Part shown: positions 1-64,000 of the stretch, piece by piece
Numbering within the stretch: the first letter of the stretch is position 1
Layout of the letters: each line of letters opens with the position of its first letter
Assembly: GCA_050246755.1 (NCBI GenBank)
Contig: JBFWVL010000001.1
Span: 576,001 to 640,000 of the forward strand
Source: Bacteriovoracia bacterium
GTDB taxonomy: Bacteria > Bdellovibrionota > UBA1018 > CAIPTA01
Reading direction: 5' to 3'
DNA: 64,000 bases
Notes under the pieces: generated by a model
What the model was told of the DNA's origin: nothing
What the model saw: only the letters and a program-made list of their open reading frames with translations
Database searches by the model: none
Position numbers and translations under genes: made by a program

Positions 1-40
1 GGCCGGAAAAACAATTCACCGATTCTACTGAGGTTAAACC

Positions 41-886
41 ATGGATAAACGCAAAAAAATTCTTACCGGCATCGGGATCGCCACGGCGATCGCCGCCGTT
101 ATCTTTCTCTACGATCATGTGATGTACGTATCCACCGACGATGCCCAGGTAGAGGCCCATGCCGTGATGCTTGCATCGAAAGTGCCGGGATTCCTGGTAG
201 CGGTGAACGTAAACGAAGGGCAAAGCGTGAAGAAAGGCGACGTGCTGATCGAGATCGACGCCCGCGACTACCAAAACACCTTAACCCAAATCAAAGGCGA
301 CCTCACCTCCGGCGAAGCCCGCCGCCGCGATGCCGAAAGAAATTTCCAGCGCATCTCCCAGCTATTTACCAGCGGCGCCGTTTCCCGCCAGCAATACGAC
401 ACCGCCAGCGCCGCCTATTCCGAAGCCAAAGCAAAATTCGATGCGATCTCCGCCCAGGTGGCGCAGGCGCAGCTGAATCTCGATAATACCAAGATCCTCG
501 CGCCCTCCGACGGCTTTATCGCCAAAAGATCGGCCGAGATCGGGCAACTCGCGGCCACTGGAGTGCCTCTGCTCGGCTTCGTGGACGCGGGCGAGCGTTG
601 GGTGATCGCCAACTTCAAGGAAACGCAAATCGCCGACATTCGCGTGGGTGCTCCCGTGAAAATCGATATCGACGCTATTTCCGGCGGCTTTCATGGCAAG
701 GTAGTCAGCGTGAGCTCCGCCACCGGCGCCACCTTCACCCTGCTGCCTCCCGATAACGCCACCGGAAACTTCACCAAGGTGGTTCAGCGCGTGCCGGTAA
801 AAATCGAGATCCTCGATCTCTCGGCCCAGCAGGTGGAAGCCCTCCGCGCGGGACTCTCCGCCAATATTAAAGTGAGCAAGCACTAG
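41..886 (+). CDS. emrA: HlyD/EmrA-family membrane fusion protein
   Basis: N-terminal TM, STDDAQV, lipoyl-like half-motifs, diagnostic LLPPDNATGNFTKVVQRVPVKI. Confidence 0.93.
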   Translation: MDKRKKILTGIGIATAIAAVIFLYDHVMYVSTDDAQVEAHAVMLASKVPGFLVAVNVNEGQSVKKGDVLIEIDARDYQNTLTQIKGDLTSGEARRRDAERNFQRISQLFTSGAVSRQQYDTASAAYSEAKAKFDAISAQVAQAQLNLDNTKILAPSDGFIAKRSAEIGQLAATGVPLLGFVDAGERWVIANFKETQIADIRVGAPVKIDIDAISGGFHGKVVSVSSATGATFTLLPPDNATGNFTKVVQRVPVKIEILDLSAQQVEALRAGLSANIKVSKH

Positions 887-895
887 GAGATTCCG

Positions 896-2467
896 GTGAA
901 GGCAGGCGGCCCCCTCATTATCTTCGTCGCGGTGATGGCCTCGCTGCTCGAGATCATCGACACCTCCATCGTGAACGTGGCCTTGCCCACGATGATGGGA
1001 AATCTCGGCGCCACGCTTGAAGATATTTCCATGGTGGTTACTGGTTACGCGATCGCCAACGCCATCGTGCTTCCCGTTTCGGCCTGGCTCAGCGAACGCA
1101 TCGGCCGCCGGAAATATTACCTTGGCTGCATCTTGGCGTTCACGCTGGTGTCGGTGGCCTGCGGCCTTGCCCCGAATCTTTTCACGCTGATTCTCTTCCG
1201 CATCGTGCAAGGGGCCGTGGGCGGCGCCCTCCTCCCCACTTCGCAAGCGATGATCTACGAGCAGTTTCCCCGGGAAAAAGCCGGGATCGCCGGCGCGATC
1301 TTCGGCATGAGCGTGATGATCGGCCCCACCCTCGGCCCCGTGCTCGGGGGCTACCTTACCGACGAGTTCGGCTGGCGCTCGATCTTCAATATCAACCTGC
1401 CGCTCGGCCTTCTCTGCTTCATGGTGGGCTTTGGCGTGATCTTCGACCGCAAGGATGAGGAAGAAACCGGGATTCCCGCCAATAAACCCAAACCGGAGCT
1501 GGATGCCATCGGCCTCGGCTTACTGATCGCGGGAATCGGCTGCCTGCAATACATGCTCGAGCGCGGCGAATCCGATGATTGGTTCTCTTCCACCGCGATC
1601 ACCATCAACGCCATCGTGGCGGCCGTGTGCTTGCCCACCTTCGTATGGTGGGAGCTGCGCGTGAAAAACCCCATCATCAACGTGCGCCTCTTCAAAAATC
1701 AGATCATCGCCAACGGCGTTACGCTCATGGCGTTGCTAGGATTTTTTCTCTATTCGGTAGTTTTCATCTTGCCGGTATTCCTCACCCGCACTTACCACTA
1801 TACCGCCACCCAAACGGGCGCCTTCTTCATTCCCGGCTCTCTGATCACCGCGCTCCTGATGCCCTTCATCGGACAGGCGATGAGCCGCGGGGTAAATCCC
1901 AAGATCCTCATCTTCCTCGGGCTAGCTTCCGTGGAGATCTGCCTATTCATGATGACCTTCTTTTCGCCCATGTCCCCTAAGGACGAAATTCTCCGCATGC
2001 TCTACGTGCGCGGGATTGCCATGGCCTTCCTCTTCGTGCCGATCAATTCTTCCATCCTGAGCCAATTCAAGGGAGCCACGCTTGGCCAGGTTTCCGGATT
2101 GATGAACTTATTCCGCCAGATCGGCGGTTCGGTGGGGATCGCGATGGTAGGCACTTTGCTCACCATGCGGGGGCAGCAGAATTTCCTGAATCTGGCTTCC
2201 CATGTTTCGCTGCTGAATCCCGCCACTCAGGCGGCCTACTACCAAGGCCTAGCCGGAATGGGCGCCAAGATGACGGAATCTCTTGGGATGGCCACCGCCC
2301 ACGACGTGGTGATTAAATCCTTGTACGGACGCGTGCAGGCCCAGGCCTTCATGCTGAGCTTTATCCAGCTGGTTTGGATCGTGATGATCGTATTTGCTTT
2401 TTCCTTCGTGCCGCTCTATTTCCTGCGCCTAAAGGAAAAACCGACGGGCCCAATCGACGCGCACTAG
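896..2467 (+). CDS. emrB: DHA2 (EmrB/QacA) MFS efflux permease
   Basis: About 14 TMs, DTSIVNVALP, GPTLGPVLGG, WRSIFNINLPLG; follows emrA. Confidence 0.93.
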   Translation: MKAGGPLIIFVAVMASLLEIIDTSIVNVALPTMMGNLGATLEDISMVVTGYAIANAIVLPVSAWLSERIGRRKYYLGCILAFTLVSVACGLAPNLFTLILFRIVQGAVGGALLPTSQAMIYEQFPREKAGIAGAIFGMSVMIGPTLGPVLGGYLTDEFGWRSIFNINLPLGLLCFMVGFGVIFDRKDEEETGIPANKPKPELDAIGLGLLIAGIGCLQYMLERGESDDWFSSTAITINAIVAAVCLPTFVWWELRVKNPIINVRLFKNQIIANGVTLMALLGFFLYSVVFILPVFLTRTYHYTATQTGAFFIPGSLITALLMPFIGQAMSRGVNPKILIFLGLASVEICLFMMTFFSPMSPKDEILRMLYVRGIAMAFLFVPINSSILSQFKGATLGQVSGLMNLFRQIGGSVGIAMVGTLLTMRGQQNFLNLASHVSLLNPATQAAYYQGLAGMGAKMTESLGMATAHDVVIKSLYGRVQAQAFMLSFIQLVWIVMIVFAFSFVPLYFLRLKEKPTGPIDAH

Positions 2468-2471
2468 AGGC

Positions 2472-2978
2472 TTACTGAATCTTTTTTTCTGCTTTCGCGA
2501 GCGCCGCGAACAGCTTCTTCGGATCGTGGCCCTTGGAAACTTTCGTATTCTTCTCTAGCGGCTCGGTATTAATGAAAGTGGCTTTCTCGTTCATCGGATT
2601 AACCAGCGCGAGCAACGGAATCCCCTTCCCCACTTTTTTCTGCTTGGCGAAAGCGAGCACGCGATCGAGCGCCTCTACGCCGGAAGGAAGCTTGTCTTCC
2701 CCCTTATAGAGCGCGATTTCCGCGATCGAATAGCCCGCGGCTTCGGCGAGCTCCGCATCCCGCAAAATTTTATGCAGACTCAGGCACCACGGGCACCAAT
2801 CGGCGCCGAAAACCAGGAGCAAGGGTTTCTTGTCGGTTTTCGCCTTCGCGAGTGCATCCGCGAGCACGGTTTTTTGATCCGCGCATACGGGATATACCTT
2901 CCCCTGCGGATCGCAGTTCTCCGCCGCCGAAACGTTTGCCGATAAAAGAACCAGGGCCAATAAAAAACTAATTCGCAT
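2472..2978 (-). CDS. Exported thioredoxin-family protein
   Basis: Signal peptide; FGADWCPWC CxxC motif. Confidence 0.85.
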   Translation of the reverse strand: MRISFLLALVLLSANVSAAENCDPQGKVYPVCADQKTVLADALAKAKTDKKPLLLVFGADWCPWCLSLHKILRDAELAEAAGYSIAEIALYKGEDKLPSGVEALDRVLAFAKQKKVGKGIPLLALVNPMNEKATFINTEPLEKNTKVSKGHDPKKLFAALAKAEKKIQ

Positions 2979-4839
2979 ATTTTACTCCGAGCTCCCGCTC
3001 CAAAAGGTACATTACGTAAATGCCTGCTCCATAGCCTACCATGGGAATCGAGCCGGTGGGTGCGCCAATTTCCCCCAGAAACTGCTCGTTACGCTCGGAA
3101 ATGTACATTTCCGGCACCAGGAAATTGTCGGCGGCGCTTTTATTCACCATTTTCTCGATCAGCGGGAAACCACGCTCTCCTTCGCCAAGACGCAGAAAAT
3201 TTCTGGCCAAGCTGAAGTTAGAAAATAAAAACTCGTGCTTTTCGTATTGAGTATCTCCCCGCACGCGGCGGTAGCCGCCCGATTCTACCTTCAGCGCTTC
3301 CATTTGCTCGATGGTGCTGCGGATGATGGCCTGATCCTTCACAGCCCCTAGATTGATCGCTTCGAGGGCGGCGGCGTCCACCAGATTTTTGTAGTTTCCT
3401 TCCGCCGTTCCCGCCAGGAAACCATTTCCGGTAAATGCCTTGAGGATTCCCGTGCCTAGCTGGCCCACTGTTTTTTGCAGCTTCGCCGCCGCACGGCCGT
3501 CTTTCGTGCGCTTGGCCAGGCGGCTAAATCCATCCAGCCCCTGGAGCGCGGCGGCCGAAGAAAATACGAAGTGCTGCTTATCCCACTGGTGCTCTTCCCA
3601 AATGGAAGTATCGGCATCCACGATTTTGCCGTCTTCGAAGGGAACGAGATTGCCCACCAGAGGCCTGGCCACGAAATCTCTGGCCACACTGAATAACGGC
3701 CCGCGGTGGGTGCTGAGCTGCAGAAAAGAGTCGTCGCCGAACTTCTCCACGTATTCCGTGAGCGCCCATAGCACGAGGCCCCAATTATCGAATTCCACAT
3801 TAGGGGATCCGGCCATGGTGAAAAAAGGCTCTTCGGCGCCGTTGCCGAAATAGCGCACTACCGAAATTTGATACGGATAATCTTTTACCCAGCTTTGCAT
3901 TTTCCCGCTCGGGCGAGCGCGGAAATACGCGGCCATCCCGGCCCGGGCTTCCTCCTGATGGCCCATGCGAGTGAGCGCCACCACCGCGTAAGCCATATCG
4001 CGCACCCAGGACACGAACCACATCCCCTCGGGCAAGCTGGCCACGATCAAGCCATTATTGAAACGATCGCCGCGATTAGGCTCGCGGCTCTGCCCCATGC
4101 GCAATACCATTTCGCTTTGGCGCCACAGCCGGCGTTCGTTTTCCGAGAGAAATTTTACTTTTGGCACCACCCGCCAGGCTTCCACTTCGGCCAGCTCCCG
4201 CGCCACAAGTTTTTCGATGCTAAGGGTACCTGCCCAGCGAAGCGTGTCCCGCAGAACGTCGGCGGCTTGATCTCCTTCTTCCACCGAAACGAACGCCCAC
4301 GCTGGCCCGCCCTCGAGGCAGGTGCCGGAAAAGCGCGCCTTGCCTGCCTTGCCCAACGGAACGGCCAAAAGATTTTCTTCCACCCCAGAAAAACTCAGGA
4401 GCAAAGCTTGGGTAGATCCCCGGGAAATTTTTCGCTTAACTTTGGCGGCCGCGCTCCATCCCGGGATCACGCAAGAATCGGCCCGCGTGGTGCCGGTGAT
4501 CAGCGCATTCCGGCTCAGGCCATAGGGCAGAAAGTAGAAGTCGCTCGCGGGCCCGGCCTTGGCTTCGATCACCTGAGATTCGGCCACATAGCCCGAGCTC
4601 GTAGCGGTTTCTCCCGCCCAGGCTAGGGAGCGTAAAAAATTCGCGGTTTCTATTCCCTCTGCGTATTCGTTGGTGGGATCGGGGCGCACGAAGCGGTAGG
4701 GGTGGGCGTAAAATTTAGAAAGCGCGCCGGCGGACTGGGAAAAAACCGCGAAGCCGAATCCATTACCCGATACGAGCGGCGTATTGGCGGCGGCGGCATA
4801 GTCTCCTAGGCATAGAACGAACAAGAACAGAAATTTCAT
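2968..4839 (-). CDS. Secreted glycoside hydrolase family 15 (glucoamylase/trehalase-like)
   Basis: Signal peptide MKFLFLF; SWVRD, SIWEE and VPEMY motifs typical of the GH15 (alpha/alpha)6 barrel; start 4839 preferred over 4854. Confidence 0.75.
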   Translation of the reverse strand: MKFLFLFVLCLGDYAAAANTPLVSGNGFGFAVFSQSAGALSKFYAHPYRFVRPDPTNEYAEGIETANFLRSLAWAGETATSSGYVAESQVIEAKAGPASDFYFLPYGLSRNALITGTTRADSCVIPGWSAAAKVKRKISRGSTQALLLSFSGVEENLLAVPLGKAGKARFSGTCLEGGPAWAFVSVEEGDQAADVLRDTLRWAGTLSIEKLVARELAEVEAWRVVPKVKFLSENERRLWRQSEMVLRMGQSREPNRGDRFNNGLIVASLPEGMWFVSWVRDMAYAVVALTRMGHQEEARAGMAAYFRARPSGKMQSWVKDYPYQISVVRYFGNGAEEPFFTMAGSPNVEFDNWGLVLWALTEYVEKFGDDSFLQLSTHRGPLFSVARDFVARPLVGNLVPFEDGKIVDADTSIWEEHQWDKQHFVFSSAAALQGLDGFSRLAKRTKDGRAAAKLQKTVGQLGTGILKAFTGNGFLAGTAEGNYKNLVDAAALEAINLGAVKDQAIIRSTIEQMEALKVESGGYRRVRGDTQYEKHEFLFSNFSLARNFLRLGEGERGFPLIEKMVNKSAADNFLVPEMYISERNEQFLGEIGAPTGSIPMVGYGAGIYVMYLLERELGVKYAN

Positions 4840-4990
4840 CAGGTTCCTTCCCAACCGACCTATTTCCTCATAAATGGGGTGAAAAGTCGCGCGTCAAAGC
4901 AGGGAAAATCGCGAAATGAAAAATAACTACGCCAGGCGGTGGCTCACTCTTTGCTCTCTGCTCTCTGCAGGTTTTCTGCAAGGGGGTTTT

Positions 4991-5611
4991 ATGGTCACCG
5001 AAGCAAAACAAACCAAGCCGCTAATTCCGGAATTCGCCTACCGAGATATCGACTACTTCTTTCGCAAAAAAAAGTTCCTGGGACATTCCCACGAAAGGAA
5101 CGTGACCAGCGTGTATTCCGATCGGGCCGCTCTGAATTTGGCCGTGAAGGAACTGCAGGCCAATGGTTTCCGGAACGACGATATTTTTATCACCACGAGC
5201 CATCACGGCACGGTGCTCGATACCCCGCTCCGGATTGTTTCGATCGCGCCATTTCTCACCCCCCTCGGTATTTTGGTGGGCCTTATCTTAGGTGGCCTCA
5301 TGGGCTGGCTTACGCAAATGGGTACCCTGCAATTCTTTGGGATTCAGCCCTTCGTAATGGATTCCGGCCTCGTGGCCGCTTCCGCTAGCAGCACGGTCGG
5401 AGGGTTCGTCGGGGGGATTTTGGGCCTTATCTACGGAATGCGTATTCCTGAATACAACCCCTGGAAATATGAAACTTCGGCGCCGCAAGGAACTCTATTT
5501 CTCGTGGTGCGCACGGTGAATGAAGAAGAAACCGCGCTCGCCGCCGAAGTGCTGGACATGACCATGGAAGCGAATGCTCACCCCGTAGTGAGCGAAGAGC
5601 TAGCCGCCTAG
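4991..5611 (+). CDS. General stress protein-like membrane protein (YflT/DUF3341-like)
   Basis: AVKELQANGF..DI N-domain, two Gly-rich TMs, GMRIPEY; ATG 4991 after AGGGGG. Confidence 0.6.
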   Translation: MVTEAKQTKPLIPEFAYRDIDYFFRKKKFLGHSHERNVTSVYSDRAALNLAVKELQANGFRNDDIFITTSHHGTVLDTPLRIVSIAPFLTPLGILVGLILGGLMGWLTQMGTLQFFGIQPFVMDSGLVAASASSTVGGFVGGILGLIYGMRIPEYNPWKYETSAPQGTLFLVVRTVNEEETALAAEVLDMTMEANAHPVVSEELAA

Positions 5612-7189
5612 CCCAGAAAGAGTGCAAATCACTTCGGCGCCGAAAGCCTCGAGCTTCCGATCGCCAATGCCGTGCACCTGGCTCAGCTCGTCCTGCGTAG
5701 CGGGATTGAGAGAAACGATCTCGCGCAGCGTACGATCACTGAATACCATGAAGGCCGCCACGTCGAGCTCTTTGGCTTTCTGTTTACGCCACTCCTTAAG
5801 AGCCGCGAATTTTTCCTTCTGAATCCCACTAAAGCCTTCGAGGGCGAGGTTGGTTTCCTTTTTGGCGGCCTTGCGCTTACGCGCGCGCGGCTCGCCGGTA
5901 ATAGCCACTTCCTCGTAGACGGGCCGCTGCACTTTCCGATCGGAATCGGGCAGGCAGGAATCGCAGTGGCCGCAGCTCTCAATCCGCTGAGAATCTTGGT
6001 AGTAGGTAAGAATGCCGGCGTGGCGGCACTCGCCCCCTTCCGAATAGTTCACCAAAGCATCGAGGGTATTATAGCGGGATTTTTTTATCTCAGCCGGTGC
6101 ATGGGACTGCTGAATGAAAAAAGACTGGAGGCCCTTATCTTTTTTCGAGTAGAGCATCAAGCACGTAGACGGCAATCCATCCCGCCCGGCCCGCCCCATC
6201 TCCTGATAAAGAGAGTCGATATTGGCCGGCATCTGGAAGTGCACCACGAGACGTACGTCCGGATGATCCACGCCCATGCCGAAAGCATTGGTAGCCACGA
6301 GGATCCGGATTTCTCCCGCGCCGTAGGCTTCCTGGGTTTTGTGGCGATCATCGGGGCTTAGGCCGGCATGGTAAAAGCCAACTTTTTTAAAGGAAGCACT
6401 CAAACGCTGGGCTACCTCTTCGGTAGACCTTCGCGTACCGCAATAAATAATCACTCTGCCCTTGGGCGCTTGCTTCAGCGCTTGCTCGAGCAGCTGGAAC
6501 TTCGCCGTTTCATCCATGCAGGGTTCCACTTGGTAATAGAGGTTCGGGCGGTAAAACCCGTGCACGTGGCGTTCGGCGGCCTTCAATTCCAGCCGTTCTT
6601 CCACGTCTTTAAGTACTAACGGAGTGGCCGAAGCGGTGAGCGCGAGCGCGGGAATATCGGGGCGGATCTTTTTCAAAAATTTCAGTTGTCCATATTCTTC
6701 ACGGAAATCGTGCCCCCACTGCGAGACGCAATGAGCCTCATCGATCGCAAAAAGCGCGATGTCCCGCTTCTCGATCCACTTATGAAAAGCTTCCTTCTGC
6801 GCTCGCTCCGGCGAAAGGTAGAGCACGAACGCGCCGCCGAGCGCCATGCGGCGGAAGACGTCTTTCTTTTCTTCCTCGGTCTGTCCCGAGTGCAGGCAAC
6901 CGGCGGGAATTCCCGCTCTTTGCAGGGCCGACACTTGGTCCTTCATCAGCGCGATGAGCGGCGAGATCACGATCACCAACTTATTTTCGTATACGGCCGG
7001 GAATTGATAGCAGAGCGATTTTCCGCCGCCCGTAGGCAATACGGCCAGCACGTCTTTTTTCTCGAGAACGGCCTGAATGATTTCTTTTTGCCCAAGGCGA
7101 AACGAGGCGAGGTTGAATCGCTCGCGCAGCAGGGTTTCGTAAGATTTTTCGGTGGTTTTCATTTTTTGTATAAGACGCGAGTTTAGCAT
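5600..7189 (-). CDS. recQ: RecQ-family DNA helicase with HRDC domain
   Basis: PTGGGKS, DEAHCVSQWGHDFR, QEMGRAGRDG, Zn motif C..CGHCDSC, C-terminal HRDC. Confidence 0.92.
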   Translation of the reverse strand: MLNSRLIQKMKTTEKSYETLLRERFNLASFRLGQKEIIQAVLEKKDVLAVLPTGGGKSLCYQFPAVYENKLVIVISPLIALMKDQVSALQRAGIPAGCLHSGQTEEEKKDVFRRMALGGAFVLYLSPERAQKEAFHKWIEKRDIALFAIDEAHCVSQWGHDFREEYGQLKFLKKIRPDIPALALTASATPLVLKDVEERLELKAAERHVHGFYRPNLYYQVEPCMDETAKFQLLEQALKQAPKGRVIIYCGTRRSTEEVAQRLSASFKKVGFYHAGLSPDDRHKTQEAYGAGEIRILVATNAFGMGVDHPDVRLVVHFQMPANIDSLYQEMGRAGRDGLPSTCLMLYSKKDKGLQSFFIQQSHAPAEIKKSRYNTLDALVNYSEGGECRHAGILTYYQDSQRIESCGHCDSCLPDSDRKVQRPVYEEVAITGEPRARKRKAAKKETNLALEGFSGIQKEKFAALKEWRKQKAKELDVAAFMVFSDRTLREIVSLNPATQDELSQVHGIGDRKLEAFGAEVICTLSGLGG

Positions 7190-7312
7190 AGTCGCCCTTT
7201 CGCAAAACGGCCCAAATTACGAATTTGGTACTGCGACAATGGTACACAGCGCCATTTGCCGGACTTTTCTTCTAAACCATCCATGCTAGCCTCTTGAGAA
7301 ATGGAGGTAACA

Positions 7313-8608
7313 ATGAAAATTATTTCTTTGTTCGTTTTGGCTTTCGGCTTTAGTTCCCTTGCACACGCGGCTGGTTTTGAAAAAGCCGTTCTTTGGTCCG
7401 GTAAAGAGGCTGGCTCCGGCAGCGCGGGTATGTCACGTATTTCAAGCAGCGAGTCGCTCTATTTCAACCCGGCAGGTTTGGCCGGCGGCGGCACGGGCGG
7501 CGATTTCACCCTGAACGTGAGCCCTACCTCCATTAAGCTCCAAGGCTCCATCGCCTCCGCGGCGGTAAACGAAGAGACCGATAAGAACTATTCCACCATC
7601 GGCAGCGGCTTCGTGAAATACAAAGTGAACGAGCGGCTCGGCGTGGGCGTGGGCGCCTACGTGTCGGGTGGATCCAAGGCGATCTATGAGAACGTGAGCC
7701 TGGCCAGCGACCAGCCCACCATCACCGCCTTCACCCCCACCATCCGTACCGAACTGGCGATCATCGAGTATTCCGTAGGCGCGGCCTACGAGATCATTCC
7801 TGGCCTTCGCTTCGGCGCGGCTTGGCGTATCGCTAAAGTAGACGGCGGTTTCTCCACGGTGAAAAAAACCATCGCCAATACCGCCTATTCGTTCATTGAT
7901 ATCGCCGACGCGAAACAAACCCGCTACAACGGCTATCGTCTCGGCCTACAGTACGAAAATGACGCGAAAACTTGGGGCGTAGGCGCTACTTTCCGCAATT
8001 CCATGAACTTTAGCGCCGTGGGTAACGGTACGGGATCCACCACCGTGATTCCCACCACGATCACCACCGCCACCACCATCGGCAAAACCACCCTCGGTAC
8101 CGGCCTTCCCTGGTCCGCTTCGCTGGGCGGAAACGTGCTCGTGAACGAAGACTTCCGCCTCCTCGCGGCGGTAGACATGATGAAGTACTCGGAAAACAAA
8201 CAGCTCACGATCGTTGGCACCATCAACGGCACCACCGTGATCCCCAACCTTCCGCTCAACTGGAAGGATATGTATAACTACCGCTTGGGCGGAGAATACC
8301 TCGGCATCGAAACCGTGGTTCTCAAAGCGGGCTACGTGCTCACCACTCCCGTAACGCCCACCCACGATGCCCGTGCCACGCTGGCTCCTCCCGGAACTGG
8401 CCACACGGTAACCTTGGGGGCCGGTAAAACGTTCTTGCGCAACACCGTTAGCGTGGATGGCGCCTTCGAATACGCCTTCAACAATGCGGGCGGTTCGGCT
8501 AGCCCGACCTACGCTACTGATACCACCAAAGAGCTTTTGGCCACTTCCTCCTCGGAATACAAAGCCAAGGTAATGGCCTTGCACTTAGGCGCTTCTTACC
8601 GCTTCTAA
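7313..8608 (+). CDS. OmpP1/FadL-family outer-membrane hydrophobic-compound transporter
   Basis: Signal peptide, conserved YFNPAGL, beta-strand pattern, C-terminal SYRF; GGAGG RBS. Confidence 0.85.
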   Translation: MKIISLFVLAFGFSSLAHAAGFEKAVLWSGKEAGSGSAGMSRISSSESLYFNPAGLAGGGTGGDFTLNVSPTSIKLQGSIASAAVNEETDKNYSTIGSGFVKYKVNERLGVGVGAYVSGGSKAIYENVSLASDQPTITAFTPTIRTELAIIEYSVGAAYEIIPGLRFGAAWRIAKVDGGFSTVKKTIANTAYSFIDIADAKQTRYNGYRLGLQYENDAKTWGVGATFRNSMNFSAVGNGTGSTTVIPTTITTATTIGKTTLGTGLPWSASLGGNVLVNEDFRLLAAVDMMKYSENKQLTIVGTINGTTVIPNLPLNWKDMYNYRLGGEYLGIETVVLKAGYVLTTPVTPTHDARATLAPPGTGHTVTLGAGKTFLRNTVSVDGAFEYAFNNAGGSASPTYATDTTKELLATSSSEYKAKVMALHLGASYRF

Positions 8609-8620
8609 GCTTAGCCCCTT

Positions 8621-8655
8621 GCCGGGCTGCCCCGAGCGGGCGGCCCGGTTTTTTT
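8621..8655 (+). terminator. Rho-independent terminator after the fadL-like gene
   Basis: GCCGGGCTGCCC-cgagc-GGGCGGCCCGGT hairpin followed by a T run. Confidence 0.85.
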
Positions 8656-8717
8656 ATGCACTCCGAGTCGGAACTTATCTCTTGCCATCGCCACGGGCCC
8701 AATAGAAAATTCTGCAA

Positions 8718-10241
8718 ATGATTCTGTCGCAAGCGTTAAACCAGGCCGCCCTCAAGAACATGAATCACCCTGCCCTGATCGATCTGGGCAAATCACTTTC
8801 CTACGGCGAGCTCAAGCAGCGCATCTCGCAGCTCAGCTACCTCTACCAAACCGAAATTCCCGCGGGTGAACGCGTGGCCATTCTCGCCACCAACGGTTCC
8901 CAGGTGGCCCAAACTTTTTTCGCCCTCACGAATATCGGTAATCCGATTCTTTTCCTGGATCCCGCAGAATCCAACGAGAGCTTCGTGACCGACCTCCTGA
9001 AGCTCGAGATCAAATATCTGCTCATCACCGGCGATCAGCTCGCCCGGGCGCGCGATCTGCAGCGCTCCACCGGCATCCCGCTCTCCATCATCGAGCTCGA
9101 GAAGAAGCGTGGAGGCGAATACGATACTTCCTTCACTCCCGCCCCCGAGCGCCCGTTAAAAGACACCGACCCCGTGCTGATTCTACGGAAAGAAGAATTC
9201 GGCTCCGACCGGAAATATATTTTCTTCAATCACAAGAAAATCTATCACTCCGTAAATTCGGTGAAGCGATTCTACCGCCTGCTTCCCTCCGACCGCCTCA
9301 TGACCAATATTAATTGGAGCCACCCCTTCAGCCTCACTCACGGCCTGCTGCTCCCGCTGTTTCTCGGCGCAACCTGCATGGTGGATCCACTTAGCCCGTC
9401 GGTGGAAGAATTCATCGAGTATATCGCCAAAGAGCGCGTTACCCGTTTCGCCGGCCCCCCTAAATTTTATTTTCAACTTCTCACCTTCTGCGCGTCACAA
9501 AAATATACCTTGCCCGGAGTAAAGAGCATTACCGTGGGCATGGGCTCCATCTCCCTCGCCCTCCGGAAAACCTACCGTTTGCTGAATATTCCCGTGCTCC
9601 GCTGCTTCGGCCGCCATGAGGCCGTTTGGTCGATCGCCATGGATTCCTTCGATGAGGCGCTCGATATCGAAGGCGCCAAGAGCCGCCCGGTAGCAGGACT
9701 CCGTTGCAAGGTGCTGGACGCGAATGGTGATGAAATACCCGGCCCCGGCCGTCGCGAAGGAGTGCTCGCGGTTATGTCGGAAGCCGTGATGGATGGATTT
9801 TTTCACCCCAACAAAGAGACCGCCGCCCTCGCCACCCGTCACGCTCTCCGTGGAACTTGGTTCTATACCCAGGAGATTGCCCGTCTCGAGGGCGAGAACG
9901 ACGCCGTTACGATTGCCGTGCTGGGAAAAGCCGCCGATATGCTCCCGGCCACCACCGGCTTCGGCTTCGTTTCCCCCCGCACGATGGATGATTTGGCCCG
10001 CTCTATCGAAGGCGTGCAGGATGCGGCCGGATTCGTGCGCCAAAACGAAGAGGGCGAACGCTTCTTCGCCTGCGCCGTGGTGCCCGAACGCAAAAACCTT
10101 GGCACCAACGCGGTGCTCGCCGAGCTTCAGAAGAAACTCCCGCAAGATTACCCCCTCCGCAGCGTGCACTTCACCGACTCCATCCCGCTCGAAGCCTTCG
10201 GTTCGGTGAACCGGCAAGCGCTTACTCGGCAGTTTCCCTAA
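8718..10241 (+). CDS. AMP-binding (ANL/acyl-CoA ligase) fold protein with degenerate catalytic motifs
   Basis: Overall FadD-like layout (SYGEL, GERVAILATN, HPFSLTHGLL, GVQDAA) but the P-loop, TGD and catalytic Lys positions are substituted. Confidence 0.75.
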   Translation: MILSQALNQAALKNMNHPALIDLGKSLSYGELKQRISQLSYLYQTEIPAGERVAILATNGSQVAQTFFALTNIGNPILFLDPAESNESFVTDLLKLEIKYLLITGDQLARARDLQRSTGIPLSIIELEKKRGGEYDTSFTPAPERPLKDTDPVLILRKEEFGSDRKYIFFNHKKIYHSVNSVKRFYRLLPSDRLMTNINWSHPFSLTHGLLLPLFLGATCMVDPLSPSVEEFIEYIAKERVTRFAGPPKFYFQLLTFCASQKYTLPGVKSITVGMGSISLALRKTYRLLNIPVLRCFGRHEAVWSIAMDSFDEALDIEGAKSRPVAGLRCKVLDANGDEIPGPGRREGVLAVMSEAVMDGFFHPNKETAALATRHALRGTWFYTQEIARLEGENDAVTIAVLGKAADMLPATTGFGFVSPRTMDDLARSIEGVQDAAGFVRQNEEGERFFACAVVPERKNLGTNAVLAELQKKLPQDYPLRSVHFTDSIPLEAFGSVNRQALTRQFP

Positions 10242-10337
10242 ATTTTACCTGCGTCAGCCTGGCCGGCGCCTATTTTTTTGCCGCCACGGAAAAACCAGTT
10301 AGAATAGAGGCTCAACTGATTTTTCTATGGAGGAAAA

Positions 10338-10805
10338 ATGAAAAAAATCCTGGTTATCCTCGCTCTCACCCTCGCCCCCTTAGCCCACGCCAACGATACC
10401 AGCTCCGGCTGCGGACTTGGCTACGAAATTGCCCCTAAGCAATCCCTGCTCTCTTCCTTCGCACGCTCCCTCACGAACGCCACCTTCCTCAACACGGTAG
10501 CCATGACGTTCGGTACCTCCGGTTGCGCCAAGCACAGCATCGTGCAGAAAAGCCAAGAAGCTCAATACTTCGCCGAAGCCAACTACCATACCCTGATGAT
10601 GGAAATGGCGATGGGACAAGGCGAGAACCTGGAAAATTTCGCGGCCGTGCTCGGCTGTGACCGTGCTTCCTTCTCCGCCCGCATGCAAAGCCACTATGGC
10701 GATGTATTCTCCGGAAACGTCGCTCCCACCAATATGCTGCAGAACGTGAAAGCCGCCATCGCTACCGACAAAGAGCTGGCCGCCAGCTGCACTCCTCAAG
10801 GTTAG
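10338..10805 (+). CDS. DUF3015-family secreted protein
   Basis: Signal peptide, GCGLG, TFGTSGC, MAMGQGENL; GGAGG RBS. Confidence 0.85.
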   Translation: MKKILVILALTLAPLAHANDTSSGCGLGYEIAPKQSLLSSFARSLTNATFLNTVAMTFGTSGCAKHSIVQKSQEAQYFAEANYHTLMMEMAMGQGENLENFAAVLGCDRASFSARMQSHYGDVFSGNVAPTNMLQNVKAAIATDKELAASCTPQG

Positions 10806-10809
10806 TCTT

Positions 10810-12654
10810 TTGTCTCGGCCGAAGAGGATAGCCTGGATACTTCTCCTCCTGGCGCCTCTCTCGGCCGCTGCTGCTCCCTTCGCCCAATCGCCCGAGTGGC
10901 TCAACCTCCTGCACTTCCGCCCTAGCTTCATCGGCCCCAAGAGCACCGCCGACGGCCGCGATTTTTTTCTTTCTCCCGAAGGCAAAGTTGATCCCGAAAA
11001 AGAATTGGCAGCCACGCTCGCGGCCTTCCGCGCCGGTGCATCCGCTCCCCGCGTGGGCGCCCTCAAGCAAATCCCCCTCTGCGCGTTTCCAGCCCGCCGG
11101 CATTTTCTCGAACGTGCCCTCGGCGAAAAGTTTCCCGGCGTTCCCTGCCCCGAATTCGAGGAGTGGCGGGCCGGTCTTTCCGCCGAGAAGGCCACCTACG
11201 TTTTCTCCAGCGCCTATCCCAACAATCCCGCGGCGATGTTCGGCCATACCCTCCTGCGCCTCGATCGCGCCGCCTCCGCCGCCCGCACCAACCTGCTGAA
11301 CTACGGCGTAGCTTTCTCCGCTAATATTCCCACCGGCATCGATGATTTCCGCTACGGGCTCTATGGCCTGCTCGGTGGCTTTGCCGGCGTGTTCAGCCTC
11401 GCGCCCTACTACACTATGGTGAACGACTACACGAACGCCGAGATCCGCGACCTCTGGGAATATCCCTTGAAGCTGAATCCCGCACAGGTGGCCACGATCG
11501 TGGAGCACCTTTGGGAGCTCTATACTAATACCTACTTCGATTATTATTTCTTCACCGAGAACTGCACCACCCAGCTGCTGGCGCTATTGCAAGTGGCTTT
11601 GCCCGAGATCGATATCTTTCGCGGCCTGCCTATTTATATTCTTCCCATCGATTCCATCCACCAGCTAAAGAAGCTCGGCCTCATCGAAGATCCCCTGCAC
11701 CGCCCTTCCGTGAAGAAAAAATTAACCGCGAGCTACGCCACCCTCTCGAAGGAAGAGAAGAAAGAGTTCGCTACGCTCGTAGCCGGAAAAATTCCGGTGG
11801 CCACCATCACCTCCTCCGCCATTCTCGATACCGCCGCCGCCTACTGGAACTACAAAAAATTTCTGAACAAAAATCTGGTGAACTCGGCGGAGCAGGCTGA
11901 GCTGACGAAAATCCTACTGAGACGAGCTACCCTCGGCAAACAAGAACCGCGTAAGCTGGAGTATTCCACCGATTCCCGCCCTGATCTCGGCCACTATTCC
12001 TCCGCCGCGAACTTCGGCTACGGCTACCGTGAGAAAGAAAATCGCGTGCGCCTCGGCTACCGCATCGGCGTGCACGATCTGCTGGATGGCCAGCTGGGCT
12101 TCGAGCCCAATGCCCAGATCGATATTTTCTCCGGCTCTCTCGCCTACTTGCCCGAGCGAAAAAAAATCCGCTTCGAGGAGCTGCGCCTCTTCGAGGTTAC
12201 TTCGCTCTTCCCTTGGGATAACTACGACCGCAAGCTCTCCTGGAAAATTTCCGCCCGCGCCGAAGAAATCAAAAAAGTTCCCTGCGATAACTGCCACCGC
12301 GGGGTATTCGAAGGCGGAGCCGGCATTTCTTTTTACGGCTTTGGCGCAAAGGATCTTTGGTATTCTCTGCTAACCGCGCGCTCCGCCTACTCTTCTCGCG
12401 TTCAGTGGGATCTTGGTTTGGGCAGCGAATCAGGTCTGTTGTTTCGTTTTAGCCCTCGGCACTCGGCACGCTTCGAGGCGCGCGGCGAATGGGATTTCTT
12501 CCGCTCCTTTGGTCAGAGCTGGTCCTGGAATTTTTCTTTTACCGAGGCCTATACGTTCAATCAGCGCTGGGAGCTGCGGGCGGGTGTTGAGTATATTCCG
12601 CGTACCGTTCTCGATGAAAAATCCGCCTTCGCTAAAGCGATATACTTTTTCTGA
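10810..12654 (+). CDS. DUF4105 (Lnb N-terminal-like) domain protein with probable C-terminal beta-barrel
   Basis: WLNLLHF, CAFPAR, MFGHTLLR, RDLWEY, YYFFTENCT; aromatic C-terminus YFF. Confidence 0.85.
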   Translation: MSRPKRIAWILLLLAPLSAAAAPFAQSPEWLNLLHFRPSFIGPKSTADGRDFFLSPEGKVDPEKELAATLAAFRAGASAPRVGALKQIPLCAFPARRHFLERALGEKFPGVPCPEFEEWRAGLSAEKATYVFSSAYPNNPAAMFGHTLLRLDRAASAARTNLLNYGVAFSANIPTGIDDFRYGLYGLLGGFAGVFSLAPYYTMVNDYTNAEIRDLWEYPLKLNPAQVATIVEHLWELYTNTYFDYYFFTENCTTQLLALLQVALPEIDIFRGLPIYILPIDSIHQLKKLGLIEDPLHRPSVKKKLTASYATLSKEEKKEFATLVAGKIPVATITSSAILDTAAAYWNYKKFLNKNLVNSAEQAELTKILLRRATLGKQEPRKLEYSTDSRPDLGHYSSAANFGYGYREKENRVRLGYRIGVHDLLDGQLGFEPNAQIDIFSGSLAYLPERKKIRFEELRLFEVTSLFPWDNYDRKLSWKISARAEEIKKVPCDNCHRGVFEGGAGISFYGFGAKDLWYSLLTARSAYSSRVQWDLGLGSESGLLFRFSPRHSARFEARGEWDFFRSFGQSWSWNFSFTEAYTFNQRWELRAGVEYIPRTVLDEKSAFAKAIYFF

Positions 12655-12700
12655 CGCACCCAGCACCGCGAAGGGCGATCGTCGGTTTCATTAAGAAATA

Positions 12701-13144
12701 TTAAGGGCTCGGCTTAGTACGAATCTCCACCGAAGAAAGCATGGTCTTCCCCTCTGCGATCTGATCTGGCGATCCCCGCAAACGGTACTGAATCACGATC
12801 ACGTTTTCTTTGATTCGCAGCAAATAGATGGCCCCCTTGGCCGCGGTCCCGGCCCGAAATCCCGGCAACCCGGAAATTTCTACCGCACGCGGGTGCTGGT
12901 CTTTCGCCTCACCCACCACGTACTTCTCGAGAGCTTCCACCGAATCCACTCGGCTCACCCAATCGGATCCCAAGAAAATTTCCGACTGTGCTTTGTCTGT
13001 TACGGGCCCATGCAGGACACTGCTGCGCCCGTTATGCTGCACGCTCCAGCCCTCGGGCCGGTAGATGCCAAAGCCGCCGTCTTCGTTGTAGTACCAAGAA
13101 GCCTGGACCGAGAGTGCCGCGAGCAATACGAAAAGTAGCTTCAT
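12701..13144 (-). CDS. Secreted hypothetical protein (PsbP/DcrB-like)
   Basis: Signal peptide; GFGIYRPEGW pattern. Confidence 0.55.
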   Translation of the reverse strand: MKLLFVLLAALSVQASWYYNEDGGFGIYRPEGWSVQHNGRSSVLHGPVTDKAQSEIFLGSDWVSRVDSVEALEKYVVGEAKDQHPRAVEISGLPGFRAGTAAKGAIYLLRIKENVIVIQYRLRGSPDQIAEGKTMLSSVEIRTKPSP

Positions 13145-13176
13145 GATTCAATGATACGCAGGAAGGAAGAAAATTC

Positions 13177-13770
13177 CTACTGCAGGCGGTACTCGATCGG
13201 CACGCTCACGCGCCAGCCCAGCGCCTTCTTTAGCTCGGCCGGCAGTGGCTTAAATTTTCCCACGGCTTCCACGAGCTGGAGCGCCGCTTTATTGAGTGAA
13301 GAGTGGCTAGAAGGTTTTACAATCCCCGTTTCGGCAATCTGCCCATCGGGACGCACCAGGAAGCCCACTTCCACCAAGCCCTCCTGCCGCAAAGTTTTCG
13401 CGAGCGAAGGGTATTGCTTCCGGGAATCGAGCAGGAGGCGTAGTTCATAGAGATAGCGCTCCTTTGCGGACGCTTCAAGGCCGCTTGCTGCGCCGGCCTC
13501 GACGCCCTCTTTTGCCCCTGCCTCCGTTTCGGTATTTCCCAGGCTATTCCCTCGAACTGAGGTCGCCGGGGCATTTTTTGTGATGGGCAGAGATTTGCGC
13601 GGAGCGATTTCTTGAGCAACCGATAGATGGGCCTGCGATAAAACTTGCACCGATACGCCGAGCGGTTCCGAATGCACCACGGCACGCGGGCAGCCGAATT
13701 GGTATAGCGCAAATAGCGCAAGGTGCAACGTGAAGCTCACCAGGAAAAATCTCTGAATGCGGATGCCCAT
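13177..13770 (-). CDS. tonB: Energy transducer TonB
   Basis: N-terminal TM SxxxH (SFTLH); C-terminal YPSLA..QEGLVEVGF..LNKAAL..VPIEY. Confidence 0.88.
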   Translation of the reverse strand: MGIRIQRFFLVSFTLHLALFALYQFGCPRAVVHSEPLGVSVQVLSQAHLSVAQEIAPRKSLPITKNAPATSVRGNSLGNTETEAGAKEGVEAGAASGLEASAKERYLYELRLLLDSRKQYPSLAKTLRQEGLVEVGFLVRPDGQIAETGIVKPSSHSSLNKAALQLVEAVGKFKPLPAELKKALGWRVSVPIEYRLQ

Positions 13771-13873
13771 CGCCTAGCAAAGTATCATAGCGGTGCAGCA
13801 AAAAATAGTCGGTTGACTTGAATGCCTTCCTTGTTAAAAAGGGATCCTGCCCAAAATAAACCAAGGAAATCCA

Positions 13874-15832
13874 ATGATTCTCTCTCTCCTCCTCGCCCTC
13901 TCCGCCCAGGCCGAAACTCTGCCCGCCGGCTACGATCGCACGGCCCCCGTGGTGGTCCATTCCGACATCGAAAAATCGAGCGTTCCGCTGGTAAACGCGC
14001 CGGGAAATTTCGTGGAGAGAGACGCGGAGTCCATCCGGGAGAAAACTCCGGATAGCCTGAAGGCCGCGGTCGGCGCGGAACCCAATATTTTAATGGTGGG
14101 CAGCCCTCGCGCCACCGCCGAGCTTCCGCAAATCCGCGGGCTGGGCGCCGAGAGAATTCTCATTCTCGACGAGGGCGTGCGCCAGAATTACCAGAGCGGT
14201 CATAACGGCCGGATTTTTTCCGATTTCTCCCTCATGGAACGTATCGAGATCGTAAAGGGCCCGTGGTCTTCGCTTTACGGCAGCGGCGCGATGGGCGGCG
14301 TGATCAGCTTCCGGCGCTCGACCGCGGAAGACCTTGCGCGAAAATACGGCAAAAACACCGGCGGTGAGCTGGCGCTCGAGGGTGGATCCAATGCGGCGGC
14401 CTTCGGGCAGCGCGCGACCGGCTTCACCAAGGCTGGCCCGGTTACGCCACTTATTTCCTACCACCACCTCAAATCGGGGAATATCAAGCTCGGCGACGGC
14501 ACCACGCTGCCGTTCTCCCGCCTTGAAACAAATGATGTTTATTCCTCCGTGGGCCTCCAGCTCAGCGAAAGCCAGCGTCTCCTGATCAAGCTGAACCGCT
14601 TCGAAAGCAAGTCGCGCGAGCCCCTCAACCCCGAGCGCGGCGATACCGCGCTGGCGCTGGTGGGCGACGCCGTTTCCCGCAAGCAAGACGTGGTGGCCGA
14701 CTACCAGCTTCTCCGCGAGCATATCGACGTGCACGCGAAACCTTATTTCCGCAAAACCCAGGTGGCCCGCCGCCGCGTTAGCGATGGGCGCAACGATTTC
14801 CAAACGGTAGAGACCGCCGGCATCGATTCCTGGTTCAACCTACGCAATAAGCTCAGCGATTCCCTCGCCTCGGCCTTCACCGCCGGCGCGGAGTATTTCC
14901 ACGACCGCAACATCGGCCGCCGCGGGAACGCATCCCTCGTAAGCTTCCCCGACGGAACCACCAACCAAATCGGCGTGTACGTACAGCCACAGTTCGTGGT
15001 GAAGGAAAAATGGAAATTCACTCCCGGCGTGCGCGTGGATAAGTTCCATTCCCAATCGGGCGGCAACGCCGACAGCGATGGAAAAAAAGCTTCGTTCAAA
15101 TTTTACACTAGCTACGAGCCGCGCCCGCTCCACCTTTTCTTCGTGGGCTGGGGACAGGCGTTTAACATGCCAAGGCTGCAGGACCTCTACGCCAACGGCT
15201 TGCACTTCCCGGGGGGGGGCCCGGGCGTGCCCAATAACTTTTTCTTCCCTAATCCCTCGCTGCGCCCCGAGCGCGCCAATACCTTCGAGACCGGATTCAA
15301 AATCACCCACAATATCGGCGAGGATTCCGCTCTCTCCACGAATGCCACCGCGTTCCTCACGCAGGCAAAAGATCTCATCAACCGCGACGTGAACATTTCC
15401 GCCGGTACCACCTATTTTGCTAATATCGACCGTTCTCGCCTATACGGCGCCGAGGCTTCGGTATTTTTTCAGCGCTCGGCGTGGGGAAGCGGGCTGACGT
15501 ACGGTAAGGTAAGGAGCCGAAATAAGGTTACGAACCAGCCACTCCAAGATACTCCCGCGGATCACTGGGCCCTGCGCGCCGAAGCCTACGCTACCACTCG
15601 CCTAACCGTGGGCACCGACCTTCGTTATACCCAGGCCCAGCGTAAGGTACCGCTTACGATTCAGCCCACCGGCGCTTACTACGTGCAAGATCTTTTCCTG
15701 AACTATAACCACCGCCCCTGGGCGCTCGGGATATTCGTAGACAACGTGTTCAACCGTTCGTACCGCCGCCATTTCTCGACCAATCTCGAAGAAGGCCGCG
15801 ATATCCGCGGCACGCTCACCTGGGGATTTTAG
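13874..15832 (+). CDS. TonB-dependent heme/hemoglobin-type receptor
   Basis: Plug IRGLG..IEIVKGPWSSLYGSGAMGGVI, plug His (SGHNGR), FRAP/NPNL-like FNMP..HF..NPSLRPE, C-terminal F. Confidence 0.85.
   Translation: MILSLLLALSAQAETLPAGYDRTAPVVVHSDIEKSSVPLVNAPGNFVERDAESIREKTPDSLKAAVGAEPNILMVGSPRATAELPQIRGLGAERILILDEGVRQNYQSGHNGRIFSDFSLMERIEIVKGPWSSLYGSGAMGGVISFRRSTAEDLARKYGKNTGGELALEGGSNAAAFGQRATGFTKAGPVTPLISYHHLKSGNIKLGDGTTLPFSRLETNDVYSSVGLQLSESQRLLIKLNRFESKSREPLNPERGDTALALVGDAVSRKQDVVADYQLLREHIDVHAKPYFRKTQVARRRVSDGRNDFQTVETAGIDSWFNLRNKLSDSLASAFTAGAEYFHDRNIGRRGNASLVSFPDGTTNQIGVYVQPQFVVKEKWKFTPGVRVDKFHSQSGGNADSDGKKASFKFYTSYEPRPLHLFFVGWGQAFNMPRLQDLYANGLHFPGGGPGVPNNFFFPNPSLRPERANTFETGFKITHNIGEDSALSTNATAFLTQAKDLINRDVNISAGTTYFANIDRSRLYGAEASVFFQRSAWGSGLTYGKVRSRNKVTNQPLQDTPADHWALRAEAYATTRLTVGTDLRYTQAQRKVPLTIQPTGAYYVQDLFLNYNHRPWALGIFVDNVFNRSYRRHFSTNLEEGRDIRGTLTWGF
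15211..15219 (+). repeat. G9 homopolymer inside the receptor CDS
   Basis: ttccc GGGGGGGGG cccggg, encoding FPGGGPG. Confidence 0.9.
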
Positions 15833-17205
15833 TGATTGCTGCGAAATGGCCACGGCTATTTCTGGCCCTAGCGGTGGCAGCGGTGGCCGGCTATTTTCTT
15901 TTGGTGAAACCTATCCACGGGATCGCCGACAACGGGGATTTCTGGCGCGTGATGGCACCGGCCGGAATCGAATACCAGGAAGGAAAAATCCCTCCCCGCT
16001 ATCGCTCCCTGGCGCGCGAGTTTTCGCTTTCCACGCCCCACCTCGGCGACAGCACCACGAGCGCCGTCCTTCCCGCCTACCTTGTGGCCAAAGCTTCCTC
16101 TTTTTCTACCGCGTTCGACCTGCGTTCCCTCGGGGCCTTCTACCTGGCGGTCTACGCCTGCGGGCTTGCCGCTCTCACCTTTTCTCTGGGCGGATTTATT
16201 TTTGCGTTAGGAATGGCTTGGCTGAGCCTCGAGCCCACGTTATTCCTGCACTTCAATAGCTTTTTCTCCCAGTCCCTTTCGCTGGCCCTCTGGCCGTGGC
16301 TGCTATGGTCGTTAGTGAAAACGTTCACGACCGGAAGAAGGAAATACTCTCTCATCCTAACCGCAACGGCATTTCTCATAGCCACCAGTAAACTGCAGTT
16401 GGCGCTCGTTCCGCTATTGCTGTTGCTAGCGCTGAGTATACCGCCCAAAAAAAATCTGCGCTTCGCCTCCGCTCTTTTATTGGGCGCCACGGTTTTCAGC
16501 CTGGCCTTCTCTTTTCTGCCCTCTAGTCCCCAGCGCCGCGGCCTCGCCATCATGAACCACTACCACGCCATATTTACCGGAATCGCCCAGGTGGCGAATA
16601 ATCCCGTGGATCCGCTGCTTGCTCTGGGAATATCGGAAAACTACCACTACATGGCCGGAATCGGCATGATGGACCCTCCGGTAAATGGCAGGATTTCGGC
16701 GCAACTAGCCGGGCAGCTGGAGCACCTGAATTTATTTCACCTAGCCGGGCTCTACCTAGGCTCGTCGGGCGCGCTCGCGCATAGCTTGCCGAAATTTCAG
16801 GACGCTCTGGCCCGAACGCCTTTGCAATACCTGGGCAACTACGAAGCAAACCTTCCCGGAAAAACTCTGGACTTCCCTTGGCAATTCTCGAATTTTCGCG
16901 ATCCCATTTTTCGTTTTGCTCCTTGGCTCCCTTGGATTTTTAGTTTCTTGCTCCTCGCGATGGGCGGGCGAATGGTAGGCAAGCAAGAAAAGTTCGAGGC
17001 CTGGCACTGCATAACGCTATTTCTCCTCCTCCATTTTCTTTCGCAGCTCCCCATCGCCGTTTTGGGTAACGGCTTCTATAGCCTCCACCGCCTCCTCATT
17101 CCGGCCCACTTTGCGCTCGATATTCTGCTCTGGCTAACGGTCGACCGGGCAGTATCCCTTCTGCTCCACCAGCGAACGGCCCACCAGTTGGCCTTTCGTC
17201 CATAG
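15832..17205 (+). CDS. Polytopic membrane protein, WsfD-like putative GT-C glycosyltransferase
   Basis: GIADNGDFWRVM after the first TM, many TMs; GTG start overlaps the receptor stop. Confidence 0.6.
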   Translation: MIAAKWPRLFLALAVAAVAGYFLLVKPIHGIADNGDFWRVMAPAGIEYQEGKIPPRYRSLAREFSLSTPHLGDSTTSAVLPAYLVAKASSFSTAFDLRSLGAFYLAVYACGLAALTFSLGGFIFALGMAWLSLEPTLFLHFNSFFSQSLSLALWPWLLWSLVKTFTTGRRKYSLILTATAFLIATSKLQLALVPLLLLLALSIPPKKNLRFASALLLGATVFSLAFSFLPSSPQRRGLAIMNHYHAIFTGIAQVANNPVDPLLALGISENYHYMAGIGMMDPPVNGRISAQLAGQLEHLNLFHLAGLYLGSSGALAHSLPKFQDALARTPLQYLGNYEANLPGKTLDFPWQFSNFRDPIFRFAPWLPWIFSFLLLAMGGRMVGKQEKFEAWHCITLFLLLHFLSQLPIAVLGNGFYSLHRLLIPAHFALDILLWLTVDRAVSLLLHQRTAHQLAFRP

Positions 17206-17360
17206 CCGCTTAATCCGATTATTCCGCCCGGTTTTTCGAAAAACTATCGCGATTCGCTACGCACCATGCTACATAAGATAATCTTTCAGCTACTTTACGA
17301 GATTGCGGGCAGTATTTGCTCATGGCCTCTGAAGCGGCACCAAGCCTCAGGAGGTTTTTT

Positions 17361-17672
17361 ATGGGTAAGAAATTATACGTCGGTAATCTGTCGTACCAAA
17401 TGACGGATTCTGGGCTACAGGATGCGTTTTCCGCTTTCGGAACCGTTGAATCCGCAAAAATAATCATGGACCGCGATTCCGGTCGCAGCAAAGGCTTCGG
17501 CTTTGTGGAGATGGGATCCGACTCTGAAGCACAAGCCGCAATTGAAAAATTGAATGGCCAGGTTTTAGACGGCCGTCCCCTCACCGTTAACGAAGCGAAA
17601 CCTCAAGCTCCCCGCGAAGGCGGCGGACGTGGTTTTGGCGGCGGCAGCGGACGTGGTGGGTCTCGCTATTAA
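17361..17672 (+). CDS. RRM (RNP-1) RNA-binding protein with Gly-rich tail
   Basis: KLYVGNL, GRSKGFGFVEM, LTVNEAKP; AGGAGG RBS before ATG 17361. Confidence 0.95.
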   Translation: MGKKLYVGNLSYQMTDSGLQDAFSAFGTVESAKIIMDRDSGRSKGFGFVEMGSDSEAQAAIEKLNGQVLDGRPLTVNEAKPQAPREGGGRGFGGGSGRGGSRY

Positions 17673-17890
17673 TGTCTAGAGAAGACCTAATCAGCGCCGA
17701 AGGGAAAGTTACCGACATCACTGGCGGTAACTTTCAAATCCTGCTCGATAACGGGCAAACTGTTTCTGCTCGCCTCTCTGGGCGTATGAAGAAATTTAAA
17801 ATTCGGGTGCTCGTGGGCGACCGGGTAACAGTGGGAGTTTCCCCCTACGACCCAACTCACGGCCTCATTACACACCGTCTCCGCGCTTAA
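17672..17890 (+). CDS. infA: Translation initiation factor IF-1 (likely paralog)
   Basis: 72 aa; SGRMKKFKIRVLVGDRVTVGVSPYDPTHGLITHR. Confidence 0.93.
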   Translation: MSREDLISAEGKVTDITGGNFQILLDNGQTVSARLSGRMKKFKIRVLVGDRVTVGVSPYDPTHGLITHRLRA

Positions 17891-17920
17891 GCGCTCCAGA
17901 CGAACTTAGGAAAATTTAGT

Positions 17921-19123
17921 ATGAACTTTAGAGAGCTCGGCTTGGCCGAGAAACTTTGTCTTGCGCTCGAGCATTCGGGCATCACCAATCCTACTCCCGT
18001 GCAGGAGAAGGCTATTCCTTCCGGGCTGGCCGGCCGCGATTTGATCGTGAGCGCCCAAACCGGAACGGGAAAAACCCTCGCCTATTCGTTGCCCATGGTA
18101 ACTCGGCTCGAAGCCGACTCTTCGTCGACCGCGCTGGTACTGGTTCCCACGCGGGAATTGGCCACCCAGGTTCACCAAGTGCTGAGCCCCCTCCTCCGCA
18201 CCATGGGCCTCTCCGCTCCCTGCGTGATCATCGGCGGAGTGGCCATGGGCCCTCAGTTCGCCGCCCTTCGCCGTGATCCCCGTGTGATCATCGCTACCCC
18301 CGGCCGCCTGATCGACCATATCCAGAACGGTAAGCTCCGCCTCGACGGCGTGAAGACGCTGGTGCTCGACGAAGCCGACCGCATGCTCGACATGGGCTTC
18401 CTCCCCCAGGTGCGTAACGTGCTGAAGGTAGTGGGTGCCAATCGCCAAACCATGCTTTTCACCGCCACCCTGCCCTCCGACCTGAAAAAAATGATCCAGG
18501 ATTTGATGAAAAATCCGGAACAGATTTTCGTAGATCCGCCCTCTTCCACCAAGGCCAGCATCGAGCAGAGAATGCTCGAGGTGAACCAGGACCAGAAGAA
18601 CAACGCGCTCCTCGAGGCCGTAGGTGACCAAGTGGAAAGCGTGCTGGTTTTCGCCCGCACTAAGCGCCGCACCGATAAGATTGCCCAGCTCCTTACGCAA
18701 TACGGCGTGCGTAACGACCGCATCCACGGCGATCGCTCCCAGGCCCAGCGCCAGAAGGCGATCGACTCCTTCAAGGCCGGCCGAATTAAAGTGCTCGTAG
18801 CCACGGATATCGCCGCCCGCGGCCTCGACATTCCTCTCGTGGAGCTCGTGGTGAATTTCGATCTGCCGGAAACGAAAGACGATTACGTTCACCGCATCGG
18901 CCGCACCGGCCGCGCGGGCGCCGAAGGAATCGCTCTTTCGTTCGTAGCCAATGATGAGCACGGACAATGGGCCGAGATTAACGGCGCCGCCCGGCGTCCC
19001 GGCCAACCCAAACCCGCTCACCGCAACCGCCCCAGCGGCGGCCGCGGTGGTCCCCCAAAAAAACGTCACTTCGCTCCCTGGGGAAAACGCCCTTCTAGAG
19101 AAGTGGCTCAGTCGAGGGCCTAA
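17921..19123 (+). CDS. DEAD-box RNA helicase (RhlE-like)
   Basis: Q motif, AQTGTGKT, PTRELA, DEAD, motif III as TAT, HRIGRTGR, basic tail. Confidence 0.95.
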   Translation: MNFRELGLAEKLCLALEHSGITNPTPVQEKAIPSGLAGRDLIVSAQTGTGKTLAYSLPMVTRLEADSSSTALVLVPTRELATQVHQVLSPLLRTMGLSAPCVIIGGVAMGPQFAALRRDPRVIIATPGRLIDHIQNGKLRLDGVKTLVLDEADRMLDMGFLPQVRNVLKVVGANRQTMLFTATLPSDLKKMIQDLMKNPEQIFVDPPSSTKASIEQRMLEVNQDQKNNALLEAVGDQVESVLVFARTKRRTDKIAQLLTQYGVRNDRIHGDRSQAQRQKAIDSFKAGRIKVLVATDIAARGLDIPLVELVVNFDLPETKDDYVHRIGRTGRAGAEGIALSFVANDEHGQWAEINGAARRPGQPKPAHRNRPSGGRGGPPKKRHFAPWGKRPSREVAQSRA

Positions 19124-20130
19124 TGCAGGCCCCCGCTGATTCCGTTACGGCGCCAAAACCGGGACTCTTCGTCCTGGCTTTGGCGTACCTATTGTTGGGA
19201 GCGGTTTTGTTCCTCTCCTACCTTCTGCAATTTCTGGGGCTCACCTTGCTCGGCTTTTTCGGCGCGATTCTCGGTTACCTGCTGCTGGCCCTGGGATTCA
19301 GGAAAAAAATCGTGACGTCCAACCTTCAGCTCGCCCTAGGGAAAGAACTCTCCGCGAGTGAGCTGCGCAGCCTCCGGAAAAAAATATTCCGGAACGTAGG
19401 CATCACCTTTCTAGAAATCGCCCGCAACTTTTCGCTAAGCTCAAAAAAAATGGCGCAGGAGCTCATCCTCACTGAGGCCGACGCCACTACCATCCGCGCC
19501 GTGCTTGCGCGCGGAAAAGGCGCGGTATTCATCAGCGGGCATCTGGGCAACTGGGAGCTCCTCGGCATGGGAATGGCGAGCAAAGGGTTTCCCGTCGCGA
19601 TCGTGGTGAAGAAAATGAATAACCCCTTCGCCCAGGTTCTCATCGAGCGGCAGAGAAAAAAAACCGGCATCGAGATCATCTATTCCGGGAACACGCTGGA
19701 GAAAATGAAGGCCACCCTGAAGCGCGGAGTGCCGATCGGTTTTATGGTGGACCAAAACATCACCGGCACCCGGGGAATACGCGCAAATTTTTTCGGCGTA
19801 CCGGCGGCCTCGATTCGCGGCCTCGCGGGGCTCGTGAAAGAAACGGGCACCCCGGTTATTCCCTTCTGCGCGGTGCGCTTGCCCAACGGCACAAATAAGC
19901 TGCGCCTTTTGCCGGAGCTGGCCTACCTCGAAGCCACGCATTTACCCGCAGGTTCTGCGGAACGCACGGCCCGGGAAGAGTGGCTTAATACCCAGCAATA
20001 CCAGCAATCCATTGAAACTCTGGTACGGGAAAATCTAGATCAGTGGCTATGGATCCACCGACGCTGGAAAACCAGCCGCGAGCCTCTCGTAGTCGAGACC
20101 GCACACTTAGAAAATTGTAAAAAAAACTAG
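19123..20130 (+). CDS. Lipid A late acyltransferase (LpxL/HtrB family)
   Basis: HLGNWE, MVDQ, FFG, QWLWIHRRWK. Confidence 0.9.
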   Translation: MQAPADSVTAPKPGLFVLALAYLLLGAVLFLSYLLQFLGLTLLGFFGAILGYLLLALGFRKKIVTSNLQLALGKELSASELRSLRKKIFRNVGITFLEIARNFSLSSKKMAQELILTEADATTIRAVLARGKGAVFISGHLGNWELLGMGMASKGFPVAIVVKKMNNPFAQVLIERQRKKTGIEIIYSGNTLEKMKATLKRGVPIGFMVDQNITGTRGIRANFFGVPAASIRGLAGLVKETGTPVIPFCAVRLPNGTNKLRLLPELAYLEATHLPAGSAERTAREEWLNTQQYQQSIETLVRENLDQWLWIHRRWKTSREPLVVETAHLENCKKN

Positions 20131-20318
20131 CGGGCGCCGGGAGTGGGGCGTTTGTAAGTGCCCTTGGCTTTTTGCTCGCAGGATTTGCAAAGAAAAACTT
20201 GCTGGCCGGTAGACTCACTGGAAACAAACCAATCGCCGTTTTTTAAAGCGCAATTCTCACGACAAAGATTGCATTTCATCTGGCCCCGCGGCGGTTTTGG
20301 GGACTGCGTAAAACTCAT
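20127..20318 (-). CDS. Small putative zinc-finger protein
   Basis: 63 aa with CNLC...CKSC. Confidence 0.55.
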   Translation of the reverse strand: MSFTQSPKPPRGQMKCNLCRENCALKNGDWFVSSESTGQQVFLCKSCEQKAKGTYKRPTPGAR

Positions 20319-20434
20319 GGTTTGCTCCGATCTGGTATCCTTTTAGGGTACCACAGGGGCCTTAGGAAGCGCTGGCTTTACGGGAAGAATCGGCTACGGA
20401 AGCAGTGTAAAAACACGAATAGCCGCCTTAAAGC

Positions 20435-22111
20435 TCAGCGCGCCAAAGGCAGCTGAACGATGAAATTAGCGCCCTGGCCCGGCATACTTTCCACGGTGAT
20501 CCGGCCCCGATGGGCACGCACGATTTCTTTGGTGATAAATAAGCCCAGGCCTAGCCCGCTGATGTTCCGGCTCGATACCGCACGCTCAAAACGCTCGAAT
20601 ACTCTCGGCAAACGATCCACGGGAATTCCCGGCCCCGAATCCTGCACGGTCAGTTCGGCGTTCTTTCCTCTTTCTTGCAAGCTGATTTTCACCGGTTTCC
20701 CGGGCGCATATTTTATACTGTTGGAAATCAGATTTACCATCACTTGCTCGAAGCGCCCCTTGTCTACTTCCGCTACCACGCGGTCTTGAATATCGAGCGT
20801 GAGGTCGCAGCCGGCTTCGCGCAGGGGATCGGCGTAGCGGCTGATCACGTCGCGCATGAGCTCCGCCAAATCCACCCTCTCGAAGTCGAACGTGATTTTC
20901 CCCGCCTGAATGCGGGAAACATCGAGCAAATCTTCGATCAAACGCGTGAGGCGATCCACTTGGGTATTCGCGATATCGAGAAACTTCACCAGGCGCTCCG
21001 GCGTAGGCGCTTGCTTCAGCTCCGGCTTCACGTTCCGGCGCGTGAGCTGGATTTGGAGCTTAAGCGAGGTCACTGGCGTCTTCAGCTCGTGGCTCGCGAT
21101 CGAGAGAAACTCGTCGCGGGCGAGAATTGCTTTCTGGGCCCGCTCGTAGAGAAAAGCATTGTCGATCGCGAGGCCCGCCCGCCGGCCGAGCTCCTCGGCG
21201 AAAAGACGGTCTTCGTAGTCGAAGCCTCTCTCTCCCGGGCCCTGGATAAAAGCGAGAATGCCCACGGTGCGCACGCGGTCGGTGATGGGTACCATCATGA
21301 AATGATGCAGGCCAATTTTCTTGGCGATCTCAAAATGATCTTCCGAAACCGATATCGTCCGCAGCTGTTCGTCGGTGATGGGAGAAAAATGCAGCGTTTG
21401 GCCTGCGTCCATCGCGGCCCGTAACCCGGCGGCGTGCATATGGTCGATGGGATTTATTTTTCCCAGCTCCGCTAATAAGGGCGTCTTGGTACGATCCCGG
21501 TGCATCGTCACTACCCGCTCGTAGGTATTCTCGTCACGCTGGATATTGACCGTGATCCAATCGCAGAATCCGGGCACCAGCAGCTTCGCGAGTTCGTGGA
21601 GGGCGTCGCGATAATTCAGCGAAGACACCAGCGCCGAGCTCGCTTCCGCAAGAATCGCCAGCCGCCGCGCGGATTTTTCTCTCTCCTGGCCCACCGTTTC
21701 TTCCCGCAGTACTTGTAAACGTCGGTCCTCGGCAATTTTCTTTTCCGTAATATCTTCGGAAATCCCCAGGAGAAAGGTGGGTTTTCCGTCTGGGCCGAAG
21801 AGGGGAATTTTTCTGGTATGGAGTATGCGATCGCCTTGGTGGGCCGTCCGGATCGATTCTTCCGGGATGTCCACAATCTCGCGCCCCCGCAGCACTGCAC
21901 GATCTTTCTCCACAAAAAAATCGGCCTGTTCTTTGGGAAAAAAATCGTAGTCGTTCTTTCCAATCATTTCGTCGCGGGGAATGCCCAATAAGTCCTGACC
22001 AGCCTTATTAAAGCGTACGAAACGGAGGCCCTCCGCTTCCTTTACGAAAACCATAAGGGGCAGATTTTCGATCAGCGAATCTAGGAATGCGCTGGATTGG
22101 TTTAGATCCAT
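20435..22111 (-). CDS. PAS-GAF sensor histidine kinase
   Basis: PAS (GKNDYDFFP), GAF, ASHELKTP, N/G1/G2 boxes. Confidence 0.93.
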   Translation of the reverse strand: MDLNQSSAFLDSLIENLPLMVFVKEAEGLRFVRFNKAGQDLLGIPRDEMIGKNDYDFFPKEQADFFVEKDRAVLRGREIVDIPEESIRTAHQGDRILHTRKIPLFGPDGKPTFLLGISEDITEKKIAEDRRLQVLREETVGQEREKSARRLAILAEASSALVSSLNYRDALHELAKLLVPGFCDWITVNIQRDENTYERVVTMHRDRTKTPLLAELGKINPIDHMHAAGLRAAMDAGQTLHFSPITDEQLRTISVSEDHFEIAKKIGLHHFMMVPITDRVRTVGILAFIQGPGERGFDYEDRLFAEELGRRAGLAIDNAFLYERAQKAILARDEFLSIASHELKTPVTSLKLQIQLTRRNVKPELKQAPTPERLVKFLDIANTQVDRLTRLIEDLLDVSRIQAGKITFDFERVDLAELMRDVISRYADPLREAGCDLTLDIQDRVVAEVDKGRFEQVMVNLISNSIKYAPGKPVKISLQERGKNAELTVQDSGPGIPVDRLPRVFERFERAVSSRNISGLGLGLFITKEIVRAHRGRITVESMPGQGANFIVQLPLAR

Positions 22112-22183
22112 ACCCCTATTTTTACCCGCGAGATCTTCAATCCGGTAGCGCCTTTATGCCCTCTAGCCCGTTGACCAGAGGCG

Positions 22184-23086
22184 TTAGCTTGCCTTGGAGC
22201 CTAGCTCTTTTTTCCAGGCATCGAGGAAAGCCGTGGAGGCCCTTCCCAGCTCCTGCCCTTTTCTCCAAACGGCAAACACCGACGCGGGCAACCGCTGGCA
22301 GTCCACGCGAATCAGTTCCCCGCTTTTCACTTCTTTTTCTACAGTATGCTTGGTGAGCAGCGCATACCCGAAGCCCCCAAGCACTAACTTCTTTTTCACT
22401 TCGTGTTGATTCACTTCCAGCCACGGCCGTTCCGTAATACCAAGCTTTCTCGAATGAAAGTGGGCGGGAAATCCTCCCGAATAATCGCTGTGGCGGGATT
22501 CCATCCTCGGCACCTGCGCCCTACGAAGATCGGCCAGCTTTAAGCCGGATTTCTTCAGCCAACGATTATTTTTCGCTATCACCACCCAGAATTCCGTCTC
22601 GAAGATTTGCCGGGATTCGAATGGTTCGGATGATTTCAGCGGGGTAAAAAAGATCCCGAGACTGCAACGGTCGTATTTCAGCTCATCTTTGATTTGGGAG
22701 GAAGTGCCCGCGAAAAGCCCCACGCGCAAACCGGGATGCCTTTCCCGGAACTCGCCCAGAAGCTGCGGCACCAGATAGAGCGCGATATTATCGGAGGCCC
22801 CGAGCGTCCACTCCCCCTCCAACTCCCGAGCCGAAGATTTCAGCCTGGCGGTAGCATGCTCGGCTTCCATGAAAATGCGGCTCGCGGACTGGAATAATAA
22901 TTCCCCGTCTTCCGTGAGCTTCATTCCCTGCCGCGTGCGGTTCAGCAGCGTCACGCCCAGATTTGCTTCGAGTAGTTTCACCATTTTACTGATGGCGGGC
23001 TGGCTCACCCGCAAGCTACGGGCGCTTTCCATAAAGCTTCCGGTGCGTGCCACTTCGTAAAAGTATTTGAGGTGAAGAAGGTTCAT
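22184..23086 (-). CDS. LysR-family transcriptional regulator
   Basis: N-terminal HTH GSFMESARSLRVSQPAIS..LE; substrate-binding domain. Confidence 0.95.
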   Translation of the reverse strand: MNLLHLKYFYEVARTGSFMESARSLRVSQPAISKMVKLLEANLGVTLLNRTRQGMKLTEDGELLFQSASRIFMEAEHATARLKSSARELEGEWTLGASDNIALYLVPQLLGEFRERHPGLRVGLFAGTSSQIKDELKYDRCSLGIFFTPLKSSEPFESRQIFETEFWVVIAKNNRWLKKSGLKLADLRRAQVPRMESRHSDYSGGFPAHFHSRKLGITERPWLEVNQHEVKKKLVLGGFGYALLTKHTVEKEVKSGELIRVDCQRLPASVFAVWRKGQELGRASTAFLDAWKKELGSKAS

Positions 23087-23099
23087 AACTTTAAGTTAT
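23085..23099. promoter_or_regulatory. LysR binding box (T-N11-A palindrome)
   Basis: ATAACT-tta-AGTTAT perfect dyad overlapping the LysR start codon; TATAAT at 23135-23140 for the divergent gene. Confidence 0.7.
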
Positions 23100-23191
23100 T
23101 TTACTTTATATGATTATGTATTTTCTATCTACCATATAATCTGCGAACTTCCGTCTGCGCCGGCGCACCAACTAAAAAACTAGAGGTGCTT

Positions 23192-23986
23192 ATGATTCGT
23201 GTATTTTTCTTTTTATTGCTTTCTTTAGCCACCCTTCGGGCCCAAGCCATGCCCTGCGAGCTGCAGTTGCTCGTAGATCGAGCCGCGGAGCTGAGCGAGG
23301 GAGGCGTTCGCCCCGTGGTGATTACCGATCTCGATGAAACTATTATCGACTCCACCTTGCGGCGCTACCAGGCCCTCCAGCAAGCGACCTTCTTCCATTG
23401 CGGAGGCTATCACCAACCCGACTGCCATCGCCTGAAGGGCCTGAACATCGAGGAGTTCCTCTCCTTGAAAAACCGTTACGATATTGAACCCCTCCTCGAC
23501 GCCATTGAATTTCCAGCGGGCCCCCTGAGAGACCAGCTCCTCAAAAGCGTGTTCCGTAGCTACCTCTCCGGCAACTTTATGGAACTGGATCAGGCCATCC
23601 CGGGCGCATCTGAGCTCATTCACGCCCTCCAGAAAGCCGGTGCCGATATCTACTACGTTTCCTCGCGGTCAGAAAAAGATCAGCTGCCGGGCACCCTCCA
23701 ATCCCTGCGCACTCTGGAGTTCCTCCAGAAGGGAGAAGAGCAGAATGTAATTTTGCGGCCCGAGCATATGAGCTCGATTGAATTCAAACGCCGTAGTTTT
23801 TTCCAAATCAACGAAAAAACCGAGCTCCTCGGCGGACAGGTGATTCTTGTTATGGAAAACGAACCCGAGAATATGAATGCCATGACCGAGATCTTCCCCG
23901 CGGCCCAAGCGATATTTGTGGACGGCGCGCACCTGAAAGACGAACCGATGCTCAAACCCGTGAAGCACCTCAAGAACTTCCGTTAG
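23192..23986 (+). CDS. Secreted HAD-superfamily (acid phosphatase-like) hydrolase
   Basis: Signal peptide; motif I TDLDETIID, motif II YVSSR, motif III K, motif IV ENEPEN. Confidence 0.75.
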   Translation: MIRVFFFLLLSLATLRAQAMPCELQLLVDRAAELSEGGVRPVVITDLDETIIDSTLRRYQALQQATFFHCGGYHQPDCHRLKGLNIEEFLSLKNRYDIEPLLDAIEFPAGPLRDQLLKSVFRSYLSGNFMELDQAIPGASELIHALQKAGADIYYVSSRSEKDQLPGTLQSLRTLEFLQKGEEQNVILRPEHMSSIEFKRRSFFQINEKTELLGGQVILVMENEPENMNAMTEIFPAAQAIFVDGAHLKDEPMLKPVKHLKNFR

Positions 23987-23994
23987 GAGAAACA

Positions 23995-24312
23995 ATGAAA
24001 CTTTTTTTAGTGCACTGTGGTTTTTACGATCCCTCCCTCTGCGATGGGCAGTATGAATCTCACGTGAATTTTTTCGTGGCGGCCACCGACGCGGAAGGTG
24101 CCAAGCGCGCCGCCAAGGCTCTCCCCGACTTCCAGATCCGCAAGATGCACATCGACGGCCTCCAAGAAGTGGAGGCCGTGGGGGGCCATACCGTGCGGCT
24201 CGCCGAAAACCCGGCTTTGGCCGGCCAAACCATTTTAAAAGGGGTGCACTTCCGGGAACTGGCATCACCAGCCAAAAACCACATTAAGTTCAATGGCATA
24301 GGAGATTCATAA
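23995..24312 (+). CDS. DUF1543-domain protein
   Basis: LFLVHCGFYD..ESHVNFFVAA..AK..HIDG. Confidence 0.75.
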   Translation: MKLFLVHCGFYDPSLCDGQYESHVNFFVAATDAEGAKRAAKALPDFQIRKMHIDGLQEVEAVGGHTVRLAENPALAGQTILKGVHFRELASPAKNHIKFNGIGDS

Positions 24313-24328
24313 TTATTTTAATCCACTA

Positions 24329-24356
24329 TTGAGTTTGGGGCACGGATAGATATAAT
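24329..24356 (+). promoter_or_regulatory. Candidate sigma70 promoter
   Basis: TTGAGT-N16-TATAAT upstream of AAGGAG RBS and ATG 24413. Confidence 0.55.
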
Positions 24357-24412
24357 GCAGCACGTTAATTTTTAAAGATAAATATCTTTTGTTTTCCCCG
24401 CAAGGAGTTTTC

Positions 24413-25555
24413 ATGCTGCGTTTATTGGTCGCCTCATTTTGCCTAATCGGCGTTCCCGCCTTTGCCGCCAACCAATATTCGCTTCCCTCCCGGGTGCTTA
24501 GCCTTCCTAGTAATTCCGATTTTCCCGCTACCTACGAAATTTCCGCGGAACTAAAACGCCAGAAAGTGGTGCTCAGCGGAGACAACGCGCGGATCGCGCA
24601 AGTGGATCTTCGCGTACGCGGTGGAACCCGTGGATCCACCGTGGGCCTCTTCGTGGGACGCTCCGTGGTGGATACCGTGACCCTGAACGACTCGAGCGAG
24701 CGCACCATCACGCTGGTGAACCGCGAAGCGAAGTCACTCATTCCTTGGATCGTGATCGTTCGTAAGGGTGAATTACAAATCTTGGAAATGCGCGTGACCC
24801 TCGAGGGCGAACAATCGGCTCCCGTGGAAGCACCGAAACCAGCTCCGGCACCAGCACCAACACCCGCACCCACACCGGTTCCAGTTCCCGCAAAACCGGT
24901 GGAAGCTCCTAAGCCTGCTCCTACCCCAATTCCTGCAAAACCTGTAGAAGCGCCCAAGCCCGTGCCTGCACCAACTCCGGCTCCTAAACCCGCACCGGCC
25001 CCACAGCCAGTTCCTGCCCCTGCAAAACCCGTAGAAGCGCCCAAGCCCGTGCCTGCACCAACTCCGGCTCCTAAACCCGCACCGGCTCCACAGCCAGTTC
25101 CTGCCCCTGCAAAACCCGTAGAAGCGCCCAAGCCCGTGCCTGCACCAACTCCGGCTCCGAAGCCAGCACCCGCAAAAATCGAAGCACCGCAACGAAGCAG
25201 TAACGGAAAATGGAAAGTTGGCCAGTCCGCCTACCTCGTGGAGTCGAGCCAGCTTAGCCGCGCTTTCCTAGGCCGCATCGTACGTATCACGAAAAGCAGC
25301 GGCGTCGTAATCGAGCTCTCGGGAAGAAAGCAAATCACCGTGTCGCAAAATTCCGGCTCGCTGGTTAGCACCAAAAGCGGCTGTCAGCGCGCCATCTGCA
25401 CCGGAGACAATGTCGTCTCCTACGATCGCTACCGTCGGATACAATTCCTTAGGGTAGTAGCCATTCAAAGCTCAAACTTGGTAGTCGTGAAATCGCTTTC
25501 CACCGGCTATACCATCGGAAACTGGCCCATCAACGCCCTACGCTTCGCTCGTTAA
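24413..25555 (+). CDS. Secreted protein with Pro/Ala/Lys-rich repeat linker between two globular domains
   Basis: Signal peptide; central PAKPVEAPKP repeats; C-terminal GCQRAICTGD domain. Confidence 0.8.
   Translation: MLRLLVASFCLIGVPAFAANQYSLPSRVLSLPSNSDFPATYEISAELKRQKVVLSGDNARIAQVDLRVRGGTRGSTVGLFVGRSVVDTVTLNDSSERTITLVNREAKSLIPWIVIVRKGELQILEMRVTLEGEQSAPVEAPKPAPAPAPTPAPTPVPVPAKPVEAPKPAPTPIPAKPVEAPKPVPAPTPAPKPAPAPQPVPAPAKPVEAPKPVPAPTPAPKPAPAPQPVPAPAKPVEAPKPVPAPTPAPKPAPAKIEAPQRSSNGKWKVGQSAYLVESSQLSRAFLGRIVRITKSSGVVIELSGRKQITVSQNSGSLVSTKSGCQRAICTGDNVVSYDRYRRIQFLRVVAIQSSNLVVVKSLSTGYTIGNWPINALRFAR
24932..25160 (+). repeat. 87-bp in-frame tandem repeat (about 2.6 near-identical copies)
   Basis: Units start with cctgcaaaa at 24932, 25019 and 25106; 29-aa unit PAKPVEAPKPVPAPTPAPKPAPAPQPVPA. 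Confidence 0.92.
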
Positions 25556-25579
25556 GCCAAGCCATAGCCCCACGGCCCC

Positions 25580-25615
25580 AGAGGCTCTTTGCTCGACAAA
25601 GGGCCTCTTTATTTT
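25580..25615 (+). terminator. Rho-independent terminator
   Basis: AGAGGCTCTTTG-ctcga-CAAAGGGCCTCT then TTATTTT. Confidence 0.8.
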
Positions 25616-25652
25616 GAGTCTTCGGGAGTGCTTGAAAGAATAGCTTTTTTTC

Positions 25653-25669
25653 TGTCTAACTTTTAGACA
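25653..25669. promoter_or_regulatory. Palindromic candidate enhancer (bEBP UAS)
   Basis: TGTCTAA-ctt-TTAGACA perfect inverted repeat about 70 bp upstream of the sigma54 -24 element. Confidence 0.6.
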
Positions 25670-25737
25670 CCTGTCCACCGCCTACCACCAATACACCCTT
25701 GGAATCCAAGATAGCCAGTTCCCGCCATTCCCATTCC

Positions 25738-25753
25738 TGGCACCGCCCTTGCT
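25738..25753 (+). promoter_or_regulatory. Sigma54 (-24/-12) promoter
   Basis: TGGCAC-cgccc-TTGCT matches the consensus TGGCAC-N5-TTGCW. Confidence 0.8.
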
Positions 25754-25804
25754 CTATCATGGTTGGCGAACCCGCCTATTTCTGACCCTTTGGAGAAACG
25801 TGCG

Positions 25805-27202
25805 ATGAAAAATTATCACCCAGCAATCTCGGCTCTGATGCTCCTAGCTTTCGCTACCTCGGCCTTTGCTGCTCCGCCCGCCGCCTCGGTAGACCCCGCT
25901 AAACTCGTGGCCGAACGGGAACAAACCGAGCTCGCGCATGACCAATACGGAAAAATTTTTGAATATTATATGGAAGTCTGCGGTGTAACCCGCTGGATGC
26001 CGAAAAAAGGCGAAGCCGGTGGTGAGTTTGGCCATACCGTAATGCACCTCAAAGGCGCTTGCCGCGACGAAAGCGTTTCCTACCCTAAATTAAAAATGTG
26101 CGGCCCTGAAGGCGGCGAAGTTTCCATCAGCATGGACTCCGATTACGGCAACGTTCAGTGGACGGCCGTATCCGATCGCAAATTCATGATGTACGGCAAC
26201 CTCGCGGCTGATGCACCCCTTACCGATAAAGAACACGAAGAAGCGATCAACGAAGCCGTTCGCCAGCGCATCTTCAGAAACGTAAAGCTTCACGCTTACC
26301 ACAATGCCCTCATTAAAAAGGGCGAAAGCTACGAACACATGGTGGCCCGTTGGTCGATCGGCACCAACTTCGCCGTGAACTTCGCCCGCTCCTCCTACTG
26401 CACACGCATTCCCCTCATCCCCAGCAAAGGCCCGAAAAATGCGATGGTGAAGAGCCTCGTGGATCATTTCAATGCGCTTAACCGCAAAGCCCTCGAAGAT
26501 GGCTTCGGTTATAACGGCATTACGAATAACTGCACCCACCTCGCGCACAATGGTCTTTCTTCGGTTGGCTTCTGGCCGGCAAAAGATGTGGGATGGCAAG
26601 AACCCGCGGGCCTCGGCTGGCTCGGATCCCACGTGAAAGAGAACGTTTCGGTTCCCTTCAATACCATGCACGACGCCCTCATGCGTGGCCTGGGCGATGA
26701 GAACACCTTCAATCCTTCCCGCCTCTCGGATGCCGAAGCGGAACGTAAAGGTTTCTATAAATTCCGCTGGATCGGCGCCCAGCCCGGCGTGACCATGGAA
26801 GTAATCCCGGTGCATTCGTATAAAAACGAGAAGTACGCCACCAATACGACGCCGTACTTGCTCGATACCTCTACCGAGCTGAAAAATCGCCTCGGCATGG
26901 GCGACGGGAAAAACGAAGCCCAGGCAATGTGGGCGCGCAATATCAAAGATATCCGCGTGCTCGATCTGAAGGCGAACTTCAAGTACTGGCAGAAAAAATA
27001 CGCGAACGATTCCCGCACTTCCTTCCCCGCCAGCAGCGGCTGGGGCGGTAACTCGTATCCCGACCTCGCTCCGGCCCTCTCTAGCTACCTGCGTAGCCAG
27101 CAGGCCGATCTCGCGAACCGCATGAAGCTTCTAGACCAAGTGCTCGCGGCCCCCGCCGAAGCGGCGCCCGACGCTAGCCCAGCGGCCGCTTCGGCCCGAT
27201 GA
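25805..27202 (+). CDS. Secreted hypothetical protein with permuted papain-like His/Cys motifs
   Basis: Signal peptide from ATG 25805 (GGAG RBS); EFGHTVMHL and YNGITNNCTH. Confidence 0.7.
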   Translation: MKNYHPAISALMLLAFATSAFAAPPAASVDPAKLVAEREQTELAHDQYGKIFEYYMEVCGVTRWMPKKGEAGGEFGHTVMHLKGACRDESVSYPKLKMCGPEGGEVSISMDSDYGNVQWTAVSDRKFMMYGNLAADAPLTDKEHEEAINEAVRQRIFRNVKLHAYHNALIKKGESYEHMVARWSIGTNFAVNFARSSYCTRIPLIPSKGPKNAMVKSLVDHFNALNRKALEDGFGYNGITNNCTHLAHNGLSSVGFWPAKDVGWQEPAGLGWLGSHVKENVSVPFNTMHDALMRGLGDENTFNPSRLSDAEAERKGFYKFRWIGAQPGVTMEVIPVHSYKNEKYATNTTPYLLDTSTELKNRLGMGDGKNEAQAMWARNIKDIRVLDLKANFKYWQKKYANDSRTSFPASSGWGGNSYPDLAPALSSYLRSQQADLANRMKLLDQVLAAPAEAAPDASPAAASAR

Positions 27203-27242
27203 ACCGAACGGAAATTTACTGAGAATTTAGGAGAAAAATTCG

Positions 27243-27848
27243 ATGAAAATGTTGATGTTGATCGCCCTGCTGATGATTCCGGGCAACTCGTTCGCCTTCA
27301 ATGATGTAGCTCCTAAAACCTTCGACCAAGGCTGGTTCGGCAACACGCCGGAAATGAAATTCGAGCAGGCCCCCGTGCCGCTCGCTACCGCCGAGCAATT
27401 CCGCGCCGCCCTCGAAGCGGTCCGCGAAGTGAATGGTAAAGAAGGCATACGTCAATCCAAGGAGGCCAGCGAAGATGGCACCGTTTGGCGCGTGCTGGAT
27501 CATGACCCCATGCAGTTCGACCTCTGGCAGAACTACCGCGTGATAGAAGTGCTAAAAACCCACAAGCGCAACTACAATACCTTCGTGGTGCGCACCCAGC
27601 TCAACGCCTACTCCGCCAAGGGTGGATGGGCCTGGAGCGCAGGGAAATTCCGCTACGTCGTGTACGTAAGAGACGACGGAAAAGTTCTCGCCGTGAAGCG
27701 AAACGAATTCAGCAACCTGATCGATTTCTACGATTGGAAGATGAATCTCCAAGAGGCCGACGCCAAAAAAGAAAAGCTGCGCCAGTCTACCGGCTACTCG
27801 CATGAAGAGTCGGATGCACAGGACCCTTCCGCAACTTCCGCCATGTAG
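27243..27848 (+). CDS. Secreted hypothetical protein
   Basis: Signal peptide MKMLMLIALL..SFA; AGGAG RBS. Confidence 0.75.
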   Translation: MKMLMLIALLMIPGNSFAFNDVAPKTFDQGWFGNTPEMKFEQAPVPLATAEQFRAALEAVREVNGKEGIRQSKEASEDGTVWRVLDHDPMQFDLWQNYRVIEVLKTHKRNYNTFVVRTQLNAYSAKGGWAWSAGKFRYVVYVRDDGKVLAVKRNEFSNLIDFYDWKMNLQEADAKKEKLRQSTGYSHEESDAQDPSATSAM

Positions 27849-27859
27849 TTTTGTGGTCC

Positions 27860-28792
27860 TTACTTCTGCTCAAACCCGGATTTTTTCGCCAAGATATAAA
27901 TGGGCCGGCCCTTAACCTCATCATAGGCTTTTCCGAGATAGATCCCCAAAAGGCCGCTGCTCAAGAGCTGCAACCCTCCCATGAACAAAATCAGCAGGAT
28001 CACCGAGGTCCAGCCGGGGACGGTTTGGACCGTGAAAAAATGAACATAGAAAATATAGGCGGCGTAAAAGCAGCCGATAAAAGTGACCATCATCCCGGCG
28101 TAGGCGGCGAGATAAAGAGGCTTGGAAGAAAAACTCGTGATTCCTCCGAGCGCCAAAGAAATCATTTTTCGTATCGAGTACTTTGTTTCTCCATGCTCCC
28201 GCTTGGCCGCCACGTAAGGAACTTCGATGGCATTAAATCCCACCCAGCCGGTGAGCCCGCGCAGGAAGCGCACGCGCTCGCGGAGGCCACAGAGCACCTT
28301 CACCACCTCACGGTCGAGTAGCCGGAAATCGGCGGCATTAGCGGTAAGGTTCACGTTGGCGAGCAAAGAAAAAAACTTATAGAAAAGCCCGCTGGTTAGT
28401 TTTTTATGCCAGGAAATTCCTTCGGTGCTTTCCCGCACGGCGATCACGATCTGGTAGCCGGCACGCCACTTCTCGATCAGCTTGGGCACAATCGCGGGGG
28501 GATGCTGAAGGTCCGCGTCCATGGTGATCACGGCCCGGCCGCTGGCGGCCTCGAGCCCTGCCGTAAGCGCGGCCTGGTGCCCGAAATTCCGGGAAAAACA
28601 GAGGAGCCGCACGCGGGGGTCGGACTGAATTAGGCGCTCCACTTCGAGGGCGGAGCGGTCGGTGCTGCCGTCGTCCACGAAAATAAGCTCAAAGGAAGGT
28701 CCGATTTTTTCAAATTCCGCGCAGAGCGCGGCGTAAATCCTGGGAACGTTTTTTTCTTCGTTCATCATCGGAATTACAACTGAGAAATCCAT
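27860..28792 (-). CDS. GT2 polyprenol-phosphate glycosyltransferase (GtrB/YkoT-like)
   Basis: VDDGSTD, SRNFGHQAAL, DADLQHPP, DFRLLDR, two C-terminal TMs, EVKGRPIY. Confidence 0.92.
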   Translation of the reverse strand: MDFSVVIPMMNEEKNVPRIYAALCAEFEKIGPSFELIFVDDGSTDRSALEVERLIQSDPRVRLLCFSRNFGHQAALTAGLEAASGRAVITMDADLQHPPAIVPKLIEKWRAGYQIVIAVRESTEGISWHKKLTSGLFYKFFSLLANVNLTANAADFRLLDREVVKVLCGLRERVRFLRGLTGWVGFNAIEVPYVAAKREHGETKYSIRKMISLALGGITSFSSKPLYLAAYAGMMVTFIGCFYAAYIFYVHFFTVQTVPGWTSVILLILFMGGLQLLSSGLLGIYLGKAYDEVKGRPIYILAKKSGFEQK

Positions 28793-28840
28793 ACTTTTTG
28801 TTATCATGCCGAGAAACACTAAGTAAACGGGAAAGCTCGC

Positions 28841-30184
28841 TTGAATCGCAACTCCTCAATTTATTTCTTCGCGGCCAACCTTCTGAAGAATCACGGAAAA
28901 AAAATGGCCCGCGTCACGTTCCTCGCGGCCCTGCTGGCCGGAGTACTCTTCACACCTAAATATCCTTTATTTAGGGCCGGCATCCGTGTTCCATGGAGCC
29001 TGGGTTACGCGAGTAATATCGCGCGCAAGATCGTTTACCGCGAGCCCACTTCGATGCCGGACTGGCAGTTCGACGATCCGGGCCTCCTGCTCTTCGCCGT
29101 CCCCTTCTACTTAGCTCAGCCCAGCTATCTTTTTTCCAACCCCAACAAAGAGATTCCACGCTCCTTCATTTGGGTAATGTGCGCGATATACGCCGTCATG
29201 ATGGCCCTTCTCTATTGGCTTTGCGCACAATTCCTGGGAGAGTTAGTGACGCTTCTCCTTTGCTCGTTTTTGGCGCTTTCGCCGGTGTATAGGGCGGCGG
29301 CCATGAGCGTGGACGTGCACCTATTCCCGGTATATGCGGGAATCCTTTTCCTACTTTGCGCATTTCTGCTCGGCCGGAGGCCAACTACTCGGAAAAGCAC
29401 GCTGGCTCTCTGCGCCGCCGGTATATTTGCCTGCGACCTATTCCGCAGCTCGGGAATATTCGTAACGGCCGGCTTCCTGCTTCTGCAGGCACGCCCCGAA
29501 TCCCTGCAGGCTTTATTCCCGATTCGCTCCGGGGCCTTAGTAAAAAATGGCGCGCTCCTCTGCCTGGGACTACTGCTGGCGGCCAGCTTATGCTCGAGGG
29601 GAATCGGGCGGGCGGGCCACCCCGTATGGCATGCCCTGCACGCGGGGCTAATGGAGTTCGGCGGCCATATCGACGAACGGCAGCAGATTTACCCATTTTT
29701 TGTTCCGAAGGAGGAAATCCCCGCAACGGCAGCCTGGAATCCTACCTGGAACGATACGTTCGAGATAAACTTTGCGAAACAGAAGGCGCCAAGCGCCGCA
29801 GCCTACTCGCCCGAATATTCGGCCGTGCTGCGCGAGGATTTTTTTCGAATCGTTTTTTCCTATCCGACGGGATTCGCGAAACTGATCAGCTACCGGCTCT
29901 GGAATTTTTTCGATTTGAATTATTGGGGGAGAAAAGAAGGAACAGACTACCATTCACTTCCCGAAAGCTTCTTGTCGTTGCGAGGATTCTCTTCACTGCT
30001 CGTATTTCTACTAGCGGGGTACGGCGCCGTGCTCGCGCCGATCGTAGCGGTAACGCTGCTGCCTCTCGCTCTGCCCCCGCTGCTTGTGTCCACGACCTAC
30101 TTTTACTATCTGCTGCCGGGCCAGTTCGCGCTGCTACTTCTGGCCGCCTGCGCAGTTGCCCGAATACGCCGCCGCTTTATCTAG
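28841..30184 (+). CDS. Polytopic membrane protein, possible GT-C glycosyltransferase
   Basis: Multiple TMs, DDPG in the first loop, large periplasmic loop; divergent from the GtrB-like gene; start uncertain. Confidence 0.5.
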   Translation: MNRNSSIYFFAANLLKNHGKKMARVTFLAALLAGVLFTPKYPLFRAGIRVPWSLGYASNIARKIVYREPTSMPDWQFDDPGLLLFAVPFYLAQPSYLFSNPNKEIPRSFIWVMCAIYAVMMALLYWLCAQFLGELVTLLLCSFLALSPVYRAAAMSVDVHLFPVYAGILFLLCAFLLGRRPTTRKSTLALCAAGIFACDLFRSSGIFVTAGFLLLQARPESLQALFPIRSGALVKNGALLCLGLLLAASLCSRGIGRAGHPVWHALHAGLMEFGGHIDERQQIYPFFVPKEEIPATAAWNPTWNDTFEINFAKQKAPSAAAYSPEYSAVLREDFFRIVFSYPTGFAKLISYRLWNFFDLNYWGRKEGTDYHSLPESFLSLRGFSSLLVFLLAGYGAVLAPIVAVTLLPLALPPLLVSTTYFYYLLPGQFALLLLAACAVARIRRRFI

Positions 30185-30966
30185 CGGGCGCCATTCTCCA
30201 TCACGGCGTGAATCCAACTTAGGTAGTTCACCACGATGATGGAAAAGGTATGATGGCCGCCACCGTCGCAACTCATATTGTCGGCATCGATATAGCTGCT
30301 TACGGCAGCGAGATAATATTGATTGGCGATCTTAATATATGCTGGACCGCCTGAATCACCCACGCAACCCGATTGCTTGCCTTCAACGTCGCCCATTTGC
30401 ACGATGAAATTCTTCTCGTCCCGGGCCTGCACTTGGAGGTTTGCTGAGGTAAGGCCATTATGGAGGCCTACACCAGTTTTACCAAATCCCTGGAGCACTA
30501 CCGTTCCGGCCAACTGGGTTACGTCCTTGAGCATTGGCACGGGCGTAAAAGGTGCGGGAGCCGCGCTTTCTAGGCGTAGGACGGCGATATCATTATTGTC
30601 CTCGAAACGCTGAGGCTCGGGCGTGTAGTTGGGGTGAATTTTCCAGGCGATCACTTTGCGCTTAGCCACTAACTTTTCGCCGTCGAAAAAGGCCACGAAT
30701 TCGGGTGTCACGATCGCGCAATGAGCTGCGGTGAGCACGTAAGTGGGACTGATCAGGGTGCCAGTGCAAGTGCCGCCGCTGAGCTTTACGAATACCGTGG
30801 ATCCCCAGCCCCAGGCATTCTTTGCCACCGGAGTGCCGGAAAATATGCCCGAGAAACTGGGAACGACCGACTTATCGAAGCCACGGCGCAGGCTATTTCC
30901 TTCTTCGGCGCGGGCCACGTTTAGAAAGAAAGCAATCAAAGCCAGGGTAAGAGCGAAACGCTGCAT
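30181..30966 (-). CDS. Secreted trypsin-like (S1) serine protease
   Basis: TAAHC, DIAV, GDSGGP triad motifs; signal peptide. Confidence 0.95.
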   Translation of the reverse strand: MQRFALTLALIAFFLNVARAEEGNSLRRGFDKSVVPSFSGIFSGTPVAKNAWGWGSTVFVKLSGGTCTGTLISPTYVLTAAHCAIVTPEFVAFFDGEKLVAKRKVIAWKIHPNYTPEPQRFEDNNDIAVLRLESAAPAPFTPVPMLKDVTQLAGTVVLQGFGKTGVGLHNGLTSANLQVQARDEKNFIVQMGDVEGKQSGCVGDSGGPAYIKIANQYYLAAVSSYIDADNMSCDGGGHHTFSIIVVNYLSWIHAVMENGAR

Positions 30967-31109
30967 GAAGGGTCCTCAGGATATGGGGCTATGCGGCTTA
31001 TACCCTTGCGTCATAAGAGGAACAAGGGGGAAAGATGAATTTTGCTGCCCCGGGTCAATATTTCTGAAAATTACTTAAACTCGCCTGCCGAACTAGCCGA
31101 TTTTATGGA

Positions 31110-31874
31110 GTGAGATGGATAAAATACCTAGTTTTATTAAACACTTTTATCGCTCCCGCCTGGCCGGCAGAAGGCGATGATCTTTTCTGCCAAGAGCTGA
31201 AAATAGGCGCTTCGCGGCCCATCCAACTCGCAGACCGAAACCAAACCACGGGCCTCACGCATTGGCAGCGCGTGGAGCGTACGGGAATCTATTCTTATCG
31301 CCTCCATTTCCAGCTGCGATTCCTCCCTTTTCGTTCGGAAGAAAAAATCGATCCGGGATTCCGGGAACGGATGGCCTCCTGCCTGGAAGAATTCAATCCT
31401 AAGCTCCAAGCCAAAGACGAAGAGGGCCGCGTTTGGAAAGTAGAGCTGGTGATTGATCCGGCGGAATCCGAAGCGCTCACCATTTTCGTCGGCGGTAAGG
31501 GCACGAATCCTAAAGCGCGCTGGCGCACCAAAGATTTCCTCCGCCCATCTTATTTGCTCTATCCTTCCGACATCAGCTGCCAAAGCGTCGTGCACGAGAT
31601 GCTTCATCTTGGCGGCCTCGTGGATGAGTACAGCGAGGGCAAGGAATTTCCCTGCCGCGCGGCCGGCCCCCTCAGCTCAGTGATGAGCAACGAGTACCTC
31701 GCCCTCGGCGAAACCACGAAATTCGCTTTGCAGCCGGCGCACGTGCGCGCCCTGGCTTACCCCGGCTGCCAGGAAAAAAACGCCAAGTACTACCACTGCG
31801 CGCAACGGTCCTACCTCACCGGGGGCTGCCATGCCCTGCCCGAGTGCGCCGTTGATTCCGGCTGGTTGCGCTAG
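31110..31874 (+). CDS. Secreted zinc metalloprotease (metzincin-like)
   Basis: HEMLHLGGLVDEY (HExxHxxGxxD) and Met-turn SSVMS; signal peptide. Confidence 0.8.
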   Translation: MRWIKYLVLLNTFIAPAWPAEGDDLFCQELKIGASRPIQLADRNQTTGLTHWQRVERTGIYSYRLHFQLRFLPFRSEEKIDPGFRERMASCLEEFNPKLQAKDEEGRVWKVELVIDPAESEALTIFVGGKGTNPKARWRTKDFLRPSYLLYPSDISCQSVVHEMLHLGGLVDEYSEGKEFPCRAAGPLSSVMSNEYLALGETTKFALQPAHVRALAYPGCQEKNAKYYHCAQRSYLTGGCHALPECAVDSGWLR

Positions 31875-31942
31875 TAGGCTGAAAGCGAAAATTTATTGCC
31901 CCTAACTCCGCGGCGCTATACGTTTTCCTCAGGGAGAACTCT

Positions 31943-32380
31943 ATGAAGGCAATCGTTCTGGCGCTATTTCTACCCATCACCGCCCTCGCGACCTTCGATG
32001 GCCGTTATAGCGGCCCCGGCACCTCGCTCATGCACCAAAGCGGAAATCGCCGCGACTGCCGCGAAATCTTCCTCAAGCTCCAGGGCGGAGAAAAAGCACT
32101 GCGGATCCTCGAGGGCGGCTATATCTGCGGAGATATCCAGGCCAGCTTCGATCCCTTCACGCTGGAAATCCGCGAGGGAAAAATCTTCCTCGAAGGCCAG
32201 AGCGTGGGCACGATTTCCGAAAACGATCTGGACCTTCTCTATAAAAGCGAAGAAGAAAACTTTACCTACCATTGGCACCTGCAGCAGGCCGGCGACGAAA
32301 TCAACTACCTGGAAGAATGGGCTTCGGGTGGCGCCCCCAGCCTCACCGTGCAGGGTAAGCTGAAAAAAATATCCCCATGA
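31943..32380 (+). CDS. Secreted beta-rich hypothetical protein
   Basis: Signal peptide, two Cys, GGGAG RBS. Confidence 0.7.
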   Translation: MKAIVLALFLPITALATFDGRYSGPGTSLMHQSGNRRDCREIFLKLQGGEKALRILEGGYICGDIQASFDPFTLEIREGKIFLEGQSVGTISENDLDLLYKSEEENFTYHWHLQQAGDEINYLEEWASGGAPSLTVQGKLKKISP

Positions 32381-32565
32381 AGTTCGTTCGCCTCCTCATC
32401 GCATTTTGCACCTGCGTTCCCGCCCTCGCGATGCCCTACCGCCTTCGCCTAACGTACATGCATACGCTCGCCTACCTAGTGCATGCGCCCTACCGCTTAT
32501 TCGGAATCCTGGCCCGCAGCTTTTTGGCCCAGCTCGAAGAAAAAAATCCCTATGAACGCCCCTAG
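32377..32565 (+). CDS. Small hydrophobic hypothetical protein (62 aa)
   Basis: ATGA overlap with the upstream gene; its stop overlaps the next start; amphipathic. Confidence 0.55.
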   Translation: MKFVRLLIAFCTCVPALAMPYRLRLTYMHTLAYLVHAPYRLFGILARSFLAQLEEKNPYERP

Positions 32566-33373
32566 CGCAAAGTGCGCCGTCCTTTTTTCCGGGGGCACGG
32601 ATTCCACCTGCGTGGCGGCGCTCCTGGCGGCTAGCCACTCCGAGATTCACCTCCTCACCTTCTTTGAAGAAGGCACCAAAAATAGCCCCATCCCGAAAAA
32701 TAATATCCTGCTCCTCGAAAAAAAATTTCCCGCGGTGAAATTCGTCCACCGCGTGCTCAGCACGGACTCGCTGGTAAAAAAAATTAGCTACGAAGGCTAC
32801 TTAAAAAACCTCTGGCGCCATGGTTTCTTCCTGCTCGCCACGCCCGGATTTTCCACGCTGAGCTGGCACTCCACCATGATTGCGTATTGCCGCCGGGAAG
32901 GTATCAGCGCGGTGGCCGACGGACTCACCCGCGAGCTGATGCATTTTCCTGGTCACATGGACGCCATCATTGGCTTGTTCAGGAAGTTTTACGCCGGCTT
33001 CGGGATCGAATACAAAAATCCGGTGCGGGAATGGGACATCCCCCCCGACCAGCAATTCCTGGATCGCCTCATCGTGGATCACCACGCTTTCTTCAGCGAC
33101 GCCTCCCTCCCCGAAAAGAAAGACGCCAAAACCACCGGCGCCTATTTGTTTTCCCTCGGGCTCACGCCCGCTCCCGACGTGAAAGGCACCGACTACGACC
33201 GGCGCATGCAGCACGATTGCTATCCCTTCGTGCTCTATAATATTTTTGCGTTCTGGATGTATCTCCCTTTTCGCCCCTACGCCCAATTTGAAAACCGCCT
33301 CGCGTCGCTGTTTCGCGAAAAAATAGCTCGCTGCGAAGCCTGGCTCCAAGACGGAAGTATTTCCTGCGAATGA
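32552..33373 (+). CDS. PP-loop (adenine nucleotide alpha-hydrolase) protein of unknown function
   Basis: CAVLFSGGTDST PP-loop; lacks the QueC Cys cluster; ATG 32552. Confidence 0.75.
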   Translation: MNAPSAKCAVLFSGGTDSTCVAALLAASHSEIHLLTFFEEGTKNSPIPKNNILLLEKKFPAVKFVHRVLSTDSLVKKISYEGYLKNLWRHGFFLLATPGFSTLSWHSTMIAYCRREGISAVADGLTRELMHFPGHMDAIIGLFRKFYAGFGIEYKNPVREWDIPPDQQFLDRLIVDHHAFFSDASLPEKKDAKTTGAYLFSLGLTPAPDVKGTDYDRRMQHDCYPFVLYNIFAFWMYLPFRPYAQFENRLASLFREKIARCEAWLQDGSISCE

Positions 33374-34458
33374 AATTTCTTTTGGTAAATATTTTTCTTT
33401 TCCTTTCCCTGGCTGGCGCGGGCGAGCTCGGCTCCCGCCTCTGGACGAAAAATTTCGGCAATCCCGTGGACAAAACCCTCGCGATCCTCCGGCCTGACCC
33501 CTCGCTGGGCTGGCGCGGGCGCCCGCACTTGAAGGAATTTTTTTTTGGCGGCGGCCTGGAAACCGATGGCGAAGGCTTCCGCATCCCGAATGAGTCGTCC
33601 TCCGCCCAAAAACAGCTCTGGACCTTCGGCCCTTCCTCCGCGTTTGGCTGGGGCGTAGAAAACGAAGGTACCTACACCCAGCGCGCCGCCAAAGGCCTCG
33701 GGTGGACGGCACGCAACCTCAGCCAAATCGGGTACTCGTCGGCACAAGGATTAAGCCTCGTGGCGCAATACCCTCCGCCCGAAAACTCCTCGGTGCTATT
33801 TTCCTACGGGATTAACGACCTAGATCGTTTTCGTTTCTTTTTTCCCTCGTTCCAAAGCGACGCGGAATTTTTTGCCCACCCTCTGTCCCCCGGCGAAATA
33901 TTCGTGGCTAATTTAGGCTCGCATTTTCACTTCCTGCGTTACCTCCTCCGCGGCGCGGGAAATATACGGGCAATGGTTCGCTGCCCCCTCCCCCCCACGC
34001 TTCCGCTCCGGGTGCCCATTCCCTCAACCATCGAAAATCTGGAAAAGTTTTCCGCGTCTCTCTCGGCTATCCACGCCACGCTCGTCGTAATCGATACCCC
34101 CTACCTTCCCGCTCGCATTCAGGATGGCCTGGCCAGCTCGGAGAAAATCTACCGCGCGGCCTACGAGGCTTCCGTGGCGGGCGCTTGTGGAAAATCCCAC
34201 GCGCTATTGGAAAAATTTCTGGCCTTAGAACCCACGCGCATCCACCAAGACGTAAATCTTCTCAATGCGGCCCTCGCGCAGTGGGCGGCGCGTAGCGGCA
34301 CCCTGATCGTAAAGGCTTCCCATTTACTTTCCGAACCCGCTGATTTTGTGGATCCAATCCACCCCTCCGCCCTCGGGCACGAAAAAATCGCGGCGGCCAT
34401 TACGCAGCTGCTGCAAAGTAGGAAATCCGCGAAAAATGTGGGAAAGTGGAAACCATGA
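33370..34458 (+). CDS. Membrane-anchored SGNH/GDSL hydrolase
   Basis: FGPSSAFGWG, GYSS, YGINDL, DPIHPSALGH. Confidence 0.88.
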   Translation: MKFLLVNIFLFLSLAGAGELGSRLWTKNFGNPVDKTLAILRPDPSLGWRGRPHLKEFFFGGGLETDGEGFRIPNESSSAQKQLWTFGPSSAFGWGVENEGTYTQRAAKGLGWTARNLSQIGYSSAQGLSLVAQYPPPENSSVLFSYGINDLDRFRFFFPSFQSDAEFFAHPLSPGEIFVANLGSHFHFLRYLLRGAGNIRAMVRCPLPPTLPLRVPIPSTIENLEKFSASLSAIHATLVVIDTPYLPARIQDGLASSEKIYRAAYEASVAGACGKSHALLEKFLALEPTRIHQDVNLLNAALAQWAARSGTLIVKASHLLSEPADFVDPIHPSALGHEKIAAAITQLLQSRKSAKNVGKWKP

Positions 34459-34646
34459 GCCCCGAAGAGAAAAAAACGGAAGCCCCGCGAACGATCGGTG
34501 ATTTTTTAAAATTTACTTTTTGGAAAATGATCGAGAAAAAGAAGCTCTATCTTTTTCCCATGTGGATTCTTCTCGCGGCCATTGCCTTACTGCTCGTTCT
34601 CTCCGGAAACTCTCACCTGCTCCCCGCGATCTATATCGCATTCTAA
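34455..34646 (+). CDS. DUF5989 (SxtK-like) small membrane protein
   Basis: KKLYLFPMWILL...LLPAIYIAF pattern; ATGA overlap with the SGNH gene. Confidence 0.75.
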   Translation: MSPEEKKTEAPRTIGDFLKFTFWKMIEKKKLYLFPMWILLAAIALLLVLSGNSHLLPAIYIAF

Positions 34647-35044
34647 GCCGCTACCCGCTCCCTCGATTCCGCCTCCAAGCAGGCCACAACCTGCGCAAGC
34701 AGTTCCCTGCACACGAACGGCTTGGGCAAAACTCCGTTTAAGCTCGGGTTATCCAGCGCGGCCCGTTGGGCCTCGGAACAGCCGGTCATGAGGATAAAGG
34801 GTAGAGAATATTCTTTCCGCAACCAGCGTAGAAAGTCGAATCCGCTCATGTCGGGCATATTGGCGTCGCAAAGCACCATATCTATTTCGCCGGATCGCAC
34901 CAGCGCCTGGGCATGCGTAGCGTTCTCCGCGAGTACCGGCGCGTACTGATTGCGCAACAGAATGAGCTCAATTACCGCCCTTAATTCCGGCTCGTCGTCG
35001 ATCACCAGGATTCTCTTTTTCGCGCCGGCCACTGAGTGCTTCAT
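34643..35044 (-). CDS. Single-domain response regulator
   Basis: IDDE, CDANMP, MTG, PKPF. Confidence 0.9.
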   Translation of the reverse strand: MKHSVAGAKKRILVIDDEPELRAVIELILLRNQYAPVLAENATHAQALVRSGEIDMVLCDANMPDMSGFDFLRWLRKEYSLPFILMTGCSEAQRAALDNPSLNGVLPKPFVCRELLAQVVACLEAESRERVAA

Positions 35045-35173
35045 ACTACTAAGTATCGCCTGTACTTAGCGGATTGGTTTGAAGCCCATATTATGGATTG
35101 TATATAATTCTCGGCTTAGCCAGCGAAAATGGGCTGTTGCCGTGGAGAGACGGCTTGGATACCGGTGGCCTGG

Positions 35174-35677
35174 CTAAAATCCTAAATTTAGGGATGCCTT
35201 GGGGGTTAACCCCGTGGCGGGCAAAGCTTCCACACCCAAGCGCATGTCACTATTTTCGCTCGTCTTCAATTTAATGCCGGCCTCGGAGTCCCAGTGCTTG
35301 CGAACATCGAAGGTCACGCATTTATTCCGAAGCCCTTCCACGTACACCGAGGCAACGGTCGTCACTTTTGCTTCTGCCAACACAAGGGCGTCTTCCTCTT
35401 GGTAAGGCATATTTTTCATGCAGCGAAACGTACGATCTTTGCTTTCGGGTTCCGCGGGCTTGTCGGCCGCCTCTTTGGATTGCAAGCGCAGGTAAAAGCT
35501 CTCTGTCCCGTACTCGATCTTTTTGTATTTTGTAGTACCAATCACCAAAACAGATTCCGTAACCTGAACCTTAGACGGAGCCTTGGCTTCGATCTTTGGG
35601 GGAGCGAGATTTTTCAAGGGAATATCTTTCGCCATCAAGCTGGGAGAGAGGAATAAAGCGAAAAGAGGAAGGAACAT
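35174..35677 (-). CDS. Secreted hypothetical protein
   Basis: Signal peptide MFLPLFALF; two Cys; C-terminal LNLGF. Confidence 0.65.
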   Translation of the reverse strand: MFLPLFALFLSPSLMAKDIPLKNLAPPKIEAKAPSKVQVTESVLVIGTTKYKKIEYGTESFYLRLQSKEAADKPAEPESKDRTFRCMKNMPYQEEDALVLAEAKVTTVASVYVEGLRNKCVTFDVRKHWDSEAGIKLKTSENSDMRLGVEALPATGLTPKASLNLGF

Positions 35678-35745
35678 TCCCTGGTTATAGCAGAAAATGC
35701 CCTGTGCGCTTACCCGCAATAAAAAATTAGGACGCAGGGCATTCG

Positions 35746-38700
35746 CTATTGGCGCTCAAGGTACTTGATGTGCATGTGACGAATGCGCATGAAGAGAGAG
35801 GTATCGGGATCGGCGAGAAAGCTCACGGACCCCTGAAGAACGCCCGTGAAGCCGATGTATTCTGGAGCAGGCTGTGTGTCCACCAGTGCGGTGGCAAAGT
35901 AACCAGCCATACCGCCGGCGAGGCCATAAGCCGATCCCTGCGCCGCGTGCTCCTTCTCAAACTGCGCCAGCTGCTGACGGAGCTTCTCGCGGAGACTCAT
36001 TTTAGCAATGGCGCCTTTAGAGGCCGTAGGCTTCGCGGTCGCAAGAGTGGCAGGCCCATTGGCTTTGCCTAGCGTGCCTGCCTTCGAAGCACCACTACTA
36101 GATAATAATTGTTTTTCAGAAACGGAACCAGCGCCCGTTTCGCCCGCTTTCATCGAGGCCAATTTCATCCCACCAGTATCGGCGGCGGAATTTCCCGGAG
36201 CGCCGGAAATGTCCGATTCTGGCTTGGAAGCGATACCTTCCTTTCCCGCTACGTTAAGCTCGGGCGCCGTACCCCCAAAACCGAAACTTCCGCCGCCCCC
36301 TTTGGCGGCCGGCCCACCAGATATGCCGCTTGGAATGCTTCCTGGCGCACTGCCATTACCCGCAGGGCCTTCATTACCACTGAGTACGCTGGAGGGCGCC
36401 CGGGAGGGCGTAAGGCTCGAGACAGGCGAAGAAGTTGGCGGCCCCGGGAAGCTGGGCGGAATGCTCGCCAGGGCAGAAGAATCCGGGCGTACTATGCTTC
36501 CGGCAAGGGGGTCGCTCTTGATCGCCGGAGATGCCGCGACAAATTCACTCAATGGACTAGGTAAAGCTGCCGCCACCACGTCCCGGACACGAATAATACT
36601 ACTTGGAATCACTTCGTTGACCACTTTACCGACTCCCTTTATGGCCGCATTTATGCCATTGGAAGTGGTGCCAATGGCTCGCTGTATGAGAGACGGGGGC
36701 GCCTTTATTGGAGTACGCGTAATTGCTGCCTGGGCCCGTACGTTCGAGCTTCCGGCCGCCTCTAGCCGAGCTACGCTCGATTTACCTTCCTGTTTTAATC
36801 CTCGGCTATATTCTTTTTTTGCAAATTTCGCCGAGGCCGTTTCGGCTCTCTTCATGGCACTTTCAAAAATGCTCTCAGGGTTTGCCTTCACCAGAGATTT
36901 GCTAATCTTTTCCGAAATCGCGTTCGCTTCGCCTACGTCGCGAGCGATCGCCCCTCTCATTGATTCAATTTTCGCCATTACCTCGGTTCGTAAACCCTCC
37001 CTAGCGCCTAAACCGGTATCTGCCAGCATGGAAAGATCTTTTTCCGACCGAGAAACCACGATGGAAGCTTCGCCTATCTTGTTATTGTAGGCGTCCTTTG
37101 CGTCGAAGACCGCTTGTAGCTCCCCGTTCTCTCCCCTTCTCAGAGCGTAGGCTAATTCGCGTTCTTCCATTAGCCTATCTTGTATCGCGGCTAAGTGGGA
37201 TTCGGCCGCTGCGCTATGATCGCGATACTGCTTGAGCGCATCGAAATCTTTGGTGAGATTACCGTGCGGGCCGACGGAGTCGGGGCTAATACCATAAAAT
37301 TCTAATTTAGATTTTAATGCACTGGGAACCGGCGCGCCCGTTTTGCGCAATACCGCGAAATCGCGGGCCGCGGACAGGCCATCTTTGGCATTCATGCGGT
37401 AGGTTGGCAATTCCTGTAAGCTACTAAAATTTCGGTAGCCTTCCGGGCCAACTGGTAAAGCAGATGCTTCGGATTTAAAGTATCCGTCGTACGGCGAGCT
37501 TTTCCCCTTTTCAGCATTACTAACGGAACGGCCGTGAATTGCCTCGTGTAAAATAACCGGGTCGGCGCCGCGTTTAGAAAAATCGACGGACGCGCTTCGT
37601 ACGCTTACCACTTTATCAAAAGTATCTTCGAATCCGTGAGTGCCATAAACGATATTACGAACCGGATCAAAATCCACGGAATAACCCGGGGTTTGCTTTA
37701 AAAAAGTATCGTGCTGGGCAAATCCCGAAGGACGAGAGCTCCTGCTCGGCTGGGCTTTCATGGAGTACACATACCGCTCGGGCACGGAAGCTTTGCCGTA
37801 GGCATTGATGGCGTCTAGTTTAATAACCTCGCCGCCTTCCCTGCCCGTGATCTTTGCGATTTTTTCTATTTCCTTGGCGTGCTGGCGAGAATAATTTAGA
37901 ACGTCCCTCTTCACCTCTTTTGAGAGCGGAACATTGGAATTTACCGCCTCTTTCATTATTGCTTCGAGCTTAACCTCTTTGGAGGAGATGCTTTCTCTAA
38001 GGCTTTCTATCTGCGTTCTTTCGGCAGGAGAAAATTTAGCCAGGGCTGGCTCTTCACTGTACCCTTTCAGCACTTTCTGTTTTTGTGCTTCCAATTCAGC
38101 AGGATTCTCCCAGTAGGGCTCCGCTTTAATCGGAAGCTCGTCGTGATTGCGAAGCATGGCGCTTTCCACAGAATCTTCACCCGAGGTTTTTAGAGAAGCG
38201 ACGGGCTCGGAGACATGGGGAGGTTGATGGCCATTTTGCGCGGGAATTTCTTCATGCCTGCGTACGGCGAGCGACTCCGCGGAATCGTCCGCTGAGCTTT
38301 TGAAGGCATTGATTTCTGGGCTAGTGGCTCGCTCCGCAGAAATGGTCGATTTTTCCGCTAGTGACTCCGACACGCGGGGAGCAGAAACTTCCGGGATATA
38401 GTGGGCGGATGACTCGGGAAAAACCCGGGATACCGAAACTACCTCATCCGCATACCGCGCGGATAGCTTCTCCATCGAATTCGACAAACTCTCCTTCGCG
38501 AAGCCTCTCATTCCAATTTTTTCCAAAGCGCCTCCGGTGAAAGTTCCCGCCACTCCACCGGTTAAACCCGTGGCCATCAGGTTCACGGCCACCATTTTTG
38601 TATCTTTGCTCGCCTTAGCGGCGGTGTCATTTTTGGCTGTTTCAGCTATCGCGCTCTCTGGAAGCAAGCCACTCTGAATCGCAGTTCTATCGGCGGCCTT

Positions 38701-40680
38701 GTACGATTCGCCCGCTCTGACCATTGCTCCTCCGGGAGCCCACTCAAGCGTATCCAATACTTCGTTTCTCTCTTCCACTCCCCTAAACGCCGCGCCCAAC
38801 TCATCTTTGGTCTTCTGATCCGTAGTGGTGCCATTCAAAATTCCGGCGGCCACGCTATTGTCGGTAATAAGCCTCTGGCTTTCTACCCGGATAGCCTGTT
38901 CTCCTCCGGCGATTGGGTTAATCCCTCGTTCGGTGGTTTTTTGGTCCATGATGGTTTCATGCTCGCGTAAAGCCGCCATCCCTTCCGCCCGCCCTTGCTG
39001 CTCGACCGCGTCTTTCTCTAACCTCTCGATGTGGAGGTCTCTTCGCTTCGCGATTAAATCCGCTGCTTCAGAGCTATTTGCTTGGGCGAGCGCTTCATCG
39101 CTGCCGTCTTTCAATGAGTAACGCTCGCCGCGAAGAGCAGAGGCAATTGAAGCGTTGCGCTTATGTTCAAAATCTTCCGTGGATATTGTTCTTTTTTCGC
39201 CAAAATCCATCACGGCTTTACAAACGGCAGCGTTATCACAGGCCGCCTCTACGCTGGCGTTGCGTTCTTTGAGGGCCTCACTAAATATTTTTTCCTTTTC
39301 GGTCAGCGGACCGCTCTCATCCAGCTTCTTTAAGGTGCCGGTAGTTACGTCCTGGGCAAGCCCTTTTGAAAGCTCTTCAAGATTCTTCGATTTATCCTTT
39401 AAGTCTTGGGTAACCTCTTGAACTCTTTTTGCTACGCCCTCCGTACCGCCTAATTTTTCTTCATCTTCTTTCAGTTTAGCTACGGAGATTTGAGAAAGCT
39501 TATCGTTCACGTCGATAACTTGCTTTTCGGTATGTGCATCCGAATTGATATCTAACTCGCCCACTTTATCCGCGTGTAAAGCCCCCTCCTTTGCTAACTT
39601 ACTTTCCACCGTATCGGATTGGTATACATCATCAAAGATGTCTTCGGTAAGCTTGGCGGCACCGGAGCTTTTTTTCACCTGTGAAAGATCATCTCGCTTT
39701 TCTTCCTCAGAAATAGGTGGCGGCGCTTTGGCCTCGGAAACGGCGGCCGCCTTCAACTCGGAAAGCGCTTTATCTTCCCGCTTCGCAATATTCTCCGGCA
39801 CCGGATCCGAATGCGTGAGGCCGGTGAGTTTTTCCCATAGAGACTTTTTATCGGCTTCTACTTTCGGCGCCTTCTCACTAACAATCTTGGCGACTTCTTG
39901 ATTAGCTTCCTCGCTGCCGCTATCGAGCTTAATCGCCGCAAGTTTGGATTTTTTGGACTCCATGTCGGCTTTCTTCGCAAGATTTTCTTTCTCCGCCTGC
40001 CGCATCAGCTTTTCCATCGCCCGGCCCGAAGTGATTGCCTTGCCCTGCTCTTCTATAGCGCGGGGGTAGAGCTCGTCTTTTAGAACTTTATCGATGGGCT
40101 CCTTCTCTTTTTCGATTTTAGCAATCTGCCCCTGAGCCTCCTCGGCTCTCTTCTTGATTTGAGGATCGGAGTCGCTTTCCGAGCGCCTCACCAGATTTTT
40201 CATCCGCTGGAGGTATACCCGGCGCTCACGCTCGGCCTCGGTAACTTCGGAGAGGCGCTTCTTCATCGTGCCGATCGCTTTTTCGTTCTTCGCGTATTTT
40301 TCTTTCAGCGTGTCGGCGGATTTTTTTGCCACGCCGGCAGCCTTTTCATATTCTTTCGCGGCCGAATCGCAGACTTCCATCACCGACGCAATCATGGATT
40401 TAGTGTCGTTGCCGCTCTTTACGGCTTTCGAAGCCACTTCCGCTTCCTTCTCGCCGGCCTTCTTCATCAGCTTGGAATACTCTTCGTGCGCTACCTTAAT
40501 TCCCTCGCCGAGCTCCTTACAGGGCTGTTTCGAATCGGTGATTTTGTCGGTCCATTGCGAAGCGGGCACTTCGTGACGTGTGCAGGAAATCTTTACGCGT
40601 CCGATTTTAACGTCGGATTCCGCGGCGTGCGCCGGCAGCCAGAACAAGGCTGCGAAAATTATGAGTGCCGAATGAAACAT
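35746..40680 (-). CDS. Giant secreted protein (1644 aa) with coiled coil, HExxH motif and Gly/Ser-rich tail
   Basis: Uninterrupted ORF; signal peptide; K/E-rich coiled-coil N-terminus; HEAIH at 37534-37548. Confidence 0.85.
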   Translation of the reverse strand: MFHSALIIFAALFWLPAHAAESDVKIGRVKISCTRHEVPASQWTDKITDSKQPCKELGEGIKVAHEEYSKLMKKAGEKEAEVASKAVKSGNDTKSMIASVMEVCDSAAKEYEKAAGVAKKSADTLKEKYAKNEKAIGTMKKRLSEVTEAERERRVYLQRMKNLVRRSESDSDPQIKKRAEEAQGQIAKIEKEKEPIDKVLKDELYPRAIEEQGKAITSGRAMEKLMRQAEKENLAKKADMESKKSKLAAIKLDSGSEEANQEVAKIVSEKAPKVEADKKSLWEKLTGLTHSDPVPENIAKREDKALSELKAAAVSEAKAPPPISEEEKRDDLSQVKKSSGAAKLTEDIFDDVYQSDTVESKLAKEGALHADKVGELDINSDAHTEKQVIDVNDKLSQISVAKLKEDEEKLGGTEGVAKRVQEVTQDLKDKSKNLEELSKGLAQDVTTGTLKKLDESGPLTEKEKIFSEALKERNASVEAACDNAAVCKAVMDFGEKRTISTEDFEHKRNASIASALRGERYSLKDGSDEALAQANSSEAADLIAKRRDLHIERLEKDAVEQQGRAEGMAALREHETIMDQKTTERGINPIAGGEQAIRVESQRLITDNSVAAGILNGTTTDQKTKDELGAAFRGVEERNEVLDTLEWAPGGAMVRAGESYKAADRTAIQSGLLPESAIAETAKNDTAAKASKDTKMVAVNLMATGLTGGVAGTFTGGALEKIGMRGFAKESLSNSMEKLSARYADEVVSVSRVFPESSAHYIPEVSAPRVSESLAEKSTISAERATSPEINAFKSSADDSAESLAVRRHEEIPAQNGHQPPHVSEPVASLKTSGEDSVESAMLRNHDELPIKAEPYWENPAELEAQKQKVLKGYSEEPALAKFSPAERTQIESLRESISSKEVKLEAIMKEAVNSNVPLSKEVKRDVLNYSRQHAKEIEKIAKITGREGGEVIKLDAINAYGKASVPERYVYSMKAQPSRSSRPSGFAQHDTFLKQTPGYSVDFDPVRNIVYGTHGFEDTFDKVVSVRSASVDFSKRGADPVILHEAIHGRSVSNAEKGKSSPYDGYFKSEASALPVGPEGYRNFSSLQELPTYRMNAKDGLSAARDFAVLRKTGAPVPSALKSKLEFYGISPDSVGPHGNLTKDFDALKQYRDHSAAAESHLAAIQDRLMEERELAYALRRGENGELQAVFDAKDAYNNKIGEASIVVSRSEKDLSMLADTGLGAREGLRTEVMAKIESMRGAIARDVGEANAISEKISKSLVKANPESIFESAMKRAETASAKFAKKEYSRGLKQEGKSSVARLEAAGSSNVRAQAAITRTPIKAPPSLIQRAIGTTSNGINAAIKGVGKVVNEVIPSSIIRVRDVVAAALPSPLSEFVAASPAIKSDPLAGSIVRPDSSALASIPPSFPGPPTSSPVSSLTPSRAPSSVLSGNEGPAGNGSAPGSIPSGISGGPAAKGGGGSFGFGGTAPELNVAGKEGIASKPESDISGAPGNSAADTGGMKLASMKAGETGAGSVSEKQLLSSSGASKAGTLGKANGPATLATAKPTASKGAIAKMSLREKLRQQLAQFEKEHAAQGSAYGLAGGMAGYFATALVDTQPAPEYIGFTGVLQGSVSFLADPDTSLFMRIRHMHIKYLERQ

Positions 40681-40939
40681 GTAACCTTAGCAAATTTACT
40701 AAATTTAGATGCAGATAGCTATATTTCGGCATTCCGAGAAATCCCCCTTACCGCTAAGTTTACTTTTAAAGATTTTCCGGAGATCGACGGTAATTTGAGC
40801 CTTTAAACTACTTTAAGTAGGTCTATCGACGAGGAATGGGAATGGCGCTCCTGTTTCCGCGCGGATACGGGAGATCGTTACCAGGTAAAGCGGCCAAGGA
40901 TCGACGACAAAAGCCGGGCCTGCTCAAAGATATCGTCGA

Positions 40940-41725
40940 TCATTGCTTCTGCACGCAGCGAATGAGCCCCTTCACGCTGCGATAGTGATCGTGAATCTTT
41001 CCGTGCACGTCAAAAACGTAGAAGCTGTGAAGATTCGGGTCCTCTTCGAGATGGTGGCCCACTGCCTCCGACGAAGACCAATAGAACAAGAAGCCCTCTG
41101 GATCGACGCCGCTATCCACGACAGTAATTTTTGATTCCTCGCTATGCATGCCCACTAAATTAAATTTTCCGATCTGAAAATGTAGCGGCTCCCGGTAGCC
41201 GGAAGAATCGTAATAGAATTCGTCCACTCCGCCACCGGGCACTAAGGCTTTTACTTGTTCGTAGGCATCCGCATCCCGGCCCACCAGCTCGTGCGGTTCG
41301 ACGATGCCTTTCGCTCCCCGCGTCTGCCCAAGAAGGGCGAGCTCCCGGATGGTCGGCAGCTGCATTCCTCGTTTAGCGCAGGCTTTAATCGCTTCGTCCT
41401 TACCCAAGAAGGGATAGTTGCCTTGTGAGTCTCGAAGCACCACGTCTTGGAGGGGTGGCGCCTTCGGTGCAATCTGGGCGGGACCGGCTGTCAGCGCGGG
41501 TGGTGTAACGTTCGGTACGGGAACGAAAGTATCCCGCCCAGATTTTTGGCTAGCGGCGATCGGGGCCGGGATGGATTTTTCTGCTGGCTCTAAAGTTCCG
41601 GGCTCTTTCAAAGAATTCTCTATAATAACCGGCGCGGGCATCTCTTGCGGCGCACCGCGAGGCAGAAAGAAAAGAAGTAAGATTCCTACCAATACCAAGG
41701 CGCCAATCCAGCCGAATATTTTCAC
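40940..41725 (-). CDS. Membrane-anchored protein with DUF1566/C-type-lectin-like C-terminal domain
   Basis: N-terminal TM, Pro-rich linker, AC...MQLPTIREL, YWSSS, IRCV; GTG 41725 after GAGGAG. Confidence 0.6.
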   Translation of the reverse strand: MKIFGWIGALVLVGILLLFFLPRGAPQEMPAPVIIENSLKEPGTLEPAEKSIPAPIAASQKSGRDTFVPVPNVTPPALTAGPAQIAPKAPPLQDVVLRDSQGNYPFLGKDEAIKACAKRGMQLPTIRELALLGQTRGAKGIVEPHELVGRDADAYEQVKALVPGGGVDEFYYDSSGYREPLHFQIGKFNLVGMHSEESKITVVDSGVDPEGFLFYWSSSEAVGHHLEEDPNLHSFYVFDVHGKIHDHYRSVKGLIRCVQKQ

Positions 41726-41820
41726 GCTTTTCTCCTCTATTTCCGCTGAGGCAGAAATGCCGCCCGCCGCCAGGAACAAAACCTATTTTCGCTGATGCAC
41801 CGGTATGTTACCAAAGTTAA

Positions 41821-43317
41821 GTGAATATCTCCCCTTTACCCGAGAAGCCCTACCGAGCCGGGCTCAGCGTGCTGATGGATTTGCCCATTTTAGTGGCCGT
41901 AATCCTCGGCCTCTATCTGGTGGCCCGCACCAATTATCTCCTTTTCCACTCGCTGGTGGAGGCCGCCATCATCGGCGTCACTTTTTGCACCTTTGCTTTT
42001 GCCTGGAACTCTCGTTACTTCGAGCAAGGGTACCTGCTCATCATCGGCCTTTGTTGCCTGCCCGTAGCGATCTGCGAAGTGCTGCATACCCTCGCCTACC
42101 AAGGCATGAGGGTTTTTGCGGATGAAGACGGCGCGAATCTCGCACCCCAGCTTTGGCTCGCAGGGCGATTTATTTTGGCCGGCACGCTCGTGATCGCGCC
42201 GGTCTTCTGGCAACGCAAAGTTTCGGTCCCGATCGCGAGCCTGGTATTCACGCTCATTTGCTCCGCGCTCCTTTTCTCGATTTTTACCGGACATTTTCCG
42301 AGGGCCTACGTGATGGGCGAGGGCCTCACCACCTTCAAGATCTATAGCGAGTATTGCTTCGTGGGCATGATGCTGGTGGCGCTAGGCACGATGCTCTACT
42401 ACCGAAAGCGCTTCTCTCCGTCCACCGTGCGACTGCTCTGCGCTTACTATCTCTTCGAGTGCGCCACGAGCCTCACCTTCACCTCGTACTTCAAGATGTA
42501 CGATTGGTCGAACATGATGGGACACTTCTTCCTCCTGATCGCCAGCTACTTTTTCTATAAAGCGGTGGTGGAGGCCGGGGTGAGCCGCCCCTTCGACTTT
42601 CTTTTCCGTGAGCTCACGCAATCCATCCGTGCGCGCGACGAATTTCTCTCGATCGCCTCCCACGAGCTAAAAACCCCGCTCACCCCGCTGAAGATCCAGT
42701 TGCAAACCCTGCAGCGCGATTTGGGAAAAGACGGCGCGATCAGCGCGGAACGTCTCCGGAAATCCTTGGACGTTTGCAATCGCCAGATCGGGCGCCTCAC
42801 GAAACTCGTGGACAGCCTGCTCGATGTTTCTCGCATCTCCACGGGGCGCCTGGAACTGCATCCGGAATCATTCGACGTGGCCGAGCTCATCGCGGAAATC
42901 GTGGAGCGCCATGCAGACGAACAGAAGGCTTCGGGATCCAGCGTGCGCAGCGTGCTCAAGGAGGCACCGCTATTGATGCAAGCGGACCCCCTACGCGTAG
43001 ACCAAGTGATCACGAATCTCTATACCAACGCCCTAAAATACGCTCCGCATAGTCAAGTAGAGCTGGGCGCGCGCCGCGATGCCAACGCCACCGTTATCTG
43101 GGTAAGCGATTCGGGCCCGGGCGTTCCCAAAAACCAGCACCACACGATCTTTGATCGCTATGAGCGGGTGGCAGGGAATAGCGTGAGCGGAATGGGCTTG
43201 GGTCTTTATATCAGCCGGCAGATTGCCGAAGCCCACGGCGGAAAGATCAGTGTGCACAGCGAGCCAGGCGCCGGCAGCCGCTTTGAAATTCGGCTGCCGG
43301 ATTTAAAGATAATTTAA
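41821..43317 (+). CDS. MASE3-domain sensor histidine kinase
   Basis: NYLLFHSLVE, HTLAYQGM, QLWLAGR, GLTTFKIYSEY; ASHELKTP; HATPase. Confidence 0.92.
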   Translation: MNISPLPEKPYRAGLSVLMDLPILVAVILGLYLVARTNYLLFHSLVEAAIIGVTFCTFAFAWNSRYFEQGYLLIIGLCCLPVAICEVLHTLAYQGMRVFADEDGANLAPQLWLAGRFILAGTLVIAPVFWQRKVSVPIASLVFTLICSALLFSIFTGHFPRAYVMGEGLTTFKIYSEYCFVGMMLVALGTMLYYRKRFSPSTVRLLCAYYLFECATSLTFTSYFKMYDWSNMMGHFFLLIASYFFYKAVVEAGVSRPFDFLFRELTQSIRARDEFLSIASHELKTPLTPLKIQLQTLQRDLGKDGAISAERLRKSLDVCNRQIGRLTKLVDSLLDVSRISTGRLELHPESFDVAELIAEIVERHADEQKASGSSVRSVLKEAPLLMQADPLRVDQVITNLYTNALKYAPHSQVELGARRDANATVIWVSDSGPGVPKNQHHTIFDRYERVAGNSVSGMGLGLYISRQIAEAHGGKISVHSEPGAGSRFEIRLPDLKII

Positions 43318-43336
43318 TACTTTTCTCTACGAGAAA

Positions 43337-44308
43337 TTATTTGCGGTAGTCCACGCACTGTACTTCGCCGACGTCGGCCCAGCTGTCATCCCCGTAGAGC
43401 GAGCCGACTTGGCCGAATTTGGGAACATAGCTTTTATCTTTATTTACGCAAAAAGCCTGTAACCAATACTGCGGAATACCGAGATCGGCGAAGCCAGGAT
43501 GAGCCAGCTCCCCCTCCGGGCATTTCATGTTCATGCCAGGTTGAGGTCTTACCGTCATTTCCGCGCCGGCCGGGAAAGCACTCGCGCGAATACGCGTAAA
43601 CACAAGCTTCGTGAGAGGCTCACCATTTTCTTTGAAGTCGAAGAGGAAAAAATCCAGCTTCGCGTTCGTGCAACGCCTTACTCCCAGTGCGGGCAAAACA
43701 TCTTCCGCGCGCTGGATAGGTTGATTACCGAACAGCTTGCCTACGAGCTTTCTCGTGGCGATCGAATCCGTTTGCCCCGGGAGATCGCGCAAGGTTTTGT
43801 AGATCGCTTCGTGCATCATCGCCGCGGCTTTATCGGTGGGAGTGCTAAGACGTGAGTACACCGTGGCATCCACGTAGAGCTTATTCGTTCGATCATCGAA
43901 CTGCATCATGCCTTCTAACGGACAGCCTGGCTTTTGGAATGCAGGCAAGGCATCGCGCGGCGGCGTGAGCGAGACTCCCGATTGGAGCGAGATCATATTC
44001 TGAAGCACGATCTCGAGATTTTTTTGCACTTGCTCCGCAAACGCGCCATGCACCATATGCAGGCGGCCCATGGCCTTCGTTATTTGCTCGAGGTAAGAGT
44101 CCTGCGAATACACCACTTGCTCGCCATACACATGATTCGCTTCCCAGAGGTCCACCAGCTCCGCGCTCTGGATTTCTCTTTGTCCATCCCGGCAGACAAA
44201 GGCTCCGCCTCCGCCGCTACCCGCAGTGCCTTCCGCGTTTGCGGACTGCGCGCCGAAAAGCGCTAAAACCAAAAGCAGTGCCATATTTCTTCTTAGGTTC
44301 GTCTTCAT
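43337..44308 (-). CDS. Secreted hypothetical protein (GSGGGG..VC, HEAIY motif)
   Basis: Signal peptide; GAGGGG RBS; motif MMHEAIYKTLR. Confidence 0.8.
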   Translation of the reverse strand: MKTNLRRNMALLLVLALFGAQSANAEGTAGSGGGGAFVCRDGQREIQSAELVDLWEANHVYGEQVVYSQDSYLEQITKAMGRLHMVHGAFAEQVQKNLEIVLQNMISLQSGVSLTPPRDALPAFQKPGCPLEGMMQFDDRTNKLYVDATVYSRLSTPTDKAAAMMHEAIYKTLRDLPGQTDSIATRKLVGKLFGNQPIQRAEDVLPALGVRRCTNAKLDFFLFDFKENGEPLTKLVFTRIRASAFPAGAEMTVRPQPGMNMKCPEGELAHPGFADLGIPQYWLQAFCVNKDKSYVPKFGQVGSLYGDDSWADVGEVQCVDYRK

Positions 44309-44382
44309 GATTGCCCCTCGTTATTGTTGGTATAGCAACCTTCCCCCTAAGTCGAGCAGGGACCAATATAAAATATCTTTAC

Positions 44383-44413
44383 TTATTAAGTTTAAGTTAA
44401 TAATTTTATTAAC
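44383..44413. promoter_or_regulatory. AT-rich palindromic candidate operator
   Basis: GTTAATAA-tt-TTATTAAC (44396-44413) plus a third half-site TTATTAAG (44383-44390). Confidence 0.55.
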
Positions 44414-44416
44414 ATA

Positions 44417-45208
44417 ATGACGATCTATTCCCACCTAGACTACAAAGCCTTCCTCAAAGCCCATCTAGCCCGAGGCGAACAGAAACGTTTCGCGGATCAC
44501 CTCCGCTGCCAGCCGGCTTTTCTATCCCAAGTACTGCGCGGTAAACCCAATCTTTCCCTCGAGCAAGGCATCTTAGCCACTGACTATTTTCGCCTGAACC
44601 GGGCCGAGACCGAATATTTCATGGCTAGCCTGCAATACGCCCGCGCCGGCTCCGAAAAGCTTCGGGATTTTTTCCGAAAAAAAATGGATTCGCTTGCCGG
44701 CGCGAGCAAAAAAGTGGAAGCGAAGATCGGCCCATTTTCGCAGGTAGGCTCCGAAGTCAAAGCCCAGTTCTATTCTTCGTGGAAATATACGTTGCTGCAC
44801 GTTCTGCTCTCGCTTCCAGAGAAAGATCAGCTCCGTACCATCGAAAAATACACCGGCCTCTCTCGTTCGGAAATCCAGACCACGCTCACGGCCCTAGTGA
44901 AAAGCGGCGTGGCCGAAAAAAAGGGCGATTTCCTGCGCCCCACCGCCAACCGCATTCACCTCGATCGCGAAGATCCTCTGATTGGCCTGCACCACCGCAA
45001 CTTTCGCTCGCTCGCCACGCACGAGCTGGAAGACATCAAATCGGAATCCCTGCACTACTCCGCCGCCATCGCCCTCTCGCGGGCCGATGCCGAACGCATC
45101 CGCGCCCTATTCCTGGAAGCCGTATCTCAGGCCGAAAGTATTTTACGCCCTTCGCCCGAAGAAACCGTGCGGGTACTTTGCGTGGATTTTTTCGAGCCGG
45201 GGCGCTAG
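44417..45208 (+). CDS. TIGR02147/DUF4423-family putative transcriptional regulator
   Basis: DYKAFL, HTH FADHL...FLSQVLRGK.LS, FYSSW.Y, HH, C-terminal LCVDFF. Confidence 0.85.
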   Translation: MTIYSHLDYKAFLKAHLARGEQKRFADHLRCQPAFLSQVLRGKPNLSLEQGILATDYFRLNRAETEYFMASLQYARAGSEKLRDFFRKKMDSLAGASKKVEAKIGPFSQVGSEVKAQFYSSWKYTLLHVLLSLPEKDQLRTIEKYTGLSRSEIQTTLTALVKSGVAEKKGDFLRPTANRIHLDREDPLIGLHHRNFRSLATHELEDIKSESLHYSAAIALSRADAERIRALFLEAVSQAESILRPSPEETVRVLCVDFFEPGR

Positions 45209-45230
45209 GCGGCATCAACGCTTTCGGTAT

Positions 45231-45512
45231 TTAATTCGGCCGCGAGAGCGGAAGCCGGAGCACAAAGCTGGTATGCCCCTGATCAAGCTCATAACTCAGC
45301 GAGCCGCCATGTGCCTCGGCGATGCCTCGGGAGATGCTAAGCCCTAGACCGGTGCCGCGGCCAACCGGCTTTGTGGTGAAAAAAGGCTGAAACATTTTTT
45401 CATTCACCAAACTAGATACCCCGGTTCCGCTATCGGTAACGCGAATGCGTATCGCTCCCCCATCGCGGTTTAATTCCACCCTCACCCACCGTTCCGGCAG
45501 TTCATGAATCAC
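45231..45512 (-). pseudogene. Truncated histidine kinase (HATPase C-terminal fragment only)
   Basis: DSGTG, FFTTKPVGRGTGLGL, HGG present; no N-box, HisKA or sensor; in-frame TAG 10 codons upstream. Confidence 0.75.
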
Positions 45513-45557
45513 AAAGTAAATAGTGTGTGGATTTGGTGGCTACTCCATGAGCATCAA

Positions 45558-47378
45558 CTAAGGAAGCGGTACCTTCTTGAGAAGGGGGATGATCGCACCG
45601 GCGTCGTGCCAGAGATCGGTCATGGTTTCGTCGTCGTAAGCATTTTGCTGTGCCCCGATAGTCGTTACCCCTCCCGCCACGTCGGTCACGAAAGCGCCGT
45701 AGTTCTGAAGCGCGCGAAACACCTTTTGCCCGAGTGGCGAAAGCCCGGAAGGCATCGTAGTCTCATAAGGAATAGCGTAGCGTTGGCCTTCCTGAAGTAT
45801 GCCGCCAACGGCGCTGCCGTCGCTCGCGATAGCCTCACCCACGGCGCCTGCCGCCACGAGGGTGGAATCACCCCGGATATTGAGCGCGTGTTGGATTTCT
45901 CCAGCATTGGTCTCCTCCTCCACGAGAATTCCGGCTAGCTGATTAGATCCCGAGGCGGTGATACCCGCGCCCAAAAATGGCGAGGAGGTGCCCCATCCCG
46001 TGCCCGTAAATAGGTCCGAGCTTCCATACGATGAAGCGGTGGCCGTAGTCAGGCTCGTGCGCTCGAAGATCCAGAAATTGTGCACGGTGGTTCCATCGAT
46101 CACCAATAATTCACCGTCGGTGCCTGGTGCTCCATCGGCTTCGGCGGGCATACGAACGTTCAGCGTGCCGCCCGGATATCCCCAGCCTGATGGATAAGTA
46201 ACCGTCACGATAGGATCGGTGGGAGAGGAGACATAAATTGCCGCCGAATAGCTATCCCAGCTCACGCTGTAATTGTAGCCGGTGGAGGTTGGCCAGCTCA
46301 CGTTCGTATAAGTGGTATTGGCCGCGATAGGCGTGTTCCATGAGGAAGAAACGGCGAACGGTTTCTGCCCCAGGGTGAACGCGGACGAAGGAGTGAGCGT
46401 TGCATAAAAAGACCAATGCGAAGCGGTGGTCGACGGAGAGGTAGAAAACGTGGCGGGCAAGGCCCCGAAACTTCGTGAGTAGTATACTCCGCTCGAAGAG
46501 CCTCCGGTGCCGCCCGCGGTATAGAAACTATCGCTGCTCGGTAAATAGGCGATCCAGTACGTTCCCGCCTGCAGAAGCACGGGACTGATCACATTCGCCA
46601 TATTCCAGCCGGAAGTTGGCGCAAAGGAACTCGTAGTGGCCAATAATTGCCCAGGACCTCCGCTAGGCCCGGAAGCATCGTAAACTCCGAGGTAAACATT
46701 TCCGGCGGCCTGCATGGCGTAGATGGAAAGGCTGTCTAGCATAGCCGATTGCGAAAGCGTTACCGACTGGGCGATCAGTACGTTGGAGTTGTTGGTGTCT
46801 TCGTTCAGCAAAACATTCGTGTCGCCCATGGTGGCCGGCTGCGGAGTGAGAGTAGCGTAGAGCGACCAATGGTAACTAGAAGTGGATGGAGAATTAGAAA
46901 ACGTACTTGGCAAAGTTCCGAAGGACCGCGAGTAATAAACACCGCTCGAGGATCCACCGATCGTGCCGGCCGAATAGAAACCATCGTTGCTCGGAAGATA
47001 GGCGAGCCAGTACGTTCCCGCCTGAAGTAGCGTGGGCGTGGATACGTTTGCGGTATTCCAGCCTGCCACGGGAGTAAAGGATGCCGTAGTGGCCAGCAAG
47101 GCGCCGGGGCCGCCACTAGGTCCAGTAGCGTCGTAGATTCCTAGGTAGAGATTTCCTGCAGCCTCCATAGAATAAATAGAAATACTGGTGATGGTACCCG
47201 CTTGCGATAAAACTGCAGATTGCGCGATCAGCACGTTTGAATTACCGGTGTCTTCCGAGGGAAGCACTTCGGCCTCCCCTAGGAGGAAGGGCGTAGCAAA
47301 CGCTGGTTCAGACCAGCTCGTAAATGAGCCCAATATCGTGATGCCAAAAAAAAGCAGAGACAACAATTTTTGTTTCAT
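45558..47378 (-). CDS. Secreted Ser/Thr/Gly-rich protein with two tandem ~150-aa domains (DUF4082-like) and a C-terminal domain
   Basis: Signal peptide from MKQKLL; duplicated NSNVLIAQS...GPSGGPG...QAGTYW...HWS.YATLTP. Confidence 0.8.
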   Translation of the reverse strand: MKQKLLSLLFFGITILGSFTSWSEPAFATPFLLGEAEVLPSEDTGNSNVLIAQSAVLSQAGTITSISIYSMEAAGNLYLGIYDATGPSGGPGALLATTASFTPVAGWNTANVSTPTLLQAGTYWLAYLPSNDGFYSAGTIGGSSSGVYYSRSFGTLPSTFSNSPSTSSYHWSLYATLTPQPATMGDTNVLLNEDTNNSNVLIAQSVTLSQSAMLDSLSIYAMQAAGNVYLGVYDASGPSGGPGQLLATTSSFAPTSGWNMANVISPVLLQAGTYWIAYLPSSDSFYTAGGTGGSSSGVYYSRSFGALPATFSTSPSTTASHWSFYATLTPSSAFTLGQKPFAVSSSWNTPIAANTTYTNVSWPTSTGYNYSVSWDSYSAAIYVSSPTDPIVTVTYPSGWGYPGGTLNVRMPAEADGAPGTDGELLVIDGTTVHNFWIFERTSLTTATASSYGSSDLFTGTGWGTSSPFLGAGITASGSNQLAGILVEEETNAGEIQHALNIRGDSTLVAAGAVGEAIASDGSAVGGILQEGQRYAIPYETTMPSGLSPLGQKVFRALQNYGAFVTDVAGGVTTIGAQQNAYDDETMTDLWHDAGAIIPLLKKVPLP

Positions 47379-47632
47379 CTTTCCTCGTTGATTAAATGCC
47401 AGTTTTCCAAATGAACAAAATACTACTCCGCAGAAACGCTGGAAAGGAACAGAAAACGAGAATGCCGGTTGTTTTGCGAACTCCACTCGCCATTAATGAC
47501 TATAATTAGCCTGAGAAGAAATGCCGCCGTAGATCCCAAGTTGCTGGATTCGCTCGGCCACTTGGTAGCTGGCTACGCGGACCCGACGAGCACACGCCAC
47601 CGGGTTTCGGGGTGCGGCGCGAAGCACCGACC

Positions 47633-47986
47633 CTATTTGCTACTCAGCTTCTCGATTACTTCCTGAATTCGAAGCTTCGCTACCGGCGTCAGTTGTTTAA
47701 AGGTGCCGCTATCCCCGATCGCGCTGGTCACCGAAATACGAATATCGTCGAGACGTTTGTCTTTCAGCGGAATCTCCATCTTATCGTTAACCCAGTCCTG
47801 AGGAGCACGATCCCAATTCTCAATGGGGCGGTCTCCCTGACTCAGCATAGCCTCCAAGCGCTTTTTGAGGTGATCGCTCGTGATGCGCGAACGAACTAAA
47901 TATTTTCCATTCAGAAAATTAGCGTCGACAAACATCGCGATAAAAAATACCGCGAGGACAGCAATGGGAAGAATGATGAACCACAT
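47633..47986 (-). CDS. Small membrane-anchored hypothetical protein
   Basis: N-terminal TM followed by a soluble domain. Confidence 0.6.
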   Translation of the reverse strand: MWFIILPIAVLAVFFIAMFVDANFLNGKYLVRSRITSDHLKKRLEAMLSQGDRPIENWDRAPQDWVNDKMEIPLKDKRLDDIRISVTSAIGDSGTFKQLTPVAKLRIQEVIEKLSSK

Positions 47987-48136
47987 GCGGAGAGACTATC
48001 GTTTCACCCCGCGTATTGTCAAAACGCTCTGAATTAAGGAACGACCGCGCAGTTCTTGAAGGCCCCTTCTTCGGCGAACCCGGCGAAGCGAACCGGTTGC
48101 CGGACCTGGAAGCCCCTTAGGGGCTCAGAAAAAAAT

Positions 48137-48544
48137 CTAGGCTTCGGCCTTTTCTGTCGCCGTTTCAACGAGAACTTTCTCCACTACCTGCAATAGGTCC
48201 GTCACGCCGAAAGGCTTGCGCAGAATCCCGCAGGCACCCTGCCTAGCGGCTTCGCTGGCGGAGAAATCGAAATAAGCCGAGATGAACAGCAAGGGTGGCG
48301 GATTGGGCAGAGCCAGCCTCATTTGCTTCAGCAGCGTGGGCCCATCGCCCCCGGGCATGCGGATATCGCTCACCACGAGATCAAACCGGCTCGCTAAAAC
48401 CATTGCGAGGGCCTCTGTGCCGTTCTTCACGCCCACCACTTCAGCGCCTTCTTCCGAAAGTATCTCATAAACGGCCATGCGGATCTCGGGCTCGTCTTCC
48501 GCCACGAGCACGCGCTTGCCTAGCATTTTTTTCGCGGGCTTCAT
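48137..48544 (-). CDS. Single-domain response regulator
   Basis: AEDE, SDIRMP, ISA, RKPF; ATGA overlap with the kinase. Confidence 0.92.
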   Translation of the reverse strand: MKPAKKMLGKRVLVAEDEPEIRMAVYEILSEEGAEVVGVKNGTEALAMVLASRFDLVVSDIRMPGGDGPTLLKQMRLALPNPPPLLFISAYFDFSASEAARQGACGILRKPFGVTDLLQVVEKVLVETATEKAEA

Positions 48545-50070
48545 GACTTCTTCGGCTCCTTGGGCAGGGAAACTACGAACCTAGTATGCGGGGAATCCTC
48601 ATCGAGGAATAATTTTCCGCCATGGGCTTCCACGATGCCCCGGCTGATACTCAAGCCAAGGCCCGTGCCTTTGCCGATTTCTTTGGTGGTAAAGAACGGA
48701 TGCATGATCTTGGAGCGCAGACTTTTTTCCACGCCGGGGCCCGAGTCAGTGATGGAAATCTCAAAGCTCACTTTATCCTCGCGCGCCTCGATCCTCACCC
48801 AGGGCCGGGAGGATTCTTGCACGGCATCGAATGCGTTATTGAGGAGATTGAGAAAAACCTGCGCGAGCTGTACCGAGCGGCATTCAAGCTGAAGTGCCGT
48901 CTTAGGTACCTTCACGCTCAGATCGATATTGTGGCTCATGAAACGGGCGGAGCAGAGGGAGAGCGTGTCTTCGATCACGGCACGGAGATCGCAGGAATCC
49001 ATGGGATCGAAGCGGGAATCCCGGGCGAAGCTCTTCAGGCCCTTAATGATTTTGGCGATACGGTCCACGGTTTGGTCTACTACTTTGATTTTTTCCATCA
49101 GCCAGGCGGGATCGATGCTCTTCTCGCGTTCGAGCTTGAGGGTGATTTGCTCGGCCTTGGTTTTGATGATGGTGAGCGGATTATTGATTTCGTGGGCAAG
49201 GCCGCCCGCCATCTCCCCTAAGCTTGCAAGCTTGGAGGACTGGGTGATACGGGCCTGAGATTCACGCTGCTCGGTAAGATCGTGCCAGGTCATCAGACTG
49301 AGATCATGGCCGTTGATGGTCACGCGGTTGAGCGTCACTTCCACCGGGAATTCGGTGCCATCGGTTTTTTTATACGTCCACTCGAAGCGGTGAAAGCCTT
49401 TCGCGCGCGCAATGGCCTCCATCTCCGGAAATTTCTCCTCGGATTTTCTTCCATCGGGCTGCAGCTCAGAAGAGTGGAAAAGGAGAGGCCGCCGCATCAC
49501 CTCATCTTTCTGCCGGTACCCGAGCATATGCAGGGTGGCCGCATTGCAATCGATCATCTCGGTATCGTCGAAGAGGAGGTAGGCATCGGAGGAGCGCTCG
49601 AAGATCATCCGGAAATTATCTTCTTCAACGATCTTTTGCCGACGGATATTGGTCTGAGTTCCTACCACGCGGCGGGCCTGGCCGCTGGAATCACGTTCCA
49701 CCACTTTGCCGCGCGTGGAGACCCAGATCCAGTCGCCGTTCTTATTTTTTACTCTCGTATCCGCGTGAAAATAAGGACTCTCCCCCCGGAGATGGCGGCG
49801 GAGCAGCTTAAGGGCCGTAGTTTTGTCGTCGGGATGAATGATGGATTCCCAGAAGAAAAGACCGCCGGGGATTTCATCCGGCTTTAGGCCGAGCTTTTGG
49901 CACCAGGGCGCGCTCACATAGAAAGTATCCCGCTGTAGATCCCAATCCCAGATGCCATCGCTGCTGCTTTCGAGCGCAAGCCGGAGCCGCTCAGGGCTCT
50001 CGAGTGAAGGATCCAGTCCGTTGCGGCTGGAAGAAGATATCGGCAAATCGGTGCTTTCGTGGGCGTTCAT
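48541..50070 (-). CDS. PAS-PAS histidine kinase (NtrB-like)
   Basis: GIWDWD PAS_3, second PAS, AHEINNPL, FFTTKEIGKGTGLGL. Confidence 0.93.
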   Translation of the reverse strand: MNAHESTDLPISSSSRNGLDPSLESPERLRLALESSSDGIWDWDLQRDTFYVSAPWCQKLGLKPDEIPGGLFFWESIIHPDDKTTALKLLRRHLRGESPYFHADTRVKNKNGDWIWVSTRGKVVERDSSGQARRVVGTQTNIRRQKIVEEDNFRMIFERSSDAYLLFDDTEMIDCNAATLHMLGYRQKDEVMRRPLLFHSSELQPDGRKSEEKFPEMEAIARAKGFHRFEWTYKKTDGTEFPVEVTLNRVTINGHDLSLMTWHDLTEQRESQARITQSSKLASLGEMAGGLAHEINNPLTIIKTKAEQITLKLEREKSIDPAWLMEKIKVVDQTVDRIAKIIKGLKSFARDSRFDPMDSCDLRAVIEDTLSLCSARFMSHNIDLSVKVPKTALQLECRSVQLAQVFLNLLNNAFDAVQESSRPWVRIEAREDKVSFEISITDSGPGVEKSLRSKIMHPFFTTKEIGKGTGLGLSISRGIVEAHGGKLFLDEDSPHTRFVVSLPKEPKKS

Positions 50071-50170
50071 AGCAGTCAGATAGTAACAGCGAGTTCTCTA
50101 TAGCAGGTACTTTTTCGCATTATGCCCATAGTCGAAAAAAACGAATTCTAGTTATTCCGCGAAGGTTGCT

Positions 50171-51337
50171 TTACCTTTGCGGAAACTTTTCTGACCATTC
50201 CCGGGCACTCTCGAGCATCGCCATACTAGCCTCGTACTCATTTTCCATGAATTGAAATAGGCGCTGCAGCAATTCCGGGGAAACGCGCCGCCGGCCATCG
50301 GCTGCGGTTTCCTCATCGTAGATCCGCTGAAGCGCTTCGGCCGGCGAAATTTCGGTGCCCGTTTCGGCCCCCGAAATCAAGCCCTCGAAATAATTGGCGA
50401 GAATGAGGAGCTGAGAAGTTTCATCGATCTCGTTGCCGCGCAGGCTATTGGGGAAACCGGAACCATCGTAGCATTCGTGATGCTGGGCGATCATCCGGTA
50501 TACCCGCGGATGGAAGCCCAGGCCGCTCTCTTTGATCAATGCGAGGCTCTTGTCCACATGCCCGTGGAAGACCTCTAATTCTTCCGAGGTCCGGGCCGAG
50601 TTCGGCTTGGCGGCCACTTCGGCCATATCGATTTTTCCGACATCGTGGAAAACCGCGGCTACCACCATATCGGCAAGAATCACTTCGTCGGCGTGGCCCA
50701 GGCACATCGCGAACATCACGCTAAGCGTGCCCACGCCGGCGGTATGATAGATGGCCTCCTGAGACGCCCAAATCTTCAGCACCTCTGAATAGACGTCGCT
50801 CTCCTGCGAGGCCACCAGCAAGATTTTATCCACCACTTCTTTGCTGCGCTTAAAGCCCTCTTCGCGGGCCTTCTCTCCCCTAGCGGTGATCTGATTGATC
50901 ACGCGCAGCGCATCTTGGCTCACTTCGGAAAGAATCTCGGCCTTTTCTTTCGCATCAAGCTGCTCGTCCTGCAGCACGTCCTCCACGAGCGAAGGATAGT
51001 CCTCGAGGTCTTTAGGCTGGAGCAGAGGCCCGGCGGCTGCGGCCTTCTTTGTTGTCTCGGCAGTATGCGTGGAAGCGGCTAGCTGATCGGTAACGGCGCC
51101 CGCTACTCCTTCACCTTTCTCGATGAATTCCTTCAGCTCCTTTTTTGTCCAAAGGCTAAAGTGCGCCTTCTCTTTCAAAAAAGAATATTTATTCAAACCG
51201 ATCGGATCGCCCGCGTGCCGGAGCGGGATAAATTTCTCATTCCGAGGAAAGTGCAGAAAAATAGGGAATGGCAGCCCAACCAAAGGATCTATTTCGTTGA
51301 TGGAAATAGAAATCATGTCTTCCAGTTTCGCTTTCAT
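50171..51337 (-). CDS. HD-GYP domain protein (partly degenerate)
   Basis: HDVGK, HHECYDGSGFP. Confidence 0.88.
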   Translation of the reverse strand: MKAKLEDMISISINEIDPLVGLPFPIFLHFPRNEKFIPLRHAGDPIGLNKYSFLKEKAHFSLWTKKELKEFIEKGEGVAGAVTDQLAASTHTAETTKKAAAAGPLLQPKDLEDYPSLVEDVLQDEQLDAKEKAEILSEVSQDALRVINQITARGEKAREEGFKRSKEVVDKILLVASQESDVYSEVLKIWASQEAIYHTAGVGTLSVMFAMCLGHADEVILADMVVAAVFHDVGKIDMAEVAAKPNSARTSEELEVFHGHVDKSLALIKESGLGFHPRVYRMIAQHHECYDGSGFPNSLRGNEIDETSQLLILANYFEGLISGAETGTEISPAEALQRIYDEETAADGRRRVSPELLQRLFQFMENEYEASMAMLESAREWSEKFPQR

Positions 51338-51431
51338 CCGTGAAAGCCCTCACATGCAACGATCATTACTAAGGAGCGCGTCCTACGCTCAATTGTTATG
51401 ATATTGTTGTGAGGCTACTTAATCAAGTTGG

Positions 51432-52133
51432 CTATTTAAGGAAACTAAGCCGCTTGGTCTTTGGCCGAAGGATATACCCTTCTCCATACATGGAAAGGAT
51501 CTCGTGGTCGCAATCCGCAATGCGCTTTCTAACCGATACCAGGTGGGCGTCTACGGTGCGGGTTGAGATTTCCTCTCCCTTCCAGACTTCCTCGACAATC
51601 TCCTCGCGCTTCACGATGCGGTTCGCGTTCTCGATGAAAAACTTTAGGAGCCGAAACTCCAGGGAGCTGAACTTTACCTCTTTGCGGTCGATCTCCACGG
51701 ACATAGCCTTGTTCGAGAGCTGAAGATTGCCGCAGCGCACGAGTTCAGCGCCTTGGCTGGCCTTTTTCCGCAGCTTGGCCGCTACCCGGGCCTTAAGCTC
51801 CTCGATGCGGAACGGCTTTTCGATATAGTCGTCGGCGCCATACTCAAAGGCGCTCAGAATCGTGTCTAGCTCGGTGCGGGCGCTAAGGAACAATACCGGC
51901 ACATCGCGGGTACGTACCGAGGATTTGATCTTCTTACAGAGATCGATCCCGCTCATGCCGGGCATGGAAACGTCCAGCAGCACTAGGTCCGGTAGGGCCT
52001 TTTCCATCGCGCTCCATGCCTTAGTGCCCGTAGAGGCCGAGCTCACGGAATAGCGCAGGGAAAATTCTTCCACCAAAAACTCTACGATCTGCTCCTCATC
52101 GTCGACAACGAGGAGGGATAAATTCTCGCCCAT
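51432..52133 (-). CDS. OmpR/PhoB-family response regulator
   Basis: Receiver domain plus winged helix (RTVDAHL..RK, GEGY). Confidence 0.93.
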   Translation of the reverse strand: MGENLSLLVVDDEEQIVEFLVEEFSLRYSVSSASTGTKAWSAMEKALPDLVLLDVSMPGMSGIDLCKKIKSSVRTRDVPVLFLSARTELDTILSAFEYGADDYIEKPFRIEELKARVAAKLRKKASQGAELVRCGNLQLSNKAMSVEIDRKEVKFSSLEFRLLKFFIENANRIVKREEIVEEVWKGEEISTRTVDAHLVSVRKRIADCDHEILSMYGEGYILRPKTKRLSFLK

Positions 52134-52355
52134 ATGAAATATAGTTTATGATAGCTAAACAAAATAGCAACATTCACCCATTCTTTTTCCATTTTTATTT
52201 TCCAGGCAAGGCCATTTTCTCGTCGAGAGTCTCTTTTTTCCGATTTTCTCCCGCCATCCGCGGCATTTCACCCCGTATATTTTTATTTTTGTCAATACTC
52301 CGGGAAAACGGCCCTTCGCCAGCCTAACGTCAACAGGTAGGTTTGAGATTTTCCT

Positions 52356-53759
52356 GTGCCCCAGCCTTCGGTAGGGGCAAATTGCGCGACAAGCCCCGGG
52401 CGCATTTGTTACGATATTGTTGAGGTGAAGAAGATGCCTGATCGTATGAAAAATGGCCGCCCTCTCATGGACGAGAGACGGACCAAGCAGAAGCGTATTC
52501 GCGTGGCCCACCTGTGGTGGGACTATGTTCCCGAAAGCTTCGTCGAGCCCCACTCCTACTTTCGCTTCGACCCCCAATTCTCCTCCCGCAATCTGGTTTG
52601 CCAGCTCTGGGAGAACGGAAAGAAGGCCGATGCGGCTACCTCGTTTCTTTACCGCGCAGCCGCCCAAAAGCTCGTGAATCCGGGCGTGGTATTCCGTATA
52701 TTCATGCGCCTAAGCCGGCCGTGGCGCTGGACGCGCTTCCGGAGATTCGTGCGGCGCAGCTTCCAGGCCAATTCTCCCGCCCTAGTCCATTCGCATTTCG
52801 GTACCACCGCCTGCGAGATGACTCATTTAGAAAAACCCCAAGTGGTCACCTTCTATGGTTACGACGGCAGCGCCGCCCTTTTCCAGCCCGCCACGGTGAA
52901 AAAATACCAAGAGATGTTTCCCCGCATAAATAAAATCATCGTGCTCTGCGAAGCGGTGAAACAGCGCTTAGTGGAGCTCGGTTGTGAGCGCAATAAAATC
53001 GCGGTCTGGAACATGCCGGCCGGGGTTGAGCGCTATCCTTATTTCAAGCGTAAGCCCGGCTCCATTTTTCGAATCGTGATGGCCGCTCGCTTTGCCGAAG
53101 CAAAAGGACATGAATACCTACTCGAAGCCGTGCACCGGCTCGTGCAGGACGGACGCTCCCTCCACCTCACGCTACTCGGTTATGGCAACCGAGCAGCGCA
53201 AATCAAAAACCGAATTGACGAGCTAGGCCTTAGCTCTCACGTGACCCTCACCGACAATCACCTAACCGGAGATTTTCACGCCGCCTATCGCTCCGTGCTT
53301 GAACAGAGCGACCTCTTCGTTCTTCCTTCGATTCGCGATAGCCGCGGCACCGATGAAGCTGGGCCGGCTCTCACCATGGTTTGCGCGCAGGCCTCCGGCA
53401 TCCCCGTGGTGTGCACTCCTTTTCCGGGCGCAGAAATTTCATTGATCCCCGGGGAAACCGGTCTTTTTTGCGCCGAGAAAGATCCCACCTCTTTGGCCGA
53501 TTGCATCGATTTCTTCCTCCAGAACCCCGAGCAGCGGGAAACCATGGGCCGACGGGCAAGCGAGCTCGCGAACCGGGAATTTTCCGAATGGACGCAGATG
53601 GATGAGCTGACACGCATCTACGAAGAAGTGCTGGGAATTTTTTCACCCCTGCCCAGTACCGGCACTTCCACCCTGGCGCAAAGCCCCGAAGGAAAAGAAC
53701 CTCAACTGCAGCGCCCGCCAACGCCCTTACCGCCGCAAAGGCAACCGGAGTTTTTTTAA
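52356..53759 (+). CDS. GT4 glycosyltransferase (WcaL-like)
   Basis: HSHFG, VTFYGYD, KGHEYL, LPS...QASGIPVV; true start probably downstream (52434-52467). Confidence 0.85.
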   Translation: MPQPSVGANCATSPGRICYDIVEVKKMPDRMKNGRPLMDERRTKQKRIRVAHLWWDYVPESFVEPHSYFRFDPQFSSRNLVCQLWENGKKADAATSFLYRAAAQKLVNPGVVFRIFMRLSRPWRWTRFRRFVRRSFQANSPALVHSHFGTTACEMTHLEKPQVVTFYGYDGSAALFQPATVKKYQEMFPRINKIIVLCEAVKQRLVELGCERNKIAVWNMPAGVERYPYFKRKPGSIFRIVMAARFAEAKGHEYLLEAVHRLVQDGRSLHLTLLGYGNRAAQIKNRIDELGLSSHVTLTDNHLTGDFHAAYRSVLEQSDLFVLPSIRDSRGTDEAGPALTMVCAQASGIPVVCTPFPGAEISLIPGETGLFCAEKDPTSLADCIDFFLQNPEQRETMGRRASELANREFSEWTQMDELTRIYEEVLGIFSPLPSTGTSTLAQSPEGKEPQLQRPPTPLPPQRQPEFF

Positions 53760-54701
53760 ATGCAGGCCCTAATCCAGCAGCATCGGAAGCAATTTCCTTG
53801 CGACAGCATCGCTGGATTCACGCTGATCGACTGGCATTGCCCCACGTGCGGCCCCACCAGCCAAGAAAAAGTTTTAGGGTATCGATCCACGGGTCAGGAG
53901 CGTAATGTGCTTACCACTCGCTTGGTGCAATGCACGAACTGCACGCTGATCTACGCGAATCCCTTTCCCGTGGCTAATTATCCGGCCGGTCTCTATGAAA
54001 ATCCGGAAAGTTACTTTGCCGGGCACGAGTCGGCGCAGAAGATCACGGCTAACCGCGAGATCCTGAAAAAAATGAAGACACTCATCGGCGCTACCCCCCG
54101 CGTGCTCGACGTGGGCAGCGGTTGCGGCGAGCTCTTAGTGGCCGCATTGCAGGAAAATATCGAAGCGGTGGGAATCGAGATTTCTGATGGCATGGTAACC
54201 GCGGCCGCCGCGCGCCACTCCGTGTCCGTGTTCAAACAAACGGTGGAAGAAAGCGCCGAAGCCTGGCCAAGCGCCTTCAATGGTATCGTCCTCAACGCCG
54301 TGCTCGAGCATGCCTACGATCCGGACCGAATGATCGCGTCCGCCAAAAAACTGCTTCTCCCCGGCGGCATACTGTATATCGACGTGCCCAATGAGCCCAA
54401 TATTCTAACTAGGGCGGCGCACGTGGTGAACCGCCTCGTGGGCGGCAACAAAACGTTTTGCCTCTCTCCCACCTGGGAGCCTTACCATGTCTACGGATTC
54501 AACCCTCGCGCCCTGGAAGCTTTGCTCACCAAGCACGGCTTTCGCGTAGAGGAACTCAGCGTGTTCGCCAGCTGCGGAATGGCGGCCCAATCCGGCTTAA
54601 AACGTAAAGCCCAGGCATGGCTGGCCAACCACCTTAATACGATTGGAAATCTCACGGGCACCTCGGGAAATTTATCCCTCTGGGCGCGTTTGGAAAAATA
54701 A
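53760..54701 (+). CDS. Class I SAM methyltransferase with N-terminal CxxC pair
   Basis: CPTC..CTNC, VLDVGSGCG, VLEH, PGG..VPN. Confidence 0.88.
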   Translation: MQALIQQHRKQFPCDSIAGFTLIDWHCPTCGPTSQEKVLGYRSTGQERNVLTTRLVQCTNCTLIYANPFPVANYPAGLYENPESYFAGHESAQKITANREILKKMKTLIGATPRVLDVGSGCGELLVAALQENIEAVGIEISDGMVTAAAARHSVSVFKQTVEESAEAWPSAFNGIVLNAVLEHAYDPDRMIASAKKLLLPGGILYIDVPNEPNILTRAAHVVNRLVGGNKTFCLSPTWEPYHVYGFNPRALEALLTKHGFRVEELSVFASCGMAAQSGLKRKAQAWLANHLNTIGNLTGTSGNLSLWARLEK

Positions 54702-54712
54702 AGGAGGGCAAC

Positions 54713-55708
54713 TTGGCAAATATCAGTTCCTTCCACGGAAAAAAAATCCTGATCACGGGTGGACTCGGCTTTGTGGGCAGTAATCTCGCCCTCGCCCTAG
54801 TGCGCGCGGGCGCCGAGGTAACGATCATCGATAACCTTTCTCCCGGCTGCGGCGGGAATATCTTCAACGTGCATCCGGTCCGCCGCTCGCTGAAAATCCA
54901 CCAAATAGATCTTTGCGACCAGGAAAAACTGCTAGCTTCGGGAATTTTCAATCGCAATTTAGATTTTGTGTTCAGCCTGGCCGCCCGGGTGAGCCACATC
55001 GACAGCATGCAATTCCCTCTGGAAGACCTTCGCACGAATGCCACCGCCGAGCTTACCCTGCTCGAGTGCCTGCGTCATCACTCACCGCAAGCCCGAGTCG
55101 TGCACACCGGCACGCGCCAAGTATTCGGGCGCCCCGCGTATTTTCCGGTGAATGAGAATCACCCGATCCAGCCGGTAGACATCAACGGCATTCACAAATA
55201 CTGCGCCGAGCAATATCATCGCACCTACCACGAAGCCTTCGGCCTTCGCACCACCGTGTTGCGCCTGACGAATACCTACGGGCCTCGACAGCTAATCCGG
55301 CCTTCTACGCAAGGAGTAGCGGGTAATTTCATCGGGCGCGCTTTACGCCGGGAGGAGATCGAGCTCTTCGGGGATGGCGAACAAACCCGTGACTTCAACT
55401 TCGTGTCTGACGTGGTGGAAGCCCTCCTCCTCGCGGTTACGACCGACGCATGCTCCGGTGGTACGTATAATCTCGCTGGCTTCAATCATTCGGTGGCCAG
55501 CTTCCTCCGGCTCCTCGCCCAGGAAGTGCCGATCTCGGTACGCAGCATAGAATTTCCTGCCGATCATAAAAAAATCGAGATCGGGAACTTCGCCGCCTCG
55601 GCCGAAAAATTCGCGCAAGCCACGGGATGGAAACCCGCCGTGGACCTCAGCCAAGGCATTGGTGAAACTCTTCGTTTTTTCCGGGACAATGCCGCATGTT
55701 ACCTGTGA
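54713..55708 (+). CDS. NAD-dependent epimerase/dehydratase
   Basis: ITGGLGFVG, TNTYGPRQ, RDFNFV; YxxxK appears as NGIHK. Confidence 0.9.
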   Translation: MANISSFHGKKILITGGLGFVGSNLALALVRAGAEVTIIDNLSPGCGGNIFNVHPVRRSLKIHQIDLCDQEKLLASGIFNRNLDFVFSLAARVSHIDSMQFPLEDLRTNATAELTLLECLRHHSPQARVVHTGTRQVFGRPAYFPVNENHPIQPVDINGIHKYCAEQYHRTYHEAFGLRTTVLRLTNTYGPRQLIRPSTQGVAGNFIGRALRREEIELFGDGEQTRDFNFVSDVVEALLLAVTTDACSGGTYNLAGFNHSVASFLRLLAQEVPISVRSIEFPADHKKIEIGNFAASAEKFAQATGWKPAVDLSQGIGETLRFFRDNAACYL

Positions 55709-56823
55709 AAGTTCCCTTCCTTGATTTGAAGCGGGACACTCTGGCCGAGCAAACGGATATACGTGAAATTCTTGCCGCGGTGGCGGCGAGCGGGCAATAT
55801 CTCTTTGGCCCGAGACTGGCGCAATTCGAATCCGATCTTGCCGAGCATCTCTCCCTAAGCCGAGAGCTCGTAAAAGTTTGCCACTCCGGCACCGATGCCC
55901 TGACTCTCGCCCTGCTCGCGGCCGGGGTGGGCACGGGGCACGAAGTGATTACGCCGGCCAATACCGCCGTGGCCACCGCGGCCGCCATCGTAGCCACCGG
56001 CGCCCGGCCGATTTTCTGCGATGTAAATCCTGCAAGCGGGCTTCTAAATATCGAAGACTGCCTAACCCGCATCACGAGAAAAACCCGCGCCATTATTCCG
56101 GTTCACCTTTATGGAAATGCTTTTGACCTGGAAGAGCTGCGTGACGCCCTCAACCGGGGCGGGCACGCTGATATCTGCCTGATCGAGGACGCGGCTCAAG
56201 CTCAAGGGGCCACGTTCAAGGGAAAAATGGTGGGTACCATGGGAGACTACGGGGCCTTTAGCTTTTTCCCCACCAAGAATCTCGGCGCCATGGGCGATGG
56301 GGGCGCGGTGGCTTGCAAGCGCGAAGAAAGCGCGCGCCGAATTGGCGCGTTACGGTTCTACGGGCAAACCGAGCGAAATCTGGCTTCCATTCCGTACGGG
56401 ATCAATAGCCGAATGGACGAATTTCAAGCCGCCATTCTCTCGTACCGCCTCGGCAGATTTCACCTCGCACAGAAAAAAAAGATAGCGTTGATGGAAATCT
56501 ACCGGGAAGGCCTGCGCTCGCTTCCCCTCCGGCTCCCGGCCGTCTCCCCGTATTGTGTTCCAGCATGGCACCTTTGCGTGGCCATTACCGATAGAGAGGA
56601 AGACCGGGATCCTCTCCGTAAATTCCTTGCGGAAAAGGGGGTGGAAACTTTGGTCCACTACCCCACTCCCCTGCACCAGCATCCAGCTTTTCTAACCGAC
56701 GTATCCTTGCCGGGAGCGGAGAAATTGGCCAAACAAGTGCTTTCCCTGCCCTTCAGCGGATTTCATTCGCTCAAAGAAATCGAGACGGTGATCGAGGCGG
56801 TGCGGGGTTATTTTAGGTCTTGA
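55696..56823 (+). CDS. DegT/DnrJ/EryC1/StrS sugar aminotransferase
   Basis: SGTDAL, PVHLYG, EDAAQA, SFFPTKNLG, NSRMDE. Confidence 0.95.
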   Translation: MLPVKVPFLDLKRDTLAEQTDIREILAAVAASGQYLFGPRLAQFESDLAEHLSLSRELVKVCHSGTDALTLALLAAGVGTGHEVITPANTAVATAAAIVATGARPIFCDVNPASGLLNIEDCLTRITRKTRAIIPVHLYGNAFDLEELRDALNRGGHADICLIEDAAQAQGATFKGKMVGTMGDYGAFSFFPTKNLGAMGDGGAVACKREESARRIGALRFYGQTERNLASIPYGINSRMDEFQAAILSYRLGRFHLAQKKKIALMEIYREGLRSLPLRLPAVSPYCVPAWHLCVAITDREEDRDPLRKFLAEKGVETLVHYPTPLHQHPAFLTDVSLPGAEKLAKQVLSLPFSGFHSLKEIETVIEAVRGYFRS

Positions 56824-58832
56824 ACTTCTCGTGCCGGGAGCGAGACCTTACTCTTCACCAGTGGAACGGCGCTTCCCGCCTCTTCTTGCCGGCGCAGCCA
56901 CGACTGAAACATGAGAATATTCCACAACAGGTACTGCGTGCGCTCTTTTCCCGCAACGTAGCGCTCCCAGGTGCGCCTCACCTCGGCGACATTAAAGTAA
57001 CCTTGCCGCTTCATTTCAGCCGGATCCAGCAAATCTTCGGCCCACGGTCGCAAAGGACCCCTTAGCCATTCGTTGATCGGCACGGCAAAACCAGATTTCG
57101 GGCGGTCGAGCAGCTCCCGCGGCATATGATGTTCGGCCAACGCGCGAAGCATCCATTTGCCTTTGCCCTTGCGAACCCTCTGCTCGGGTGGAAGCGTCCA
57201 GGCAAACTCCACTAGGCGATGGTCCAGAAACGGCGCGCGCACCTCGAGGCCGACCGCCATGCTCGCGCGGTCTACTTTGGCGAGGATATCATCGGGGAGA
57301 TAAAAAATTGAATCGAGGTATTGCATCACGTAAAGGGGAACCTCGCCGAGCGTGGGTACGCCGGTGAGGAAGTCGGCCGGGATTTCTGGCGCTAGGAGAA
57401 AGCGCTGGGGATTCTCTTCAAGCGTCAGCAAGCCCAGATACATCTCACGGTAGTCGGCGGCGGCCAGGCAAACCACTAGCTTATCGAGCTTATCGATGAA
57501 GTGTCCCTGCAGGCCAAATCTGCCGCCCAGAACGCCGAGAGTCCTTGCTAGCAGCTGTTTAACGGAAAGGGGACAACTGGCCCAGCCGGCGGCGAGTTTG
57601 CGCCGGATCGGCAGCGGTAGATCTTTGATCTTGGCCCAAAAAGTAGAACCGATGAAGTGCCGGTTATAGCCAGCAAATACTTCGTCGCCCCCGTCACCAG
57701 AAAGACAAACCGTTACCTGCTTGCGTGCCCACTCCGAAACTAAAAAAGTAGGAATCTGCGAGGAGTCCCCGAACGGTTCGTCATAAATCACAGGGAGCCG
57801 TTCCGCTACTCGCAGCGCCTCCGCCGGTCCCACGTAGAGCTCATGATGCTCGGTGCCCAGCTTCTCGGCCACCGCGCGCGCGAAGGGAGCTTCATCGAAA
57901 GCCGCCTGCTCGAATCCAATCGTGAACGTTTTTAATTTTTTCCCCTGGTCCGCCATTTCCAGTGCGGCCAAGGCGGTGACCAAGGAGGAATCGATTCCCC
58001 CGGAAAGGAAGGTACCTACCTCCACATCCGCCGAGCATTGCTCGGAGACTACGGTGCTAAGAATCCCTTCCAGTTCGGCGAGCGCACGGGCATCGCCGGC
58101 GGAATGCTGCGCCAGCGCGACGCCTTTTTCCGCCACTTCCGCCAGCCGCCAATAGGGAACGATGCGCTCACTTCCGCGCGCGGCAAGGGGCGTGAGCGAG
58201 AGTAAATGCCCCGGCTGAAGCTTATAGATATTCTCGTAGATCGACTGAGGTCCCGGTATGCAGCCATAACGGAGAAAATTTCCCAGCACCGCGCTTTGTA
58301 CCGGATTGCGGAACCCGGGAAAAGCCGTCAGAGACTTTAGCTCCGAGCCGAATAGGAAGGTATCCTCGCTCCACCCATAAAAAAGCGGCTTTTCACCAAG
58401 ACGATCGCGCGCCAGCCAAAGGCGCTGCTGATCGGAATCCACAAAAGCGATCGCGAACATTCCCGCCATGCGCAAAACGGCTTCTTTAAAACCCCATTGC
58501 TGAATCGCCTTAAATACCACTTCCGTATCGCCGCTGCCGCGAAACGAATGACCGTGCGCACCTAACTGTTTGGCCAAAGAACGGTAGTTATAAATTTCTC
58601 CGTTGAATACCAGCACCTGGCGGCCATCGGCCGAGCGAAAGGGTTGCGCGCCCATGGGCGACAAATCTAAAATCGAAAGCCGGCGATGGCCAAGGGCGAG
58701 TCCGTTTTCTCCCACCCAAATGCCGGCGGCATCGGGGCCTCGGTGGGTGAGAGAAGCGGTCATGCCCTCTATGGCCGCGGTTCTCGTTTCGAGGGAAAGA
58801 CCCGGGGCGATAAATCCGGTGATCCCACACAT
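56808..58832 (-). CDS. asnB: Asparagine synthase-family amidotransferase (glycan amidation type)
   Basis: MCGI, HRGPD, FNGEIYN, LSGGIDSS, SGDGGDE, KVDRASM. Confidence 0.93.
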   Translation of the reverse strand: MCGITGFIAPGLSLETRTAAIEGMTASLTHRGPDAAGIWVGENGLALGHRRLSILDLSPMGAQPFRSADGRQVLVFNGEIYNYRSLAKQLGAHGHSFRGSGDTEVVFKAIQQWGFKEAVLRMAGMFAIAFVDSDQQRLWLARDRLGEKPLFYGWSEDTFLFGSELKSLTAFPGFRNPVQSAVLGNFLRYGCIPGPQSIYENIYKLQPGHLLSLTPLAARGSERIVPYWRLAEVAEKGVALAQHSAGDARALAELEGILSTVVSEQCSADVEVGTFLSGGIDSSLVTALAALEMADQGKKLKTFTIGFEQAAFDEAPFARAVAEKLGTEHHELYVGPAEALRVAERLPVIYDEPFGDSSQIPTFLVSEWARKQVTVCLSGDGGDEVFAGYNRHFIGSTFWAKIKDLPLPIRRKLAAGWASCPLSVKQLLARTLGVLGGRFGLQGHFIDKLDKLVVCLAAADYREMYLGLLTLEENPQRFLLAPEIPADFLTGVPTLGEVPLYVMQYLDSIFYLPDDILAKVDRASMAVGLEVRAPFLDHRLVEFAWTLPPEQRVRKGKGKWMLRALAEHHMPRELLDRPKSGFAVPINEWLRGPLRPWAEDLLDPAEMKRQGYFNVAEVRRTWERYVAGKERTQYLLWNILMFQSWLRRQEEAGSAVPLVKSKVSLPAREVQDLK

Positions 58833-58834
58833 GG

Positions 58835-59731
58835 CTAATGCGCTCCTCGCGCCGCTTTCCGGCGCTGGAGAATACGATTACCGATCGAAAGAACATATTT
58901 TAGCTCGCGGGGAGACCACCACAAACCAAGCAAAAGGTGGCGCAGGCTCGCGGAAAAATCACGCGACTGAAAAAAAGCGCCGCTGAGGGAAACGTGCGCG
59001 CGGCCTAAACACGCGGCACGGAGGGCAAGCAGTTCTGAAGCATCAGGATCACTGAACATTTTTTCGAGCGCGCGCAAGTAATCACGAGCGAACGCATCGG
59101 AGCGGCGGGAGGCGCTATTGGGATGCTGCCGATAGAACACCAGCGGCTCCGCCACGGCTTCCACCTCGAAATATTGGCAAATGCGGCGATAAAAATCGAA
59201 ACCAGCGGAAATCGAAAGTTTTTCATCGAATCCCCCCACTTGCTCCAGCACCGCGCGACGAATCAGCACACTACTTTCGCCCGCCGGAATCACGGCCGCC
59301 GATCCCTCCGCGAAGAGCGGGAGCACCCGGCCACGGTTTTTCGCCTTCACCTGCCGCATGGGGCGCAGATCCTGGTCGCAGAGATAGTATCCCGTATAGA
59401 CTAGCCCCACCGAAGGGCGATCGAAACGCGCGAGCTGTTCTTCCAGCTTAGTGGGTGACCAGCAGTCGTCGGCGTCACAGAACGCCACCCAGTCGCCGCG
59501 GCTCTCCGAGATCCCGCGGTTTCTTGCGCCGGCCTGGCCCCGGTTCTCTTGCGGAATAACGCGGATGCGATCGCCGAAGCGGCGAAGCCGCTGCAAAGAA
59601 TCATCGGTGGATCCATTGTCGACGACGATAACCTCGATATTTTGGTGCGTTTGGCTGAGTACGCTATCCACTGCCGCGCAAACGTAGCGGCCATAATTAT
59701 AATTGGGAATCACCACCGAAACGAGGCTCAT
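58835..59731 (-). CDS. GT2 glycosyltransferase
   Basis: VSVVIPNYN, VDNGSTD, FCDADD. Confidence 0.93.
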   Translation of the reverse strand: MSLVSVVIPNYNYGRYVCAAVDSVLSQTHQNIEVIVVDNGSTDDSLQRLRRFGDRIRVIPQENRGQAGARNRGISESRGDWVAFCDADDCWSPTKLEEQLARFDRPSVGLVYTGYYLCDQDLRPMRQVKAKNRGRVLPLFAEGSAAVIPAGESSVLIRRAVLEQVGGFDEKLSISAGFDFYRRICQYFEVEAVAEPLVFYRQHPNSASRRSDAFARDYLRALEKMFSDPDASELLALRAACLGRAHVSLSGAFFQSRDFSASLRHLLLGLWWSPRELKYVLSIGNRILQRRKAARGAH

Positions 59732-60405
59732 ACCGCCGACTCGCTAAAGTGCCGGAGCTGCTCGAAAGTATCGATGGATATCCATTTATCGGGGTACACG
59801 TCCGACACATGCAGCATCCCCTGAGAAATAAGCTGGGCCCAAACGGAATAGAAATCGTCGCAAGCCTCCGTAAGCTCCGCGATCCGGCGCGGATTCAAGA
59901 TCTGCACGCCAGAACAGTAAATATCCGAGCGCAACTGACGATCGAGGCGGGTCACCTGCGAGCCGTTCCGAAAAATAAAGTCGCCTTCGAGGCCGGTCAC
60001 GGGGCGCACCGGCACGAGCATGCATGGCGGAGCCCCGAGGGAAAAATAGTTTTTTTCGAGCAGATCGAAATCGAGGCTCACCACGTTGTCGCAGGTGAGA
60101 ACGTAGATCGGCTCGTCGAGATTCGCCAGCAAGGTATGGTAGATCCACCAGGCATTGCCTTGCCCCTCGGTATTGAGCACCGTAGCCGCGCCGAGCTCGA
60201 TCACGTGCTGGGCCAGCATTGCTTTCTTGTAACCGACGGTGATGTGCACGCGCGGTACCTGATCAAGCAAGCCGCCGATGCCGCGCGCGATCAGGGTTGA
60301 CCCCTGGAACTGCACCATAGGTTTCGGCACGGTATCGGTAAGCGGCGCGAGACGCATGCCCCGCCCCGCCGCCATGATCAGCGCGTTGCGAATTTTCCTG
60401 CTCAC
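59728..60405 (-). CDS. Sugar-phosphate nucleotidyltransferase family protein
   Basis: MAAGRGMRLAPLT..PKPM. Confidence 0.85.
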   Translation of the reverse strand: MSRKIRNALIMAAGRGMRLAPLTDTVPKPMVQFQGSTLIARGIGGLLDQVPRVHITVGYKKAMLAQHVIELGAATVLNTEGQGNAWWIYHTLLANLDEPIYVLTCDNVVSLDFDLLEKNYFSLGAPPCMLVPVRPVTGLEGDFIFRNGSQVTRLDRQLRSDIYCSGVQILNPRRIAELTEACDDFYSVWAQLISQGMLHVSDVYPDKWISIDTFEQLRHFSESAV

Positions 60406-61355
60406 AGAGCCTCGGGCGGAATCGCGCGCAGAAGCGCGGAAATCTCATTCTCGGTCAAACGCAAGGCTGAGTCGGAGGAGACTACGGCCGCGGGAGGATT
60501 CTTCGCCTTGTCGTTGAACGAAATGCTGTAGTGAACTACGCCGCCGAGCTCGAACTGTTCGGTATACTCGAGCTCCTGCTCGCCGATCAGGCATTCATAC
60601 GTTCGGTCCCCGGGGCGGCCTTCCATCTTTTCCCAGCGCCCCCCTTTTTCGTTCACCCAGTTATTCAGAATACTCTCCACTTTGGCCGCTTTCATCTCAC
60701 GGGAAAGCACGCGGCCACGAAAACGCTGGGCATTATCGAGCGCGGTGACCACGAGCTGCACCGCCTCTTCGATGGTAAAAAAGAATCTCGTCATTTCCGG
60801 GCCGGTGGAACGAAGCACGCCGTTTTCTTCGTGCATTTTTTTCCAGATCGGCAGCACGGAGCCCGTGCTCCAGGCCACGTTGCCGTAGCGCACACAGAGA
60901 AAGCGCGTGGCGCCCTTGCTGTCGAGCGCGCAGAACATTCGCTCCATGGTGGCCTTCGACATGCCATAAATATTGCGGATCGGGGGCGCAGCCTTATCCG
61001 TGGAGATCCCGATCACCGTTTCGATCCCATAGTCCATCGCGGCGCGGGCCACGTTCTGGGAGCCGAGCACGTTGATATCGACGCACTCCATGGGTTGCTT
61101 CTCGGATAAATCAACAAATTTTGTTGCAGCGGCGTGGATCACGGCCTGCGGGCGCGCCTCACGAAATGCATCTCGCACCGATTCGATGTTCGCCACGTCC
61201 ATCGGGATGCAGCGGGCCCCGGTGGCTTTTTCGGCTAACTGTCCTAGTTTATTGTTGCGGCCACAAATGGTTACTTCCCAGTTCGGCGCCAGCACTTTGG
61301 CCAGCCGCTGCCCCAGAAACCCCGTGCCACCGGTAATCAGAATCCTTCTTTTCAT
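60402..61355 (-). CDS. UDP-GlcNAc 4,6-dehydratase-like (PseB/CapD family)
   Basis: TGGTG, HAAATK, STDKA, YGMSK, RYGNV, MTRFF. Confidence 0.88.
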   Translation of the reverse strand: MKRRILITGGTGFLGQRLAKVLAPNWEVTICGRNNKLGQLAEKATGARCIPMDVANIESVRDAFREARPQAVIHAAATKFVDLSEKQPMECVDINVLGSQNVARAAMDYGIETVIGISTDKAAPPIRNIYGMSKATMERMFCALDSKGATRFLCVRYGNVAWSTGSVLPIWKKMHEENGVLRSTGPEMTRFFFTIEEAVQLVVTALDNAQRFRGRVLSREMKAAKVESILNNWVNEKGGRWEKMEGRPGDRTYECLIGEQELEYTEQFELGGVVHYSISFNDKAKNPPAAVVSSDSALRLTENEISALLRAIPPEAL

Positions 61356-61446
61356 CTTCACTCTCAATCCTTGGGAGGAAATGTTGCGCTATTGTTATAA
61401 AGGATAAGGCTTCGCGCCTAGACGGGTCAAACAAATTTGCGCTCGT

Positions 61447-62175
61447 TCAGCTGGCGTGGGGACGCTTGGCTACCAGCAAAAGCGCGGTGTCGAAAACACG
61501 GGGATTACGCTCGGAAGCGCCTCGCTCTAACAGGTAGATAACTCGCACGCAGAAAAACCAGGCCTTCCGCGCCAGCTGCCATATTCCGCGTTTTATCCCC
61601 TTACGGGGAAGCTCTACGCTGCCTAAATGCTCTATCTCAAATCCGGAGAGCCGGCATAAATCCCGGAGAGCCACGTCGGTGAAAAAGCTTTTCATGAAAG
61701 GGTCCTGCACGTAATCGGTGAGGCCGCAGAATCCCGCCGCGTTGGGAACCGTGAGCAGCAGAGTACCGCCGGGCTTCAGTGTTTTCCGTAAAGCGGAAAA
61801 CCAATCGAGCATGCGCTCCCGTTCGAAATACACGGCCACGGTTAAGCAAGCAACAAAATCAAAACAATCGTGCTGCCGCGCCAAGAACAAAAAAGGGTCT
61901 TCGTCTCCACTCACCGGCGCGCCGGACTGCGCTTGGGCAAATGCCGCGCAACGTGAATCAGGATCGAATCCGCGACAATCCGAAAATTCACGTTTCCGCA
62001 GATAACGCAGGAAAGTCCCGTATCCACAGCCGAAATCCAGAATGCGGGCGCTATGCGTAGACGGCAACCACCGGGAAAAATTTTTTTGATAAACCGGAAA
62101 CATCAAGGATTCGTCATGCGCGAGCAGAGCCGCGTCCGGAGGCTGACCCACGAAAAACAACGTTTCTTTTGCCAT
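61447..62175 (-). CDS. Class I SAM methyltransferase
   Basis: ILDFGCGYG, LKPGG..VPN. Confidence 0.88.
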   Translation of the reverse strand: MAKETLFFVGQPPDAALLAHDESLMFPVYQKNFSRWLPSTHSARILDFGCGYGTFLRYLRKREFSDCRGFDPDSRCAAFAQAQSGAPVSGDEDPFLFLARQHDCFDFVACLTVAVYFERERMLDWFSALRKTLKPGGTLLLTVPNAAGFCGLTDYVQDPFMKSFFTDVALRDLCRLSGFEIEHLGSVELPRKGIKRGIWQLARKAWFFCVRVIYLLERGASERNPRVFDTALLLVAKRPHAS

Positions 62176-62240
62176 CGAGAAAGTCTAACGCCGCGAGAGC
62201 AAGGTTGTATAGAAGGGAGGCGGGGATTATTCTAACAAGA

Positions 62241-63707
62241 GTGAAACAAAAAATCCGGCCACTCCTGGTATTAGAGATCAACGAGCTTCCTTGGCGCATG
62301 ATCGATCACTTCTGTGACCGGCCGGAATTTCCCCATCTGCGTAAGTTTTTTTCCGGGTCGAGATCCTTTACCACCATGGCCGAAGAAGAAGGCGAGCTCT
62401 CTCCGTGGATTACGTGGCCGAGCCTGCATCGCGGGATGAATGGCGGCGAGCACCAAGTGCGGTTTCTCGGGCAAGATCCCAAAACTTTCATGGGCACGCC
62501 GATTTGGGAAGAATACCGCCGTCGTGGAGAATCCATTGGCATTTGTGGTTCACTGCAGAGCTGGCCACCGCTCGATCCAGGCCCCGGAGGATTTTATATC
62601 CCCGACACTTTCGCCCGCGATCCGCGCTGCGTCCCGACCAGCGTCAGCGGATTTCAGGCCATCAATCTTCGGCTCACCGGAGAGAATGGCCGGGTGGTGC
62701 GCTCGTCCCTCCCTCTGCGGGAAATTTTTCGTGCGGCGCTCGCGGCGCCTTTATGGGGAATCCGCCCGGCCACCGTGCTGGCTGTGTTTCACCAGCTCAT
62801 CCTGGAAAGATTGGATTCCGCGCGGATCGCCCGCCGCCCGGTATTTCAAGCGCGTCTCCAGTGGGATATCTTCAAAAAGCTCTACCGCGGAAAGAATCCT
62901 CCTCCTTACGCGGCCTTCTTCACCAACCACTCGGCCAATATCATGCATCGCTACTGGAGCCATGTTTTCCCTGAAGATTTTCCGGAAAATAACCGGCCCC
63001 AAGACCATGCGCACGCCGCCACGATGGACTACGCCATGGCCACCATCGACGGTATCCTGGCCGAGGCGATGGCACTGCAGGAAAAAAATCCTGAGTTGAT
63101 TTTAGCTTTCGCCACCAGCATGGGCCAGCAGGCGGTGCTCTGGAAAGGTTACGAGGGAATTTCCACGATTGTAACCGATGCCGCCCGGCTAATCGGCGCG
63201 CTTTGCCCCGAAATCGCTCCCTCACTATTTTCCCAGTCCCTGGCGATGGTTCCCCAGATCACCGTGGATATTTCTGATTCGATTCAACGCGCGCGTTTGA
63301 AATCAGCCCTGGAAACCGCCCAAACCGCTTCGGGTGCGCGCCTGTTTTTCTTCGAGGAAAAAGGCACGCAACTCAGCATCTCCATCCGCACGCCGGCATC
63401 GCTCGACGTTCAGGCCGGTGGCTTTCATGCCGGGACGGAGAAAAAATTCTTAAGCTGGTCTCACGCGGGCATCGAGGTAGCTAGGCCCGGTCCCGCCTCG
63501 GCCTATCATATCCCGGAGGGAGTATTGGCCCTATATGGCGCCGGTATAACCAGTGACAATGACCGGGCCCGGCTGCCGCTGCGTCAGGTAAAAAGTTTGC
63601 TGCTGGAAATTTCGGGCTTAGGCACGCAGATCACATCGCAATGCAGCCCGGGAGAAATACAATCAGGCGTAAGCGCACGCCCGGTGGAAGCTTCCGTCAC
63701 CTCGTAG
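62241..63707 (+). CDS. Alkaline phosphatase/sulfatase-superfamily-like protein
   Basis: LEINE, LSPWITWPSLHRG, HRYW, ATSMGQ, YHIPEG; start uncertain (62169-62241). Confidence 0.6.
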   Translation: MKQKIRPLLVLEINELPWRMIDHFCDRPEFPHLRKFFSGSRSFTTMAEEEGELSPWITWPSLHRGMNGGEHQVRFLGQDPKTFMGTPIWEEYRRRGESIGICGSLQSWPPLDPGPGGFYIPDTFARDPRCVPTSVSGFQAINLRLTGENGRVVRSSLPLREIFRAALAAPLWGIRPATVLAVFHQLILERLDSARIARRPVFQARLQWDIFKKLYRGKNPPPYAAFFTNHSANIMHRYWSHVFPEDFPENNRPQDHAHAATMDYAMATIDGILAEAMALQEKNPELILAFATSMGQQAVLWKGYEGISTIVTDAARLIGALCPEIAPSLFSQSLAMVPQITVDISDSIQRARLKSALETAQTASGARLFFFEEKGTQLSISIRTPASLDVQAGGFHAGTEKKFLSWSHAGIEVARPGPASAYHIPEGVLALYGAGITSDNDRARLPLRQVKSLLLEISGLGTQITSQCSPGEIQSGVSARPVEASVTS

Positions 63708-64000
63708 TTCCACTCATGAAATAAATTAAGCAATGCCTGCGAAGAGCTGCCCTGCGCACGCAAGTTGGCCTCACTGAGCTCCACGAATAATCTCGGCCGC
63801 TGCCGCAGGATGAAAGCCTCGCCACCCCTTAAAACTTTTTCCTCAAAGCCTTCCACATCGATCTTCACCAGTTTCACGCCTTCGAGTCCCGTACGGCCTA
63901 CGTATTCGTCCAATCGAAGGGCTTCCACTTCCACCGACGGAAAATCCAGCGCCGGCTCGGTCAGGATACGGTTCCCCGCGGGATTACGCTCGCTTACCCG
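63584..64000 (-). CDS. FkbM-family methyltransferase (partial, N-terminus outside window)
   Basis: LD..KIDVEGFEEKVLRG..RP.LFVE. Confidence 0.9.
   Translation of the reverse strand, partial: RVSERNPAGNRILTEPALDFPSVEVEALRLDEYVGRTGLEGVKLVKIDVEGFEEKVLRGGEAFILRQRPRLFVELSEANLRAQGSSSQALLNLFHEWNYEVTEASTGRALTPDCISPGLHCDVICVPKPEISSSKLFT

Follow-up and report, generated by a model that had tools for sequence, protein, structure and literature searches.

A conserved four-gene module pairing a YcfA-like PP-loop enzyme with a tyrosine-tailed DUF5989 microprotein and an SGNH enzyme: a possible group-passing relay at the cell envelope

Four overlapping genes in the stretch of 64,000 nucleotides analysed here (the window, C1:576001-640000 of the genome) form a self-contained module whose most likely role is to carry a small group out of the cytoplasm and place it on some part of the cell envelope, with no protein of the MBOAT or AT3 family involved. 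As for the mechanism, we consider it quite possible, if slightly short of probable, that the group is passed along an MBOAT-independent relay, namely from an adenylating enzyme to the tyrosine of a membrane microprotein and from there to an SGNH transferase. The module, present in many phyla, has the look of a new means of handing on a chemical group, in which a cytoplasmic ATP-using enzyme, a Tyr-tailed microprotein and an enzyme on the outer face would act in turn.

Results

An earlier note on this DNA had described a cassette of five chained open reading frames with no carbamoyltransferase. We find the five at 31943-34646, all on the + strand and with the overlaps as described: the letters themselves show the ATGA overlaps at 32377, 33370 and 34455 and, between ORF2 and the PP-loop gene, the 14-base overlap 32552-32565. 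The genes are as follows.

31943-32380, + strand: ORF1, 145 aa, with a hydrophobic N-terminus; its stop overlaps the start of ORF2 (ATGA)
32377-32565, + strand: ORF2, a 62-aa membrane microprotein
32552-33373, + strand: PP-loop ATP pyrophosphatase, 273 aa counted from its ATG (32552)
33370-34458, + strand: SGNH-fold serine enzyme, 362 aa, with an N-terminal membrane helix
34455-34646, + strand: divergent DUF5989 microprotein, 63 aa counted from its ATG (34455)

The window indeed holds no carbamoyltransferase gene, the PF02543 matches of the genome all lying elsewhere (C5:92140, C1:1060856 and C1:1105142-1106047), and Pfam finds no SxtJ gene in it. Genes for a GT2 and a GT39-like protein lie in the window 2-4 kb upstream of the module. 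The host genome encodes LpxC, and the organism therefore makes LPS. ORF1, whose product is probably exported to judge from its hydrophobic N-terminus, matched no family in Pfam and NCBIfam searches and was found by phmmer in none of 43 related loci. Consequently, the conserved unit consists of four genes, not five, and ORF1, which had been counted as part of the cassette, lies outside the module.

Those 43 loci encode relatives of the PP-loop protein and come from Elusimicrobiota, Bdellovibrionales, Omnitrophota, Patescibacteria, Planctomycetia and other groups. Co-occurrence was counted by single-sequence phmmer at the 26 related loci where the PP-loop gene has 3 kb or more of DNA to either side: ORF2 was detected at 19 of them, the SGNH gene at 18, the DUF5989-like gene at 21 and all three at 14, a gene arrangement that is far beyond chance. 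ORF2 stands directly upstream of the PP-loop gene at 29 of the 43 loci. In the reciprocal search, a metagenome scan with the DUF5989-like tail pattern gave 10 loci; the SGNH gene lay directly upstream of the DUF5989-like gene in every one that had upstream DNA (8/8), and two of the three with at least 2.2 kb upstream also had ORF2 and the PP-loop gene. The earlier proposal that the PP-loop gene keeps company with SGNH and DUF5989 genes elsewhere is thus borne out across phyla by both the 26-locus count and the metagenome scan. The linkage has its exceptions. Namely, one locus (L095) has the SGNH and DUF5989-like genes with no PP-loop gene within 5 kb, and five (L019, L034, L036, L037 and L049) have a PP-loop gene without a detectable DUF5989 gene. 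The module was found in none of the 40 relatives searched, five members of the same genus included.

At several loci unrelated housekeeping genes flank the module and no sugar genes lie nearby, which argues that it is self-contained. Some loci carry genes for GT2, GT-C (PMT_2), DegT or Asn_synthase proteins, many have a second SGNH paralogue, and in the more distant loci B12-binding and SPASM radical SAM genes, as well as U32 peptidase genes, adjoin the module. RiPP genes, such as those for a radical SAM enzyme or an exporter, are missing from the minimal module. A scan of 154 neighbour proteins (25 + 129) gave no match to the MBOAT or AT3 family; the two MBOATs of the host genome are encoded far off, at C3:105430 and C1:1574333, each with a tail motif of its own.

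Sequence searches with the PP-loop protein gave 200 homologues at E<=1e-3 and 291 representatives at 50% identity, and its SGGTDS motif (residues 13-18) is invariant in 22 sequences. In Pfam, DUF7411 (22.8 bits), QueC (19.7) and Asn_synthase (18) all match below their cut-offs and at the SGGTDS end alone. The AF2 model (pLDDT 91.7) aligns best with YcfA in VIA-align (Z 24.2, 215 residues aligned, rmsd 2.7), then with ThiI (16.4) and with QueC (12.6), and the fold also matches LarE and ArgG; the family profile likewise finds YcfA at E 2.7e-15 and QueC at E 0.0078. By profile and predicted fold, then, the enzyme is a remote YcfA homologue in an unnamed family, with YcfA as its nearest relative, and both the PP-loop motif and this homology point to an enzyme of the adenylating type. 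YcfA itself adenylates a carbonyl, after which the thiol of L-Cys is added, as described in PMC12494993. With this enzyme of the 6-thioguanine pathway (PDB 9kq6) the module protein shares the fold over 215 of 222 residues, a detectable sequence homology, the PP-loop Asp and Phe132. However, the identity is 20%, and the residues by which YcfA binds GTP and Cys (Y128, Q129, E134 and Q135) are E, L, G and H at the corresponding places of the HMM alignment. What is more, the module enzyme has a membrane anchor and, at its C-terminus, an additional region that holds the invariant block K-G-x-x-x-D-x-x-M-Q-H-D-C-Y-P-F, and no YcfC-like PLP lyase stands constantly beside its gene. Cys20 and Cys223 are also invariant. 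QueC, which the earlier note had named as an identity that would refute its proposal, was rejected for the protein: the match covers residues 8-38 only and stays below cut-off (19.7 bits against 22 for PF06508, 20.2 against 150.3 for TIGR00364), and a full-length, true QueC (159 bits) is encoded at C1:1827179. No THUMP or other RNA-binding domain was matched in Pfam.

ORF2, for which no Pfam family was matched in 21 members, consists of a single hydrophobic helix, a turn with the sequence L-P-Y-R-x-R and a second, amphipathic helix; P20 is invariant in the alignment, and C13 and R24 are nearly so. In 29 of the best 120 homologues of the PP-loop protein, ORF2 and the enzyme are fused into one protein, and the two are therefore physically linked. 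Read from these sequences, ORF2 is a membrane anchor or partner of the PP-loop enzyme. The 62-aa frame to which the earlier note had drawn attention is thus a genuine partner, conserved and frequently joined to the enzyme in one protein. It has no detectable likeness to SxtJ (hhalign probability 2%).

The SGNH protein matches Lipase_GDSL_2 in Pfam with 35.7 bits (cut-off 32.9). Its signature residues S89, G121, N149, D328 and H331 are intact and invariant in 20 sequences, and it has a family-specific N-D-x-D-R-F-R-F motif together with a helical insert. In the AF2 model (pLDDT 91.5) the N-terminal membrane helix spans residues 2-29; the K/R count around it, 1.5 vs 2.35, does not settle the orientation. 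Among known folds the best and widest match is CgnD (PDB 8a2n; Z 20.2 with 245 residues aligned, Foldseek E 5.7e-9), followed by generic GDSL esterases (19.3-17), OatA (15.8) and PatB (15.3). According to PMC10070186, CgnD is a peptidase that frees the core scaffold from the crocagin precursor peptide; its target is thus the C-terminal end of a short peptide, and a carbamoyltransferase belongs to the same pathway. That said, its identity to the module enzyme is 16% at an rmsd of 4.7, and in that paper CgnD, purified in soluble form, acts on a soluble precursor peptide, whereas the module enzyme has an N-terminal membrane helix and a transmembrane partner.

The DUF5989-like protein matches PF19451 with 33.8 bits over residues 22-61 (cut-off 27; 33.2 bits in the genome search), compared with 76-78 bits for the canonical DUF5989 copy of the same genome. 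Its basic amphipathic N-terminus precedes a single transmembrane helix and the C-terminus L-P-A-I-Y-I-A-F, the tail of DUF5989 proteins in general being P-[AF]-[ILV]-Y-x-x-F. The architecture is that of the DUF5989 family, whose members are about 50 aa long. P35, P57 and Y60 are invariant in 21 sequences, and Y-x-x-F ends 26 of 30 intact relatives encoded beside PP-loop genes, with Leu at the end of two and an extra residue in the other two. In the subfamily of the module, Ala takes the place of Phe at the start of the motif, whereas canonical DUF5989 proteins end in P-F-[IV]-Y-T-[LI]-F (119 of the best 120) and so meet FXYXXF fully. Over 31 DUF5989-like sequences, there are on average 4.1 K/R before the helix and 0.13 after it, which fits a predicted topology with the N-terminus inside and the tail exoplasmic.

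As a sequence motif this tail, the Ala of the subfamily aside, matches the tyrosine motif known as the "acyl shuttle" in DltX and in bacterial MBOATs. According to PMC12148441 and PMC13653941, the motif at the C-terminus of DltX and PatA is FXYXXF, and its Tyr bears the acyl group and gives it over to an SGNH enzyme. All 28 MBOAT ORFs from the host genome and its relatives end in [FL]-x-Y-x-x-F. In the host genome, [FA]-x-Y-x-x-F ends 11 of 49,545 ORFs, four of which follow a hydrophobic helix, as judged by eye: the two MBOATs and the two DUF5989 proteins. The C-terminal tyrosine motif singled out in the earlier note thus stands, with an invariant Tyr and, but for that Ala, a match to the motif published for DltX and PatA in PMC12148441, and by analogy Tyr60 is a candidate carrier residue. 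Beyond the motif, nine DUF5989 proteins matched no other Pfam family at E<=10, a search of PDB chains gave no match, hhalign gave probabilities of 30-59% against MBOAT tails, which are suggestive only, and our literature search found no paper linking DUF5989 or SxtK with DltX.

Modelling of the complex places the DUF5989-like tail over the catalytic cleft of the SGNH enzyme, with a score of 0.68 vs 0.01 for the best of three controls, a score that expresses the model's confidence and may lean on likeness to complexes of the DltD-DltX type. In benchmarking, 116 of 157 solved complexes attained this mark, as did 2 of 215 mismatched pairs. The runs have 98% or more of their contacts in common, with a partner pLDDT of at least 71. 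The predicted contacts run from tail residues 49-63 to SGNH residues 121, 148-149, 151-156, 192-201 and 328-330, and include G121, N149 and D328 as well as the family-specific D152, R155 and F156. The tail is thus predicted to bind in the cleft, at the active site, which comes out in favour of the earlier note.

Discussion

If the module works as a relay, three steps can be envisaged. In the first, which homology suggests, the YcfA-like PP-loop enzyme, held at the inner membrane face by ORF2, would spend ATP on adenylating the oxygen of a carboxyl or carbonyl in its substrate, and a nucleophile would displace AMP, as in YcfA. A candidate nucleophile is a thiol, that of Cys13 in ORF2 or of Cys20 or Cys223 in the enzyme, in which case a thioester would be formed. 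In the second step, the group would reach Tyr60 in the exoplasmic P-A-I-Y-x-x-F tail, and the tail would be a free-standing counterpart of the shuttle motif of DltX and MBOATs. Finally, the tail would swing into the cleft of the membrane-anchored SGNH enzyme, whose Ser89 would take the group and deliver it to an envelope acceptor; this putative third step is supported by the motif, the gene linkage and the controlled complex prediction. The canonical carbamoyltransferase-SxtJ-DUF5989 operon of the same genome would then be a sister system, carrying carbamoyl. Several points speak against the relay. The scan of the 154 neighbour proteins for MBOAT and AT3 gave no transmembrane carrier of the group, and ORF2 is very small. 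Furthermore, YcfA and ThiI form C-S bonds on nucleotides rather than acyl donors, and the sequence comparisons do not establish that DUF5989 is homologous to DltX or to MBOAT tails. The Ala at the start of the motif, the altered YcfA substrate residues, the peptidase CgnD as the widest structural match and the exceptions to the gene linkage also count against it.

The Dlt pathway (DltA/DltC, the MBOAT DltB, DltX and the SGNH-like DltD) resembles the module in its cytoplasmic adenylating enzyme, in its single-pass microprotein of ~50-60 aa with an exoplasmic C-terminal Tyr motif, and in a membrane-anchored SGNH partner into whose cleft the tail is predicted to fit. However, the module has neither an MBOAT nor a carrier protein, its adenylating enzyme is of the PP-loop (YcfA-like) and not the ANL kind, its motif is A-I-Y-x-x-F instead of F-x-Y-x-x-F with no match to the DltX family obtained in Pfam, and its host is a diderm with LpxC. 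PatA/PatB and other MBOAT-SGNH pairs share with the module a peripheral helix, a transmembrane helix, a C-terminal Tyr motif and a presumed SGNH hand-over, yet in the module the two helices and the motif make up a free-standing protein from which the MBOAT body is missing. The pair of SGNH paralogues seen in many loci recalls PatB and Ape1.

Could the same genes carry out two separate steps on one envelope molecule, with no relay between them? The ORF2-anchored PP-loop enzyme would then amidate or thiolate a carboxyl or carbonyl of a lipid-linked or membrane substrate at the cytoplasmic face and would not load the Tyr tail; after flipping, SGNH and DUF5989 would act as an esterase, or as a transacylase using an acyl group from an outer-leaflet lipid, with the tail perhaps still shuttling that acyl group. 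The usual chemistry of PP-loop enzymes, YcfA among them, is to exchange an adenylated oxygen for N or S, and no transmembrane conduit was found among the scanned neighbour proteins. In addition, SGNH and DUF5989 form the tightest pair, both in gene order (8/8 loci) and in the complex prediction, and occur without the PP-loop gene in L095, while the glycosyltransferase, DegT and Asn_synthase genes of some loci, and the GT2 and GT39-like genes upstream in the window, would suit work on such a molecule. On the other hand, DUF5989 is common to the module and to the carbamoyltransferase operons, and the latter mostly lack an adjacent SGNH gene, which ties the microprotein to a cytoplasmic adenylate-forming enzyme and not to the SGNH enzyme; several loci, moreover, lie among housekeeping genes with no sugar genes nearby. 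On balance, we hold this explanation to be unlikely.

Quite unlikely, in our view, is that the microproteins are mere membrane tethers or regulators with no covalent role, the Tyr motif being a docking peptide for the SGNH enzyme. Fusion of ORF2 to the enzyme as an N-terminal anchor would agree with this, the predicted interface shows binding and not chemistry, and the DltX tail, as stated in PMC13653941, also binds DltD and DltE as a ligand. Yet a docking role fits poorly with an invariant Tyr and a motif found at the exact C-terminal end of more than 100 sequences, identical in form to the one shown, in PMC12148441, to be acylated in DltX and PatA.

A RiPP-like maturation appears improbable. 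Here the DUF5989 microprotein would be a precursor whose tail is modified by the PP-loop enzyme (in the sister system by the carbamoyltransferase), at some loci also by radical SAM enzymes, and the SGNH enzyme would be a CgnD-like peptidase releasing the peptide outside. The breadth of the CgnD match and the crocagin pathway described above, the radical SAM and U32 peptidase genes adjoining the more distant loci, and a tail always at the free C-terminus all point this way. However, the Z of CgnD is within 1 of those of generic esterases, the tail is an MBOAT/DltX motif, and it is exoplasmic by charge whereas the PP-loop enzyme needs cytoplasmic ATP. The 'core' would also be nearly invariant across phyla, the 'leader' would be a transmembrane helix, and the minimal module lacks the RiPP genes listed above. 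Lastly, it is hardly credible that the PP-loop gene codes for QueC or for a tRNA-modifying enzyme of an ordinary kind and just happens to lie beside unrelated envelope genes, since the weak Pfam and NCBIfam QueC matches over the PP-loop motif and the second place of ThiI among the folds are contradicted by the sub-cut-off score, the separate QueC, the fusions to a membrane microprotein and the linkage to SGNH and DUF5989 genes across phyla, with no RNA-binding domain matched.

Returning to the relay, one may ask whether it extends to DUF5989 proteins at large. DUF5989/SxtK would then define a third route, independent of both MBOAT and AT3, for decorating the outer face of the membrane, a generalization that we regard as rather unlikely. 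A cytoplasmic adenylate-forming enzyme, be it a carbamoyltransferase or a PP-loop enzyme, would supply the group; SxtJ, or ORF2 perhaps via Cys13, would pass it to the exoplasmic Tyr, and an SGNH enzyme would deliver it to the acceptor. If this were true, sxtJ and sxtK, along with many thousands of carbamoyltransferase-SxtJ-DUF5989 operons, would encode a carbamoyl shuttle, and GDSL genes such as sxtL would encode carbamoyl transferases, not decarbamoylases.

The carbamoyltransferase family of the sxt-type operons (sxtI-J-K(-L) and carbamoyltransferase-SxtJ-DUF5989) consists of cytoplasmic enzymes working through an adenylate. These operons share with the module a DUF5989 microprotein of the same architecture and tail and a small membrane protein, and in saxitoxin clusters also a GDSL-type gene, sxtL. 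They differ in that the module has the PP-loop enzyme in place of the carbamoyltransferase and ORF2 in place of SxtJ, and in that its DUF5989 protein scores 33.8 bits vs 76 for the canonical copy. The earlier note had taken DUF5989 to be accompanied normally by a carbamoyltransferase, SxtJ and a GDSL/SGNH protein; the first two are indeed its usual partners in the relatives of this organism, whereas an SGNH gene, almost constant in the module, was not detected within 1.5 kb on each side of their canonical operons. In three loci (L039, L041 and L098) the module and a carbamoyltransferase-type operon stand side by side.

Genomic setting of the cassette

The cassette is a chain of five forward-strand ORFs (31943-34646), joined exactly as the earlier note had claimed, by ATGA overlaps at 32377, 33370 and 34455 and a 14-base overlap at 32552-32565. 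In Pfam, the last ORF matches DUF5989 (33.8 bits, cut-off 27) and the fourth Lipase_GDSL_2 (35.7 bits, cut-off 32.9). The third matches DUF7411, QueC and Asn_synthase, all below the cut-offs and confined to its SGGTDS end, and ORF1 and ORF2 have no family match in the Pfam and NCBIfam scan.

Features of the cassette and its surroundings (window coordinates, except for the last line)
27860-28819, minus: GT2 glycosyltransferase (Pfam, 115 bits)
28841-30184, plus: 447-aa polytopic membrane protein without Pfam match; nearest Atlas clusters named glycosyltransferase family 39 / ArnT
30181-30966, minus: secreted trypsin-like protease, cassette flank
31110-31874, plus: 254-aa protein of no family, with an HExxH-type motif (HEMLH), cassette flank
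31943-32380, plus: ORF1
32377-32565, plus: ORF2, 62 aa
32552-33373, plus: PP-loop enzyme, 273 aa
33370-34458, plus: SGNH enzyme, 362 aa
34455-34646, plus: DUF5989-like protein, 63 aa
34643-35044, minus: stand-alone response-regulator receiver protein, 133 aa, converging on the cassette; its stop shares 4 bases with the DUF5989 stop
35746-40680, minus: 1644-aa low-complexity protein, cassette flank
L003 6406-8781 (a locus on G000:C5, another contig of the same genome), minus: canonical SxtJ-DUF5989-carbamoyltransferase operon

No carbamoyltransferase occurs in the window, the earlier note having reported its absence from the cassette, and the canonical operon sits on another contig of this genome (3.5 Mb, 10 contigs), where it encodes an SxtJ-like protein of 136 aa, a DUF5989 protein of 49 aa (76 bits, with the C-terminal end SPFIYTLF) and a carbamoyltransferase of 590 aa. 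The genome thus has two DUF5989 systems, and that of the window is the divergent second one. LpxC is present in the genome, and the organism is therefore a diderm making LPS. Base composition gives no signal of horizontal transfer (GC 0.55-0.58 inside the cassette, 0.52-0.58 around it), and the promoter and terminator scans returned sites no more numerous than in shuffles. The GT2 and GT39/ArnT-like genes form a divergent pair 2-4 kb upstream of the cassette, which may be a polyprenyl-phosphate-sugar system. Separately, most SxtJ proteins of the genome and its relatives carry a conserved C-terminal Q-F (8 of 12 aligned), a second and unexplained C-terminal motif.

Recurrence of a four-gene module

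Is the arrangement peculiar to this genome? Of 40 relatives searched, five of the same genus included, none yielded the PP-loop protein. Farther afield it has 200 homologues at E<=1e-3 in a 90%-clustered collection (best 66% identity) and 291 representatives at 50% clustering, 34 of them at E<=1e-30, and a one-genome-per-species scan gave 43 loci, spread, going by record titles, over Elusimicrobiota, Bdellovibrionales, Omnitrophota, Patescibacteria, Planctomycetia, Burkholderiales, Rickettsiales and others. Stop-to-stop ORFs at these loci were compared with the window proteins by phmmer (E<=1e-3, a single query sequence each), which recovered ORF2 at 29 loci, SGNH at 27 and a DUF5989-like protein at 31; a carbamoyltransferase with SxtJ was found at two loci only. 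Many of the loci lie on short contigs. In the 26 that extend 3 kb or more to either side, ORF2 is present at 19, SGNH at 18, the DUF5989-like gene at 21 and all three at 14; with only one query sequence per protein, these are minimum counts. The earlier note had made its proposal depend on just such company of the PP-loop gene with DUF5989 and SGNH elsewhere, which is thus seen. ORF1, which it had included in the cassette, was found by phmmer at none of the 43 loci and is ruled out of the module, which comprises ORF2, the PP-loop enzyme, SGNH and the DUF5989-like protein.

In closer relatives the gene order is ORF2, PP-loop, SGNH, DUF5989, at times preceded by a second, divergent SGNH; in more distant ones it is SGNH (one to three copies), DUF5989, a B12-binding radical SAM gene, ORF2, PP-loop. 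Outside the module, several closer loci hold unrelated housekeeping genes (ileS-lspA-lgt at L019; tsf-pyrH-frr-cdsA to site-2 protease at L020), and the module is therefore self-contained. Partial sets occur as well: L019 has SGNH and no recognisable DUF5989, the PP-loop loci L034, L036, L037 and L049 have neither, and at L028, L030, L039 and L041 a DUF5989-like gene is present with no SGNH detected. In the reciprocal direction, metagenome contigs searched with the DUF5989-like tail pattern (alignment A7) yielded 10 loci. At all eight of those that hold upstream DNA, an SGNH gene lies directly upstream of the tail gene, the one at L100 being a partial protein below the Pfam cut-off, and two of the three with at least 2.2 kb upstream also carry ORF2 and PP-loop (L095 does not).

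Two further arrangements deserve mention. At three loci (L039 and L041, 2300-8260; L098, 1-1936) a canonical carbamoyltransferase/DUF5989 set adjoins a set of the PP-loop type, which suggests that two systems may act on one target. At two Bdellovibrionaceae loci (L049 6921-10009, and L050), ORF2 and PP-loop are followed by proteins of 490 and about 545 aa without Pfam family, in the place of the SGNH and DUF5989 genes.

A tyrosine motif at the DUF5989 C-terminus

In all, 31 DUF5989-like ORFs adjoin PP-loop genes, and all 30 intact ones (that of L017 is disrupted ahead of the tail) contain P-x-[ILV]-Y, with the endings Y-x-x-F in 26, Y-x-x-L in two and one extra residue in two; P35, P57 and Y60 are invariant in an alignment of 21 sequences. 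Canonical DUF5989 is a large family of at least 7,959 sequence clusters (7,959 of 8,000 scored candidates at E<=1e-3), found with an alignment query, a single-sequence query having returned only 2 proteins, and 119 of its best 120 proteins carry P-F-[IV]-Y-T-[LI]-F at the very C-terminus. According to the relevant passages of PMC12148441, DltX carries D-alanine on the invariant Tyr of a C-terminal FXYXXF 'acyl shuttle' motif and hands it to the SGNH-type DltD, and bacterial MBOATs (membrane acyltransferases) have FXYXXF at the C-terminal end of their own chain, where it follows a peripheral helix and the last transmembrane helix, N. gonorrhoeae PatA ending in FIYANF.

The two MBOATs of our genome likewise end in KFIYFKF and RFVYFQF, and an [FL]-x-Y-x-x-F ending is found in all 28 MBOAT ORFs (27 genes) of the genome and its relatives. 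Of the genome's 49,545 stop-to-stop ORFs with 40 aa or more, 53 end in Y-x-x-F and 11 in [FA]-x-Y-x-x-F; of the latter, the four that follow a hydrophobic helix, as judged by eye, are the two MBOATs and the two DUF5989 proteins. Lysine and arginine average 4.1 ahead of the helix and 0.13 behind it in 31 DUF5989 sequences, a charge distribution that predicts the N-terminus to lie inside and the tail outside. Aligned by hhalign, the DUF5989 and MBOAT tails fall in register (P 5.5e-4 and 9.2e-5, probability 30-59%), which is at most suggestive of homology, and DUF5989 and DltX show no Pfam cross-match (E<=10) and no match among PDB chains. What is established of the analogy to DltX and PatA drawn in the earlier note is consequently that architecture and motif are shared; it does not extend to DltX family membership. 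Each MBOAT of the genome is adjoined by a gene of about 355-360 aa (L063 2441-3520 and L064 341-1408, on G000:C3 and C1), presumably its exoplasmic partner.

A putative relay and its membrane step

The reading that we rank first, at a little under an even chance, is a relay. In it, the ORF2-anchored, YcfA-like PP-loop enzyme would adenylate a group, this group would be loaded onto Tyr60, the candidate carrier residue of the DUF5989-like microprotein, and it would pass from there to Ser89 of SGNH and on to a putative envelope acceptor. Of these elements, direct computational support exists only for the class of the enzyme, the motif, the predicted docking and the microprotein's topology. Acyl-tyrosine shuttles explain the acylation of envelope polymers, and every known case, as summarised in the relevant passages of PMC12148441, needs an MBOAT or AT3. 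The module has a form of the shuttle motif, with Ala for the first Phe in this subfamily, and the SGNH partner, but in place of their membrane enzyme it has an ATP-dependent PP-loop enzyme and a microprotein anchor. We rate it a variant of Tyr-shuttle/SGNH envelope-modification systems whose loading half is unprecedented. In the literature searched, subscription journals being outside its scope, we found no paper mentioning DUF5989 and none with both SxtK and DltX, and FXYXXF or 'DltX-like' appear only in the PatAB paper (PMC12148441) and its preprint. The 2009 saxitoxin cluster paper, in its annotation of these genes, gives the function of sxtJ and sxtK as 'Unknown' and proposes sxtL to be a decarbamoylase (PMC2679770). 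Should the relay prove true, it would be a new loading mechanism for envelope modification, would give the DUF5989 family a testable function and would provide a hypothesis for the role of sxtJ and sxtK.

That said, Pfam scans of 25 + 129 neighbour proteins, chosen from crude ORF calls with four very long ORFs and most ORFs below 90 aa left out, contain no MBOAT or AT3, so that no protein known to move groups through the membrane is seen, the module's one remaining membrane component being ORF2. This gap is the chief weakness of the relay and also its chief interest. A second reading, in which the module performs two unconnected steps on one envelope molecule, we consider rather unlikely. The recurrent neighbours are radical SAM proteins (B12-binding and SPASM types), GT2, PMT_2, Asn_synthase, DegT, U32 peptidase and methyltransferases.

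The ORF2 microprotein

Long forms of the PP-loop enzyme (330-393 aa) have an N-terminal segment that aligns with ORF2. Of the 120 best homologues, a profile of 21 ORF2 sequences detects this segment in 29: every one of the 29 that reach 330 aa has it, and no shorter one does. Such fusion means that ORF2 is a real gene product in physical contact with the enzyme. It consists of one hydrophobic helix, a turn with an invariant Pro (L-P-Y-R-x-R) and an amphipathic helix. Two residues are nearly invariant, Arg24 and, within the hydrophobic helix, Cys13. That the microproteins are mere tethers would agree with this fusion, and the invariant Tyr of the DUF5989-like tail speaks for a further role; we regard it as unlikely.

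Nothing meaningful in Pfam was found among the 21 members, and a short SxtJ can be dismissed as its identity, with no detectable likeness (hhalign probability 2%). The analysis also defines two unnamed families, the ORF2 microprotein and a YcfA-like, membrane-tethered PP-loop enzyme. A run of seven A (32540-32546) lies just before the ORF2 stop and PP-loop start, where a one-base slip would join the two genes into the fused form. A sequencing error at this point is nevertheless unlikely, because most relatives are likewise split and a contig of a different sample (from the same study as a possible source) is identical across the junction, with no indel.

The SGNH enzyme and predicted docking of the tail

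In 20 SGNH sequences, S89, G121, N149, D328 and H331 are invariant, as are the family-specific W94, D152, R155 and F156. Besides the SGNH core, the model (pLDDT 91.5) shows a helical insert, a small beta unit and, at the N-terminus, a long helix. The structure that it matches most widely is that of CgnD, the leader peptidase of crocagin biosynthesis (Foldseek E 5.7e-9; VIA-align Z 20.2 over 245 residues, rmsd 4.7). This likeness could point to a RiPP-like pathway, in which the tail would be modified and then cut off by a CgnD-like SGNH. However, generic GDSL esterases come within one Z unit of CgnD, and we hold such a pathway to be improbable. OatA (15.8), PatB (15.3) and Ape1 (14.1) rank lower, not above generic esterases, so the fold does not tell transferase from hydrolase. 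DltD is not among the matches listed in either fold search, which is no evidence against likeness.

A complex of SGNH with the DUF5989-like protein, both entered as alignments, was predicted with a score of 0.68, the best of 3 controls reaching 0.01. Of solved complexes, 116 of 157 attain this mark, as do 2 of 215 mismatched pairs, rates that hold only roughly here because our own alignments were used. Across runs the contacts agree to at least 98%, with a partner pLDDT of at least 71. They place microprotein residues 49-63 against SGNH 121, 148-149, 151-156, 159-161, 192-201 and 328-330. Among these are the family-specific D-R-F-R-F stretch and three signature residues out of five, S89 and H331 not being listed. 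The model thus supports binding of the tail by SGNH. A like arrangement is reported for DltD-DltX, in the part of PMC13653941 dealing with it, from an AlphaFold3 model (ipTM 0.80) and peptide binding, and the present prediction may partly reflect likeness to that pair.

Many loci also hold, beside the module, a second, divergent SGNH paralogue (about 400-455 aa) that is absent from the window.

Second SGNH paralogue (locus coordinates; others occur)
L014 3739-4974, minus
L017 4473-5699, minus
L020 4409-5773, minus
L045 460-1659, plus

In the alignment it has no Ser at the G-x-S position, and the block V His is missing in several copies; it may be a non-catalytic partner.

The PP-loop enzyme

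The AF2 model of the PP-loop enzyme (pLDDT 91.7) has YcfA, of the 6-thioguanine pathway, as top fold match in both Foldseek and VIA-align (Z 24.2, 215 of 222 residues aligned, rmsd 2.7), ahead of ThiI (16.4), QueC (12.6) and LarE (12.3), and the family profile finds YcfA at E 2.7e-15 as against QueC at 0.0078. YcfA, as its mechanism is outlined in PMC12494993, first activates GTP by adenylating its C6 carbonyl, and the L-cysteine thiol is added next. In an HMM alignment both enzymes have the PP-loop Asp and Phe132, whereas Tyr128, Gln129, Glu134 and Gln135 of YcfA are replaced by Glu, Leu, Gly and His. It follows that the two enzymes probably have the adenylation chemistry in common and probably differ in substrate.

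It is very improbable that the protein is an ordinary QueC or tRNA enzyme. The earlier note had named a bona fide QueC as the finding that would sink its proposal; the Pfam and NCBIfam matches stay below their cut-offs, and QueC is ruled out, since the genome encodes a full-length one (159 bits) at another site. More distant members of the family read T-C-G-x-C where the window's subfamily reads T-P-G-F-S (alignment A3), which, together with a conserved Cys223, hints at an Fe-S or persulfide site lost in the window's branch.
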